Shown here piece after piece: positions 1-64,000 of a stretch of DNA of 64,000 nt; position 1 is the first letter of the stretch, and each line of letters begins with the position of its first letter. The notes below the pieces were generated by a model, which saw nothing but the letters and a program-made list of their open reading frames with translations, searched no databases and was not told where the DNA came from. The DNA is from Candidatus Latescibacterota bacterium (lineage in GTDB: Bacteria; Latescibacterota; UBA2968), in the NCBI GenBank assembly GCA_965198115.1, contig OZ240241.1, positions 7,424,001 through 7,488,000 on the forward strand. Direction: 5' to 3'. A program made the position numbers and the translations under genes.

Positions 1-254
1 GTGTCGGTGTCCACCACCGGACAGGGATTTCCGCACGTTCGATCGCCGTCGGTCACGGCGATATGTCGATCACCCCACGTCTGACCACCGTCGAAGCTTC
101 GCTTGAGGACGATATCGATCTCGTCGTCGTCGGCACCGGAATGGCGGCGGGCTTCACAAAAGGCCAGGACCGTTCCACGCGTGCTGACGACGATGGCGGG
201 GATGCGGTGGCGTTTGCAGCCGGCTTCGGTGGCTTGGAAGAGGGTGGAGAGCAC
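1..254 (-). CDS. Sialidase (GH33-like), N-terminal part, runs off the left edge
   Basis: Not in the ORF track. My minus-strand translation from GTG 254 gives VLSTLFQATEAGCKRHRIPAIVVSTRGTVLAFCEARR...DIVLKRSFDGGQTW...CGNPCPVVD, with the RIP motif and an Asp-box (SxDGGxTW). Confidence 0.85.
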   Translation of the reverse strand, partial: MLSTLFQATEAGCKRHRIPAIVVSTRGTVLAFCEARRHSGADDDEIDIVLKRSFDGGQTWGDRHIAVTDGDRTCGNPCPVVDTD

Positions 255-424
255 AGGAGTCAGTTTGCAGGCGTCAGGAGGAAGAGTGAAGCCCTGTTGG
301 GTGGACGGTAGATAGTGGACGGCGGACCCGCCTTCGCCAAGGCTACGGCGGGCACTTGGTGGGTGGTCAGCCGTGAGCGGTGGGCGGTAAAAGACCTACC
401 TAATCGCTTATCGCGGCTTTTGCG

Positions 425-1762
425 TCAGTGGACGATCCGGCGGAAGGGTTCTGTCCGCGTGTCGGCGGTGAGGAGGTCGTCGATGCTGTCGTTCTCCAGA
501 CCCTGTTTGATGACGCCGCACGTTGCTTCGACGGCTTCTGCTGAGATGCGAATGTCCTCATCGGTCGTGGCGTGGGTTGGGCCGAACCCTGTGTAGCCGT
601 GGACGCCGCGTTTGGCCATTTCCTGGATGAAGAGGGTTTGCACCTTCGCTCCATCAGCGCCGTCGGGCAAGTCGAAAACGAGACCGGGCGTGGTGGGGAA
701 GCCCTGACAGGATCCGGGCAATCCTGAGGAAGCGACGGCCTCGTCGATCGCCTTGGCGGTCGCCAGACCTTTCTCCTTCAGAACCTTCTCGCTGTCCCGA
801 CGCTTCAGTTCCCGGATACAGGCGAGCGAGGCGGCAAGCCCTACGTTGTCGGACCAATAGGAGCTGGAGACAAACATGATCCGGCCCTCTTCCATCGCTT
901 CACGGCTCCCAACGACAGCACCCATCGGATAGCCGTTGGAGATACCCTTGGCGACGACCGTCATATCGGGCGTGACGCCCAGGACTTTCTGCATGCCGCC
1001 GAGGGATTCCCGCCACCCGCAAGAGACTTCGTCGAAGATCAAAAGCGCACCGTTTCGGTGCGCCATTTCCTTCACCCCTTCGAGATAGCCCGGCTCCGGA
1101 GCCTCGGAACGCGCGGGCTCCATCATGATGGCAGCGACCTGTCCCTGGTGCTCGCTGAACAGACGGCCGAGCATATCGAGATCCCCATACGAGAAGGGGA
1201 CGGCTGTGCCGGCGAGAGCCTTCGGTACGCCGATCGGCTCGATGCCCGCGAACGGATATTCGCCGCTATCGGGATCAACGAGGTAGTTCGCCGACTGATA
1301 CCAGTCGTGCCAGCCATGGTAACCGCAGAAGAGGATGACGTCGCGGTCGGTCGTGCCGCGGGCGAGACGGGCGGCGACGGCGCACGCTTCGCCGCCTCCC
1401 TTCGTATAGCGAACCATCTCGCAACTGGGGATTGTGTCGGCCAGTTCGTCGGCCAATTCGATTTCGAGCCCGCTGTTCATCGAGTGGAGGCTGCCCTTAT
1501 CGATCTGTTCCTTGACGGCGGCGTCGACGACGGGATCGGCATAGCCGAGGATGATTGCGCCCAGCGCTCGGGTCCAGTCGATATACTCTTTCCCATCGAC
1601 GTCAACAAAGCGCGCTCCCTTGGAGCTTTCGATGTAAAGAGGGCTCACGCCACGTGCGAACCGCTCAGCCCTGCGGCTGATGAGCTGAACCCAGCCCGGG
1701 ATGCGCTCTCCAGCGCGTTTGTAGAGCTCCATCGATTTAGCGACGCTGTGCTTATCGGACAT
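425..1762 (-). CDS. Class III PLP-dependent aminotransferase (GSA aminomutase-like)
   Basis: GARFVDVDGKEYID, GYHGWHDW, LLIFDEVSCGWR...PDMTVVAKGISNGYP motifs. Confidence 0.9.
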   Translation of the reverse strand: MSDKHSVAKSMELYKRAGERIPGWVQLISRRAERFARGVSPLYIESSKGARFVDVDGKEYIDWTRALGAIILGYADPVVDAAVKEQIDKGSLHSMNSGLEIELADELADTIPSCEMVRYTKGGGEACAVAARLARGTTDRDVILFCGYHGWHDWYQSANYLVDPDSGEYPFAGIEPIGVPKALAGTAVPFSYGDLDMLGRLFSEHQGQVAAIMMEPARSEAPEPGYLEGVKEMAHRNGALLIFDEVSCGWRESLGGMQKVLGVTPDMTVVAKGISNGYPMGAVVGSREAMEEGRIMFVSSSYWSDNVGLAASLACIRELKRRDSEKVLKEKGLATAKAIDEAVASSGLPGSCQGFPTTPGLVFDLPDGADGAKVQTLFIQEMAKRGVHGYTGFGPTHATTDEDIRISAEAVEATCGVIKQGLENDSIDDLLTADTRTEPFRRIVH

Positions 1763-1765
1763 GGG

Positions 1766-2785
1766 TTACTCCTCATCCTGCCAGTTGAAAATGACGCCAA
1801 GCATGGACTTCTCCCGGCTGTAGGCCATTTCGTAAGCTTCTGCCATCTCAGAATAATGGAGACGATGCGTGATGAGGCGGCTCGGCTGTAGCTTGCCCTC
1901 GGCCATGAGGGATAGGACGTGATCGCAACGGCGCAGTCCCGCGTCGGTTTCTTCATTCGGATACAGGGATGCGTCGCTGCCCGAGACGGCGATCAGGGAA
2001 ATAGCTTTGAAGTAGAACCATTCCATTGCCAGCGGGTTGAAGTCGAGCGGTTCCTCGCCACGTCCCTGAAGGCTGACGATGGAAACGCGACCGTTCGGAC
2101 GAACGATTTCGACGGCGGTCTGATAGGCCGGCCACGGGTTTGCGGTGAGGATGACGAGGTCGATGCCCTGCCCATCTGTGAACGTATCCAACTTCCCTTC
2201 GAGATCGGGGTCGTCGGAAAGATAGGCGGCGTGGGCGCCCATGCGTTCAGCCATCTCGAGACGGATGGGGCTGTTTCCGAGTCCGACGAGGCGGGCGCCG
2301 AACAAGGGGCCCAGCGCCACGGCGCCCAGACCGAGCACGCCGAGTCCGACGACGGCGACGGTTTCACCCGGTCGGAACAGCGCTTTGTGATAGCAATGGG
2401 CGCTCAGTGCGTAGAGGTGCGTGTAAACGGCATCTTCGTCGGCTGCGCCGTCGGGTACCTTCACGATTCGCAGCCGATCACGCTGGTCGGCGATGAACTC
2501 GGACTGATGGTAGAACTGGCTGACAACCCGATCACCTGGTTCGAATTGCGTGACGTTGCTGCCGACACCCTGCACGACGCCCAGGTTGCTGTCGCCGACC
2601 CACCGCGGATAGTCGGGGGCGCCCGGTACCTGTTCGGCACCTTCGTAATTGCCCCGATCGGTGCCGATCTTGAAGGCGGAGATCTTCGTCTTGATCCAGA
2701 TGTCGTCGGGACCGAGCGAGTTCGTGTCGAGCGGCTGGTCCTCGATGCGGAGGTCACGGGGACCGTGGAGGATGGCGATTTTCAT
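1766..2785 (-). CDS. MDR-family (zinc-binding type) dehydrogenase
   Basis: MKIAILHGPRDLRIED start, Rossmann VVGLGVLG, LITHR C-terminus. Confidence 0.85.
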   Translation of the reverse strand: MKIAILHGPRDLRIEDQPLDTNSLGPDDIWIKTKISAFKIGTDRGNYEGAEQVPGAPDYPRWVGDSNLGVVQGVGSNVTQFEPGDRVVSQFYHQSEFIADQRDRLRIVKVPDGAADEDAVYTHLYALSAHCYHKALFRPGETVAVVGLGVLGLGAVALGPLFGARLVGLGNSPIRLEMAERMGAHAAYLSDDPDLEGKLDTFTDGQGIDLVILTANPWPAYQTAVEIVRPNGRVSIVSLQGRGEEPLDFNPLAMEWFYFKAISLIAVSGSDASLYPNEETDAGLRRCDHVLSLMAEGKLQPSRLITHRLHYSEMAEAYEMAYSREKSMLGVIFNWQDEE

Positions 2786-2863
2786 GGGAGAGGCTGAAAA
2801 CCTTTCAACGTAGAGGACCCTTCGACGAGCTCAGGACGGGCGCGGAGAACGCAGAGGCTGGCC

Positions 2864-3625
2864 TCAGACGCAGCCTTCGTGTTCGACGCCGCGCAGGAGT
2901 TTGTAATCGGGTTTCTCGGCGGTGGCTCCGGTCCAGCGGGATTTGGCAGTCATGTAATGGACAGCCAGACCACGCCGGAACTTTGAAGTGTTGTTAGGGC
3001 CGGAACGGTGAAGGATGAGGCTATGATGAAAGGAGACATCGCCGCCTTTCATGGTGACCGGACGTTCCTTCGCGTAGTCGATCTCGCTATCGGGAATCTT
3101 CATGTCCTGGCGATCGCCGACCATCCACGGCTCACTGTGATCGAGAGGACCGCCGTTCTGGCTCCCGGGTACGACATACATGCAGCCGTTCTCGAGAGTC
3201 ACATCGTCGAGTGCTGTCCAAGCCGTGACAAGTGCCATGGGTTCGATCTTGAAGTAGGGAGAATCCTGGTGGTAAGTCTTTTCGATTCCGCCAGGAGGCT
3301 TGATGAAGAACTGATCGCCGAACAGCTTCACGTCGGGGCCGATCAGTTTTTCGACGATTTCCAAATTCCCAGTATGTCGCGTATGGGCGGCGAGGACAGC
3401 GTCGAGGCTCGGTTTGTTGATCTTGCGTAGGCTCGCAAGCGAACGTTCGTCGCCTTTGGCCGTCGGCTCGTACTCGAGGCTTTCGACCGGATAGGGTACT
3501 TCACCCGTCGCGATCTGATCGGTTCGCTTCCGAAGGGCATCGAGCTCTTCTTCTGCGACGACGTTCTCGACAATGAGGTGTCCATCGCGTTTGTAGCTAT
3601 CGATTTGTTCCTGAGAGATTGTCAT
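2864..3625 (-). CDS. PhyH-family Fe(II)/2OG dioxygenase
   Basis: KPPGG..YHQD, WTALDDVTLENGCM, FHHSLILHRSGPN..RRG. Confidence 0.9.
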   Translation of the reverse strand: MTISQEQIDSYKRDGHLIVENVVAEEELDALRKRTDQIATGEVPYPVESLEYEPTAKGDERSLASLRKINKPSLDAVLAAHTRHTGNLEIVEKLIGPDVKLFGDQFFIKPPGGIEKTYHQDSPYFKIEPMALVTAWTALDDVTLENGCMYVVPGSQNGGPLDHSEPWMVGDRQDMKIPDSEIDYAKERPVTMKGGDVSFHHSLILHRSGPNNTSKFRRGLAVHYMTAKSRWTGATAEKPDYKLLRGVEHEGCV

Positions 3626-3670
3626 CGTCGGATCCTTTCCGGGCGGAAGGTACCGTCGGATACTCCAGAA

Positions 3671-4246
3671 TCAAGGGATATCGACGAACGTCTCTGACAG
3701 AGCAATCACACAGGAGCTTCGGTCTCCACCGATGCTCGGCCGCCAAACATCCCTGATGTAAGGTTCTCCCTCGACAGCGTTTCCGTCGAAAGAGATGTTG
3801 CCCCCCGAGAAGAGCAAGTATGAGAAGACATCCCTGTCCTCGCGGAACTTAGGTGCCGGTGCTTCGAGGATGACGGGGGACTCGATATCGGTCCAGGTCG
3901 TAACGATGGTGTGCCCCTCCGACCGTACGACCCACGACGGGTTGTGACGAATATCGCCCTCGCGGTGAATCTCCGCATCGACGACGTGGTCGGTCTGGTA
4001 GGGCCCCGGCATATCGCGTACCCAGCGGTCCATGAAGGCGGCGACTTCCCGGTTGTCGGTGCACGCAGCCTGATACCTGCCGGGAATGTCGACGTAGATG
4101 ACCGTTCCATCACCGGCTTCTGAATAGTGCGTATGCCAGACGCTTACCCGCCCTGAGTCTTCTTCGGACTCAGGCGTTCGGAGATAGACCATCCAGTGCT
4201 GGCCGGTCCAGTAGAGCGTTCCTGGATTAACTAGGGGGCGATCCAT
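3671..4246 (-). CDS. Hypothetical protein
   Basis: 191-aa ORF co-oriented with its neighbours, with protein-like composition. Confidence 0.65.
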   Translation of the reverse strand: MDRPLVNPGTLYWTGQHWMVYLRTPESEEDSGRVSVWHTHYSEAGDGTVIYVDIPGRYQAACTDNREVAAFMDRWVRDMPGPYQTDHVVDAEIHREGDIRHNPSWVVRSEGHTIVTTWTDIESPVILEAPAPKFREDRDVFSYLLFSGGNISFDGNAVEGEPYIRDVWRPSIGGDRSSCVIALSETFVDIP

Positions 4247-4416
4247 AGGCAGCAGAGATACTCAAGAGATAGAGCTAACCGAACGGCTGAACGGGAGACG
4301 GGGCGAGCGGGAGAACGGGCGTGGCTATGTCCCCCTCTCCTCGTTCCCAGGCTCTGCCTGGAAACGCTCTCTGCTCTCCTCCATCTCAGTGTTCTCAGCG
4401 AACTCAGTGGCGCCTT

Positions 4417-5205
4417 TCAGTTTAGTAGTGAACGCAATTGGACGGAGGCGAGGCGGACCTGTTCGACGCGGTCTTCCTGCTCGCCTTCATAGACGATCGA
4501 GATGCAGCCGTTGTAGTTGGCACCTTTGATGATGCCGGCGATACGGTCGTAGTCGAGCCACTGTTCCGTGCCACTTTCCACGACATAGAACTTGCAGCGA
4601 ATGTACATCGCATTGTCGACGGTCTGCTCCATGTATTTGTAAATATCGTGAGCAGGATCTGTTTCCCCCCTTGGACCCGCTCCGGGGGAGCCGACCCACT
4701 GTCCCGTGTCCATGATGAAGTTGAAGTTCTCGCGGTCAACGTCCTTCCGGATCGCGACCATCGTGTCGCCGGTTACGGGGTGGTTCTGCAGGCCGATCTG
4801 CACGCCTTTCCTGGCGGCATAGTCGGCGACTTCCTGGTAGCCGGCGATCATGGCCGGCCAGGTGGGTTCGCCATCGCCGTTCGTTTCAGGGATTCGGGCG
4901 CAGAAGAGGCGGATGATGGGTGAACCGAGAGAGGCCGCGAGATCGACGGCCTCTTTGGAGTTCTTGGCGTGTTCGGCACGTTCATCCGATGTTCCGTGGA
5001 AGAGGCCGCTGACGCCGAGGTAGCCGATGGGGAGACCATACTTCAGGCAGAGGGCCTTGATTCCGCCAAGATACGATGCGTCGGTGGATTCAAAAGCCCG
5101 CTGATGGAAATCGACGCAGTCGAGACGCAGGTCATAGCACGTTTTGATGAAGTCCTCGATGCTGGTGTCTTTGAGGCTGAGAAAATTGGATCCAATCTTG
5201 ACCAT
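4417..5205 (-). CDS. Sugar phosphate isomerase/epimerase (xylose isomerase-like TIM barrel)
   Basis: LGSPIIRLF, LQNHP, MDTGQW, YNGCISIVYEG. Start moved to ATG 5205. Confidence 0.8.
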   Translation of the reverse strand: MVKIGSNFLSLKDTSIEDFIKTCYDLRLDCVDFHQRAFESTDASYLGGIKALCLKYGLPIGYLGVSGLFHGTSDERAEHAKNSKEAVDLAASLGSPIIRLFCARIPETNGDGEPTWPAMIAGYQEVADYAARKGVQIGLQNHPVTGDTMVAIRKDVDRENFNFIMDTGQWVGSPGAGPRGETDPAHDIYKYMEQTVDNAMYIRCKFYVVESGTEQWLDYDRIAGIIKGANYNGCISIVYEGEQEDRVEQVRLASVQLRSLLN

Positions 5206-5345
5206 GTTGCCGACCTTTCGTAACGCGGTGAGAAACAAGACAGCCACTGAATTTCACTGAGTACGCTGAGAGATTCAAATACCTGACTCTACACCCGAAT
5301 TCTGGTTCTTCTACCCAGTGATCTCAGTGGCCTCAGTGGCGCAGT

Positions 5346-6152
5346 TTAGTCGGGTGGGTTCCCGGTAATGTCGATAACCATGTTCCTGAGGTAGACGAAA
5401 GCTTCCTCGCCATACCGAAGTAAGTTCTCGAAGTCCTCGACTTCAAGCTCAACCGCGAGCGCCCCTTCATAGCCGATCTGGTGCAAGGCATCGATGTAGG
5501 CGCGAAGGTCGATCTCGCCAGCGCCGATCGCGACCGACTGGGTGCCGATGTGGTCTTTGACGTGGAAGTTGTAGATGCGATTGGTGTATTTACTGATGAC
5601 TTCCCGCCAATCGGTTCCCGCGGAGTGAAAATGCCCGGAATCGAGCGTGATGCCGACCTGTGGGGTCTGGATGCGCTCGAAGATGTAGTCGTAGTCCTCG
5701 AGCCATTGGATCTGAGAGTTGTAGTGAGGTTCCAAGGCGAGGCGCGTCGGTCGATCCTCGATGAGCGGGAGAAGGGCCTCGATTCCGGCTGTGGTAGCCT
5801 CGATACCCTTCTCAGTGCGTGGTCGCCATCCGGTCTGAACGACGAGTGGACTTCCTAAAGTCTCTGCCATGTCGAAAAGAGGCAGAAGCTCTCTGGCGAA
5901 CGCCTGTGCCTTTTCGATCGATTCGTTCGGGAAGCGTGGGGAATAGACCTCGGTGCACGTGGTCAGTCCGACCGCCTTGGCGCGCTCCGCGATCCGGTCG
6001 GCGTTGACCCACTGAGAGAGGTTACAGAGTGGACCGGCAATGCCCCACGCTTTATAGCCCACCTTTGGGGCATGCTCCAGGCAGAGGGCGACCTCATCAA
6101 CGCGAGGCATCCGCGTGGCGCAGGTCGTACAAGAAAGAGTAAAGTGGCTCAT
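5346..6152 (-). CDS. Sugar phosphate isomerase/epimerase (TIM barrel)
   Basis: LALEPH, LDSGHF, FHVKD, GYEGALAVELE metal ligands. Start moved to ATG 6152. Confidence 0.85.
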   Translation of the reverse strand: MSHFTLSCTTCATRMPRVDEVALCLEHAPKVGYKAWGIAGPLCNLSQWVNADRIAERAKAVGLTTCTEVYSPRFPNESIEKAQAFARELLPLFDMAETLGSPLVVQTGWRPRTEKGIEATTAGIEALLPLIEDRPTRLALEPHYNSQIQWLEDYDYIFERIQTPQVGITLDSGHFHSAGTDWREVISKYTNRIYNFHVKDHIGTQSVAIGAGEIDLRAYIDALHQIGYEGALAVELEVEDFENLLRYGEEAFVYLRNMVIDITGNPPD

Positions 6153-6278
6153 TGGTAGGCATTCGACGCAGGGGCCGTAGGGGCTGCGGAGGAACTGCTC
6201 GATCGCTCCAGGCAAGTACCGACACTTCGACTCCGCTCAGTGTGACGGTTCGCTGGTAAATGGGTCGTGAGACTCACG

Positions 6279-7298
6279 CTATTTCCAGGGATTGACGACG
6301 ATTTTGGCGGCTTCGCCTCGGGCCAGGATTTCGAACGCGTCCTGGATTTCGCTCATGGGCATTTCGTGGCTGATCAGGAGGTCGATCAGGGGTGATTCTT
6401 GGATGACGCGCATGACTTTTGAATAGTCTGTTCGGTTGTAGAGCCAGGAGCCCTTGATCGTGAGGCCCTTGCGGATCATGTCACGACTTGCCTGGATGCT
6501 GAGGTCGGCGCCACTTTCGCCCACGAAGGCGACCCTTCCCCGACGCCGCGTTGCATCTATGCAGAGCCGTTCCGACGATGTCTGGCCGGAGCAGTCGACG
6601 GCGCAATCGACGCCTCTACCGCCGGTCAGGGATCGGATCGTTTCGAGGATGTCAGGGTCGTTTGGATCGAGAACGACCTCAGCGCCCATCTCGAGCGCTC
6701 GATTCACCCGCCAGGGAGCCGGTTCGACGCCGATGACGCGAGCGTTTCGGAAGCGAGCGTTGGCGATCGCCCCGAGACCGACCGGGCCGAGTCCGGTGAT
6801 GAGTACGGTGTCCTGTGAGTTGACGTCGATAGCCTGGAACCCACCGAAAGAGGCGCCAACGCCATCGATGGCCATCGTCGCCTGCGCGTAAGTCACGTCC
6901 TCGGGAATCTTTGGGAGGAGCCAGGTGGGTTTCAGCGTGAAATGGGCGAACGTCCCTTTGCCGCTGTTCGAGCCGTTGACTGCTTCGAAGTCCTGGTTGC
7001 TCTCACAGTAGACGTAGTCTCCGTCAAGACACAGGTCACAGTGGCCGCACGGGTATTGCGGGAGGATGACGACTCGATCGCCGACGGAGACTGGACCTCC
7101 CGGCTCGCCGATTGCGACGACTTCGCCGGTTCCCTCGTGGCCGGGTGTCTGGTGCGTTCGGCCGTTCAGGTAGGATTTGTACTCCGTACAAAGCGCGGAG
7201 GCATGGACCTTCACGAGCGCCCAACCCGGTTTGGGTTCAGGGTCGGGAAGCTCGAGGAAATCGACCTGGCGTTCACCCGAGATTACTGCCTGTATCAC
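6279..7298 (-). CDS. Zinc-binding alcohol dehydrogenase
   Basis: GHEGTG, structural Zn motif CGHCDLC...C, GLGPVG. Confidence 0.9.
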   Translation of the reverse strand: MIQAVISGERQVDFLELPDPEPKPGWALVKVHASALCTEYKSYLNGRTHQTPGHEGTGEVVAIGEPGGPVSVGDRVVILPQYPCGHCDLCLDGDYVYCESNQDFEAVNGSNSGKGTFAHFTLKPTWLLPKIPEDVTYAQATMAIDGVGASFGGFQAIDVNSQDTVLITGLGPVGLGAIANARFRNARVIGVEPAPWRVNRALEMGAEVVLDPNDPDILETIRSLTGGRGVDCAVDCSGQTSSERLCIDATRRRGRVAFVGESGADLSIQASRDMIRKGLTIKGSWLYNRTDYSKVMRVIQESPLIDLLISHEMPMSEIQDAFEILARGEAAKIVVNPWK

Positions 7299-7318
7299 GG
7301 TTCCTCCCCGTATTGCTG

Positions 7319-7980
7319 CTATTCACGTTCATCGTATTCGACGATGACATCGTCGCCTTCAATCTTGACGGGATCGTGCTTTGCGCACGCCTCCCAGATG
7401 GGATGATACATTCGGTTGCCGAACGGGCGCTCCGTTCCCATCGGAACCAGGACAGCCACCGTGTCCTTACGGCTGGCCAGTCTTTCAATCTCTTCTACAG
7501 CTTGCCTGGGATCGCTGGGTGAAACAAGGATGGAGTTGACGACGCGATCGTCCTTTTCCAGCCAATGTTCGATCGTCCAATCGTTGAAGGCGCGACAGAT
7601 GACGGCTGCCCAATCCGGATCCGGCGAACCAGAGTATCCGTAGAGGGCGGTGGCCCCGTCAACAGGGCTAGGTCGACGTTCCACAGGTCGAGGTGATGCT
7701 CCTGCATGAACTCGAGCGAGAAGTTGACTTCGCGCGATTGGAGTTCGGGTTCCTTGAGGTCCGGTCTGTTTTGACGATAGGGGACGTTCGCGAAGCCTCC
7801 TCCCGGCAGGTGCAGGCCTTGGTCGATCAGGTGATCCTGGTAGAACTTCGGCATGTAGGTCATCAGGTCGCTTGCCGACTTGAAATTATGGTGAATGTCG
7901 CAGTCGACGAGCGTGACGCCTTCTCTTCGCTTGCCGGTCCGGCCGGGCGCAGTGATGGGTGTGGTGCCTGGCTTGCTCAC
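7319..7980 (-). pseudogene. Amidohydrolase_2 family, frameshifted and truncated; tail looks like a Rieske C-terminus
   Basis: VDCDIHH and CRAFNDWTIEHWL...RPFGNRMYHPIWEAC lie in two frames (shift near 7645). The protein ends abruptly in PVKIEGDDVIVEY. Confidence 0.7.
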
Positions 7981-8194
7981 GGTCTGCTCCGGTGATTGCC
8001 GAGGGTGGTGGCTCTCTGATCGGTGTTCAAAATACAGTTGTCGTGTGGCGTTGCAAAGCAGCAGAGGGGCAGGGAGCAGAGGGTGGGGGGAACATGCTGA
8101 GTCGCCCCTACTTCCTCCCCCTGCTCCTCAGCTCTATTGGCGGTGGCACGGCCGCACCTCCGGTGACCAGCTGCAGTTGGATGACATTGCAGCC

Positions 8195-9058
8195 TCAATC
8201 GGTGGGGAATGACAACGGGAACGTGGGCGCCGAGGCCTGGTGAGGGGTTCGCTTCTCGATCTTGCGACCGTGATATTCGCGGATGAATTCTGCGAGGTTC
8301 TTGCTCGCTTCCTCGAACACGAGCTTGCCTTTCTCGGCTGTAGCCTTTTCCGCCTCACCCATCACACCACTGTCGGAGTATTGACTGGTCCACTCCACGA
8401 GCCCTATTGAGCTTTTCCCAAACAGATCACCCCAGATGTATTTCGATCCCATCTTGTTGGTCTTTGCGATCTCACTCTTGATCTTGTCCTTGCGGACACT
8501 CTCGGGGGAGAGATGCAACAGCATCGAGGTTTCGAGCTCACCGGCGTGGGAACATCCTCCCGGGAATACGCTTTCGCGCCACTTGTCCTTGAATTCGGGA
8601 TCGACAGTGAGGAGCTGCCACCAGCTGCAGAACGTACAGCTTGCATCGGTCTCGACGATGAGCCGTCGCGCCGCCAACTCGACGAGGGGACCGTTGGACC
8701 CGTGGCCGTTGACGATGACCATCTTTTTGAAGCCGTGGTAGGCTAAGCTCTTGAGGATGTCGAGCACGTACTGGATGAAGTGTTCAAAGTGGATATTCAT
8801 CGAGCCCGGGAAGTCCATCACGTGATGGACGTAACCGAAACTCACTGGAGGAAGTACGAGGCTATATTCGGCGGCGAGGCGTGCTCCTTCAGTGGCCACC
8901 GAATTCGCGCAGAGATGGTCTACCTTGAGTGGGAGGTGGTGACCGTGCTGTTCGACGGCGCCGGTTGGCAAAATAGGAATCTTGCCCATCTCGACGGCTT
9001 CATTAACCTCCGGCCACGTCAGTTCATCGAACTTGTAGGTGTCCCTAACGGAAGGCAT
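8195..9058 (-). CDS. Creatininase/creatinine amidohydrolase family protein
   Basis: LTWPEV, PTGAVEQHGHHLPLKVD, VNGHGSN, HAGELETS. Confidence 0.9.
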   Translation of the reverse strand: MPSVRDTYKFDELTWPEVNEAVEMGKIPILPTGAVEQHGHHLPLKVDHLCANSVATEGARLAAEYSLVLPPVSFGYVHHVMDFPGSMNIHFEHFIQYVLDILKSLAYHGFKKMVIVNGHGSNGPLVELAARRLIVETDASCTFCSWWQLLTVDPEFKDKWRESVFPGGCSHAGELETSMLLHLSPESVRKDKIKSEIAKTNKMGSKYIWGDLFGKSSIGLVEWTSQYSDSGVMGEAEKATAEKGKLVFEEASKNLAEFIREYHGRKIEKRTPHQASAPTFPLSFPTD

Positions 9059-9198
9059 AATTGACTCCTTTGGGGACCGCCCCGAAAGTAGACGGGAGAC
9101 GGTCGACAGAGACGGCAATGGCTGCGTTGATCGCTTTCCTGCGATGGCAAGGTGAGCGTATTCCGTGGTGTAGGCCAGCCCTTTAAAAAGAGGCCGAT

Positions 9199-10315
9199 GT
9201 GAAAATTACGGATGTTGAGGCAATTCATCTGCGGTTGCCGGATGTGGCCGAGACGGCCGATGGGACGCAGGATGTGCTCATCGTGCGCGTTGACACCGAT
9301 GAGGGGTTCGTCGGTATGGGAGAAGTGAGCAGCCAATCCTACGTGTGCAAGGCGATCATCGAGGCACCACGGTCGGCCGAGCGACGGCACGGACTTCGCG
9401 AGATCGTGGTTGGTCTAGAGGTGGATGATATTTCTGCGCTCTGGGAGAGGATGTTACATCGGCACGAGCCGGTATGGGCGACGGGGCGTGGCCATTCACG
9501 CGATCAGCGGTCTGGACCTGGCGCTGTGGGATTTGAAGGGTAAGGCGGAAGGAAAACCGATTCATTCGCTTTGGGGAGGTGCGCAACGGGAGGTGATTCG
9601 GGCCTACGCGAGTCATCTGTTCGGAGACACACCCGAAGAGACCGCACAAAGGGCGAGTGAAGCAGTGGATCTGGGGCTGACCGCGGCGAAATTCGGGTGG
9701 GGACCGTTCGGGAGCGATCCTGAGGTGGATGTCGCACATATCGAGGCGGCGCGTGATGTTTTGGGTCACGATCGGGAGTTGATGGTCGACGCAGGATGCG
9801 CGTGGGATTGGAAAACGGCTTTGGATCGGATCGCCTTGTTCGAGCCTTACGATCTTTCGTGGCTCGAGGAGCCGCTGTCACAGGATGACCTGAAGGGCTA
9901 CGCGGAGCTGTGTCCTCGCTCAGAGACTCCGATCGCGGCCGGGGAGATGGAGACAAGCCACTACGCGTTCGAAGCCCTCATCGATTGCGGTGTACACGTT
10001 ATCCAAGCTGACGTGGCCATCGGTGGCGGGTTAACGATCTGCCGGCGCGTTGGCGAGCTCGCAACTGCAAAGGGCATCCGCGTCGTGCCGCACTGCTACA
10101 GCACGGGAATCAACCTGGCCGGCTCGCTACATTGGATTTGCACGCACCCTACGGGTGAACTTGTTGAGTATTCGCGGTCGCCGTCGCCGCTGATGAGAAA
10201 GCTGGTGAGTAACCTGCCAGCTTTGGAGGAGGGATACGTCCGTGTGCCGGTGGGAGCAGGATTGGGAGTCGAACTGAATGAGGAGGTGATCGAGCAGTAC
10301 CGAGTTTCGGAATAG
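9199..10315 (+). pseudogene. Mandelate racemase/muconate lactonizing enzyme family, +1 frameshift near 9453
   Basis: N-terminal MKITDVEA...VDTDEGFVGMGE and C-terminal AISGLDLALWDLKGK, LMVDAG, WLEEP, AAGE lie in different frames. ATGTTAC appears where ATG TAC would restore the frame; could be a sequencing error. Confidence 0.8.
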
Positions 10316-10554
10316 ATCAGCGGGATCCCGAACACCCGAGCAGTTTGAACGCTATGACTCGAAGGCACGAAGGCACGAAGACCTGCAGGAGCCCGCCTTC
10401 GCCGAGGCTTCGGCGCGCAGGCCGGGGGGATTTTAGCTGTGCATTTGCGGGTGCGAGTTCGGGACGCCATCCTAGCGTCCCCGTGCTGAGCACGGGGACG
10501 AGCGTGGTCGTGTTGTTCTTTTTCGTCCGTTCGCAATTCATAAGGAGAGCAGTC

Positions 10555-11382
10555 GTGGCTTATACTTTTCAACCAGGCAAGATGTATCGGATGCCAACGC
10601 ACTTCGGTCCCAGTCTGGGTCCCCGTCAAGGCCCGGATGGGCGAAAGTTCGAGTGCAAGGACAACCCAAAAACGACTTCGATTTCCGTTTCGTTCGAGTC
10701 GAACCCAGACCAGCTGAATGCGATGCTACCCGAAGGGTTCGAACTGGACGAGCCGATCGTGACGGTATCAGCCTCCTATATGAAGGAGATCGAGTGGTTG
10801 GCTGGACGCGGTTACAACACGCTTGGACTGACGTTCCCAGCGACCTTCAAGGGGAAGGAAGACACGGCTCACGGACCCTTTCTCACAGTTCTCTGGGAAA
10901 ATCTGACGGACCCGATTCTCACAGGCCGTGAAGACATCGGCTTTTCGAAGATTTACTGCGAGTTGCCCGAGCCTCGATTCTGCCAAGGCGGGGCTTATTC
11001 CTCAGCGAGCTGGTTGGGATTCAACTTTATGGATCTTGGCGTCGAAAACCTGTCTGAGAAAGCCGTCGAGGGTACACCTGGTTCCGGGAAGACGGTCGAT
11101 GGCACTCTGCACCTCAAGTACATACCGAAGACGCAGGAATGGGGAACCGAGGACATCTGCTACACCGTGATGACGCCAGCAACTGGAGGCCACAGGAAAG
11201 TGGTGGAGCAATTGACGGGCGATGGGACAGTGGAATGGCATCGCGCGCGTTGGGAGGACCTCCCGACGCAATACACCATCATCAACACATTCGCGGATCT
11301 GGAGATCAGAAGCTACCTGGGTGGATCCGTCGTTCGGACAGTTGGCGCGAAGGATCTGAGCGATCAGACGATTCTGCGGTAG
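10555..11382 (+). CDS. Acetoacetate decarboxylase family protein
   Basis: MYRMPTHFGP, WLAGRGYN, LWENLTDPILTGREDIGFSK. AGGAG RBS before GTG 10555. Confidence 0.8.
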   Translation: MAYTFQPGKMYRMPTHFGPSLGPRQGPDGRKFECKDNPKTTSISVSFESNPDQLNAMLPEGFELDEPIVTVSASYMKEIEWLAGRGYNTLGLTFPATFKGKEDTAHGPFLTVLWENLTDPILTGREDIGFSKIYCELPEPRFCQGGAYSSASWLGFNFMDLGVENLSEKAVEGTPGSGKTVDGTLHLKYIPKTQEWGTEDICYTVMTPATGGHRKVVEQLTGDGTVEWHRARWEDLPTQYTIINTFADLEIRSYLGGSVVRTVGAKDLSDQTILR

Positions 11383-11607
11383 GGCGATACGATGCAACCA
11401 CTGAGCACACGGAGCACACAGAGAGAGGCCGAGGGAGCTGGGTCATTTCCGAGATGACATTCAGTTCCCGATTCAGACCCGATTGGTCTCTACTTCCAGG
11501 GCGTGTCCAATTCCGCCCTCCCACCATCGATGAAGAGCGTCGTGCCTGTCACGAAAGAGGCGTCGTCGCTGGCACTTCGACAAAGTTGTTCATGATCCCG
11601 CCCGTCT

Positions 11608-11635
11608 GTAGGGTTACGGCATGCCGTGACCCTAC
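11608..11635. repeat. GTAG-type REP palindrome
   Basis: GTAGGGTTACGGCATGCCGTGACCCTAC, a near-perfect palindrome between convergent genes. Confidence 0.65.
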
Positions 11636-11656
11636 GAGATTGTCAGAGTTGAGGAT

Positions 11657-13186
11657 TCAAACCATATAGCAGTCAAGCTGCTCGACAATGATCCGTCCGG
11701 TATTCTCTTCGCACGATGACAGAGTCAAGCGAAGTTCATTGTCGCCACTCGTGAATGGCGGATCTACGACGAGGATCGTCCCCGTGGATGGGTCGCTGGT
11801 GAGATCCCACGAGACGTCTGTGGATACGTCGTGGCCATTGATCGCGACGGTCACGTCATCCGTTTCTACAAGTCCGATGGCCTGGATGGCGAGCCGGCAT
11901 TTGTCGTCCTTCTCTTTGGGTAAGTCCTCGCAGATACGGAAGCGGAAGCATCCTCTCGCCCCGGCTTCGCTGCGATCCAGCACAATCTGCTCTTTCTCGT
12001 AGATGTAGCTCATACCTCGCCCATCCTGGCGATCGCCCCACAGCGGCAGGAACGTGTAGTGACGTTCGCCTGACGCGAGGCCGGCGGAGTCCTTGAACTT
12101 CGCCAGATCGTCGAGAGGATTCGGATAATCGCCGAACCCTGGGGGATAGGTATGAACTTTCCCATCCGGCTCGGTCCCGACGTTGAATCGTCCCCAATGG
12201 AAAAAGTGATTCTGGACGGAGAAGCCATCGGCACCGGCTGCATAGATGTTGGTCAGGGCTGCACGGTATTGAGCGTTAGTCATGATCGTCGTGGGGTCAA
12301 GCTCGATTCCGATCTTGGGTTGCCTTTGCGGATAGACCAGGCAGTCGTGCTGTCGTGCGATCGAGGTGAAGTCTTCCCATTTTTCGTTGAAGTTGGTGAA
12401 TCCGAAGTCGCCGGGGGCGACGAAGTCGATCAGCCCTTCCCGGATCCAGGTGGGAATGTCGAGTCCCCAGGCGAGGCATCCGGCTAGCTGCTGAGGGACG
12501 CGTACACCGAGGACGAGATTCCGCCCACTACTTTCGTTCAGTCTCGTGCGGGCCAGCCGCACGAATTCGGTCATGATGTCGCAGCTCTGAGCTGCTTCGT
12601 CCCGTGGGAAGCATTCGACGAGCCGCGTGTAGTTGAACTCGACGCCGTCGACGTCGAACCGGGAGACTGCGTCCTCCATGATCGATAGGAGAAACTCCCT
12701 GACTTCCTCCACCGCATAGTTGAGCGAGGACCCATACTCGTGACTCTCTGGCGGTGCTCCTCGCCAAGATGGTTTGTACTCCCGGAGCACCCAATCAGGC
12801 TTCTCCTCGCACAGCATTTTGAAGAAGTCTGGGTGGTGGCCGTGACGGTCGTTCATCCTGAAACCGGCGAGGAATTCCATTCCCTGCCTGTGACATTCGT
12901 CGATGTAGATCTCGACGGGCATCACTCCGCTGTCCATCATCGGGACCATTCGTTGATGGTGCGGTCGGATGTCGTAGGGGCAGATATCGTTGCGCCAGAA
13001 CATCGTCATACACTCGGCGAAGATCTCCTGAACGACTGTGTCGATCGCCCCGCGAGCGTAGTTGCGGACAACGTTCCTGAGTTCTTCCTCGGTCGTCGGA
13101 TCGCCAAGGTGGGAGGTCGTGTTGGAGGGATCGGAAACGTATATGAGACGACGGTTGCCGCGTGGTTGGAGATTATTCAGTAGCAT
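11657..13186 (-). CDS. GH10-like (GHL10-type) TIM-barrel protein
   Basis: FRMNDRHG, LNYAVEEVR..LLSIMED..FDVDGVEFNYTR, YAAGADG. Confidence 0.65.
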   Translation of the reverse strand: MLLNNLQPRGNRRLIYVSDPSNTTSHLGDPTTEEELRNVVRNYARGAIDTVVQEIFAECMTMFWRNDICPYDIRPHHQRMVPMMDSGVMPVEIYIDECHRQGMEFLAGFRMNDRHGHHPDFFKMLCEEKPDWVLREYKPSWRGAPPESHEYGSSLNYAVEEVREFLLSIMEDAVSRFDVDGVEFNYTRLVECFPRDEAAQSCDIMTEFVRLARTRLNESSGRNLVLGVRVPQQLAGCLAWGLDIPTWIREGLIDFVAPGDFGFTNFNEKWEDFTSIARQHDCLVYPQRQPKIGIELDPTTIMTNAQYRAALTNIYAAGADGFSVQNHFFHWGRFNVGTEPDGKVHTYPPGFGDYPNPLDDLAKFKDSAGLASGERHYTFLPLWGDRQDGRGMSYIYEKEQIVLDRSEAGARGCFRFRICEDLPKEKDDKCRLAIQAIGLVETDDVTVAINGHDVSTDVSWDLTSDPSTGTILVVDPPFTSGDNELRLTLSSCEENTGRIIVEQLDCYMV

Positions 13187-13321
13187 TCCGGAATCTTGTA
13201 GATGTGGACGGTAGACCCTTCGATATGCCTTCGCTGGCTACCCTTCGGACTGCGACCTTCGGTCGCTTGCTCAAGACAAAGCTCAGGGCGGGCGGTGAAG
13301 GTGGAGGGGAGCGTTGAAGTC

Positions 13322-14083
13322 TCACCGTTCAATCCGTTGGGCGAGCCATTCGCGACACCTCTGTCCCTCGAAGCCCTTGTAAGTGGAGTAGGTGTCGCCG
13401 TCGGAGGCGGGATTGTAGGTGTAAAGGATAGCGCGCCTTCCTTTGTCTGTGCGATTTGCGAAGGAGTGGTGTGCCGTGTAGCAGCTGAAGACGACCAGGC
13501 TACCTGCCGGACCGGGGGCGTCAACGGAAATCGAGGGATCGTCGATCTCCTCCTTGATGAGCCTTGGATGGTCGTTTTCTCGTGGGATAAGCCCTTGCTT
13601 GTGGCTCCCGGGGACGAAACGCAAACAGCCGTTTTCCGGCGTGGCCCCATCGAGCAGAAGCGTGACTGTGATGAGCCGGTCGGTATAGTCCTGCCAATAC
13701 GCGTAGTCCTGGTGAAGGTCGTATTTCTCGCCAACAAAGGGAGGCTTGTAGTTGAGCTTGTCTTCGAACAGGAAGACCTCCTCGCCGAAGAACTGAGAGG
13801 CTGGCCCGGTCATTCGCGGATCGTAGACGAGGGCTTCGAGGGCGGGAACGACATCGATGATCGGTTCGATTTTCCGGACGATGACGCGCCCGTTCAACTC
13901 GTCCTCTTCCGCTCGGACGCGTGGGTTGTCGGGTTCGGGGGGTCCTGACCGCTCGATCAAATCGTCCGCCGCTTCGCGCAATAATTCGAGTTCGTCATCA
14001 TTGAAACCGGACTCGATGACGACGAAGCCATCGCGTTCGTAAAGCGCGATTTGCTCGGGTGTGAGTGGTTTCTGAATCGGCAC
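13322..14083 (-). CDS. PhyH-family dioxygenase
   Basis: LTPEQIALYERDGF, DKLNYKPP..LHQDYAYW, ENGCLRFVPGSH. Start uncertain. Confidence 0.88.
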   Translation of the reverse strand: MPIQKPLTPEQIALYERDGFVVIESGFNDDELELLREAADDLIERSGPPEPDNPRVRAEEDELNGRVIVRKIEPIIDVVPALEALVYDPRMTGPASQFFGEEVFLFEDKLNYKPPFVGEKYDLHQDYAYWQDYTDRLITVTLLLDGATPENGCLRFVPGSHKQGLIPRENDHPRLIKEEIDDPSISVDAPGPAGSLVVFSCYTAHHSFANRTDKGRRAILYTYNPASDGDTYSTYKGFEGQRCREWLAQRIER

Positions 14084-14129
14084 GGAGTTCAGATCGTAGA
14101 CACGAGTGGCGCCCGCGAACGGGTCTCGA

Positions 14130-14969
14130 TCAAGACTCGACCCAGTGTCGGACGAGGGGTTTGAGGTCGGATGGCAGCGTTTTGTAGACCGAGTGCGGAA
14201 TGGGAGGTGGCGAGTTGGGCTTACCATCGGTCTCGACGACCATCATCGTATAGTCGGTCGATCCCATCCAGGTCGGCTGCAGATTCAGCCACCAGGCCGT
14301 GAAGCTGACGTTGACGGCGTAGCGAGGCTCGTCACTGCGGTTGACGGCGACGCAGTGCCAGAGCCGGCTGTCGAAGAGCATGACACTTCCGGCAGGGGCG
14401 CAGATCTGGAGTTCCGCCGGATGGGGTGCCTCTCGATCGAACATATCACCGCCGGACGGATTCGTCTGACAACGGTGGGAGCCTGGAAGCACGAGCGTGC
14501 CTCCCGTGGTTTCGTTGAATTCAGTCAGCATCCAGAGAGATGAGAGTTTTGTGCAGGTGTCGGCGTAGGGCGCAGGAATGTGAGCGGCGTTGGTCTGGTT
14601 GTAGGGCCAGTCGGCGTGCCAGTAGCCGCGGTCGTTGTCGGGGTGGTTGGCGATGGCGCCGATGCCCCAAATCCGGTAGAAATCGCCGAACAGAGCCTGG
14701 ACCGTTTCGGTAATACGTGGATCCGTCAGGTAGGGGGCGATCGACTGATCCTGGTTGATGATCCCAGGGTGCGCCTGGACGCCGGCGCCACCGATGCGAT
14801 GACCCTTGCCGCGAACCGCGGCAGTTCGCTTTTCGGTTTCCTCGTAGGCTGCGCGAAGGTGCGAGGCAATGCTCTCCCGTACGCCAGCGATTTCGTCAGT
14901 GGGAATAAGTTCTTCGATGATGCAGTAGCCTTCCACATCGAGGTGGGCGAGGATGTCTTTTGTGGTCAT
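14130..14969 (-). CDS. PhyH-family dioxygenase
   Basis: WHADWP, GGTLVLPGSH, FDSRLWH...NRSDEPR. Confidence 0.88.
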   Translation of the reverse strand: MTTKDILAHLDVEGYCIIEELIPTDEIAGVRESIASHLRAAYEETEKRTAAVRGKGHRIGGAGVQAHPGIINQDQSIAPYLTDPRITETVQALFGDFYRIWGIGAIANHPDNDRGYWHADWPYNQTNAAHIPAPYADTCTKLSSLWMLTEFNETTGGTLVLPGSHRCQTNPSGGDMFDREAPHPAELQICAPAGSVMLFDSRLWHCVAVNRSDEPRYAVNVSFTAWWLNLQPTWMGSTDYTMMVVETDGKPNSPPPIPHSVYKTLPSDLKPLVRHWVES

Positions 14970-15012
14970 GTGGTTCTCCAATGTAGAGATATCTGTGTGT
15001 TCTGTGGTTCCT

Positions 15013-16206
15013 CTAAAAGTCCTCTAACCCGAACCGATAACCACGAATCTGGGCCATCGGGGCATTGTCGTTGATGTAGTTGGCGCAGAGGAACCTGCCG
15101 CGCTCGTATTCGACCCATCCTGTGTATCCACTATCCGCAAAGGGGCTGTTGTCGAGATCGAGTGGAAGCAGCAGCCCCTTCTGATCGCCGAGGTCGGGAC
15201 TGAGCGCACTTTCGATAGGTTCGAGGAATGCGAAGGTGTGAACTGAAGTGCCACCGGCCGCCATTACGATCTCGTCTTCCGTCTCGATCGTATTCGGTCC
15301 GCCCGTCACGCTCGCAATGAAACGCTCGTTTTCCGGATGACCCTTCACTTTCGGGATGACGATGGTGCGTTTCGCCAATCGCTTCTGGAACGTCTCCTCG
15401 CTCATATCCACGCGCCAGTTAGACTCCAATCCATATCGTCCGGTGATGAGGATCAAACCGTCGGTGGTCAGGCCCGCGATTGGCATTCCGATGGCTGCAG
15501 GGTTGAGGGTACTGTAAGGACCCTCCCACGTCTCACCATTGTCTTTTGAGATCAGCTTCAGAAGAGGGCCCACATCTACCCGCTCGTAGGAGACGAGCTC
15601 CCCACCGGGTAGTTTCACGATACTGCCCTCATCAAGCTCGTGATCGGGATTCAGGTTCATCGGTCGGGGCGCATCCCAGGTGACGCCCTTGTCCCGGCTG
15701 ATGTGGAGCATCTGCGTGAGCCGGTCGGCGCCGTCGATGCGAAGGTTCGTGAGGAGCAGCCATCGTCCGTCGGGCATTTCGGTTACCTGGTCCGGACAGA
15801 TACCTCCAACGGAGGTTTGAAACGGATCGGCGAACGTCACGCCGTCGTCGTCGCTGAACCAGAGCGAGACTCGCGCCGTGTGCTCGACACGCCATTCGCC
15901 AGGAGGCCAGGGCAAGGATTCCGAAAGGAGCAGAACCCGCCCGTCCTCGAGCTGCTGAATTTTGGGACAGTTCCAGGTCGTGAGAACGCCATCGGTAACC
16001 GCTTCGTCGATGATGACATTCCGGTCGGACCACGTATGGCCGGCGTCATCGCTGTATCGCACGATCAATCGACAGTATTCGCTGGCGACGTGGCCGTTGC
16101 TTTCGCGATAGGCGATGATGATTCGGCCGGAGCGGGTTTGGCACAGGTGGGGAAAACACTCGTAGACCGAGTCGTCGCGGGAGATGGTGAATTTGGTGAC
16201 AGGCAT
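15013..16206 (-). CDS. Sialidase/BNR-repeat glycoside hydrolase
   Basis: Four Asp-boxes: SDDAGHTW, SDDDGVTF, SRDKGVTW, SKDNGETW. Confidence 0.8.
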   Translation of the reverse strand: MPVTKFTISRDDSVYECFPHLCQTRSGRIIIAYRESNGHVASEYCRLIVRYSDDAGHTWSDRNVIIDEAVTDGVLTTWNCPKIQQLEDGRVLLLSESLPWPPGEWRVEHTARVSLWFSDDDGVTFADPFQTSVGGICPDQVTEMPDGRWLLLTNLRIDGADRLTQMLHISRDKGVTWDAPRPMNLNPDHELDEGSIVKLPGGELVSYERVDVGPLLKLISKDNGETWEGPYSTLNPAAIGMPIAGLTTDGLILITGRYGLESNWRVDMSEETFQKRLAKRTIVIPKVKGHPENERFIASVTGGPNTIETEDEIVMAAGGTSVHTFAFLEPIESALSPDLGDQKGLLLPLDLDNSPFADSGYTGWVEYERGRFLCANYINDNAPMAQIRGYRFGLEDF

Positions 16207-16483
16207 TGGATATCCTGGAATCAGGAAATTGTGGAATTATGAGATTGACGAGGGTGCAATTTGCAGCCGCTCCGGTGACGACCAATATGGCTGAGAGGCT
16301 TTGGAACCACAAATGAACACGGATGAACACAAATGTGAGGTAATCTGATGATCGTGGCCCTTCCCGGGAAGTGATTCGGAGGTTTACCCGCGGCCATCAT
16401 TATGTCACATCGATGACAATCCGTGGAGTCACAACTCTGAAATTGAAAGATATCTTGTGGCTGCAAGCTCGAGAGCTCTTTCG

Positions 16484-18133
16484 CTAGGCGCTGTAACGGA
16501 CGTGGAGCTCGACTTTTTCGATGCGTATCGGGGCCTCGTGGTCGAGGCGGCGAACGAGACGGATGCCGATGAGGTTTTCTCCCACAGCCAGCCAGCTCGG
16601 CGAAACGTCGTAGGCGAGCCAGTCCTGGAAGTGAACGTTGAGGGCGGTCGGGTCTTCCTCCACCCTTCTTGCACCTTCGAGTAGAAGATTGTTGACTCTT
16701 ACTTCGACTTCAAGCTGATCGACAAGCGTGCCCGGCTCAATCGAGTCGTCCTTTCCTCTGCACGTGAAAGCGATTCTCAGTTCCAGCAGATCGATGGAAT
16801 CAGCTAGGTCGCTCATCGTATCGGCCACGTCGAGGGCGAGGAGCGTATCGGCCACTCCGTCGTCTAGGAGCTGAGCCGGGAGCGCGGCACGCATGTTGGT
16901 CTGGAAATAGGCGAGTCTCGGCGTGTACCAGTTATCGGGATTCGGGGTGAAGTCCTCACCGTGACCACCGCCTCTTCGCTCGACGTAGAAGACTTTGTTC
17001 AGACCTTCGAGCGATTCGGGGGTGCCTATCTCGTTGCACACGTGGCGCTGGATCTCCCACGCCTCTTCCAACTCGAGTTCGTCCGCGGGTCCGCCCCGGT
17101 GTCTGGGCGCCAGCTCTATTTCCAAAGCATTGTGCGTTTCAGGGTGTGGGCTCGTCAGGTTGAACGTGTGTATTCCGTCCGGTTTCTTCCGCCACCAGTT
17201 GGCGCAGACGCCTCGCCAGACCTCGAGTGACGGGTGCCGATAGCCGTCGGACGAATGGTGGTCGTCCCAACTCGGGTAGACGCGGATGTCCGTCCCGGAC
17301 GTCAGATCGCGGAAGCCTCTGATGTCTACACTCGCCGTCCGCGTTCCGACCACGAGGATGTCGACGAGCGACTCTTCGATCCAGGTTTCCACTTCCATTC
17401 CATCGAAGTGACAACCCGGGATGTCTTCGGGTATTCGGACTGCGAGGAGATAAGGGCTCGCTCGACGTGATCCGATTTCGAGCAACGTCGTTCGCAGTTT
17501 ACGGATGAAGTCTGTTAGCAGATTGCGGTGTGTCCACTGCTGTCCTTCCGGGAAAAGCATTGGAATGCGTGCGAAGTCGATCGAGATTCCATCGTAGTCG
17601 TATTTCTCTGCGACTTCCTTCAGTATTGCCAGCTTGAGATCCCGAACACCGTCAAACGTGAAATCCCAGAAAGCGTGCCATCTCTTGAAGAGCCAGTCCG
17701 GATGTTCGGCCTTGAGGGGGATTGGATCCTTGAAATCGTGCGGCTGATCGAACAGGGGATCGTTGTCGGAACCGTTGATCCTGTAGGAGAAGAAGACTTC
17801 GCGTCCTCTTTCTCTCGTTTCATCGAGCAACCCCCGAACGGGATCGATCCCGATCGCCCACCATTCGGGAAACGCGAATGTCGTTTCCGGCAATACCTTG
17901 CTCGGCCAGACGGCGTTGTTCCCTTCACCCCATTCGTGCCACACGCTGTCGATCTGATTGGGCGCCGCGTCCAACCTGCTCATGTAGAAGTCGACGATTT
18001 TCTGCCACCGCTCGGTCGTGATCTCGCCCTGGCGAAAGGCACGCGTGCAGAGGACGTCGTCTTGATAAATGATACGGCGTTGCCGATGAGCGGCAGCGAT
18101 ATGATCGGGTGATAGATTCAATTGAAAAGCCAA
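16484..18133 (-). CDS. GH10-like TIM-barrel protein (paralog of 11657-13186)
   Basis: FSYRINGSD, LKAEHPDW, EVAEKYDYDGISIDFAR, DGIHTFN. Confidence 0.65.
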   Translation of the reverse strand: MAFQLNLSPDHIAAAHRQRRIIYQDDVLCTRAFRQGEITTERWQKIVDFYMSRLDAAPNQIDSVWHEWGEGNNAVWPSKVLPETTFAFPEWWAIGIDPVRGLLDETRERGREVFFSYRINGSDNDPLFDQPHDFKDPIPLKAEHPDWLFKRWHAFWDFTFDGVRDLKLAILKEVAEKYDYDGISIDFARIPMLFPEGQQWTHRNLLTDFIRKLRTTLLEIGSRRASPYLLAVRIPEDIPGCHFDGMEVETWIEESLVDILVVGTRTASVDIRGFRDLTSGTDIRVYPSWDDHHSSDGYRHPSLEVWRGVCANWWRKKPDGIHTFNLTSPHPETHNALEIELAPRHRGGPADELELEEAWEIQRHVCNEIGTPESLEGLNKVFYVERRGGGHGEDFTPNPDNWYTPRLAYFQTNMRAALPAQLLDDGVADTLLALDVADTMSDLADSIDLLELRIAFTCRGKDDSIEPGTLVDQLEVEVRVNNLLLEGARRVEEDPTALNVHFQDWLAYDVSPSWLAVGENLIGIRLVRRLDHEAPIRIEKVELHVRYSA

Positions 18134-18396
18134 AGACAGCCACTGAGGACACGGAGAAGTGGTTTCTTCGGAATCCAGGCCCTAATCGGGAAGAACCCTT
18201 GAAGTAGCCGAGGGGTGGAACCACCGAAACCCGGACACCGAGATGGAGAACTAAGTGAATGGCGGGAGGAAACGCGAGGAGATTCTGGACTAAGAAGACA
18301 AGAATCCAAGCGGGCCAGAATCCCCATGTTCAGGATTGTCAGGGTGGCAAATGCCGTCTTTTGCTGACAACTGAACCCTGACGGCGGACAACCCGT

Positions 18397-19164
18397 CTAT
18401 GGCTGGTAAAGGCTTTCGGTGGGGATGTCGGTGATCATCGCGTGGCCGGGGGTGTAGGAGATCATGAATGGGAGCTTGGCCTGCTCGGCGACGATCCGGG
18501 GGGTGATGCCGCAGGCCCAGTAGAGGCGGTCGGTGCCCGCGGGAACGTCGATTGGATGGCCGTTGATATTGACATCTTCCGCGATGCCGAGTTCGGCTGC
18601 GTTGTTCTTGCCGACCGGCGCACCGTGACATTGCGGAAAGTGGCTGGTGTATTCCCAGACGGCGTCACAGAGGGATGGATCGAAGGATCGAATCGTGACA
18701 GCCATATTGCCGTGGAATGGTTCGACAGATTCGCAGGGCACCGCAGTGAGCTGGATTGTCGGGCCGAAGGCCGCCGCATAACCCTTTTCCGCCAAGAGTC
18801 CGTCGAACGAGACACTGGAGCCGATCAAGAAAGAGACAGGCGCCCGATCGAACAGGTCGACGATGTCCCGGCGCTGCTCGACGACGTCGCCGTTGCAGAC
18901 GATGTCATAGGAGCCGAGATCGGTTCGAATGTCGAGATCCTCGGCGAACTCCGGACAGTCGGTCTGGCCAGGATGGTCGAACCGTTTGATGAGTGGGCAG
19001 GGTTTGGGATTGGCCAGGCAGAAAGCTTCGAACGGGTCCGCGTATTCTTCAGGCAGGAAGGCGACGTTGACGCAGAGATAGCCCGGGAGGGCCCGGGAGG
19101 CGAAGCCTTTGAGTTCATTTGCCCGGCAGGCGTGCCGGACTTCCAGTGGTGAGGAGTAAGACAT
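18397..19164 (-). CDS. DUF1445 / D-glutamate cyclase-family protein (YcsI-like)
   Basis: FCLANPKPCPL, DIRTDL, HGAPV, WACGITP, TPGHAMITD. Confidence 0.85.
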   Translation of the reverse strand: MSYSSPLEVRHACRANELKGFASRALPGYLCVNVAFLPEEYADPFEAFCLANPKPCPLIKRFDHPGQTDCPEFAEDLDIRTDLGSYDIVCNGDVVEQRRDIVDLFDRAPVSFLIGSSVSFDGLLAEKGYAAAFGPTIQLTAVPCESVEPFHGNMAVTIRSFDPSLCDAVWEYTSHFPQCHGAPVGKNNAAELGIAEDVNINGHPIDVPAGTDRLYWACGITPRIVAEQAKLPFMISYTPGHAMITDIPTESLYQP

Positions 19165-19192
19165 TGAGGATTAGGGAATTTCGAAACTAGGA

Positions 19193-20008
19193 TTACGGAA
19201 CTAGGCGGATTTCGAAGAGAGTGGGCCAGCGTTTGCCTGTGACGAAGAGACGATCGTTGTCGGTGTCGTAGGCGATGCCGTTGAGAACGTCCTCGGTGCC
19301 TATTCGGTCGGCGGTCGGCAAGAGGCCTGTGAGGTCGATCCATCCGATCACGCGGCCGGTGACGGGCTCGATTCGGGCGATCTTGTCGGTCAACCAGACG
19401 TTGGCGAAAATCTCTCCGTTGATATACTCGAGTTCGTTGAGACGCCAAATGGGTCCGTCTTCGTCTCTCACTTCCACCCGTCCGATTTCCTCGAGGGTTT
19501 CGAGGTCACGGAAATAGAGGGTGGATGTACCGTTGCTCATGATATAGCGATGGCCGTCTGTCGTGATCCCCCATCCCTCCGTTGGATAGCTGAAGCTCCG
19601 TTTCAACTCGAAGGTCCCGGCGTCGTAGACGAAACCGATGTTCGTCAGCCAGGTAAGCTGAACGATTTCGTTCCCCAGCAGGGCGATGCCCTCACCGAAG
19701 AACTGTCCGTCGAGGTCGATCGACTGAAGGACCTCGCCCGTTTCAAGAGCGACCCTTCGCAGTGTAGACGCCCCGTTGAGGCCGGTGCCTTCGTAGAGGA
19801 CGCTGTCACGATACACGAGGCCTTGAGTGAACGCATTCGGGTCGTGCGGATAGGCGTTGATCACTTCGAAACCGTAGGTGGGAACGGAGGAGGAATCGGT
19901 GGGTGTGAGACTGCCCGGTGTGTCGCCGGGCGTAAAGTGTGGATAGCGTTCGCACGAGGCGGTGACGATGACAAGGCACCCAACGATGATCCAGTTCTGC
20001 ACGTTCAT
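19193..20008 (-). CDS. Glutaminyl-peptide cyclotransferase (lipoprotein)
   Basis: [38 protein letters not shown]. Lipobox-like TASC. Confidence 0.92.
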
Positions 20009-20490
20009 TCCGGTCGGGCGGCGCTGTGAACGACGATCGGTTCACTGGGCACGTTTTGATGCATCCCGACATTCGTCGTTTCGACCTGGGCAATCTGATC
20101 CACCACATCCATCCCTTCGACGACTCTGGCGAAGACGGCATAGCCGAAGTCACGTTCACCGTGATCGAGGGCCCCGTTGTCGGCCAGGTTGATGAAGAAT
20201 TGAGAGGTGGCGCTATCGACTTCCTTGGTGCGGGCCATCGACAGGGTGCCGCGCTCGTTTCTCAGCCCGTTGTCCGCTTCGTTCTTGATCTGTTCACGCG
20301 TTTCCTTTTGATCCATTTCGGTTGTGAAACCGCCGCCCTGGATAACGAAACCGGGCAGGACCCGATGGAAGATGGTCTCGTTGAAGAATCCGTCATCGAC
20401 ATACTGAAGAAAGTTTTCAACAGTGATCGGTGCCTCTTCAGGAAACAGTTCGATCAGGATATCGCCTTCGGATGTTTCGAATTTGACCAT
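20005..20490 (-). CDS. Cyclophilin-type peptidyl-prolyl isomerase
   Basis: [41 protein letters not shown]. Confidence 0.95.
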
Positions 20491-20601
20491 TGTGACCTTT
20501 CGGACGGAAACCACCAAGGCTCCAAGACACCAAGGAAACCACCTGAAGTATGGTGGCGGATGATGTGTTGTTCGGTGTCGTCGTGCCTTCGTGGCTCGAG
20601 T

Positions 20602-21099
20602 TTAGATGTGTTCATAGAGGAGATGGGGGCGGCCATCTTCGAAATGGAGGTCGGTCACTCGAATCTCCTCACCGAACCAATCGAGTGGTTCGAAGTCGTT
20701 TGCTTTTTCGACCGTGTCGAATTCCACCTCCGCAACCACGTGGCCATCGAGCGCTCCGTGGTAGATGTCGAGAATCGTCCTATTCGGAAGGAGATAACGC
20801 GTCTTGTGCATGCGCTTTCCCTCCGTCATCGGCCAGAGTGTTTCAAACTGTTCGAGCGTCAGTGTGATTTCGCCTTCCGGGTGACCCAATTGCTGACCGC
20901 TTGGGTACTTGATCGTCAAGACGTATGTCTCGTCCTGTCGCCGCAGTCGTGTCTGGAGTTGCCCTCTCTTCTCGATGATCAGATAGCCCTGGTCGATTTC
21001 CACAGATGGGACGCCGTCGAGATCGGGTAACTGTTGAACAATGAACTTGCGTTCGATTTCAAGACCAGGTGTGTGGGTTTCCCTCTGTGGATGGGGCAT
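20602..21099 (-). CDS. CYTH domain protein
   Basis: EIERKF, IDQGYL, KTRY, VAEVEF. Confidence 0.88.
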   Translation of the reverse strand: MPHPQRETHTPGLEIERKFIVQQLPDLDGVPSVEIDQGYLIIEKRGQLQTRLRRQDETYVLTIKYPSGQQLGHPEGEITLTLEQFETLWPMTEGKRMHKTRYLLPNRTILDIYHGALDGHVVAEVEFDTVEKANDFEPLDWFGEEIRVTDLHFEDGRPHLLYEHI

Positions 21100-21126
21100 T
21101 CCGTGTTCCTACGGGAACTCAGCGCC

Positions 21127-21924
21127 TCAGTAACGTTGATCGGCGACCCAGGCTTCCTTCGGGTGATCATCCCAACGCTTCCGAAGTACGCGTTCGTTCG
21201 GACAGAAGTCGCCGCGATGGCTGATGCCGCCGTGGGAGATGTTCATGTTGACGGCGATCTCGTCCCCGGCGGTGACCCAGTGGGGCGTCAGCAGTTGATT
21301 CCAGAGCAGGTCGCCGGGTTCCATTCGATACGTCAAAACGTCGTCGGGATCGATTTCGGGCGGCAATGTCCTCAGGTATTCTTGACGATTGTCCACGACG
21401 TGCTGGATCGGACCGTATTGAGACGGGTCCGCGAAACCGTTGAAGACTTTGACACCGTGGATCTGCCACGCGAGGACGTGTGACACGTCGACGTGATAAG
21501 TCGAGCTGCATCCCTTTCCGGAGATGAAGATGATGGGGTAGCAGCGCTGCCAGGTGAGCCCTGTGCTGGAAAGGAAAGTCCGCCACGGGATCATGACGTT
21601 CTTCTGAAATTCGTCGAGGAAGGACCCTTGACCGTAGAAGTTCTACAGGTGAAAATTCGCCAGGCTGAAGGGCATCTCGACAATATCTTCGATCGGGAGC
21701 GTCTTGAACTTTTCAACGAGATCGTCCCGCTCCGTTTCGTCCTCCACACCCAGAAACTGAATTCGACTGTCTTCATCTTTTCTGAGGATGTCGACGATTT
21801 CTTCTGTGTCGGGCAGATCGAGGTCGAAGGAGATCAGCTCTGGGCCGAGGAGGAAGTTCCGTGTGTCGCTCCAGTGCGACAGGAAATCGGCGGGTGTCCT
21901 GGCTGTAAATTGCATCTCTCGCAT
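21127..21924 (-). pseudogene. Cupin/JmjC-like hypothetical protein interrupted by an in-frame TAG (21643-21645)
   Basis: The two ORFs share a frame: ...ANFHL*NFYGQGSFLDEFQKNVMIPW... and carry HVD...PGDLLW...PHWV cupin-like ligands. Confidence 0.6.
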
Positions 21925-21931
21925 CGCTCGT

Positions 21932-22534
21932 TCAGGTCAAAAGACCCATCGTTCTCAAGCAATCACTCGCGCCCCGGGCGGTGACCACACGTTCGGATCG
22001 GATACCCGATTCTCGGGCGGCCGTGACGTTGAGCTCATTGTCGTCCAGAAACAGGATTCGTTCTGGGGACGTGCCGAGCTCCTGGATGACATTGTCGAAG
22101 CACTCGTGATCTGGTTTCAGTTTTCCGGTCTTGTGCGACGGGAAGTGACAGTCGAACCTCACACCCATCCCCATCTCATCCAAGAATCTGGGCCAGTGGC
22201 GTTCGTTCGTGTTGCTGAGTGTCCCCAGACGATAGCGACCGCGTAGAGCGTCGAGTAACGGTTCGGCTTCGGCGTAGGGTCCGTCTATCCACCCGTCGAA
22301 GGCTCTGATGATCTCTTCCGGCATCGCCGCCAGGTCGAATTCATCAACCAGGCGCTTGCTGAAATCATTCGCCGGGATCCTTCCCGCTTCGAAGTCACGG
22401 ACCGTGGGTGATTCCAACCACAATCGCCAAAGCTCGTCGACGCTGTGGCGATGTTCCGTCCAGGCCATCATCTGATCGACGCCGGTCAGTTCAACGAGCA
22501 CGCCTCCGACGTCGAACAGGATGACCTCGGTCAC
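21932..22534 (-). CDS. HAD-family phosphatase (YihX-like)
   Basis: FDVGGVL, LSNTN, KP, FLDDNELNV. Confidence 0.88.
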   Translation of the reverse strand: MTEVILFDVGGVLVELTGVDQMMAWTEHRHSVDELWRLWLESPTVRDFEAGRIPANDFSKRLVDEFDLAAMPEEIIRAFDGWIDGPYAEAEPLLDALRGRYRLGTLSNTNERHWPRFLDEMGMGVRFDCHFPSHKTGKLKPDHECFDNVIQELGTSPERILFLDDNELNVTAARESGIRSERVVTARGASDCLRTMGLLT

Positions 22535-23079
22535 GACCTGAGACCGGCTTCGAGGCAGGGCCGGAAGTGTTCGAAGTCGGGTGTTTCCATCGATGGGGCT
22601 TTCGCTCGCTCATCGTAGCGACGCACCTGGACCGCCTCTTCGTAGTATGCGTTCGAAGACTCAAAGGCCCTTGCCTGTTCCTCGGTAAGTGGGCCGCCTT
22701 GAAGTTCCAGACTTCGGACAGAGACCGGCGACAGTGTGCCGAAATAGTCGGGTTCGACGGCGCACAGATAGCGCTTTGCGGCGACGTGGAGACGGCCCGG
22801 TTCGGTGACGGCATCGACAAAGTGTTCCCTGAGCAGACGATAGCCGACGATCTCGTGTTTTCCGTCGCTGGACTGTTCAGGCGTGTCTTCCGACTCGTCG
22901 GCGACGTGCCCGTAGTCGTGAAGGAGCGCTGCGGCGACCAGTGTAGGCGGCTTTCCCTCCTGTTCGGCGAGCGCGGCTGCCTGGAGCGCGTGTTGGGATT
23001 GTGTCACAGCCTCGCCGCCATCGTAGAGGGCATCTCCATTCCTGCGGAACGAGTTGAAAACTTGATCTATGATGTTCAT
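22531..23079 (-). CDS. phnZ: HD-domain diiron oxygenase, PhnZ/TmpB-like
   Basis: Y.GEAVTQSQHALQAA, ALLHDYGH, HE..G, HVAAKRYLC, LSPVSVRSLELQGG, RRYDERAK. Confidence 0.8.
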   Translation of the reverse strand: MNIIDQVFNSFRRNGDALYDGGEAVTQSQHALQAAALAEQEGKPPTLVAAALLHDYGHVADESEDTPEQSSDGKHEIVGYRLLREHFVDAVTEPGRLHVAAKRYLCAVEPDYFGTLSPVSVRSLELQGGPLTEEQARAFESSNAYYEEAVQVRRYDERAKAPSMETPDFEHFRPCLEAGLRS

Positions 23080-23235
23080 ACGTTGGCGTCCGGTGAGAGT
23101 GGGTTGGTGAATATACGAGCCACAAATATAACATAGATGACGAGGCCGAGACAGATGTTGGCCAGGATGACGCAGAAGGTCGGCGAGTACGATAGAAATT
23201 CGAGGAGTTGTCCGGAACGGGCGAGTTCTTTCCGA

Positions 23236-24090
23236 TCAGCGAAATTCGATCTTCCAGAATTCCGAGAGCCGGATGGATGTTTCGATCTTCGCGTAGAAGG
23301 CACTGTGAGGGAAGGTGTTCAGAGTGGCTCGTTCGAGGGTCGCCACCCGCGTCGGATACCACGCATTCTCTGGACCGGTGTAGAAGATGACGTTGAGAAT
23401 CAGTTCGTGGCGTTTATCACGTTCCATCATCTTGGGCAGACCGAGCAGGCGCGCTGACAGTTCCGTCGGCCTGCCAGACACTTCATCGATCCACGTCGTT
23501 CCGTCCCACGTCCCGTTGTCGGTCGTCTGACGGTAGGTGTAGGCGACGAGGACTTGCGCGCCAATGACACGAGATCGGCCGTCGCGCTCCATCTTGATCC
23601 TTCTCTGATGGTTGGGATGGAAAGGGTTATACTCGGCGTTGCGGAGGCTGTAGTGATCGATCTGTTCGCCGAAGGTCTCTTTCAGCTCTTCGGTGATGTT
23701 GGTTCCGTTCGTCTCGGCATTGACGAGCTCGAGTTCGATGGCCCTGGTTTCGGACTGGGAAAAGACCACTGTGGTGCTGGACACGAGGTCCGGTTCGCCC
23801 CTGACGTTGAAGACCTCCCGTCGCTCGACCCATCTCCCGGGAACGAAGTCCCGGTTGGCCGTCGCGACGCCGATGGCTCGATCCCACAGGGCATCCGCTC
23901 TTGCCAGACCGGGTAGCACAAAGAGGGCTGCGGTGAAGAGGTGGACGGTAGACGGGTAGGAGCCGCCTCCGGCGGCGATGTGTTGCAGAGGACAGAAGAC
24001 AGAATCCAGGGGATGGAAACCAGAGGACAACTGACTGTCGGCAGCCTGGCGTGGGCGGTGGGCGGAATTGGCTTGGCGCAACGCCATCAT
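23236..24090 (-). CDS. Hypothetical, probably secreted protein (true start likely near 23950)
   Basis: Signal-like LFTAALFVLPGLARA followed by a beta-rich domain. Confidence 0.55.
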   Translation of the reverse strand: MMALRQANSAHRPRQAADSQLSSGFHPLDSVFCPLQHIAAGGGSYPSTVHLFTAALFVLPGLARADALWDRAIGVATANRDFVPGRWVERREVFNVRGEPDLVSSTTVVFSQSETRAIELELVNAETNGTNITEELKETFGEQIDHYSLRNAEYNPFHPNHQRRIKMERDGRSRVIGAQVLVAYTYRQTTDNGTWDGTTWIDEVSGRPTELSARLLGLPKMMERDKRHELILNVIFYTGPENAWYPTRVATLERATLNTFPHSAFYAKIETSIRLSEFWKIEFR

Positions 24091-24100
24091 TCGTGGGTCC

Positions 24101-24886
24101 TCATCCTTTGCTCCCGTAGATCACGGGGCAAATCTCCCCGTTGTCGATGAAGCGGGTTAGGCCCTTGCGTTCGTTCCCGACCGGACGGCTGTTCTGAGTC
24201 CGCAGGTGGATGGCGAAACTTCGCCGTGGCTGGCCGGAGTTGTTGGCCGTGCTACCGTGAAATGTAAGACAATGGTGGAGGCTGAGACCACCGGCCTTCA
24301 TCAATGCGGGCTCCTCGTTCCACGATTGATCATCGGGAATCCCGATGCCGCTCTTCACTGTGTCTACGTCCTGGCTGTGGAAATCGCTCGCCCCTTCGAA
24401 GAATCCCCATCGATGTGATCCGACAACGAAACGCATCGGTCCACAGTCGGTTTCCACATCGGACAGAGCCACCCAGGCTGTCAACAGTTCGCTGCCTTCT
24501 TCCCAGCTCCCCCAATAGTTTCGATCCTGATGCCAACCGATGTTGACTCTTGAGGTTGCCGAAGCCTCGATGGATGGCTTGTAGAGTAGCTGGACCCACC
24601 AGACCTGAATCCAAGACGCGGTCGTCGCCTCTGCGGCGAGACGTCCGATCTCCGGGTGTGTGACCAGGTCGAAAACGCCCTGACTGGCCTTTTGCGGTTG
24701 TTCGATCTTGCACAGCGTGTCGGGATCGTCCCCTGGATTCCACGGCGAGCCTTCCGGCGGCTGGCCGCGGTCGTATTCGCCTTCGCGGATCGCGTCCATC
24801 CCCTCGACTGCAGCTCTGACGACGTCCCGGGGGAAAACGGGATCGGCACAGATCGCGAAGCCGTTCCGGTCGTAGAAATCCTTCAT
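24101..24886 (-). CDS. PhyH-family dioxygenase
   Basis: LLYKP, GWHQDRNYW, WVALSD, HCLTFHGS..N..PRRS. Confidence 0.9.
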   Translation of the reverse strand: MKDFYDRNGFAICADPVFPRDVVRAAVEGMDAIREGEYDRGQPPEGSPWNPGDDPDTLCKIEQPQKASQGVFDLVTHPEIGRLAAEATTASWIQVWWVQLLYKPSIEASATSRVNIGWHQDRNYWGSWEEGSELLTAWVALSDVETDCGPMRFVVGSHRWGFFEGASDFHSQDVDTVKSGIGIPDDQSWNEEPALMKAGGLSLHHCLTFHGSTANNSGQPRRSFAIHLRTQNSRPVGNERKGLTRFIDNGEICPVIYGSKG

Positions 24887-24907
24887 GCTACCCTTAGTTA
24901 TCAGTCG

Positions 24908-25306
24908 CTATACCTCGTGTCGAGTCCCGCTGTCGTTTTCGTCCTCGTTAGCGACGATGTAGTAAATGAGATCGTCCGTGTCGCTCGCGTTGGCGATGCG
25001 ATGACGGGTGCCGGCTGGCTGAATAAAGCAGTCGCCGGGCCCGACCGTGACTTTCTCCCCGTTTCGGGTGACTTCGCCGTTACCCGAGACGACGATAAAA
25101 AGCTCCCACATACGCGAGTGTTCGTGAATCGGACACGGCTTGCACCCCGGCGGTACCCGCGTGAGCTCGACATCGAACGGGTGTGGTTCATCCTCGCTGT
25201 TGCCGAGCGCGACGGAGATATGTTGACGGTAGCGCTCGTAATTTCCCGATTCCCAGGACCATTGCTGGTGCTCGGTTGAGACATCGTTCAGGTTGGTTTT
25301 CCACAT
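24908..25306 (-). CDS. Cupin domain protein
   Basis: PIHEH..WELF, PGDC..PAGTRH. Confidence 0.8.
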   Translation of the reverse strand: MWKTNLNDVSTEHQQWSWESGNYERYRQHISVALGNSEDEPHPFDVELTRVPPGCKPCPIHEHSRMWELFIVVSGNGEVTRNGEKVTVGPGDCFIQPAGTRHRIANASDTDDLIYYIVANEDENDSGTRHEV

Positions 25307-25348
25307 CTGCTTGCTCCAGAGACGAATTCCGAGTTCCGAACGTGATGA

Positions 25349-26116
25349 CTACACGGGGTGCGTAACGATTTGGCCGTTGCGGGCGAGTGGAAGACCGGCG
25401 AAGGCGCATCGGTTTCCCCAGCAGTCGATGGCGTCTTTGGTTTTGTACTCGTTGATGATTTTGTGGCGGGAAACGTTGGTGTAGTTGTGTCCAGCTGTGT
25501 GAACGACCTGCACGTGGATGAACACGACGTCGCCCGGTTCAGCACAGATGGCGACTCCAGCATCATCGCCAACTTCAGCAGGGTCAATTGTGTGGCTGTC
25601 CTCGATTGTGGGCCACTCACTCCGTTTGTGACTACCCGGGATCACCGATGTTGCGCCTTCGTCGACACCCGTAGCGTCGAGGTAGGTGATGGCGGCAGCG
25701 AGTTCGGGCACGGTATGACGTTCGTAGGGCCAGTCCTGATGCCAGCTCTGGTCGTTGACGAAGCCGGGCGGGTTGTTCCTCACCTTGCCGTTGTGAAAGT
25801 CGATATCGGGCCCGAACAGATCGATCAGAACCTGGATGATTCGGGGATCGACAAACTGGTTGTACCAATAGTCGTTGGCGAGGGTCTGGTCCATAATCCC
25901 GCGGACGTTTCTGGGATTGTAGGGATCGATCTCGTAGCCCTCGGCCGGGTCCATAAAACTGTAACGAAGGGCGGCGGGACGTCCTTCGACGTTGGCGATC
26001 AGGTCGTGGAATTGCTCGCGCATCGATGCCATCGTCGGTTCGTCGTAGAAGCCGGGTAGGACGAGATAGCCGTTGTCGTCGAAGAAGGACTTCTGTTCGG
26101 GAGTCAATATCTTCAT
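25349..26116 (-). CDS. PhyH-family dioxygenase
   Basis: LTPEQKSFFDDNGY, WHQDWPY, IPGSH, HTAGHN. Confidence 0.9.
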   Translation of the reverse strand: MKILTPEQKSFFDDNGYLVLPGFYDEPTMASMREQFHDLIANVEGRPAALRYSFMDPAEGYEIDPYNPRNVRGIMDQTLANDYWYNQFVDPRIIQVLIDLFGPDIDFHNGKVRNNPPGFVNDQSWHQDWPYERHTVPELAAAITYLDATGVDEGATSVIPGSHKRSEWPTIEDSHTIDPAEVGDDAGVAICAEPGDVVFIHVQVVHTAGHNYTNVSRHKIINEYKTKDAIDCWGNRCAFAGLPLARNGQIVTHPV

Positions 26117-26120
26117 TCAG

Positions 26121-26165
26121 TGACCGTTGACCGTTGACCGTTGACAAGCGACCAGTGACCAGTGA
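26121..26165. repeat. Heptamer tandem repeat (TGACCGT/TGACCAG)n; related tract at 28425-28460
   Basis: tgaccgttgaccgttgaccgttgacaagcgaccagtgaccagtga, and cattgaccagtgacaaatgaccattgaccattgacc. Confidence 0.6.
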
Positions 26166-26178
26166 GGGACCGGCAATC

Positions 26179-27147
26179 TCATAGCCAGTTGGGTGGATCG
26201 ATCTTCAGGTCTCGGGCGATTTCCTCGAGCATTTCCTGATGATCGTCGGGAATGGGGATGCCCTCTGTTTCGCAAGCACGCTCGCGTCGCCACTCGAGGG
26301 TGCCGGGGAGCGCGGCCGTGTCGGTGCCGCCGATGGGTGGGAGCGTGAGGCTCTCGTCGATGATCTGGCGCGCACGTGTCTTGAAAACAGCCGCATCGCC
26401 GACTGTGTCCGGGTCGATGGTGACGAACACGAACCCTCGTGTCGCGGCTTTATAGGTACGTTCAGTTTCGGTGCCGGAGTCGCCGGCGAGCACGCCACCG
26501 ACGAGGGTGGAGATGAAGCGCATCCCGAGGCTGCCGAATACCGATTTCGCGAAGCCGGCGGCGATGGCAGTCTCGGCGGTGTCGCTTCGGCCGAATTGGT
26601 TGGCGTTCATATCCAGGACGAGTGGGGGCCCGCCGTCGTCGGACGGTACGGCCATACACATCGGCGGTGACTGCATTGTGTTCCACACCGTGGCATCGGG
26701 ATCGGTCGGTTTCGACCACGCTGTACCGCCGGCTACGCACCAGGAGATGAGACCGTGTGACAAGGCTCGACGGGCGTAGATACCCTCGCTACCGACGTGG
26801 CCGTGGTTACACGTAGACGCGACGGCGATACCGATAGCTTTGGCCTTTTCGCAGACGACGTCCACGCCCCGTGTGGCGACGAGATAGCCGGCGCCCCCGT
26901 CGCCGTCGAGGCGGATGCTGTGATCTGTTTGGCGTAAGATCCGGATGTCAGGCTCGAGATTGATGAGTCCGTCGCGGAATTCGCTCACGTATCGCCGGAG
27001 CTGCCGCGTGCCGTGGCTCTTGACGCCTCGCTTGTCGACGTCGACGAGGCATTGGGCGATGTGGGCAGCGTCCTCGGCACGGACGTCGACGGTTGTGAGG
27101 GCGTTGGTGGCCCAGGTGTGAAGGTCGGTCTCTTTTATGTGAGGCAT
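26179..27147 (-). CDS. Ldh_2 family oxidoreductase (malate/lactate/sulfolactate dehydrogenase type)
   Basis: DKRGVKSHG, LDGDGGAG, HGHVG, LVLDM, LPG. Confidence 0.85.
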   Translation of the reverse strand: MPHIKETDLHTWATNALTTVDVRAEDAAHIAQCLVDVDKRGVKSHGTRQLRRYVSEFRDGLINLEPDIRILRQTDHSIRLDGDGGAGYLVATRGVDVVCEKAKAIGIAVASTCNHGHVGSEGIYARRALSHGLISWCVAGGTAWSKPTDPDATVWNTMQSPPMCMAVPSDDGGPPLVLDMNANQFGRSDTAETAIAAGFAKSVFGSLGMRFISTLVGGVLAGDSGTETERTYKAATRGFVFVTIDPDTVGDAAVFKTRARQIIDESLTLPPIGGTDTAALPGTLEWRRERACETEGIPIPDDHQEMLEEIARDLKIDPPNWL

Positions 27148-27285
27148 TGGGTGCCTTCATAGCGCCCCCGTGCGGAGCCCTTCGACTCCGCTCAGGACAG
27201 GCACGGGGGCGAGCGGGTGTGGTCATCTACCTACCGGCCTGACAACCCCCATCCGAAAGAAGGCCGGTCGGGCAATGTCCGTCGC

Positions 27286-28422
27286 TCAATACAGCAAGTG
27301 CGCGCGATGATCGAAGCATCCATCTGAATCCAGGATGTCGACGATATCCCGATACGACTCACTGCGGTATGCGGCGACAGCGGGTCGGAATATGCGCAAG
27401 TAATCCTGGCGAGCAAAGGGTGTGATCTGCTGCCACGTCCACGATTCTTGTTCGAGTACGTATGGAACGAGCCAATCGAGAGCCCCGCGGATGCATCTGC
27501 CATCCTCGGTTTCGAACTGCCAGAGATCGATGTCGGTATGCTCGGCGAACCGGGCGAGAGAGACGAAAGCGCGCAGGTTGTAAACGCAATAGTGATTGGA
27601 TCGTGTGCGGGCGAGTTCGTGTGGCTGTCTTCCGTCAGGTTCGATCTGCTTCGCGATACGGTCGTCCCTTGCTTCCTTTGCGATGGCCCTGGTGATCCGG
27701 GGATCGCCCGTGTAGAGGGCGATCGCACTGACCTGCGTGTCATACCACGTGCCGTGGTTGTTCTTCGCCCTCGCTTCTCCTCTTCCGAGCTCACTGTGCA
27801 ACAGCCAGTCGCGATAGCTTTTCATCCACATCAGCATATCCGAGCGATCCATATCCGACATCGCCCCGGACACCTCGAGCAAACCGATAGCGTCCACCAG
27901 ACGGGCGTACGCGGTAGTACCGATGATGCCGACCGATCGGCCTTCGCTTCTACCAGGTACGGCCTGGCCATACTCGAGATGCGGATTCATCCGAGTTTCG
28001 GGATCGATGAACCACGTTCTGAGCAATCGGGTTGCGTGGCTCGCAGCCACTTCGTTGTCGAGGAAGAACCATCCGAGCGCGAGTGCTTCGATCGCCGAAC
28101 ACGTTGCCCGCATCCGGTCGGCATCGAACTGGGCTGCTTCAGGGTTGATCTCGCCATCGCGACGGACGTAGGGCAGGCCGTCCGCCGTGTCCGGGTCCGG
28201 CCACCAGTACGGTCCCTGGCTCATGAAATCGTGCTTGTCGCCGCTGGGCGGCACGACGGCCTTGTCCATTACCGAGACGGGTTGGAAGGCGAGAGCTGTT
28301 TCGACGTCGTCGCGGAGACGGTCGACGACGGGCACGAGAGAGGGATCGGCCGACAATGCGCGATGCTTGGCGTCCTGCATCGAGTCGTAGCGCCAGAGGA
28401 AGAGGCGGGGGGTGGAGCTCAA
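27286..28422 (-). CDS. Alginate lyase family (PL5-like) polysaccharide lyase
   Basis: PPSGDKHDF.S.GPYWWP, RDG..NP, MNPHLEYGQ, NNHGTWYD, ELARTRS.HY. Start uncertain. Confidence 0.88.
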   Translation of the reverse strand: MSSTPRLFLWRYDSMQDAKHRALSADPSLVPVVDRLRDDVETALAFQPVSVMDKAVVPPSGDKHDFMSQGPYWWPDPDTADGLPYVRRDGEINPEAAQFDADRMRATCSAIEALALGWFFLDNEVAASHATRLLRTWFIDPETRMNPHLEYGQAVPGRSEGRSVGIIGTTAYARLVDAIGLLEVSGAMSDMDRSDMLMWMKSYRDWLLHSELGRGEARAKNNHGTWYDTQVSAIALYTGDPRITRAIAKEARDDRIAKQIEPDGRQPHELARTRSNHYCVYNLRAFVSLARFAEHTDIDLWQFETEDGRCIRGALDWLVPYVLEQESWTWQQITPFARQDYLRIFRPAVAAYRSESYRDIVDILDSDGCFDHRAHLLY

Positions 28423-28564
28423 CTCATTGACCAGTGACAAATGACCATTGACCATTGACCAAGTCGTGGTGCGGGATCATTGGGAAACTCATAGCAAGGT
28501 GTCATTGCGAAGGGAGAAGCCAGTCACTCGTTCTCCCGGTCACCGAGTCTCCCGTTCAGGCTCT

Positions 28565-30067
28565 TTACGCTCCCCAGATTCGTGGCATTGGCAGTTCCTC
28601 TTTGCCCATTTCGGCGAAGAGGGTTCTGAGAACAAGATCCTGCTTGAGGTGTTGGGCGTCGGGATCGTTCCAAAGGTTATGGACCTCACCGGGGTCTTCC
28701 TGGAGATCGAAGAGCTCGCCGTAGTCGCGGTTGTAGTAGACGGTGAGCTTGTAACGGTCTTCGACGTAGGTCTTGACGTGAACCGTCGTGGGCTCGTGGC
28801 GGTTTTCCACGATGACGTGATCTCGCAATGTCTCCTGACGGCCGTACCAGACATCCGTCTGGTCGAGACCCGTCATCGTCATCGGGACGTCGATGCCGGC
28901 CGCGCTCAGGAACGAGGGCGCGAAGTCGACGAGAGATTGCAGTGATGTGGAGCGCTTGCCCTCGGGCACCTTGCCGGGTTGGCTGACGATGAGGGGGACG
29001 CGGATCATATCCTCGTAGTGGAAAGCGCCCTTGGCCTTGAGCCCGTGCTGACCGAAGAAGTGGCCGTGGTCTGACGTGAAGACGACGAGGGTGTTCTCGG
29101 CGAGCCCGAGTGCCTCGAGCTTGTCGAGGATCTGGCCGATCTGCTTGTCCATCAAGCTGATCATTCCATAGTAGCAGGCGATGTCCTTCGCAAGCTCGTC
29201 GCGATCGTGCAGGTGGGACGAGAAACCGTGCAGCCCTTTCCCGCTCTCTTTTAAAGCAGAGAAGTCCGGATTCTCGGTTTGTGTGAGCTGGAAGTGGGGC
29301 GGGTTGTTTTCGTGCTCGCCTTCGCTGATGCCGGGGACCGTGATGGAGCCCGGATCATACACCGTGTCCCACGGTTCGGGGACCAGATACTTGGGATGTG
29401 GATCGAAGAAGCTGGACCACAGGAAGAACGGCTCGTCGTTCCCGGCGTACTGGTCGAGGAGCGCGCAGGAGCGTTCGGCGATCCAGGTCCCATAGTGGTA
29501 TTTCTCGGGGATCAGCCACTTTCGCTTCTGGCTGTCGTTGTTGCCCGTCGGTGGACGGTAGTAATCACGCCAGTTATCGCACCCGTTTTCCTCGAGCCAG
29601 ATGGCATAGTGCTGGCCGACGTGGGCTTCGTCCGTGTGGTTGCGTGCGAGCTCCACGTGTTCGAACCCGTAGAAAGGCTCGTCGAACTGACGCCAGAAGT
29701 CGAGGTCCTGCATAATCGGATACGACTCGAGCGATGGGTATTCGTCGGTGCCGTGAAGGGGCTGAAAGTGGGCCTTGCCGACGAGGGTGGTTCGGTAGCC
29801 GGCGGCTTGAAAGTCTTCACCGACCGTGTGTTCGGATTCGTCGAGCTTGGTGCCAAGCGAATACGCACCGTGTTGGCTGGGATATTTGCCCGTGATGATG
29901 GACGCACGCGTGGGTGTACACGTCGGGTTTGGACAATATCCGCGCGTGAAGAGGGTGCCCCTCGCCGCGAGGCGATCGAGGTTGGGTGTCTCGATCTCTG
30001 GATTGAGGCAGCCGAGCGTGTTCCAGTGTTGCTGGTCGCTGGTGATCAGGAGGATGTTTGTGGGCAC
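28565..30067 (-). CDS. Sulfatase (formylglycine-dependent, S1)
   Basis: NILLITSDQ, CTPTRAS (CxPxR), GKAH, DPH, TSDHG, ELFDL..DPGE..NL. Confidence 0.93.
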   Translation of the reverse strand: MPTNILLITSDQQHWNTLGCLNPEIETPNLDRLAARGTLFTRGYCPNPTCTPTRASIITGKYPSQHGAYSLGTKLDESEHTVGEDFQAAGYRTTLVGKAHFQPLHGTDEYPSLESYPIMQDLDFWRQFDEPFYGFEHVELARNHTDEAHVGQHYAIWLEENGCDNWRDYYRPPTGNNDSQKRKWLIPEKYHYGTWIAERSCALLDQYAGNDEPFFLWSSFFDPHPKYLVPEPWDTVYDPGSITVPGISEGEHENNPPHFQLTQTENPDFSALKESGKGLHGFSSHLHDRDELAKDIACYYGMISLMDKQIGQILDKLEALGLAENTLVVFTSDHGHFFGQHGLKAKGAFHYEDMIRVPLIVSQPGKVPEGKRSTSLQSLVDFAPSFLSAAGIDVPMTMTGLDQTDVWYGRQETLRDHVIVENRHEPTTVHVKTYVEDRYKLTVYYNRDYGELFDLQEDPGEVHNLWNDPDAQHLKQDLVLRTLFAEMGKEELPMPRIWGA

Positions 30068-30284
30068 AGTGGTCGCCTGCTCGTCAGGAGTTGGGTGGAG
30101 ATAGGAACTGCAGGGGGGCAGGGAGCTGGGGGGTGCCGTCTTTCTCTCCCCTGCCCCCTGCCAATGTGGAGCCGAATATTGCAATCTGCGGTGCGAAAGC
30201 ACAAGTGAGCTGCAAGTTGTGGCACATTGATGTTCTGGGTAACATAGATCCTATGTATCGAATCACGCACGAGAGACAGGCGTT

Positions 30285-31223
30285 TTGAGCGAGCGAACGA
30301 TCATACTGCGAGCGACGTGTTCGATCGGGGTGACGGATTCGGAGGTTTTTGCTGATACGTTCGAGTCGCGTCTGGCACCGGTGCTTCTCGACCTCGGTCT
30401 GAGGTCAACCTCCGAGTCGGGACGAAAGACGATCCCTGGCACGTATGCTCGGCTCTTCGCGGCCGATGGGTCGAAAGTGCTGACCGAACTCAGAGCGTTA
30501 TTGGGTTCAAACGACGGCTTCAACGAGACCCTCCGTGATTTGGGATGGAATCTGGGCGTTGCCGGAGTCGACGGGTTGTTGCCGTTTCAGCTGGAGCTTT
30601 ACAGAGCCGACATCGGTCCTGGAGAGCGCACAAAACCGCAACTGGGGTCTCCCTGGACCACCTTCAACGCAGCCGATGGGCTCGGAAGCGGGTTCGTGAT
30701 GGGGATCCGGCGCGCCAGAGACGGGACGATGTGGATGGCGACTTTCGGCGGCGGGGTAACAAGCTACGACGGCCGGGCGTTCGAGATGCTGACCGAGCGC
30801 GACGGTCTCGCGAACGACCAGGTGCTGTGCGTTGTCCAGGATGCGAGCGGTCACTTCTGGTTCGGCACGGAAGACGGTCTGAGCCGATACAACGGACAGA
30901 CGTTCACGACGTATACGACGCAGGACGGGCTCAGCCACAATCGCATTCGGACCGTTTACCAGGATTCGACAGGACGCATCTGGATCGGGACCGAGGAAGG
31001 TCTTGATTACATCGAGGATGACGAGGTTCGAAACTCCGACCTGCTGTCCGAAGATCTGATCGGAACGCTCAGCATTTTCGAGGACAGCGGCGGGGCGCTG
31101 TGGTTCGGCACGTATCGCGGTCTCGTGAGATACGTCGAGGGATCGACGCGGACACTGTCCGTGGCGGACGGCTTGGCCGATCGTCGGGTGTGGTCCATCG
31201 CGGAGGACGAGGAAGGCCATATG
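30285..31223 (+). pseudogene. Two-component regulator propeller (beta-propeller sensor) protein truncated by an IS1380 remnant
   Basis: Repeated DGL...V..I.QD..G..WFGT blades. The repeats stop at DEEGHM exactly where the IS end CCTGAATC begins. Confidence 0.8.
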
Positions 31224-31924
31224 CCTGAATCATGCATGAATTTGAGTTTAGGTTGTTTTGGAGTGATGTGATCACGCACAGGATTTGTTCTCGGCTTCTT
31301 CGGATGTCCAAGGTCCCGTAAGCGGTCTCTACGAGTCGCAAGAGTCACGATTTTCGTCCGGAACAGGTGTTGTTTTGCGACGTGTACATAGCTGTCCCCG
31401 GTATAGATCGGCGTTGTTACTGCGTGTTCGTTTCGAGCCTGGTGATGATTGACACCAAGACGTTTTTGAGTGGATACGATGTTGGAAAATGGAATCGGAT
31501 TCTTCGTGCGCTTTCAATGACTCTCGCGCCGATTTTGAGGAAACGGTTCTGTATCGTGTTGACCTGAGGTTTGGTCCACGCGGTGCCCTTGAGTCCCTGT
31601 GATCGGAGTGCGTGAAGCAAGGTGTATGCAGCACTGTGTAGAAAGAGTCGGAACTGGTTGGCTTCAAACTTGTGGCACGATGTTCGATCGGAGTGAAGGA
31701 ATGTTTTGTGGTCCTTGATGAAGCCTTCCGTGCGTCCCCTTGCGCAGTAGATACGATCATAGATAAAGCCGTCTCGATTACTCTGTAAATTGGTCACGCG
31801 GTATCTTGGATTTGCTTCGCCGTTTGTGACACCCCCTTCGCTTTGATTGTCCTACACACACAACCAAGCGTAGGGAACGATCTATGACCTTGTCATTCTA
31901 TAGTTTCACCGTTGAGAAATCCGG
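31224..31924 (-). mobile_element. Internally deleted IS1380-family element (~700 bp)
   Basis: Residual C-terminal transposase 31417-31797 (YCARGRTEGFIKDHK..SDRTSCHKFEANQFRL). Ends are CCTGAATCATGCAT and TTGAGAAATCCGG. Confidence 0.75.
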
Positions 31925-32224
31925 ATAGAGCCATAATTATAGACTGTTATTGTTTAGAACAAGTTACACGCGTGATATGCTTTGATCTGGCGCGGCGAGC
32001 GCGGGTTCCCGATTGCAACGACTCGGAGGTAGAAAAATTATGGGATACTCGAAAAAAGGCTTGACATCCAAGGAGCGTTCTGACTCGTCTATCCTAGACG
32101 AGCACCGAGCTTGTAAGTCCGCCGCGCGCGCGCGAACCGCTGCCCGGCTTCACGGCCTGACCTCCCACCGCCCCTTCGAGGTGGAAATCTTCGTTGTTCC
32201 ACGGCTGTCGTTCCCGCCGCCGGG

Positions 32225-35200
32225 ATGTCTCCCTACCTCGGCGCGCTCGCCCGGCGTCTGGTTTTGCCTGCAACGGGTACACTGGCGCTCCTGTTCGCCT
32301 TCTCCGTAGAGCCGGTCCAGGCGCAGACGCTCACCACCCTGGTCAGCAATTCCGGTCAACGATTAGTCAGCAGCAACGTAACCATCTCGACGTATGCGCA
32401 ACAGTTCACCACCGGGTCGGAGGCGTCCGGCTACACCCTGAGCAGCGTCGAGTTCCTTTACGCCGGCTCAAATAGAGAGGAGTTCGCGGCGTCCCTGTGC
32501 ACTGTCATCAGCAGTGTTCCCACGACCGATTGTACGGCGCTCACGGCTGGGGGCACTGTTACAATTGGCTTCGATATCTACAGATCCTTCACTGCACCGG
32601 CGAGTACCAGCCTCGCTGCAAGTACGACTTACGCCATCAAGGCGAAGGATCCGGACATAGCCGCCGATCTGATACGTACCCAAGACGACGGCGAGGATAC
32701 CGGGGGCGCCGCCGGATGGAGCATGGCGAACGCGTACAACTTTCTGGCGGGGAATACCTGGAGCTTAAATTCAGAAGGCAATTCGCTCGTCATCACCATC
32801 AGGGGCTACGTGGGGGTGGTGACCACGACGGAATCGGACGACGCGACGCTGAGCGCGCTGGCGCTGACGGAGGGGACGACGACGACGACGGTCACGCTGA
32901 GCCCGACCTTCGCTTCGGGCACGGACGCCTACACGGCGTCGGTGGCCAACACCGTGACCTCGGTGACGGTGTCGGGGACCGCGAACGACGCGGCGAACGG
33001 CGCGACGGTGGCGTACTCGGGCACCGATGCGGACAGCGCGGCCGGCCACCAGGTGGACCTGGACGTGGGTTCGAACACGATCACGGTGACGGTGACGGTG
33101 ACGGCGGAGGACGACAGCACGACCGAGACCTACACCGTGACGGTGACGCGGAGGCTTCCGTCGGACGCGACGCTGAGCGAGTTCCTCATTACCGACTTAT
33201 TAAGCGGGAACCTCCCCAATCCCACTCCGATAGGCACCTGAACTCCGTCCTTCACGAGCGGCACGACGAGCTACACGGCGACGGTCGACAACGACGCTAA
33301 CGCGGTGTCGGTGGTGGCGACCGCGAACCATTCGGGCGCCACGGTGGTGATATTGCCGGCGGATGCGGGCGCCGTTACCGACGGCCACCAGGTGGACCTG
33401 GACGTGGGTTCGAACACGATCACGGTGACGGTGACGGCGGAGGACGGGACGACAACCCGGACCTACACGGTGACGGTGACGCGCGCGGCGGCGACCAATA
33501 ACGCCCCGGAATTCTCCGCGGGCGCCACCGCGACGCGGAACCTCCAGGAGACCGTCGGCGACGCGACCGTGTCGAGCGCGGCGGACTTGGGCGCCGCCTT
33601 CACGGCGACGGACGACGACAGCGACACGCTGACCTACAGCCTGGAGGGGGCCGATGCCGGGAACTTCACCGTCAACGCGAACACGGGCCAGCTCCGCACG
33701 AAGGCGGGGGTGAACTACGATCACGAGGCGAAGTCGAGCCAGGCGGTGACGGTCAAGGTCGACGACGGCAACGGCGGCACGGACACCATCGCGGTGACGG
33801 TCAACGTGACGGACCGGGACGAGCCGCCGGTGAAGCCCGATGGGCCGAGCGTCTCGGCGATGCCGGGGAGCGCGACGAGCCTGGGTGTGGCCTGGACGGC
33901 GGCCGGCAACGCCGGCCGCCCGGCAATCCAGAGCTACGACCTGCAGTACCGCGAGGGGACGAGCGGGAGCTGGTCGAACGGCCCGCAGAACCGGACCGGA
34001 ACCAGCGCGGCGATCAGCGGCCTCGACGAGGAGACGGCCTACCAAGTGCGGGTGCGGGCGACGAACGCCGAGGGCGACGGCCCCTGGTCGGAGCCGGGCT
34101 CGGGACGCACCGCGGCCCCGGGCGGCACCCCGTAGAGGTGACGCTGCAGCTCAGCGATGCGGATGGCTACGTCATCGAGAACCACGGGAACGTGACGGTT
34201 TCGGCGGACCCGGTGGCGCCGGCGACGGCCGGCGACTTCACGCTGAGCACCAACCGGGTGCTGAGCTTCGCCGCCAACGCCACCGCGAGCACCGGGACGG
34301 TGAGGATCAGGCCGGTTGACGACGACGACCCCGAGCCGCACGACGTGGTGACGATCTCCGGCGCCGTGTCGAACGTGGCCATCCCGGACCCCGACGACGT
34401 GACCCTGACCATCACCAACAACGACGCTGAAGCCTTCGACGTCGCGGTCAGCGCACCGGCGGCCGTGGACAAGGACGCGGGGACGGCGGCCGTGACCTAC
34501 ACGCTCACGACCCGGCAGAACAGCGCCCCGGTGATCGACGTGGACATGTCATATGAGCTTGATCGTGCGGAAACCGCCACGCGCGGCGACGACTACACCC
34601 CGCCGGCCGGCACCTCCTACGGTGGACTACTCGTGTTATTCGACAACGTGCCGACCTCGGCGTTCTCCCCCAACGCCGCGGGCACGGCCTGGGTGGCGGA
34701 GCGTTCCTTCACGATCGGCATCGTCGACGACCAGGAAGTCGAGAGGGACGAGACCATCGTGTTCCGAGTCGACACCAATGCGGACCGGTCGCCCGCGCAC
34801 ACCATCACCATCCGCGACGACGACGGCATCGTCCCCGGCAAGCCCACGGGCCTTCAGGCCGCGGCCAAGAGCCAGACGCGGATCCAGCTTGCCTGGACCG
34901 CCCCGGCGGACGTCGGCAGCTTTGCGATCACGGGCTACAGGATCGAGGTCTCCGAGAACGCGGGCTCGAGCTGGAACGTCCTCAAAGGCCACACCGGCAA
35001 CACCCGCGTCGACTATGCCCATACCGGGCTTTCCGACACGCGGCACTACCGGGTGTCGGCGATCAGCGCCGCGGGCACGTCGCGCCCCTCGGGCGTCGTG
35101 TCCGCCACCACCCTTTCAGCGGGCCCGGCCGCGACGAACTCCGCGCTTCCCCCGCCGCAGGACGTGAGAGGGCAGAGCCCAAACTGCCCGGCGAGATTCT

Positions 35201-38200
35201 CTTGAGCTGGTGGAGAAACCCCGACGCCGAATCGCACGCCCTGGTCGATCTCCACCAGTACCGGTACCGCGTCCGCGACGCGAACACCTGGAGTGAGGAC
35301 TGGACCACCGTTAACCAGACGATGATTCCCGCGACGAACGAGATAAGAAACTACAACTCAGTCCTTCTGAAGGATTTGGACGCGGGGACGGCCTACGAAT
35401 TCCAGGTGCGCTCGGTGGACACGGCCGACCGCTACAGCGCGGCTGTCACGGCCTTGGGGACGGCGGTAGGTCAGCAAACGATCTCGATCGAAGCGCCATC
35501 GGGCTCGGTGACCGAAGGAGACCCGCTGCGCTTCACGGTGTCGCGCAACCAGCCCCACGGCACGCTGGACGTCGCGGTACGGTTCAGCGAGACCGGCAAC
35601 ATGCTCCGGCCGGACCAGCGAGGACGCAATTGGTTCTCCAGGATCGTCCGTTTCGGGGACGGGAACGCGACGATACCGGCGGTCGTGGAAACCGTTGACG
35701 ACGGCGACGCGTCCGAGCCGGACAGCGAAGTCACCGCCGAGGTGCAGCAGGCTACTTCCCATCCGCACGGACATCTGTACGAGGTCCACGGGAGGCGGGG
35801 CTCGGCGACGAAAACGGTGACCGCCTCCGGGAGTTCGTCACGCGCGGAGGAATCGAGTTCGGCGCTGTCGGTGGCGGACGCGGAGGCGACCGAGGGTGTG
35901 GACGAGACGCTGGACTTCGTGGTGAGGCTCGACCCGAAGCCGTCGCGGGAGGTGACGGTCGACTACCGGACCGAGGACGGGACGGCGACGGCGGGCTCCG
36001 ACTACACGGAGACGCGCGGCACGCTGACCTTCGCGCCGGGCGAGGACGAGAAGACGGTGTCGGTGCCGATCGCGGACGACGCGGTGGAGGACGACGGGGA
36101 GACGTTCACGCTGGTGCTGAGCAACGCCTCGGGCGCGGACTTCGCGAAAAACGACAACGAGGCGGTGGGCACGATCCGGAACACCGAGACGACGGCGCAG
36201 CCGGACCTGACGGCGTCGTTCGTGGGCGTGCCGGAGGCGCATGACGGCGAGAGCGGGATCCGCTTCCGGGTGGAGTTCAGCGACGAGATCAGGATCAGCT
36301 ACAAGACGCTACGCGACACGTCGTTCACGTTGACGAACGGCGACATCACCGGAGCGCGGCGGGTGGACGGCCGCCGCGACCTGTGGGAGATGACGGTCGC
36401 GCCGGCGCCGGAGCCGTTGACGATCCGGTTGCCGGAGACGCGGGACTGCGCCGCGAGCGGCGCGGTGTGCACCGGCGACGGACGACCGCTGTCGCATTCG
36501 CTGACGGCGACGGTGGCCGTCGCGGCGGCCATCTCGGTGGCCGATGCGCAGGTGGAAGAAGACGACGGCGCGGTGCTGGCCTTCGGGGTGACGCTGGATC
36601 GCGCGGCGGGCGGCACGGTGACGGTGGACTACGCCACGGCCAACGGCACGGCGACGGCGGGGGAGGACTACACGGCCACCAGCGGCACGCTGAGGTTTCC
36701 AGCCGGCGAGACCTCGAAGACGATCGAGGTGGCGGTGCTGGACGACTCCCACGACGAGGGCGAGGAGACGTTGACGCTGCGGCTCTCGAACCCCGTGGGG
36801 GGCCGGCTGACCGACGGCGAGGCGACCGGGACGATCGAGAACCGGGACCCGCTGCCGAAGGCGTTCATGGCACGGTTCGGGCGGACGGTGGCGGTGCAGG
36901 TGGTCGAGCAGGTGGAGGAACGGATCCAGGCGCCGCGCCGGACGGGTTTCGAGGGCCGGGTGGCGGGCCGGGAGCTGCGGCGGGGGATGGAGCGCGAGGT
37001 GGCGCTTGGCTTCCTGAACCGGCTCGGCGGCCTGGGCGGCGCGAACCGATACGGTGCGGGCCCTGACACTCCGATGGCCGGCTCGCCGGCTGGCGGCGCA
37101 ATGCTCGGGAGGCCGGGGCCTTCGGGCGGCGGCCGGCTCGACATGGGACTCGGCTCGATGGGATTCGGCGGCGACAGCCTGCTCACCGGCTCGTCCTTCG
37201 CGCTCAACCGCGAGACCGGCAGCGGCGGCATCCTGTCGTTCTGGAGCCGGGGGGTGCAGTCGCAGTTCTATGGCCGCGAAGGCGATCTGTCGCTCGACGG
37301 CCGGGGTCGCACGACCATGTTCGGCGCCGACTATGCGACCGGTCCGCTGCTGGTGGGCCTGTCTCTGGCGCACAGCCGGGGGCGGGGCGGCTACTCGGGA
37401 GCCGACGCCGGCGTGGTGACCTCGTCGGTGACGGGCCTCTACCCCTGGCTGGGCTACAAGGTGACCGACCGGATCACGCTGTGGGGCGTGACCGGATACG
37501 GCAAGGGCGCGCTGTAGTTGACACCGGGTGAGGGAACAACGCTCAAGAGCGGATTGTCGATGGCCATGGCGGCGGGCGGCCTGCGGGGCGAGCTGGCGGA
37601 TTCGGTGGTGGGTGGCTTCGGGCTGGCCTTCAAGGCCGATGCGCTGTGGGTCGGCACGGGCATCGAAGGCGTGGAGGGTCCGGCGGGCCGGCTGGCGGCG
37701 ACCGCAGCCACGGTAACCCGTTTCCGGACCGGGCTGGAGGCCTCGCGCGGCTACAGCATCAAGCGCAGGTTGTCGCTTGAGCCCAGACTGGAGGTCGGAC
37801 TGCGGCGCGACGGCGGAGACGCCGAGACGGGCGCCGGTGTGGATATCGGCGGCGGGCTGATCGTATCGGACACTCTGAGCGGACTGTCGGCCGACGTGCG
37901 GGTCCGGATGCTGCTGGTGCACGAGGCGGAAGGGTTCCGGGAGCGGGGCGTGTCGGTGTCGTTCAGCTACAACCCGACGCCCCAGACGCCGCTGGGCTCT
38001 TTCTGGCGAGTGACCCCGTCCTGGGGCGGACAGGCTACGAGCGGAGCCGAGGCGCTGTGGGGGTGCGAGACGATGGCGGGAATGGCGCACGGCGGCGCGT
38101 CAGCTGGCAACCGCCTGCAGGCCGAACTGGGCTACGGGCTGCCGGTCGGGAGCCGGCTGGTCGGCACGCCGCGGTTCGGGGTCGCGACCTCGGAGTACGG

Positions 38201-38348
38201 GCGGGACTACCGGCTGGGCTACGGCATGACCCTGCTGGAGCGGGACTCGTTGGGCTTCGAGCTGGGCGTCGACGCGCAGCGCCGGGAGAACCCGCTGCTG
38301 GGCGGCACGGACAACGGGGTCCTGGGCCGGGCCACCGTGCGGTGGTAG
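32225..38348 (+). pseudogene. Large adhesin/autotransporter (cadherin-like beta-sandwich x2, cadherin, FN3 x3, Calx-beta x2-3, C-terminal beta-barrel), split into 5 ORFs
   Basis: Signal peptide ending AQA; DATLSAL...VTAED; NNAPEF..ATDDD; FN3 W..Y..YRV; VDY.T.DGTATAG.DY; terminal ...ATVRW. Breaks at TGA 33239-41, a frameshift near 34135, a frameshift before ~35200 and TAG 37515-17. Confidence 0.8.
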
Positions 38349-38483
38349 GAGACACGGTTTCCAGGGAATGGACGCGACGGGCCGGAGGATGTAAGGCGGG
38401 GTCGTACCATCCGGCGTCCTGGACGACCGGAACGCTTCCCATCCCGGAAGTCCTGCCAAGAGCGAAAGGTTCCGGAATGAGCC

Positions 38484-39072
38484 ATGACCCGTCACTACTC
38501 GACCCGGAGCTTCTTCCGGCAGGTGCCGAACGACTTGCTGGCCCGCTACTTCAAACGCCGGGGGTTGCTCGGCGATCTGGACTTTGCGGGATTCGGCGAA
38601 ACCCCATCGGAAAGGCTGTTTGCGGCCTGGCTGGAGCGGTCCGAGGAGGAGCGCCAAGCCGTGGAGGCCGAGTTTCGGGAGATCTTCGAGATGAGCTGCG
38701 AGAAGGGAGTCGCGGCCATCCTGGACGAAGCGCGCTGGCAGTGGCGCGACGATCCCGACGGGCTGAGGGCTTTCGTCGAAGAGTTTTCGGCACTGCCGGG
38801 CCACTCTCACCGGGCCATGGCCACATACCTCGATCACCCGGAATGCTGGACGGGGGCCACGCGGTTCTATCATGCCGACGCGCTGCCCCACTGGCGCAAG
38901 CGCAAGCATTTGGGACACCGGCCGGCAGCGGTGGACGTAGCGAGTCTCGAGCACCTGGCCGACCTGATCCGCACCTATTTCCACAGCAGTGAGGGCCGGG
39001 GCAACCACTGCGTGGTCGAATCCTACCGGCGCAGAGAGCTCGACTACTTCTTCGCCTACCCGGAGGACTTCT
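38484..39072 (+). pseudogene. Conserved hypothetical protein of integrative-element type, truncated by IS256
   Basis: MTRHYSTRSFFRQVPNDLLARYF...GRGNHCVVE..DYFFAYPEDF runs into the IS256 end at 39073. Confidence 0.6.
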
Positions 39073-40502
39073 GGGCAATGTCTTTTTCGCTGTTGAAATT
39101 GGACAGCGGCATGTGATGGTTTCAGGCGGCTGCAGGGCGTCCTTCAACGTTCCCGTCGAGGGCGGCATCGTGCGTCTGAAGGGCGACCACAAGCTTGGTC
39201 ATCTGGCGGTAGCCCTTGAGTCGCCGGAAGCCCCGTTCGGCTTCCAAGGCACCGGCGGCGCTCCAGCGCAGGATCATGCGGCCGCTCTTCCATCGCTTGA
39301 CGCGGCCTGAGAGTTGGCGCAACTGTCCGATCAGGTTTTCGATGACGTTCGTGCTCGAAAGGGTGCGCTCCAGGGAAGATCCACCGAGGCCCAGGCGTTT
39401 GACCGTCAGCAGATCCTCGAGCCCTTCGCGGAGCGAGGCGGCCGCACCGGGGTGCTGCTCGTCCAGGCTCCTCGCCAGATTCTTCAGCATACGCTCGGCT
39501 AGTTCAGGATCTTCGGCTTTGAACGCGTCTTTCAGGGCGCGCTTCACCGACCCCCGCTTGCCCTCCGGCAGCGCGTCCAACACGTTCCGCTTCTTATGCT
39601 CCTGGCATCGCTGGATGAGCGCGCGTCTTCCGAGGACCGACCGCACAGCCCTGTAAAGGGCCTTGCCGCCGTCGATCACCACGAGGATAGCCCGGTCGGT
39701 GGGGAGGCCCCGCTCTACAAGGTCCTCCAGCAGGGCCGTGCAGGTGGCCTTGTTCTCCGTCGCCCCTTCCCAGAGTCCGAGCACGTGCTTCTGGCCTTGG
39801 CCGTCAATGCCCACCCCCGCCACAATGACGTGATCGCCGGCATAGTGGACGCCGTCGAGCATCAGCACTTTCAGGCCCAGCTCGGACAGATCGCGCTCCA
39901 TCAGCGTGGCCAGTTTCCTGGCTGTCCCACGGACGAACCGGCCACTTACCGCGCTCCGACTGGTTCCACGGCCCACAAGGACCTCAGGCACCTCCTCCAG
40001 AGAGCGCCGGTACTTGCGCGTCGACACCCCGACCAGCATCTGTTCGATCGCACGCGCCTCAAGCGGGTCCCTGGCCGACCACGATTCCCAGCTCGGCAGC
40101 GACACCTCTTCCCCCGAGGTCGTCCGCACCCGAGGCCGCTTCACCTTGACCAGCCGCCCACCCAGTACCAGGGAGCTGGGCACATGCCCGCCCCGGTGAG
40201 CCTGTCGCTCTTCCGTGTGCCGATAACGAGGCCCGCACACCTGCGTCCGCTCCGACTCAAGCACCTCAATGACGTGCGACAACCCGGACACCAGAACCGT
40301 GTCCTACAGACTCTCTCGAACGAACGCACCAAGCGCCTGACTCAGTCCCGACTTGACGTTTCCCTGTTGCCGACTTGCTTTCTTACTGACATTCTTACCC
40401 ATGGTGGTAGCTCCTCTTTGATGTGAACTACTTCCCACCCGAATCATGGGATTCGGGCGGAGGAGCCGCCACCCAATTTCAACAATCTAGGAGACTTCGC
40501 CC
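39073..40502 (-). mobile_element. IS256-family element; transposase 39122-40402 has an in-frame TAG at 40304-40306
   Basis: GVSTR, LDG, VIDGGKAL, QRCQEHK, SLREG, TNVIE. Imperfect TIRs GGGCAATGTC..TGTTGAAAT and GGGCGAAGTC..TGTTGAAAT. Confidence 0.88.
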
Positions 40503-40640
40503 TGGCAAATGCTGCTCAAGTTTGTGGATTACCTTGAACTTCACGCTGTTCAGATTGCTGTATGACTTGATGATTCGGTGCCAAAGTAAAGAGGCCGCGA
40601 TTCCCATAACAGGTATAAGGGCTTCTGGGTTTTTTCGGAT
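40503..40640 (-). pseudogene. Fragment of a RipA-like small membrane protein
   Basis: My translation: LIPVMGIAASLLWHRIIKSYSNLNSVKFKVIHKLEQHLP, cut by IS256. Family assignment is from recalled motif only. Confidence 0.45.
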
Positions 40641-40959
40641 TCACCCTGCTGACATCAGGCGATCGTCGATGCCACCCTCCTGATCCTTCAGATCCGGGTT
40701 GTCGGGCAACACCTCATTATCGTGGCTGACCGTAACAGAGCACGCAGCCCTAAAGGTAATGGCGTGGTACTTGTCGTGTCCAACAGCTGACAGTGGAAGC
40801 AGAATGGAAGCAGGCAGGGATTAATGCAGAACAACGGGTTACATCGTAATGACATAACCCGTTGTTTTACCATCACCAGCGTCCAACCCTGCCTCGGTGA
40901 CATCTGCGTCACGCTGGTGTAGACCTTTCAACTCGACAGAACCGGGCCTGTTGGTATCT

Positions 40960-41060
40960 AAGGGGCGGCCTCGGTCCCGCGGGCAGCTTGGGGTGACGGA
41001 GAGTGCGTTGCGCTACCGGCTGAAGAAGCTGGAGCAGGGGCCGAGGAGCGGGTGGGGGTG
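40960..41060 (+). mobile_element. Transposase N-terminal HTH remnant (IS21-like)
   Basis: GQLGVTESALRYRLKKLEQG. Confidence 0.4.
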
Positions 41061-41299
41061 GGCCACGACCCCAGCCGCGTAGCCGCCTAAGTCGAGGCGT
41101 GGGTCGACGCGTCCGAGGAGGACCCCCGGGAGATTTCTCATCTCCGGCCTCTTCGCACGAGCAAATCACTGGTCAGCGGTCTCTTTTTGTTACAACGCCG
41201 AGCAGGTCGAGGCGGCCCACAGGCTACTGCAACGCCAAAGCAGCCCAACCTCAAAGCCCCAGAAGGAGCTGTCCCGAGCAGCAATCAATGACGCCTTCA

Positions 41300-41680
41300 A
41301 GGCTGCCGCCAGGGCGCTTCGCGACCAGGTCAAGAACTGGAACGGACCACGGTTCGAGGAGGCCGTTCGGCAGGCCTTTCGAGACCAAGGCTACGCGATC
41401 AAAGATCATCGACACTTCGACCGCCAAGGGCGGCGACGCCGACATCCTCGTATCGCCTCCGGCAAGTCTTTATGGCCTGTTCCTGCCTGCGGAGATCGCC
41501 GTGCAGGTGAAGTGGAGACAGGGCGTGGACGAGTACGATGAGGAGTCCGTCAGGCAAATCGTCAAGTGGGCGGAATCAGAAGGCAGCGCCGCTGGGAAGT
41601 TCGTGATCAGTTCGGCATCGAGATTCACCGACAAGGCGCGCGAACTGGCGGCTGCGAACAACGTCCATCTGATCGGTGCT
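41300..41680 (+). pseudogene. Mrr-type restriction endonuclease catalytic-domain fragment
   Basis: GGDADILV...IAVQVKW...SVRQI...ISSASRFTDKARELA..NNVHLIG (PD-QxK Mrr_cat pattern). Confidence 0.6.
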
Positions 41681-41895
41681 GGAGCACGTCTGTCACAGCC
41701 TCCAGACCCAGCGGGATCAACGCCTGGATCACTGATAAACGCGTCTCCAAATCGATGACGTCTGCGTCAACCTTGACTTCCCCATCGCCTGCAAATAGCT
41801 TCTCCATCCTGGGCTCCTTTCTTACGGGTCCTACACGCGTACCCACAACGTAAGTTTGGAGCCCTCTAAGTTTCAACTACGATAGGGACCTCACC
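41678..41895 (-). mobile_element. IS256-like left end with transposase N-terminal remnant
   Basis: LETRLSVIQALIPLGLEAVTDVLQ. End sequence TTTCAACTACGATAGGGACCTCACC resembles the IS256 TIRs seen nearby. Confidence 0.55.
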
Positions 41896-42078
41896 ATCAG
41901 GAAAAACGGTAATGGACAGTGTGAAATCAGACATCAATAACTCGGTGGTCATCGTTGAGCCTCGGTATGTTATGTTTTTAGCCATCTCGTTCCTCCCGAG
42001 CCCGAAATGACCGGGAGGCTTCTATAGGATTGTATATAATCCCCCCCCCAAGAGTCAAATTCATGAAGGAGAGTCCGC

Positions 42079-42279
42079 ATGCAGTGCATTTGTCCCGTCA
42101 AGGATTGCGGTGCGGTAATCAACGTTTCGCCATCGAACGATCCAGTCGTCACCCGATTGTGTCACAAGTGCGATTCCATTCTCAACATCAGGATGGCTAA
42201 CGGCAGGGCGTCCAGCATCGAGATCGAATTTTCCCCAAGCCAGGATTGGAAATCGGGCATAAGGACCAAGGGGACGTGA
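42079..42279 (+). CDS. Small Cys-rich (zinc-ribbon-like) hypothetical protein
   Basis: AGGAG RBS; CPVKDC...CHKC. Confidence 0.45.
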   Translation: MQCICPVKDCGAVINVSPSNDPVVTRLCHKCDSILNIRMANGRASSIEIEFSPSQDWKSGIRTKGT

Positions 42280-42329
42280 AAAGGGCAAGCCTGCGCGAGG
42301 CGGTTCGCCGGTCGGCAGTACCCCCTGCG

Positions 42330-42492
42330 CTGGATCGAGGTCTTTTACGAAACGCCCCTGGGCAAGATCCTTCACGGCGACGCTCGCTGCTGGCTCTTCA
42401 ACGGCGTTCCCGAGAAGTCGGTCGATTTGATCATGACCTCGCCTCCTTATGGCCTTGTCAGCAAGAAAGGGGGATTATTGGGCCAAGGATGA
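42330..42492 (+). pseudogene. N4/N6 DNA methyltransferase N-terminal fragment (beta class, PvuII-like)
   Basis: My translation: FYETPLGKILHGDA...VPEKSVDLIMTSPPYGLVSKK, then an early stop. Not in the ORF track. Confidence 0.7.
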
Positions 42493-42920
42493 GCGTTGTA
42501 TCACCTTGGCCGATGTTGATGTGAATGATTTCCAATCCTCCTGCGTAGCTGTTCCCGATAATTAGCGAGCACGCAAGCAATGCATTCAGCTCCTCATAAA
42601 CCCTCCTTCTCACTGGTCTTAGTTGATTGCCTTAACATCCTGTGTTCCAAAAGCGAGAAGCAGGACGGTGGCTGACACAAGAGCAAATCTGCACATTACT
42701 TCCTCCTGACTTTGCCACATACGCAAAAGGGCGCACTTCCCCAATGGGCCAGTCATCCCACTTCTTGTCCACGTCACCTCCCAAAGGTAACTTACTCATG
42801 CGCATTCATTATCGAAGTCGACTGGCTGGATACGTCCAGTCTGCCAGCAATGGCGGAGTGTATCCAGCCGGTCGAATGCTATGGTTCCGGTCGCTGAAAG
42901 GCCCGGACTGGCCCCAGAAA

Positions 42921-43433
42921 GTGCGCCCCTCTGTATCCTCAAGATTTCCTCACCTGTTTATCAGATTGCGACCTTTATTTGCTACGTTGGCCGTTTTGAC
43001 TCTCTTTGGAGGCGGCTGCGGCAAAGAAGACCCCATTTCTCCAGACGAGGAGCATTACGAAGCCGAAGGTCTTGTCCTCGTCGACTCGGGAAACCGGTTC
43101 TTCCGATACTTCCAGGGGAAAATCGACGCCGGCGACGGGCGGGTAGACCACCTCGAGGTCCCTCACGGCGAACTCACCAGCCACTGGAGCATCTGGTTCC
43201 TGGATGCGAACGGCGCCGAAATGGCCCCGCCGAGCGGCCCGGCGTTCGAATTCACGTGGGTCATCGGCGATCCCTCGATCGTGGAAGTCGTTCAGGATGA
43301 GGGCGAGGAAGGAACGTTCGAATTCCATCTGCGCGGGCTCAAAGTGGACGAAACCACCATTGTGTTGCAGATTTCGCACGAAGGCCACGCAGACTTCCGC
43401 ACTATCCCGATCCCGGTCCACGTGGAAGCTTGA
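42921..43433 (+). CDS. Lipoprotein, probable partner of the downstream TonB-dependent receptor
   Basis: Signal peptide LAVLTLFGGGC followed by EEHYEAEG...HEGHADF. Start uncertain. Confidence 0.65.
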   Translation: MRPSVSSRFPHLFIRLRPLFATLAVLTLFGGGCGKEDPISPDEEHYEAEGLVLVDSGNRFFRYFQGKIDAGDGRVDHLEVPHGELTSHWSIWFLDANGAEMAPPSGPAFEFTWVIGDPSIVEVVQDEGEEGTFEFHLRGLKVDETTIVLQISHEGHADFRTIPIPVHVEA

Positions 43434-43665
43434 GGTCGAAGGATTGACCCACATTCAATCCGGCAACCGGTTCTTCCGCCACTTCCAGCGGATAATTAAC
43501 GCCAGCGATAGCCGGGTGGACCACGTCGAGTTGCCTATTGGTCTGACCGCCGACTGAACTGATTTCGGTGGTGATCAGCGCACCGTCGCAGTAAACGCAG
43601 AGCAGGAGGCGGCCTAACGGCTGCTTCCTGCTCATTCACAACTTCCGGATTCATTTCTATGCCTG

Positions 43666-46425
43666 TAAAGCCCGCGGTTGTCTGGACACTCGGGTGAGTG
43701 TATTCAGGCGGCCTTTCGAGTTGCCGTGAGTGCGTTTCTAGCCTGTTCGGGCGTCTTGTAGCCGTGACGTTCGATGATCCACCTGTGGTTGTATCTGTCC
43801 CGAAACTCAAGGAGTGCGAGGCGCAGGTCTTCGATGGTACTGAAGTGTCTAACCCACAGGAGGTTTTCTTTGAGGGTACGGATGAACCGCTCGGCGCATC
43901 CGTTGCCTTCTGGCTCACGCACGAAACTCGGCGATGTTTGGACGCCGAGGAATGCGATCTCGTTCTGGAAGTCGTCAGAGACGTATTGTGACCCGTGATC
44001 GTGTCGGAGCTCCAGTCCTTCGGCGATGTTTTCTTCGAAGCCCCCGAAGTGTTCACGGATGCCCTGTCGGATCGGCTCGAGAGCCTCAAAGCGGTTGGCC
44101 GTCTTGGAGGCGTGAATGCCCACACACTCGCACGTGCAGTGGTCGATCGCGATAAACACGGAGGCTCTGCCCTCGTCGACCGTGGGCGTCACAGTCAGGT
44201 CGGTGCCCCACATCTGATCGGGCTTCTCGGTCGTAATCGTGCCATCGTGGGCTCGTCGTTCGCGACGCCGTCCTGGACGCGCCTGGAGCCCGTTTTCACG
44301 CATCAACCGGCGGACCCGATCCTTTGACGTCCGCATACCGTGAAAGCGAAGCCTGGCCCAGATCTTGCGGTATCCTTCGCCGTGGAAGGGTGACGCGTCG
44401 ATCTCCTGCTGAATGAGGGAGACCAATTCCTCATCGGTACCCGCTCCGACCGGGCCTCGCTTCCGGGGTTGCCGAAGATCGGTTACGGATGAACGACGAA
44501 GCTGGCTGTGCACCGTGGAACGGGGTATCTGCAACACTTTGCACACGCGTTTAATGCTGTAGCGTCTCTCCGTGGAGGGCGAAAGGACCTCACTCATTTC
44601 CGCGACCTCCGATGCGCCAAAGGGCGGCGGGCTTCCAGACGATCGATTCTTTGTTGCAGCAGCTCGTTGTCCATCGTGAGCTCGCCAATCTTCGCCTGGG
44701 AGTTCAGGTCAATAGGTGTGTAAAAGAAATCAGGCGGCCATCTTCCCGGCTTCGACCTGCGGTCCGGTTGAGTGTTTCTGATCGTAGACTTGTTGTAGCA
44801 AGTGTGGCGCGGTGAGTTTCCTGAATCGGCTCTCTGCGACCTTGAGCGTACGCCAGATGAGAGCCGTGGCGTTCCTGACTTTCTTGAATCGCCTGGCGGC
44901 GTTTGTGCGAAGCCGAACGGAAGCAAAGGGGCTCTCGACGACGTTCGTGGTTCTCAGGTGTTTCCAGTGTTCCTTCGGGAAGTCGTAGAACGTGACCATC
45001 CGATCCCAGTCTCTTTCGAGCGTCTCCACGGCGGCAGGGAACTGTGAGCGATACCGTGCGGCAAAGCGTTTCCGGAGCTTCTCGGCCTCCTTTTTCGTGC
45101 CGGCATAGGGGATCTGGACGAGCAGTGCGCGGGCTTCAGCCTGTGCACGCTTGGCGACCTTGTCGAGCACGTTGAGGATCTTGTGGTTCCAGCACCGTTG
45201 TTGCCGGCTCTCTGGCCAGACCTGATCAACGGCCGCCCAGATGCCCATATTCCCGTCCGCGGCGATCAGGACAGGATGTTCGAGCCCGCGATCCCGGAGA
45301 TCCCGGAGCACCGTGAGCCAGGATTCTGTAGACTCTCGATAACCGGGTTCTATCGCCAGGATCTCCTTGCTGCCGTCGCTCATCGCGCCGATCACGACCA
45401 GCAGACACGCCTTCTCGCGCTCGAGCCCGGCTTTGACGTAGATGCCATCAGCCCAGGCGTAGACCAGTTCGCGATTATCCAGACGCCTTTCTTTCCAGTC
45501 CTGGAAGTCGACCTCCCACTTCCCTCGAAGACGAGCGATCGAGGTCGGCGAAAGCGGCGCGCCATCACCGAGCAGCGCACGCAAAGACAACTCGAAGTCG
45601 CCCTGGGAGAGACCGTGGAGATAAAGGTCGGGAAGCAGATCTCCAATGGCCCTGGTTCTCCGGGCGAACAGGGGGAGGATGCGGCTTTCAAACCGCTCTT
45701 CCAGACCACGAACCCGGGGACGCCGGACCTTGATCGTTCCGCAGCTCGTCGAGAGACGCCGGGGCTTGCCGTAGCCGTTCCTGTAGCCCCTGGAGCTATC
45801 GACCTCGGCTCGGCGCTCATACCACGACCGGCCCAAGAACGCGGTCGCCTCCTCCTCCAGAATGGACTGGAACCGGCCCTGGATCTCTTCACGGATCCAA
45901 TCGTCAACCGTCTCCCACGTCGGCATGGACTTCAATGGGGCTCTATGCGTATGTTCCTTCACGGCGATCCTCCTTCCCAACCGGGCCTCTCACCCGGTTT
46001 TGTGTGAATCAACTATCTCACGGGAAGGGTAGGGTCGCCCTTTCTCTTTTTCCACACCTTTTGATTATAGCTCTCGCCTGGAGGTCCTTGACCCTCTCGT
46101 CACGCTCGTCGCTCGGACGAGAGCGTAGTGCGGCTTGGGCGCCAGAGTGGAACTGATCGCGCCACTCGCTCAATTTAGCTGCCGTTACTCCCAGATCGCG
46201 AGAGACGCTGTCGAGGCTCTCGCCACGCATCACACGTAATACGGCTTCGGCCTTCTTCTTCACGGAGAAACGACCCTGCGAAGTCGCGCTTGGATCGGCT
46301 GGGCCTCCGCTCGCTCTCGCTCGCTCCGCCCCAACCGATCCCCTGGTAGCCTTGTTCATGGTGGACCCTCCTTTTCGACCTACTGTAGGTCAACGGAGTG
46401 TCCAAGAAAACCCCGGGGCGCTGGA
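43666..46425 (-). mobile_element. IS3-family element (orfA 46359-44594 split by IS256; orfB 43704-44597) flanked by a 17-bp direct repeat
   Basis: orfB motifs GYRKIWARLR, WGTD, HDHGSQY, NGCAERFIRTLKE. ATTCATTTCTATGCCTG occurs at 43649-43665 and 46426-46442. Confidence 0.88.
44700..46073 (-). mobile_element. IS256-family element, intact transposase 44730-45980, nested in IS3 orfA
   Basis: 8-bp TSD TCGCCTGG (44692-99 and 46074-81). TIRs GAGTTCAGGTCAATAGGTGTG and GAGCTATAATCAAAAGGTGTG. Motifs WADG, QRCWNHK, LRTTNVVES. Confidence 0.92.
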
Positions 46426-46435
46426 ATTCATTTCT

Positions 46436-48712
46436 ATGCCTGACAGACCGGAGCCAAAGCGTCTGGCGCCCACTGGAAATGTGAGCGCCCTATTTTCCGG
46501 CAGGTCACGCTTCAAATGGACAGCGCTCGTGCTCCTCAGTCTGCTTTTCTTACCCGGGATCAGCACTGCGAATAAAGCCGTCTTGATCGAAGGATACGTT
46601 TTCGACCGCGAAACTCGGCGCCCGATCGAAAACGTCAACGTCCAGCTCGGCGATCGCGCAGGGGGTGCAACCACCGATGAACAAGGCCGCTTTGCCCTCC
46701 GTCTGTCGCCGGGGGCCTATCGTCTGTCGTTTACGCACGTCGGATATCGAACAACGGATCTTGAACTGACCGTCTCAGGCGCAAGACATCCGATCCTCTA
46801 CGCCGAAATGGCCCCGCTCGCCCTCCAAATGGCCGCGCTCGACGTCGTGGCAAAACGGGCTGAGACTCGCTTTGACGAACGCCAGGAGACGACCGGCGTG
46901 CTCTCAGGCGACGAGCTCCGGAAGAAATACGGCCGCACGCTTGCCGAGACGATGAAGAACGAAATCGGGGTCGCCATCCGCAGCATGGGGCCTGCGCCTG
47001 CCCGCCCAGTCATTCGCGGCCTCAGCGGCGACCGCATACAAATCAACGTCAACGGCATCCAGACCCACGATCTATCCGCCACCTCCGCCGATCACGCCGT
47101 CACCTTGGAACCGTTCAACGCGGAACGCCTCGAAATCATCCGGGGGCCCCGCACCCTGCTCCACACCGCCACCGCCGTCGGCGGCGTGATCAACCTCGTC
47201 AGACACAAGATCCCCCAAGTCCACCCCCGACGCCTCTCCGGCAGCGTAGGCGCCTACGGAGAAACCGTCAACCGCGGCTATCTCTCATCTGTCGCCCTCA
47301 CCGCGCCCTTGGGCCCGCTCGCACTCTATGCCGAAACCACCTACCGGGATACGCGGGACCTGCAAACGCCCATCGGCAAGCTCGACAACACGTCTGTCAA
47401 CACCCGCACCCATACCCTCGGTCTGTCCCACGCCGCCAGTCGGGGCTACATCGGCGCTTCTTTCGATCAATTCGACACCGAATACGGCATTCCGGGCGGA
47501 TTCATCGGGGGCCACCCCAACGGCGTAGACCTAGACATCCTGCGCCGGGTCTTCGACGGCCGGGCGGCTTACCGTTTCGACCGCGGCGTGATCAGCAGCG
47601 TAGAGGCGGGCTTCACGAGGACCTTTTACCATCACCTCGAGTTCGAATCCAACGGCAGCATCGGGTCGGAGTTTTTGTTCCGGGACTACAGCGGCGATCT
47701 GAAGCTGCACCTGAACACGCAGAACCAGAAGCGAAACACCGTCCTCGCCCTCGGCTTTGGCCAGCACGAACTCGAACTGGGCGCCTTTGTCTTCACGCCC
47801 CCGACAAAAGAGCAAAGCGCCGCCATCAGCCTCTATCACGAATTGACCTATCGTCAGATCGAGCTTCAGGCCGCAGCCCGCTACGCCTACACCGCCTTCG
47901 ATCCGCGTCCCAATGCCTGGTCCAACGTCGGCCTGGATGTCGACCGAACGTTTCACACCTGGTCTGCAGCCATCAGCCCGCTTCTTCCCCTCACCGACCA
48001 AGTGATCGCCGGCCTCAGCCTCAGCCGGTCCCAGCGCGTGCCGACAATCGAAGAGCTCTACAACGAAGGTCCGCACTTGGCCGCGTATACATTCGAGGTG
48101 GGCAACGTCCATCTCAATTCGGAAAAAAGCCTCGGCCTCGAGGCCTTTTTGCACTACCTGCAACCGGGCCTCGACCTCGTCTTCATCGGATTCTGGAACG
48201 AATTCGACAGCTACATCGCCCCGCGCAATACGGGTGAAATCAATTTCGCCCAACTCCTGCCCATCTACGCTTCCAACGGCATCGCCGCCCGCATGCGGGG
48301 CCTCGAGATGCACCTTGGGTGGCGCCCAAATGCCCGTCTAAGCCTGGAATTCAACACCAGCTCTGTCCACGGCCAGAACCGTGATGAAGATCTGCCCCTG
48401 CCCGAAATGCCGCCGCTCAAGCTTGTGGGCAGCCTCACCTACCGGCACCCGTGGTTGACGTTGGGTGGGACGTCGGAGCTGATCGCCAGGCAGGATCGCG
48501 TTGACGAATTCGAACAACCCACGGACGGCTACACTGTCTTCGGCATCTACGCCCAGCGCGACATCCTCACCGACCATACCCGCCACAGCCTCATCCTCTC
48601 GGTAGAAAACCTCTTCAACACGGAATACCGCAACCACCTCTCGCGCATCCGTTCCGTGATGCCCGAAACTGGCCGAAACGTGAAGGTGAATTACAAGTTG
48701 TTCCTCTTTTAG
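46436..48712 (+). CDS. TonB-dependent receptor (ZnuD-like, probable metal uptake) with N-terminal carboxypeptidase-regulatory-like domain
   Basis: ARPVIRGLSGDR, SADHAV, RGPRTLL..GGVIN, EGPH, NLFNTEYRNHLS, GRNVKVNYKLFLF. Confidence 0.9.
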   Translation: MPDRPEPKRLAPTGNVSALFSGRSRFKWTALVLLSLLFLPGISTANKAVLIEGYVFDRETRRPIENVNVQLGDRAGGATTDEQGRFALRLSPGAYRLSFTHVGYRTTDLELTVSGARHPILYAEMAPLALQMAALDVVAKRAETRFDERQETTGVLSGDELRKKYGRTLAETMKNEIGVAIRSMGPAPARPVIRGLSGDRIQINVNGIQTHDLSATSADHAVTLEPFNAERLEIIRGPRTLLHTATAVGGVINLVRHKIPQVHPRRLSGSVGAYGETVNRGYLSSVALTAPLGPLALYAETTYRDTRDLQTPIGKLDNTSVNTRTHTLGLSHAASRGYIGASFDQFDTEYGIPGGFIGGHPNGVDLDILRRVFDGRAAYRFDRGVISSVEAGFTRTFYHHLEFESNGSIGSEFLFRDYSGDLKLHLNTQNQKRNTVLALGFGQHELELGAFVFTPPTKEQSAAISLYHELTYRQIELQAAARYAYTAFDPRPNAWSNVGLDVDRTFHTWSAAISPLLPLTDQVIAGLSLSRSQRVPTIEELYNEGPHLAAYTFEVGNVHLNSEKSLGLEAFLHYLQPGLDLVFIGFWNEFDSYIAPRNTGEINFAQLLPIYASNGIAARMRGLEMHLGWRPNARLSLEFNTSSVHGQNRDEDLPLPEMPPLKLVGSLTYRHPWLTLGGTSELIARQDRVDEFEQPTDGYTVFGIYAQRDILTDHTRHSLILSVENLFNTEYRNHLSRIRSVMPETGRNVKVNYKLFLF

Positions 48713-49249
48713 AGCGAGACACCTGACGCTGTGACCCGACTTCAGAACGGAATGGCCGTGGCGTCTTGCTGGACGCCGTCTCATAAATGAAACGCGGCCT
48801 TCCTCTCCCAGATTCTGACTCAGGGCACTTTCCCTGCTCACATGGGCTTCCTTGTGACACGTTTTAGTGCGCCTCCTCAACTTCCTCTCCGGCAGATGAG
48901 ATGTTAACGCCCTGCGAACGCTAGCGGCTGTCCTCGCCCACCAGATCGATCTCAAGATCCAGATGCTTGAGCATCGCCATTTGCAGAGCCCGAAGCACCG
49001 GCACGGACTGTTCGGCCGGGTAGGCATCGCGCACGAGGCTTTCAAAGCTCAGGGCCAGGATCATCAGAAACACCTGGTCGTCCCTTGCGCAGATCGTCGC
49101 TTGATCGCAAAACTGGCGGCCGTTGTGGACTCCCTGCCCGCAGTTCCCCCTTTTCCCTCGGCGGTCAGTTCGGGGGTCGCGGTATGCTCTCGGAACGGGA
49201 ATCCTCGGGTTGTGATGTCTGTGAGTGAGATTGCCAGTCGCCCCCGCAG

Positions 49250-49546
49250 CGATGGCCCGCCAAGGAGACCCTGAAGCGGGAGATCAAGGCGCGGAAGAAA
49301 GAGCTTCAGGATGCCCAGCGACGCCAACGCGACAACCTGCAGAAACAGATTCGGCGCGCTCAAGCCCGCATCTCCGCTGCCAAACGCAAGCGCCGCACCC
49401 GCCGCCTGATTCTCATGAGCTCCTACCTGGAGCACGTCACCGGCAACGATCCCGACAAGCGAGATCGCCTCATCAAAGGACTCAGGGATTTCTATTCAAG
49501 TCAAGACGACGGCTATCGTGCCCCTATAGGGGGCGCTGAGCCATAG
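49250..49546 (+). pseudogene. MobC/TraD-like mobilisation accessory protein remnant
   Basis: My translation: KETLKREIKARKKELQDAQRRQ...RISAAKRKRRTRRLILMSSYLEH...RDRLIKGLRDF. No in-frame start. Confidence 0.45.
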
Positions 49547-49671
49547 GCAACCTGCCCCGCCTCTTGCTGGCCTGGGGTCTCGACCGAAGCGGTACGGACC
49601 CAAAGCCGCGAGCTGGTTCTAGGGCGCTCGCTTTCCGAGTTCTCTGAGCAATCCGGGGACGCTGGTGCTCC

Positions 49672-49759
49672 CTTTGTGGTTTGTGTGTTGACACATTTAC
49701 CAAAACACGGCAATGTGTTTTAGTGGTTATTTCTTTTCTCAATCAGAAGGGTGGCGTGG
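49672..49759 (+). repeat. 88-bp inverted repeat, copy 1 (promoter plus parA 5' end)
   Basis: Identical to the reverse complement of 53282-53369 except at 49711. Confidence 0.95.
49688..49722 (+). promoter_or_regulatory. sigma70-like promoter for leaderless parA, within TGTG-rich putative ParG operator/centromere
   Basis: TTGACA-17 nt-CAATGT-6 nt-GTG start; no Shine-Dalgarno. Confidence 0.55.
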
Positions 49760-50329
49760 GCAAAACCACACTGGCAGTGAATGTCGCCGCTGGGTTGGCC
49801 CGTAACGGGCACAATGTCCTTTTGATCGACGCCGACAAGCAAGGGTCCGCCTCTGCTTGGGCGAGCTTGCGCGAGCATACCGATTTCAAGGTGATCTCAC
49901 TCGCCCGCGAAAACATGGCGCGGGATGCGCTGAAACTGGCAGCCGACCACACCTACACCGTGATTGATGGCCCGCCACACGCTGAATCCATTGCTCGCTC
50001 GTGCATTGTGGCGTCTGACCTTGTCCTCGTGCCCATCGAACCAAGCGGCCTGTCTACTTGGGCCAGCGATCTCACCGTCCGTCAGGTTCAGGAAGCACAG
50101 GAACTCAAAATCATCAAATGTTGTTTTGTGGTTTCACGCAAAATAGGGAACACGGTTATCGGTCGCGAGATCCGCTCGATGGCTGCCGCGATGGGCATCC
50201 CGATCCTGGCAAACGAAATCGCCCAGCGAGTCGCCTATGCCGAGAGTCTGACGATGGGCAAAATGATTTTTGAATGGGCACCGGAAAGCCCTGCCGCGAG
50301 CGAGATTGAGAAGCTGACAAAGGAGATTC
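49723..50329 (+). CDS. parA: ParA/ParF-type partition ATPase, 3' end interrupted by IS630
   Basis: NQKGGVGKTT, LLIDADKQGS, VIDGPP, QRVAYAES. Removing the IS restores EILSYEQ..., overlapping the parG start. Confidence 0.9.
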
Positions 50330-51596
50330 TAAGTGCATGGTTTCATAAACATTATTACGTATGTCCTGAACATTATTTGTAGCTTATGTTCTCCTTCAAA
50401 AGGAGGAGAACAATGCCAAGACGTTCGCCTTATGTGGTGCTACTGTCTGAGAAGGAACGGGTCGACCTCGAGCGAATGGCTGGACAATATACGTTACCGT
50501 ATTATCAAGTGATCCGATCGAAAATCGTGCTTCTCGCCGCCGAGGGATTATCCAACAAGATTATCGCCCAACGGTTGGATGTCCCGCGTCCGATCGTAAG
50601 CAAATGGCGTAAGCGCTTTTTCGAAGAGCGTCTTTCGGGACTCGAAGATAGATCTCGTCCCGGGCGCCCGCCCGGTTTTCCCCCCTCAGGTGGTCGTTCA
50701 GATCAAGGCGCTGGCGTGTGAACTACCGAGCGAGAGCGGGATACCGCTCTCGCGGTTCAGCTGTTCCGAGATTGCCGCCGAGGCAGTGCAAAGGGGCTTC
50801 GTTGCCAAGATCAGCGGCGCCACTGTCTGGCGCTGGTTGAACGAGGACGCGATTCGTCCTTGGTATCATCGCTCCTGGATTTTCCCACGGGACCCGGACT
50901 TCCAAACCAAAGCAGGTAGAGTCCTTGATCTGTATCACCGCCAATGGCAAGGAAAGCCTTTAGGGCCGAGGGAATATGTACTTTCTGCCGACGAAAAGAC
51001 CAGTATTCAAGCACGAGCTCGCAAGCACGTTACCCTACCGCCAGCCTCGAACAGAGCGGCACGCGTTGAAACACGAATACGAGCGGAAAGGAGCCCTGGC
51101 CTATCTGGCTGCTCTCGACGTGCACAATGGTCGAATCTTCGGTCTCTGTGAGTCTTCTTCGGGTATCGAGCCCTTCAACCGGCTCCTGAGCCTGATCATG
51201 AGCCGGAAACCCTATTGCTCGGCAAAGAAAGTCTACCTCATCGTGGATAATGGCTCCTCGCACCGAGGGCAAACATGCATCGACCGTATCCAGGGGAAGT
51301 GGCCAAACATCCACCCCGTTCACCTTCCGATCCACGCAAGCTGGCTCAATCAGATCGAGATCTACTTCTCGATCCTCAAACGCAAGGCTCTGACACCTAT
51401 CGAATTTGCATCGCTCGAAGAGCTTGAGGCAAGAATCCTCGGTTTTCAGGAACGCTACGGACGTATCGCCACACCCTTCAAATGGAAGTTCACACGAACA
51501 GATCTCGCGGAGATGATCGACAAACTCAGGTTCTACGATACGCCCTTGGCAAAGTCTGCTTAGAATACGTCACCGTATTTGAGAACAGGAGTACTA
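50330..51596 (+). mobile_element. IS630-family element (three ORFs: 50413-50721, 50690-51151, 50976-51563)
   Basis: HTH domain, TTTTCCCCCC slippery site, SADEKTSIQ, DNGSSH, HASWLNQIEIYF. CTAA/TA at both ends. An extra frameshift near 51068 (GTTGAAACAC). Confidence 0.88.
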
Positions 51597-51600
51597 AGCT

Positions 51601-51918
51601 ATGAGCAAGAAATCATTTCAGAGCGTTCCGAAACCAAAAATGCTTACCGATGACGCCCTGGAGTCCTTTGAAAAAGCGGGTCCAGGCCAGGGCCCGGCCC
51701 TTGAAGAACCTCCCCGCAAGAACATCAAACAGGAGAAAACCACTGAGCCGACAAAACGGCTCAGCGTAGATGTTCCGGTCTCCGTCCATCGGCGTTTCAA
51801 GACAGCGTGTAGCGCAACCAGCCGCCAGATGGTCGCTGAGTTACGACACTTGATTGAAGCCCACATATTGGAGCTTGAAAGTGAGATCGGGAGCGTCGGG
51901 CAGGATGACCTCCGCTGA
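51601..51918 (+). CDS. ParG-like ribbon-helix-helix partition protein
   Basis: Flexible N-terminus, then TKRLSVDVPVSVHRRFKTAC..MVAELRHLI; directly after parA. Confidence 0.75.
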   Translation: MSKKSFQSVPKPKMLTDDALESFEKAGPGQGPALEEPPRKNIKQEKTTEPTKRLSVDVPVSVHRRFKTACSATSRQMVAELRHLIEAHILELESEIGSVGQDDLR

Positions 51919-52069
51919 TGCGGCATTGTCACGTTAGCTTGCTGCTAGTTCGTCGAAGCTCCCTTGCATCCGGTACAGCGTTGACACCTCGGCTTCCTGG
52001 AGAAGGAAAATCGACTGACTTCCGCGGTGTCACTCTCCGTCTCCACCATATGAGGGCCATGCCCACTAC

Positions 52070-53175
52070 ATGATGAAGCGTGACTGGGACCTCCTCTTCT
52101 CGGAGGACGACCTCAGGGCCGGACTCGAGAATCAGCTGAGCCAGGTCGAAGACAAAGTGCGGGCCGTCGATCCTGTGCGATTCGAAACCAGCACCGACGA
52201 CCTCCTTTCAGCCACCATTGCCTCAGAGCTCGTGTTCGCTCCAATCGAGCTGCATGAGGACCAGCTCTCCGTCTCACCTCGCGACGCCAAGGTGGATGTT
52301 TCATACGACCACGACCGCGCTTTCTTTGGCCCCGGTCCGCACTACGTGGATGGATTGGAGGTCACATACAACCTTCCCTTCTCTGGCGACGCGGATCTCT
52401 TCAAATGCAAGCCAAACCAGTACACCTACAATGCACCTCGCGCGGTCCTTCGGCCAGGCGAATTGACCTTCCCCTACGACAGTGCGAATCGTGACGTAGC
52501 AGGGACGAAGAAGTCCTTTGACGACGACCTCACAACGATCAAGGAATGGCTAGGCTGGCAGGCCAGTCAGATCGCGGAATACAACGCCTCACTCGAAGAT
52601 CGTGTACGAAGCGCGGTCATCGCTCGCCGGGCAGAACTCTCCAAGACCCAGTCGGATCTTCAGGCACTTGGCATTCCCATCAAAGGGACCGAAGGACCAG
52701 CTGCCCCCTCGTCTGAACCACCGGCCAACCCGTTGAGCGTCGAGAGACAAAAAGGAAGGAGGCAAGGCGCGAGTATGACGTGGCGCTGTCCTTCGCGGGC
52801 GAGGATCGAGAATATGTAGAGCAGGTTGCCGAGCACCTCGTCAAGCTCGATGTCACCGTGTTTTACGATCGATACGAGACTGCTGAACTATGGGGTGAAG
52901 ACCTCGCGGTCCACCTCGGGAATATTTACTCCCGCGACTCCCACTTTGTGGTCATGTTCGCGTCACGGCACTATGCAGAGAAGGCGTGGCCGAATCACGA
53001 GCGGCAGCATGCCTTGGCGAGGCACCTCAAGGGGCAGACCGGCCGGATACTCCCTGTGCGTATCGACGACTCCGAGATCCCGGGCGTCCCGTCGACAATC
53101 GGTTATCTGGACGCGCGCGCCGTATCTCCAGACAAGCTCGCTGAACTGATTCGCCAGAAGGTGGATGCGCGGTGA
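52070..53175 (+). CDS. Uncharacterised N-terminal domain fused to a TIR (TIR_2) domain, split by a 1-nt frameshift at ~52717-52775
   Basis: The TIR frame is open from 52717: PVERRETKRKEARREYDVALSFAGEDR..VFYD..LWG..SRHYAEKAWPNHER..ILPVR. Confidence 0.75.
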
Positions 53176-53281
53176 CAGCCGGCCTCCGTAGCCGGTTACG
53201 CGGTATGTCAGATAACGCCGGGCTCCCGGCACGGGCCTTCACCGGCACTCCTTTCAAAAGGGGCTTCCCAATGAGTGAGAG

Positions 53282-53369
53282 CCACGCCACCCTTCTGATT
53301 GAGAAAAGAAATAACCACTAAAACACATTACCGTGTTTTGGTAAATGTGTCAACACACAAACCACAAAG
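53282..53369 (-). repeat. 88-bp inverted repeat, copy 2
   Basis: Minus strand reads TTGACA-17-TAATGT-6-GTG GTT ATT...GGC GTG G, then diverges from parA. Confidence 0.95.
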
Positions 53370-53714
53370 AGAACCCGACACCTGTACGAATGCGTGTGTG
53401 GCGACTGTCCGGCTGTACGTGATCGGCCCCCCGTTGTGGGCGCAGCAACTGGCGGCGAAGGGCGAACGGTGGACTCTGACCGGCGAAGGTTCGGCGGCGG
53501 CCCGGCGGTTCCTTGCGGGCAAGCAGTCGTTGGAGCGGGGCGGTCGGAGAGAGGGTGGGACCCGGACGACCCGACGGCGGACGATGCCGCGCGGAAGCGG
53601 TACGACCGGGCGGTCGAAACCCTGAAGCGGGAGTATGGATCTCTTCCTCCTTGCCCGTCGAGCTTGGACTTGCCCAGTGCGCCCTTGGGGTGGGCGGCGC
53701 AGTCTGCCCTTGGC

Positions 53715-53820
53715 CCTTGCCGCGGCTCCTCAAACGCTTTGACCGCTACGATGCCCTGATCCTCGACGACATCGGCTAGCACAGCCGGGAAGAGATGGAG
53801 ATTCTCTTCGCGCTGCTGTA
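53715..53820 (+). mobile_element. IS21 IstB helper ATPase remnant
   Basis: LPRLLKRFDRYDALILDDIG*..SREEMEILFALL. Confidence 0.65.
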
Positions 53821-54283
53821 GGCCGCTCAGAACCCCTCGAGGTGGGCGCTGGCGCTGATAAAGTCCGAACTTGGCCACCGCTTGTAACCCCATTGCTTGA
53901 TCCAGTATCGTTCCCGTAGGAACTTTGACCGATCTCGTTCGAGAACATCCGGCCAAGGACGGGCGCTATCAGCGCCGCCGACGCGAAGAACGCCGGGGCC
54001 TCGCTCCAGAATCTTCATTCTGTCGGTACTGGTAGTGCCGCCAACCTCAACGCTCATGCTTCTCTTTTTGTTGGGGACGTTATGGACGAGACGCGAGGCG
54101 ATTTGCCCGGATTGTTGACCCGAAAGGGGGCAGGGCGTTTGCTGTCCGCAATGTTGTCGAACGCGATGTATAGCTGAGTGAGCGAGATCTTGTAACGGCT
54201 GCCACGAATCACGTGTAAGCCGCCCGCACAACAGCTTTCGCTCGTGGAATAGCCTAGGAACGGCCCTCTATGCTCCACTTCGC

Positions 54284-54613
54284 CTAGCTAGTGAGAACCC
54301 TGTAGAGCAGGCCGAAGACGGTCGTGGCGAGCAGACCTATTAGCGGCCAGATCACCCGCTGTAGAACGTCGATCCGTGCGGTTTGGGCTTTGATTTCAGC
54401 CCGGATTTCGGCACCTTGGGAGTCGATCTTGACTGCGAGGATGTCGATCTGGGCCTTGAGTTCGGTGATCTGGGCTCCAAGGACAGCGATGACGTTCTGG
54501 CTGGCTATTTGGCGGACTTCCTCGATGGCGGCATGGACCACCTGGGGGTCTGGTTTGGGGCTGCTCAGAGCTTGAAAGAGCGCATCGGTAACGGGTTCAG
54601 CCGGGGTTGCCAT
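54284..54613 (-). CDS. Small coiled-coil protein with C-terminal TM helix (DUF1640/CCDC90-like)
   Basis: AGGAG RBS; heptad ITELKAQIDILAVKID..; hydrophobic VIWPLIGLLATTVFGLLY. Confidence 0.6.
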   Translation of the reverse strand: MATPAEPVTDALFQALSSPKPDPQVVHAAIEEVRQIASQNVIAVLGAQITELKAQIDILAVKIDSQGAEIRAEIKAQTARIDVLQRVIWPLIGLLATTVFGLLYRVLTS

Positions 54614-54745
54614 CAGAAATCTCCTTGTTGGGGGCCAAATCGAACAGTTCTCGATCCCGTATTTCTGATAGTATTTCGCCCCCTCCCGCAAACAACCCGA
54701 GAGAAGTGGCATGGCCGCTCCTGACGCCTGTGCGGAGCAACGCTG

Positions 54746-57700
54746 TCAACCCAGGACCATCGTCTGATTCTTAGACTGCGGCGGCGTATAGGTCAGCCCG
54801 AAGACGTTATCCGTCAGCCATCGCCGGAATCCCTCGTTGTCTGTGAACTGCTTGAAGAGTTGCATGTCGTCGTTGAGCACGGCAGTCATCACGCGCCTCA
54901 GGGCTTCGTCATGCTCGATCCGGGCGTTCTGCCTGTCGGAGTTCTCCCGGGCGTTGCGATAGGCGGTGTCCTCGGCAACCTTGGCCGGAATCTCCTCTGT
55001 AATGAGGCGTCGAACGCGGTCCTCATCCTCCCAGAGGATGTGTCCAAACTGATCGTTGAAGGTCTTGAGGATGTTCGAGAGCCGTTCGAGTTCGGTTTCC
55101 GCCCGGTGTCGGCCGCCGGTGGTCGGTAGCGGCTCGATCTCGGCGTCCTCGTCCGCCAGTTGGACGTGTATCGCCGCCTTCTTCTCGACCCGGTAGCTGT
55201 CCATGTCGATGGACTCGAGGATGCCTTTGGACAGATCCTCTTCCACGGGCGCGGGGAGCTTCGGCACGAGGAAGTTCAGGAAGATCGAGAGCTTCTCCCA
55301 CTCGGCGTTCGTGTACGGCAGGATCGAGGCGAGGAAGCCGTACGCGCGTACGAACGCCTTGCCCTTGCCCTTGAAGTTCACCTGCCCGTCCTCGTCGAGC
55401 TGCTCCTTGTAGACCGCGACGCAGGCATCGAGGATGGGGTCGAGCTGGTCGCGGTCGGCCCCATCCAGGTAGAGCGTCACGAGCCGGTCGACCTCCGCGT
55501 CGGCATACACCTGATAGCCGTCGAGCTCGGCCTTGAGGTCGTGCAGCTTGTTGGGATCGGTTTCCTCGCTGAGGATCGTCGTCCGGTAGTAGTCAGCGAA
55601 CGCCTCCTGGATGGTATCGGCATCGTTCATGAAGTCGAGCACGAACACGTCGTGTTTCTTCGGGTGCGCCCTGTTGAGACGCGACAGTGTCTGCACGGCC
55701 TTGATCCCGGACAAGATCTTGTCCACGTACATGGTGTGCAACAGCGGCTCGTCGTAGCCGGTCTGGAACTTGTCGGCGCAAATGAGGAACCGATACGGGT
55801 CCCGCTGGATCTCGTCGGCGATTCGCCCGGACGGGAAGCCGTTGAGGGACACCTCACTGACCTTCACCTCGCCATACTCGTGCTCGCCCGAGAAGGCGAC
55901 GATGGCCCGGTACGGGCTCTTGCGCTCCAGCAGATACTGCCGGATCGCGTGGTAATACTGGATCGCGCGCTCGATGCCGCTCGTCACCACCATCGCGCGC
56001 GCCTTGCCGCCGATCTTGTTGAGCGCCAGCACCTGTTCGTGGAAGTGGTCCACCATGATCTCGGCCTTGAGCCGGATGGCATGCTCGTGGCTCTCGACGT
56101 AGCGGCGCAGCTTCTTCCGGGCGCGCTTGGTGTCGAACTCGGGATCCCCCTCGATCTTCTTGATGAGCTTGCAGTAGCTCGCGACTGGCGTGTAGTGCCG
56201 CAGCACGTCCAGGATGAAGCCCTCCTGGATCGCCTGCTTCATGGTGTAGCTGTGGAAGGGGCGGTGCCTGGTCTGCCCTTCCGCGTCGTATGCCTCGCCG
56301 AAGATCTCCAGCGTCTTGTTCTTGGGCGTGGCAGTGAAGGCGAAGTAGCTCGCGTTCGGGAGGAGCCTCCGCACGGCCATGATGCGGTTGATCGTGTCTT
56401 CGGTGGTCTCGTCGTCCTCCCCGGCACCCACCTCGGAGAGCGCCATGCTGACCGCTGCCGAAGTCTTGCCGCCTTGGCTCGAATGCGCCTCGTCGATGAG
56501 GATGGCGAAGCGCCGGCCCCGCTGCTCGTTCCCGATCGCGTCGAGGATAAACGGGAACTTCTGCACCGTCGAGATGATGATCTTCTTGCCGCTCTCGATA
56601 AACCTGCGGAGGTCACCCGAGCGGTCGGCATGGCCAACGGTGGCCCCGACTTGGGCGAACTGCTTGATGGTGTCGCGGATCTGCTTGTCGAGGATGCGTC
56701 GGTCGGTGACCACGATGATGGAGTCGAACACCGCCGCGTCGTCCTTCCTGAGCCCGATCAACTGGTGGGCGAGCCAGGCGATGGAGTTGGACTTCCCGCT
56801 GCCGGCCGAATGCTGGATGAGATACCGTTTCCCGGCGCCGTGCCGGCGCGTGTCAGCCAAGAGCCGACGCACCACCTCGAGCTGGTGGTAGCGCGGCCAG
56901 ATCTGCTCCTTCCTCTTCTTGCCCGTCTTCTCGTCCTTGGTCTCGACGATCTGCGCATAGTTCTCCAGGATGTTGGTCAGCCCGTCGCGGGTGAGCAGGC
57001 GCGTCCAGAGGTAGTCGGTCTTGAGGCCGTCCGCGTTGGGCGGGTTCCCGGCACCGTCGTTCCAGCCCTGGTTGAAGGGTAGGAACCACGAGGTCTTACC
57101 CTTGAGGTGCGTGCAGAACCGCACTTCGTGGTCGTCCACCGCGAAGTGCGCCACGCAACGGCCAAACTCGAACAGCTTCTCGCGCGGGTCGCGATCGCGC
57201 TTGTACTGCTCCACCGCGTCCTCGACCGTCTGCTTGGTGAGGCTGTTCTTCAGCTCGAAGGTGGATACCGGCAGGCCGTTAATGAACAGGCCGAGGTCAA
57301 GTGCGCGCTGAGTCTCATCACGGCTGTAGCGGAGCTGGCGCGTGACGGAGAAGCGGTTCTGCGCGTAGCGTTCAGCGGCGGCGGGGTTGCCGGGAGACGG
57401 CGTGCCGTAGAAGAGTTCGACGTGATGCGGCCCGTCCTTGACCCCCTTGCGGAGCACGTCGATGACTCCGCGCCTGCTGATCTCGCCCTGGAGCCGGGCC
57501 AGGAACTTCCGGCGCCCTGGGCCATCATCTTCCAGGTGCAGGCCCTCGAAGGCATCCGGTTGCGTTTCGACGAGGAACGCCAGGAGTTGTGCTAAATCGA
57601 CCGTGTACTCGCGGTCGTAGCCGTTGGGCGCGCCGCAGATCCATCCGGCCCCACCCGAGGGGGAGATGGCTTCGCCTTCCAGATCTGTCTGCGACAATGT

Positions 57701-57775
57701 GGCATCGCAGGGATTGCCGGTCAGAGCGGTGCAGATCAGCCGTTCGAGGCCGCGTTCGCTGGTGTCGGTCGTCAC
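54746..57775 (-). CDS. hsdR: Type I restriction endonuclease subunit R
   Basis: DLGLFING..FELKN, HSAGSGKS, IDEAHSSQ, FTATPK, KFQTGYDEP, VQTLSRLNR. Confidence 0.96.
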   Translation of the reverse strand: MTTDTSERGLERLICTALTGNPCDATLSQTDLEGEAISPSGGAGWICGAPNGYDREYTVDLAQLLAFLVETQPDAFEGLHLEDDGPGRRKFLARLQGEISRRGVIDVLRKGVKDGPHHVELFYGTPSPGNPAAAERYAQNRFSVTRQLRYSRDETQRALDLGLFINGLPVSTFELKNSLTKQTVEDAVEQYKRDRDPREKLFEFGRCVAHFAVDDHEVRFCTHLKGKTSWFLPFNQGWNDGAGNPPNADGLKTDYLWTRLLTRDGLTNILENYAQIVETKDEKTGKKRKEQIWPRYHQLEVVRRLLADTRRHGAGKRYLIQHSAGSGKSNSIAWLAHQLIGLRKDDAAVFDSIIVVTDRRILDKQIRDTIKQFAQVGATVGHADRSGDLRRFIESGKKIIISTVQKFPFILDAIGNEQRGRRFAILIDEAHSSQGGKTSAAVSMALSEVGAGEDDETTEDTINRIMAVRRLLPNASYFAFTATPKNKTLEIFGEAYDAEGQTRHRPFHSYTMKQAIQEGFILDVLRHYTPVASYCKLIKKIEGDPEFDTKRARKKLRRYVESHEHAIRLKAEIMVDHFHEQVLALNKIGGKARAMVVTSGIERAIQYYHAIRQYLLERKSPYRAIVAFSGEHEYGEVKVSEVSLNGFPSGRIADEIQRDPYRFLICADKFQTGYDEPLLHTMYVDKILSGIKAVQTLSRLNRAHPKKHDVFVLDFMNDADTIQEAFADYYRTTILSEETDPNKLHDLKAELDGYQVYADAEVDRLVTLYLDGADRDQLDPILDACVAVYKEQLDEDGQVNFKGKGKAFVRAYGFLASILPYTNAEWEKLSIFLNFLVPKLPAPVEEDLSKGILESIDMDSYRVEKKAAIHVQLADEDAEIEPLPTTGGRHRAETELERLSNILKTFNDQFGHILWEDEDRVRRLITEEIPAKVAEDTAYRNARENSDRQNARIEHDEALRRVMTAVLNDDMQLFKQFTDNEGFRRWLTDNVFGLTYTPPQSKNQTMVLG

Positions 57776-59232
57776 ACCGTAGCCTCCTCGGGGGTGGTGT
57801 CGAGGCCGTCGCGGGGCTCTTCCTCACCGTTGATGATGACTTCAGCCTCGTCGAGCGGCTCCAATTCCTCGACCTCGTCCGGTAGCTGGGCGGCTGACTC
57901 CCGAACGTCGAGCTTGCCGGTGACCACGTCTGCGATGAGGCGGGTACGGTATTCGCGGAGGAGGGAGATTTCTCGTTGAGTTGACGTGGTCGCCGTATCA
58001 AGGTCTGCGGTGGCTTGATCCAAGAAGGACACGATGGCCGCTTGCTCCTCAGACGGGGGCCAACCCAGCAAGATGTTACCGACAGTGTCTGTGTTGAGAT
58101 TAAGTTGGGTTCCAAGCTTTCCAAGCCGAGCGAAAGGAGTACCAGACGCGAAGACCCGATAGAGAAAATCGGCGTCGCCGTTGAACTGTGGGAAGTAGAC
58201 GAACCCGTCGTGGATACAGCACTTGATGCGGGTGATCATCGGTTTTCCCACCGAGCCAGCGATGCTCAGAAACAGTGCGCCTGGTTCGAGCAGCACGCTT
58301 AGCGACTGGCCGAGCACGGAGAGCCGCTGTGTGGTGCGCTCAAGATAGCGGCTGCTGGCCGTAACGTCGGCGATGCGCACCCATGCGTACTCACCATCAT
58401 CGTCAAAGTACTTCGGATCGGCAATGGGCCTGGGTGATGCCCCGCGCTTAACCAGCGACAGACTCTTCACCCGCCGAACCTCCCAATGCTCCGGCACGTC
58501 CCCCAGCCACTCCACACCGGAGGACTTGAGGCGGACGTTGGGGTCGAGGCCGCGCGTGACGGCGCGGTGGATGACGGCCTGCTTCTGCTCCTGCAGCAGC
58601 GTGATCAGCTTCTGCTTGGCACGGATGTAGCGCCGGATGCGCCGGTCGGCGTGGTCGAGGAAGCGGACGATGGCAGCTTGTTCTGGATAGGGCGGAATGC
58701 AGACCTCGAACGTTCCCAGCCTTGTCTCGGCAATCGCTGGATATGCGATACCCACTGCCTCTGCCGTAACGCGGTTTGTGAACGGATCACTCTGGCAAAA
58801 ATAGCTCGTGAACCTCGGGAACGTGCCGCGTCGCGGCGTCAGCACTGCAAAACCGGTTGACGCGACTAGATCATCACCCGTGTGTTCCGCGTGCCAGACA
58901 GCTTTCAGATAGGTCCTCACCGTCGAAACGATCGTATCGCCGGGCCTGACGACACGCCTTGCCCGAGACGGTGAGTTTCCGAATCGAATCCGTTCGGGCT
59001 TTGCGGTCAATCGGCCAGTCGCAACTGACCCGATGTCCAGGTACTCGAATGTGTACTCTGGATCAGTGTCTTCCGACAGGACGAATTCATTGACGTCCAA
59101 CCAGCTCTTGAGTCTCCGCACCTCCCACTGCGCCGGCACCTTTCCCAGCCACTGGACACCGGAGTCCTTGTAGGCCTGGTACGGCTTGAGTGCGCGTGCC
59201 GCGTCGCGGCCGAGTTCACAGGTCGAGTTCAC
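57772..59232 (-). CDS. hsdS: Type I R-M specificity subunit S
   Basis: Two KDSGV.WLG.VP..WEV repeats, two PP..EQAAIV motifs, LIADVVTGK. Confidence 0.95.
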   Translation of the reverse strand: MNSTCELGRDAARALKPYQAYKDSGVQWLGKVPAQWEVRRLKSWLDVNEFVLSEDTDPEYTFEYLDIGSVATGRLTAKPERIRFGNSPSRARRVVRPGDTIVSTVRTYLKAVWHAEHTGDDLVASTGFAVLTPRRGTFPRFTSYFCQSDPFTNRVTAEAVGIAYPAIAETRLGTFEVCIPPYPEQAAIVRFLDHADRRIRRYIRAKQKLITLLQEQKQAVIHRAVTRGLDPNVRLKSSGVEWLGDVPEHWEVRRVKSLSLVKRGASPRPIADPKYFDDDGEYAWVRIADVTASSRYLERTTQRLSVLGQSLSVLLEPGALFLSIAGSVGKPMITRIKCCIHDGFVYFPQFNGDADFLYRVFASGTPFARLGKLGTQLNLNTDTVGNILLGWPPSEEQAAIVSFLDQATADLDTATTSTQREISLLREYRTRLIADVVTGKLDVRESAAQLPDEVEELEPLDEAEVIINGEEEPRDGLDTTPEEATV

Positions 59233-59458
59233 GGAGAAGCTCCTCGACGGTCATTTCGTGGTGCTGGGCAACGCTCTTCAGGATGCTCGATAGCGTCTTC
59301 ACCCTGATCGGAGTGTGCAGCGGGATCACCTCATGATGTTCACCGTTGATCTGCGTCGTGATTCGCACGTGGGAACCCCGCTGTCGCACGGTGTCGTACC
59401 CCAGACGTCGAAGCGACGCTTGCAGCGTCGCGCCGCTCACGTTCCGGGGCAACTTCAT
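59216..59458 (-). CDS. hicA: HicA-family toxin
   Basis: MKLPRNVSG..LGY...RQRGSHVR...IPLH...TLSSIL. Confidence 0.88.
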   Translation of the reverse strand: MKLPRNVSGATLQASLRRLGYDTVRQRGSHVRITTQINGEHHEVIPLHTPIRVKTLSSILKSVAQHHEMTVEELLRELDL

Positions 59459-59667
59459 GCCACGAGAACCTCGTCCCGCACGAAGTGCAACCGAATCAAC
59501 TTCGGTCGCGGCATGGTGTCGTCGAAGTAGCAGTCGACGGCCTCCTTGACGTTGCTGCGGATCTCCTCGACAGACTCGCCCTGGGTGTGAATGCCGTGCC
59601 CGAGCGCGCTTGCCGAATACCCGCCGTCTGCTTCGTCTTCGGTGATTTCGAAGATGATCTCAGTCAT
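59455..59667 (-). CDS. hicB: Short HicB-like antitoxin (no DNA-binding domain)
   Basis: EIIFEI.EDEADGGYSASALG..IHTQGESVEEIRSNVKEAVDCYF. Confidence 0.8.
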   Translation of the reverse strand: MTEIIFEITEDEADGGYSASALGHGIHTQGESVEEIRSNVKEAVDCYFDDTMPRPKLIRLHFVRDEVLVA

Positions 59668-62600
59668 GCAGTCGTCTCCCGCTGTTCGCCGCCGCCGAGA
59701 ATCTCGGCCAGCAGCCCTTCCGTCTCCTGCTCCAGCGCCAGAATATCCGCCCGAATCTCTGCCAGCGTCCGCATCGGCTTCGGCTTGTAGAAGTAGCGCG
59801 TAAAGCTGATCTCGTAGCCGACCTCCACACTGTCCGCGTGGTACCAGGCGTCGGCCGCGTACGGCAGGACCTCGCGGCGCAGGAACGCCTCAATGCCGCC
59901 GTCTTCCTGCAACGGGATCTGCTCGGTGTCGCGCAGGTCGGTATCCGGCTCGTACTCAACCACGCGGCACTTGCCTTTTACTGTGGATTCGACCAGACCA
60001 CGGATCGAGTCCGGCTCCATCCTGCCCGGCTTGTGGATCTTCTTGATGACGGGTTCGGCCGCCTCAGCCCGCGTGGCCAATGACGTCTGAAGCAGCTTGC
60101 TTCGCTTGGCCGTCAACTTGACGCCATGCTCGGAGATGTCCGTCTCGACGGCAGCCATGAAGCGATTGAAGTCGAGGTGAGGTCCGGCGCCTAATGCCTC
60201 GGTCACCCGGTCGACGACGTTGGCAATCGGCTCTTCCTGCGCTTCCCTGCATGCGGCGCGGAAGCGCAGGCGTTGTTCGGGAGACAGATCGACGGTCACC
60301 TTCCAATAACCGAAGGCCCGGTTCGGGAAGATCTTGGATTGCTCGGTTTCCTCAAACGCCAGGAACGTATCGCAGATGCGTTGGATGTCCTCCTCCGACA
60401 GCTCGCAGTTCTTCTTGCCGAGGTTCTTGCGCAGCGGCTCGAACCACTGCGTGGCGTCGATGAGCTGCACCTTCCCGCGTCGATGGGAGGGTTTACGGTT
60501 GGTCAGCACCCAGATGTAGGTGGCGATGCCGGTGTTGTAGAACATGTTGAGCGGGAGGGCGACGATGGCCTCCAGCCAGTCGTTCTCGATGATCCAGCGG
60601 CGGATGTTGCTCTCGCCCTGCCCGGCGTCCCCGGTGAAGAGCGAGCTGCCGTTGTGTACCTCGGCGATGCGGCTGCCGAGCGGGGTATCCTGCTTCATCT
60701 TGGAAAGCTTGTTGGCGAGGAAGAGCATCTGGCCGTCGCTGGAGCGGGTCACCAGAGAGTACTCGGGATCGCCCGCATGCTCGATCACGAAGCGCGGGTC
60801 GCGCATGTCCTTCTTGCCGCCCATACGCTCGAGATCGCTCTTCCAGTTCTTGCCGTAGGGCGGGTTGGAGAGCATGAAGTCGAACTCGCGGGACGGAAAG
60901 GCGTCGTTGGAGAGCGTCGAGTGTTCCGGCCCCCCGACGATGTTGTCGGCGGCTTCTCCCTCCCCCTTGAGGAGGAGGTCCGCCTTGGCGATGGCGTAGG
61001 TTTCGGAGTTGATCTCCTGGCCGTAGAGATGGGCGGCGACCTACTTGCCGCGCTGCCCGGCGATCTGCGTCAACGTCTCCTCGGCCACCGTCAACATGCC
61101 GCCGGTGCCGCAGGTACCGTCGTACACCAGGTAGGTCCCGGAGTCGATCCGGTCGGCGACAGGCACGAAGACCAGCTTCGCCATGAGCGTCACGGCATCG
61201 CGCGGGGTCCAGTGCTCGCCGGCTTCCTCGTTGTTTTCCTCATTGAAACGGCGGACCAGCTCCTCGAAGATCGTGCCCATCGCGTGGTTATCCAGGCCGG
61301 GTTGCTTGATCGACCCGTCGCCATGGAGGACCGGGTGAGGACTTAGGGTTTGCCACGAAATAAGTGCTGCACTTTTCAAGGTAATGATCTTACGCTCGGA
61401 GTGTGGACGTCGAAACTCTCCGAACGAAGTATGAAGCCTTGGCTCCGGTGCTGACGGAACGCACGCGTCGTCTGTGGGCCGCCACGGAAGCCGAAGCGTT
61501 GGGTCACGGTGGGATCGCGATTGTGGCTCTGGCGACAGGAATGTCCAGAGAGCGGATCTTTCGTGGCATTCAGGAGTTGAGGTCGGACGAACCTTTGGAC
61601 CCGGCTCGCATCCGGCGTCCAGGCGGCGGTCGTAAGCGGAAGGCCGACACGGACCCGACGCTGTGGCAGGACCTGAATGATCTGGTCGAGCCAACGACTG
61701 CGGGGTCGCCTGACGACAATCCTCTGAGATGGACATCGAAGAGCACTCGCAAACTGGCCGCCGAGTTGCAAGCGATGGGGCATTCGGTGAGCCCCAGGAT
61801 CGTTGCCAATCTCCTGCACGAACACGATTACACGCTGCAGGCGAATCGGAAGACAAGGGAGGGATCTGCACACCCGGATCGGGACGCTCAGTTCGTTTAC
61901 CTCGATGATCGGATTAGCCAGCAGCAGCAGCAGGGCCTTCCCGTTATCTCGGTGGACACCAAGAAGAAAGAGTTGATCGGCGACTTCAAGAATCCTGGCC
62001 GAGAATGGCGACCCAAGGGAGACCCGGAGCGTGTGAAGGTACACGATTTCATAGTGCCTGCTCAGGGCAAGGCGATCCCTTATGGAGTGTATGATCTGAG
62101 CCGTGATGAAGGCTGGGTAAGTGTCGGTATCGATCACGACACGGCCAGCTTCGCCGTGAATGCGATCCGAAGTTGGTGGAAGAACATGGGACGGCCCGCC
62201 TACGGCACTTCGACGCATCTGCTAATCACGGCGGACGCAGGCGGCAGCAACGGCGCCAAGACGCGGCTGTGGAAGTGGGAGCTGCAGCGCTTTGCGAATC
62301 GCACTGGCCTGACGATCACCGTATGCCACTACCCTCCTGGCACTAGTAAGTGGAACAAGATCGAACATCGCCTGTTCTCCTTCATCGCTATGAACTGGCG
62401 AGGCAAGCCCCTGGTCAGCCTGGCTGCAACCGTGAATCTCATTGCCGGAACGACCACTCAAGCCGGTCTCCGAGTACGCTCCGAGATCGACAAGCGACCC
62501 TACCCTAACGGGGTCAAGGTGACCGATGAACAGATGACCCAAATCGATCTCACTCCGCACGATTTCCACGGCGACTGGAACTACACGATCCGGCCAATGG

Positions 62601-63096
62601 CTCAACATTGAGATCGACCGTTTATTTATTCGCGAACCCTAAGGTTCACGTCCGGCGAGAGGAACTTCTCGATCAGCGTGCCGAGGGCGTCGACCTTGGA
62701 CAGGCGGGGAATCTGGTTCCGAAACTCGAACTTCTCCAGGATGTCCTGGACGTTCGGCGAGAAGCCGTCGAGATAGGCCTCGAAGTTGGCCTTGAGCTGC
62801 TGTTGGCTGGCACGGGCCTTGAGATCGCGTAGCGTGAACTTCGAGGTATTGTAGAACGCCTGGCCGGCGGCCTGACGCAGTGCCTGGTCCTGGTGGATGA
62901 TCTTCGCCTTGTCGAGCGAGGTCTTCATCTCCAGCACCGCCAGCGTGCTCGGCTCAAGCACTGCGTCGAGCCTCCGCAATACTGTCATCGGCAGGATCAC
63001 GTCGCGGTACTTGCCACGGACGTAGAGGTCGCGCAGCACGTCATCCGCGACGCCCCAGATGAAGTTGGCGATCCAGTTGAATTGAGGGTGGTCCAC
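59664..63096 (-). pseudogene. hsdM: Type I R-M methyltransferase M, disrupted by ISAzo13 and an in-frame TAG (61041-43)
   Basis: NFIWGVADDVLRD..YRDVILPMTVLRR; MGTIFEELVRRF..GEHWTPRD..YDGTCGTGGML; K*VAAHLYGQEIN; LSNPPYG; GYEISFTRYFY. Confidence 0.93.
61346..62639 (+). mobile_element. ISAzo13-family element with intact transposase (61403-62611)
   Basis: LRWTSKS, ISVDTKKKE, HDTASFAV, ADAGGSNG, PPGTSKWNKIEHRLFS. TIRs GGGTTTGCCACGAAATAA and GGGTTCGCGAATAAATAA; flanks TTA/TAA. Confidence 0.93.
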
Positions 63097-63128
63097 GGGC
63101 CTCCTATTTCTCAAGCGCAGCTTCGGCC

Positions 63129-63341
63129 TCAGGGAGATACACGACCTGATAGGTCGGGCTCACAGTGGCCGCGTTGCAGCACGTGGACCATGTAATCGTA
63201 GGTCTCCGGGCTCATCACCACGAGGGCGGCTTCGCCGTTCTGTGTGATGGTCTCGACCGCGCCGTCTTTCACTCTGGCCAAATGGTCTTTCATGTGCTGG
63301 CGAAGGTGGCTGAGTGGGTAGGTGTCTTGCGTTCGGTGCAT
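63129..63341 (-). CDS. Phd/YefM-family antitoxin-like protein (orphan, possibly truncated)
   Basis: PLSHLRQH....LARVK..VETITQNGEAALVVMSPETY. Confidence 0.7.
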   Translation of the reverse strand: MHRTQDTYPLSHLRQHMKDHLARVKDGAVETITQNGEAALVVMSPETYDYMVHVLQRGHCEPDLSGRVSP

Positions 63342-63427
63342 CGTAAAAACTCCGTGGTTGTTATGAATATATACTTAATTCAGTATAACACGGCGTTTGC
63401 CGCTGTGAAAACCGAAGAACGGATGCC

Positions 63428-64000
63428 GAGTTCAGGTCAATAGGTGTGTAAAAGAAATCAGGCGGCCATCTTCCCGGCTTCGACCTGCGGTCCGGTTGAG
63501 TGTTTCTGATCGTAGACTTGTTGTAGCAAGTGTGGCGCGGTGAGTTTCCTGAATCGGCTCTCTGCGACCTTGAGCGTACGCCAGATGAGAGCCGTGGCGT
63601 TCCTGACTTTCTTGAATCGCCTGGCGGCGTTTGTGCGAAGCCGAACGGAAGCAAAGGGGCTCTCGACGACGTTCGTGGTTCTCAGGTGTTTCCAGTGTTC
63701 CTTCGGGAAGTCGTAGAACGTGACCATCCGATCCCAGTCTCTTTCGAGCGTCTCCACGGCGGCAGGGAACTGTGAGCGATACCGTGCGGCAAAGCGTTTC
63801 CGGAGCTTCTCGGCCTCCTTTTTCGTGCCGGCATAGGGGATCTGGACGAGCAGTGCGCGGGCTTCAGCCTGTGCACGCTTGGCGACCTTGTCGAGCACGT
63901 TGAGGATCTTGTGGTTCCAGCACCGTTGTTGCCGGCTCTCTGGCCAGACCTGATCAACGGCCGCCCAGATGCCCATATTCCCGTCCGCGGCGATCAGGAC
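63428..64000 (-). mobile_element. IS256-family element, second copy (identical to 44700 onward), cut by the window edge
   Basis: Same TIR GAGTTCAGGTCAATAGG and identical transposase C-terminus. Confidence 0.92.

What the first reader, a model, noticed from the sequence alone, without database searches (positions are those of the whole stretch)
52070..53175. Candidate novel anti-phage protein: uncharacterised ~220-aa domain fused to TIR
Seen: a 249-aa ORF overlaps a TIR ORF whose frame is open upstream (..REYDVALSFAGEDR..W.NHE). One extra base near 52730 would give a single ~368-aa protein that keeps the putative catalytic Glu. Established: bacterial TIR domains act as NADase or signalling effectors in Thoeris, CBASS, Pycsar and SPARTA. 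Inference, from unverified recall: this N-terminal domain (PF.GD.DLF...P...PRA, then a coiled coil) usually carries a PD-(D/E)xK nuclease C-terminus. A nuclease-to-TIR swap is typical of sensor-effector defence proteins. It sits on a plasmid remnant about 1.6 kb from a type I R-M operon.
Basis: partly seen in the sequence, partly recalled or inferred. Interest (0 to 1): 0.7.

Follow-up and report, generated by a model that had tools for sequence, protein, structure and literature searches.

The report
Unknown-fold domain with swappable immune effectors
This frameshifted gene copy, intact in near-identical relatives, joins a domain with no matching solved structure to a TIR enzyme predicted to destroy NAD+, and because the same domain carries nucleases in other bacteria it is likely an undescribed virus-sensing module of bacterial immunity.

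Summary
Observation confirmed. A 249-aa ORF (52070-52819) and a TIR frame (52717-53175) are one gene, broken by one missing C in the run at 52729-52731. Relatives in 8 of 8 runs laid carry four C, and intact 368-aa proteins exist whose last 146 residues are identical. The break is about as likely real decay (0.6) as assembly error (0.4): this genome is full of insertion sequences and broken genes.

The N-terminal ~205 aa is the N-terminal half of PADLOC candidate PDC-S54, whose C-terminus carries a PD-(D/E)xK-type motif, so the recalled swap is right. The family is large (4,521 clusters). It fuses to the nuclease, three TIR types, Schlafen or a HEPN-like domain, or stands alone; a tree rejects one origin of the TIR fusions. 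The domain matched no solved fold. The TIR keeps an invariant Glu and is closest to AbTir. No partner gene is conserved.

Best reading (0.6): a single-gene sensor-NADase abortive defence that works like SpbK. Against it: defence-neighbour enrichment was not shown (6 of 20 loci versus 4 of 20 controls), and no trigger or activity is known. Verdict: new effector variant of an untested candidate family.

The parts
52070..52684 (+). N-terminal domain (NTD, ~205 aa), homologous to the N-terminal half of PDC-S54; predicted helices, inserted beta-sheet and a 57-residue C-terminal helix
   Evidence: PADLOC E=1.2e-43, residues 4-209 to profile 3-207 of 410; AF2 pLDDT 88.5; no fold match
52685..52770 (+). 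Pro-rich linker and basic helix leading into the TIR domain; contains the break
52729..52731 (+). C run one base shorter than in relatives: the frameshift
52771..53175 (+). TIR_2 domain (YDVALSFAGEDR type), out of frame in this assembly
   Evidence: Pfam E=6.9e-18; AbTir best sequence hit E=2.7e-7 and best fold hit; last 146 codons identical in protein to intact P0228 and P0233
52999..53001 (+). Predicted catalytic Glu (E311 of the intact protein)
   Evidence: invariant in 44 of 44 aligned fusions; aligns with the W-x-x-x-E Glu of AbTir and BtpA; its catalytic role there is recalled
52022..53236 (+). Extent of DNA shared with a Gemmatimonadota MAG (96%): the gene and short flanks only
   Evidence: contigs of two runs span 52022-53228
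49681..51918 (+). Context: parA cut by an insertion sequence (50329-51598), then a parG-like gene
   Evidence: NCBIfam NF041546 above cut-off; ParG E=0.073, weak; 66 IS copies; empty-site joint in 3 runs
54746..63114 (-). Context: type I R-M-like operon (label from recalled motifs, no family scan); methylase gene broken by an in-frame stop at 61041-61043 and an IS

Best explanation
The window holds a frameshifted copy of a 368-aa gene that fuses a PDC-S54-type N-terminal domain to a TIR domain, and the intact protein is likely a single-gene anti-phage system in which the N-terminal domain is predicted to bind a phage product and cluster the TIR domains, which would then destroy NAD+ and arrest the infected cell. 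Shown: the fusion, the break, intact alleles, the invariant Glu, repeated effector swapping and the absence of a conserved partner gene. Inferred: NADase activity (from AbTir and SpbK), sensing and clustering by the N-terminal domain, and phage as the trigger. This copy is probably inactive if the break is real (0.6) and intact if it is an assembly error (0.4).
For: Same-frame fusion in 56 of 70 protein hits and 22 of 25 NTD-bearing metagenome loci. The NTD belongs to a PADLOC defence candidate. Among the 55 full-length proteins in the top 150 profile hits the C-terminus is a PD-(D/E)xK-type nuclease (30), TIR (21, three motif types), Schlafen AlbA_2 (3) or a HEPN-like domain (1): all cell-arresting effector classes (established knowledge). 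The tree needs 13 effector changes where 6 is the least possible, and one TIR clade is rejected, p-AU 4e-6. The TIR is closest to AbTir by sequence and fold. No neighbour family recurs across 25 loci plus the window. Distribution is patchy, 10 of 168 phylum genomes, with a 96% copy in a Gemmatimonadota MAG. SpbK shows this mechanism for an NTD-linker-TIR protein (PMC12847820, abstract and passages).
Against: PADLOC hits among three flanking ORFs each side: 6 of 20 TIR-fusion loci versus 4 of 20 control loci, p=0.72; 9 of 110 versus 5 of 120 ORFs, p=0.27. Several copies sit among housekeeping genes. I found no test of PDC-S54 in print. Only 12 of 32 E. coli TIR candidates defended in one screen (PMC11350192, section 6). 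The NTD fold gives no clue to a ligand. The BB-loop region of the TIR model is low-confidence.
Confidence: 0.6

Rival explanations
1. The TIR makes a cyclic ADP-ribose signal for a separate effector encoded elsewhere (Thoeris-like) instead of depleting NAD+.
For: Weak ThsB profile hits, E 1e-4 to 1e-2. The stand-alone NTD lies beside TIR-TIR-caspase genes on two plasmids. SpbK also makes N1-cADPR (PMC12847820, abstract).
Against: No conserved effector neighbour. The TIR occupies the slot that direct-acting nucleases fill in relatives.
Confidence: 0.1
2. The NTD is a constitutive oligomerising or auto-inhibitory scaffold rather than the sensor; the trigger acts through another protein or through its degradation.
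For: Long amphipathic helix 143-199. Stand-alone NTD genes upstream of a caspase-helicase fusion. Conserved residues are mostly Gly, Pro and Leu.
Against: Fused forms have no conserved partner. Invariant or nearly invariant polar residues (D76, R83, N172, R186) could form a binding site.
Confidence: 0.12
3. It is a toxin triggered by plasmids, other mobile elements or stress rather than by phage.
For: Beside parA/parG here and ParB genes on a plasmid. Family members on 14 and 20 plasmid records. No defence enrichment.
Against: No cognate antitoxin is conserved. Neighbours differ in every locus.
Confidence: 0.12
4. It is a host-directed TIR protein of an animal symbiont, like BtpA/TcpB.
For: BtpA/TcpB are among the closest solved TIR domains. 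A close relative's contig lies in a sponge metagenome run.
Against: The same fusion occurs in many MAGs of other lineages, and the NTD mostly carries a nuclease.
Confidence: 0.04
5. On the break itself: it is an assembly error and the cell has the intact gene (the alternative to real decay).
For: It lies in a homopolymer; 8 of 8 runs carry CCCC; the TIR shows no private change; P0014 has the same break in an 84%-identical lineage.
Against: None of those runs is this strain (best share 0.66). 0 deletions in 1,904 four-base-run observations in 295 IS copies. About 10 of 259 orthologs are frameshifted and 4 carry clear nonsense codons. The flanking parA and methylase genes are truly broken, and the L024 copy is deleted internally.
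Confidence: 0.4

Closest known systems
PDC-S54 (PADLOC PDLC05036, phage defence candidate)
   Same: Same N-terminal domain (profile 3-207 of 410); single gene.
   Different: The C-terminal nuclease-motif half is replaced by TIR. PDC systems are predictions from embedding in BREX, DISARM or R-M (bioRxiv 2024.01.29.577857, section 10; S54 is not named in the main text).
SpbK (Bacillus subtilis)
   Same: NTD-linker-TIR in one gene; NADase switched on when the NTD clusters on a phage portal (PMC12847820, abstract and passages).
   Different: SpbK's NTD is a 94-aa four-helix bundle; this one is ~205 aa, alpha/beta. No sequence or fold hit to SpbK was listed.
E. coli single-gene TIR-V, TIR-VI, TIR-IX
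   Same: One protein with only a TIR recognised; triggered by portal or tail fibre (PMC11350192, section 6 and passages).
   Different: Their sequences could not be compared. No Escherichia record was among the plasmid hits.
AbTir and BtpA/TcpB
   Same: Closest solved TIR domains, Glu aligned.
   Different: SHASEDK motif type; about 29% identity; no hit to the NTD.
Prokaryotic Schlafen sensor fusions (pSlfn)
   Same: Effector fused to varied sensors; 17% of partners are unannotated (PMC13056530, passages). Three NTD-Schlafen fusions were seen here.
   Different: The characterised pSlfn5 sensor is Ig-like; this NTD was not matched to it. The paper's supplementary table was not read.

Membership tests
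PDC-S54 | N-terminal domain matches the profile | tested here: met
   E=1.2e-43, profile 3-207
PDC-S54 | C-terminal half (profile ~230-410) present | tested here: not met
   Intact P0002 matches only profile 3-223; P0072-P0075 match 1/4-407/408
TIR_2 domain (PF13676) | Score above the curated cut-off | tested here: met
   65.7 bits versus 28
TIR NADase | Conserved Glu after alphaC Trp | tested here: met
   E311 invariant in 44 of 44; motif in 74 of 76; aligned to AbTir
TIR NADase | NAD+ hydrolysis on self-assembly | not testable with these tools
   Needs an assay
Thoeris (ThsB + effector) | Conserved adjacent effector gene | tested here: not met
   No recurring neighbour in 25 loci plus the window
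CBASS / Pycsar / SPARTA / retron-TIR | Cyclase, Argonaute or reverse-transcriptase partner or fusion | tested here: not met
   None conserved; one of 20 loci has a pAgo nearby; retron-TIR 59.6 bits versus cut-off 600
SpbK | Four-helix-bundle NTD binding a portal | tested here: inconclusive
   Different length and predicted topology; SpbK not listed; binding untested
TIR-V / TIR-VI / TIR-IX | Sequence homology over the N-terminal part | tested here: inconclusive
   Motif search of six supplementary files found no sequence match; two files were too large to read
DefenseFinder named systems | Profile match | not testable with these tools

The most novel reading that the evidence does not exclude
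The N-terminal domain is a new-fold phage sensor used as a plug-in module across bacteria and archaea (over 4,500 clusters): fused to a DNase, three separate TIR lineages, Schlafen and HEPN-like RNases, or standing alone ahead of a caspase-helicase. One trigger would switch on five kinds of effector, defining a new immune family.
Probability: 0.35. Interest if true: 0.78.

Novelty: new variant of a known kind. Interest (0 to 1): 0.55.

Why it matters
New phage sensors are rarer than new effectors. Natural effector swaps on one domain allow a clean test: if the nuclease, TIR and Schlafen forms are escaped by mutations in the same phage gene, the sensor and its ligand are identified at once. It would also give the first functional reading of the PDC-S54 family that I could find. 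The window's own copy is of little value, since intact alleles exist.

Tried and rejected
Programmed frameshifting: rejected, because homologs are in one frame and the break maps to a C run, not the A run. Two real genes with a separately started TIR: unlikely; the first in-frame start (52780) cuts into the first strand and has no well-spaced ribosome site (sequence). Fold of the NTD: no PDB sequence hit under E=0.25, no Foldseek hit at E<=0.001 in PDB or BFVD, best VIA Z 7.6 with helical bundles only; this does not prove a new fold. Weak COMMD, LptE and ribosome-recycling-factor rows were not accepted. ESM Atlas returned only unnamed clusters at high score. A downstream stem-loop was no better than shuffles (z=-1.0). 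Defence enrichment: not significant; the ORF picker can choose wrong-strand frames, and the control is one genome. Earlier findings: none. Host taxon: not obtained. RNA-library contigs cover part of the gene but cannot show transcription. Complex prediction for an NTD dimer was not available, so oligomerisation is untested. Literature searches with no paper on this family: zero papers; listings, none naming it in title or abstract start. bioRxiv supplements, including the PDC tables, were closed and may bear on what PDC-S54 was annotated as.

Full report
Observation. The 249-aa ORF at 52070-52819 and a TIR frame open from 52717 to 53175, shifted by -1, are as described. The TIR passes the Pfam TIR_2 cut-off (E=6.9e-18). 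The N-terminal part has no Pfam or NCBIfam family but matches positions 3-207 of the 410-position PADLOC candidate PDC-S54 at E=1.2e-43. Of 70 homologs found with the N-terminal part, 56 carry TIR_2, and the closest are 368-aa fusions at 82-92% identity. In metagenome loci, 22 of the 25 that hold the domain have it in one frame with TIR. That search used the fusion as query, so it favours this form.

The break. One C is missing from the run at 52729-52731. I laid 8 of the 24 runs listed; in all 8, every listed contig over the site has the extra C, as does L008. Intact proteins P0228 and P0233 match the window at 146 of 146 C-terminal and 213 of 219 N-terminal residues. The window has one private change, Y13D, and none in the TIR. 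These runs are relatives, not this strain (best word share 0.66; 14-15 substitutions over the gene in two runs), so they cannot prove an error. Internal checks point the other way. In 295 IS copies (363 kb) there were no deletions and two insertions in 1,904 four-base-run observations. Against 731 kb of a same-genus genome, 11 of 259 orthologs are frameshifted in this assembly; one of them is an ORF-boundary artefact, and four others carry clear nonsense codons among 24 flagged. The flanking parA is cut by an IS, and the methylase gene has an in-frame stop and an IS. I put real recent decay at 0.6 and assembly error at 0.4.

The family. A profile of ten N-terminal domains found 4,521 cluster representatives at E<=0.001, of which I saw the best 150. 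Their tails were: nuclease-type 57, TIR of the window's type 20, two other TIR types 5 and 2, Schlafen 3, one HEPN-like by a recalled motif, 46 with under 30 residues and 16 unassigned (many short ones are probably fragments). Among the 55 of at least 355 aa the counts are 30, 14, 5, 2, 3 and 1. Pfam confirms the TIR and Schlafen calls; the nuclease form has no Pfam family above cut-off, and its PD-(D/E)xK label rests on the motif GKTD(I)...ECK read from recall. The profile held six TIR-type and four nuclease-type rows, so TIR is over-counted. In the host phylum 10 of 168 genomes match, and all 9 others carry the nuclease form. The window's gene is instead 96% identical to one in a Gemmatimonadota MAG, with similarity ending at the gene's flanks, which points to recent transfer as a single gene. 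Of 14 plasmid hits I opened 9: six are nuclease fusions and three are stand-alone domains. A tree of 67 domains needs 13 effector changes where 6 is the minimum, and the window lies in a supported 17-row TIR clade. Holding all 27 TIR-bearing rows together is rejected (p-AU 4e-6; labels were set before the tree was built, and 27 of 64 inner branches are weak).

Structure. The intact homolog P0002 folds with pLDDT 81 and the window's domain with 88.5: short helices, an inserted beta-sheet and a helix from residue 143 to 199. All 12 Foldseek hits of the full model at E<=0.001 are TIR domains, best AbTir (E=2.3e-6, rmsd 2.6). The N-terminal domain alone matched nothing convincingly. Glu311 is invariant in 44 aligned fusions and aligns with the corresponding Glu of AbTir and BtpA; that this Glu is catalytic there is recalled.

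Context. No neighbouring gene family recurs across 25 TIR-fusion loci and the window. For 20 of those loci (the ones with longer flanks) the flanking ORFs gave PADLOC hits in 6 loci (9 of 110 ORFs), against 4 of 20 control loci (5 of 120 ORFs); p=0.72 and 0.27. The control hits are all partial matches, whereas two test loci hold near full-length ones (a type II methylase; a pAgo and PDC-M50A), but several copies sit among housekeeping genes. Plasmid copies of the wider family lie beside a retron, an R-M subunit, TIR-TIR-caspase genes and an ATPase-S8 protease pair; this has no control. Enrichment is therefore suggested for the family and not shown for the TIR form.

Mechanism. Shown: one gene, interchangeable effectors, conserved Glu, no partner. 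Inferred: the constant domain receives the trigger and brings effectors together, since TIR NADases, these nucleases and Schlafen or HEPN RNases generally act as oligomers (established knowledge). For the TIR form this would deplete NAD+ and arrest the cell, as shown for SpbK on a phage portal (PMC12847820; abstract and passages read). I give this 0.6. Rivals are a scaffold role without sensing (0.12), a non-phage trigger (0.12), cADPR signalling (0.10) and a host-directed effector (0.04). Oligomerisation could not be modelled here.

Comparison with what is known. It works like SpbK and the single-gene E. coli TIR systems (PMC11350192; abstract, section 6, passages, one supplement read and six searched). 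It is not a member of Thoeris, CBASS, Pycsar, SPARTA or retron-TIR by partner tests, nor of PDC-S54 as modelled, because the second half differs. PDC systems are predictions (bioRxiv 2024.01.29.577857; section 10 and passages; supplements closed). I also saw the abstract of 10.64898/2025.12.03.692087 and passages of PMC13056530. Eight searches found no paper on this domain; subscription journals, most supplements and DefenseFinder were not searchable, so prior description cannot be excluded.

Verdict. A real, broken copy of a real fusion gene: a new effector variant of an untested defence-candidate family whose shared domain has no matched fold. Interest 0.55.

Noticed in passing
L088:6986-14585 and L092:4763-10698: A stand-alone ~201-aa copy of the domain sits directly upstream of a caspase (C14)-DEAD helicase fusion, next to TIR-TIR-caspase genes, on two alphaproteobacterial plasmids: a possible two-gene system.
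   Followed up: partly
window 49669-49759 and 53282-53372: A 91-bp inverted repeat (98%) brackets parA, the IS, parG-like gene and the TIR fusion; the repeat has high depth and many loose ends in related runs.
   Followed up: partly
G000 whole genome: Large IS expansion: 133, 74, 66, 17 and 5 near-full copies of five elements; 8.4 Mb against 3.6-6.5 Mb for the relatives searched; about 5% of orthologs broken.
   Followed up: partly
window 59216-59667: Two small ORFs resembling a HicA/HicB toxin-antitoxin pair (recalled motifs, not scanned) lie inside the R-M-like operon between the methylase and specificity genes.
   Followed up: no
window 61041-62641: The methylase gene has an in-frame stop and an IS insertion while the restriction and specificity ORFs are open.
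   Followed up: partly
G000:C1:8391862-8392818 and C1:7740397-7740519: A second, uninterrupted parA-parG copy (98%) and a short fragment of the N-terminal domain gene lie elsewhere in the genome.
   Followed up: no
window 42642-43433 and 46352-48712: A lipoprotein-like ORF and a TonB-dependent-receptor-like ORF separated by stacked IS elements; a similar receptor lies near the L024 copy.
   Followed up: no
P0123: The domain fused to a C-terminus with an R-x-x-x-x-x-H-type motif and no Pfam hit; possibly a HEPN-like RNase.
   Followed up: no
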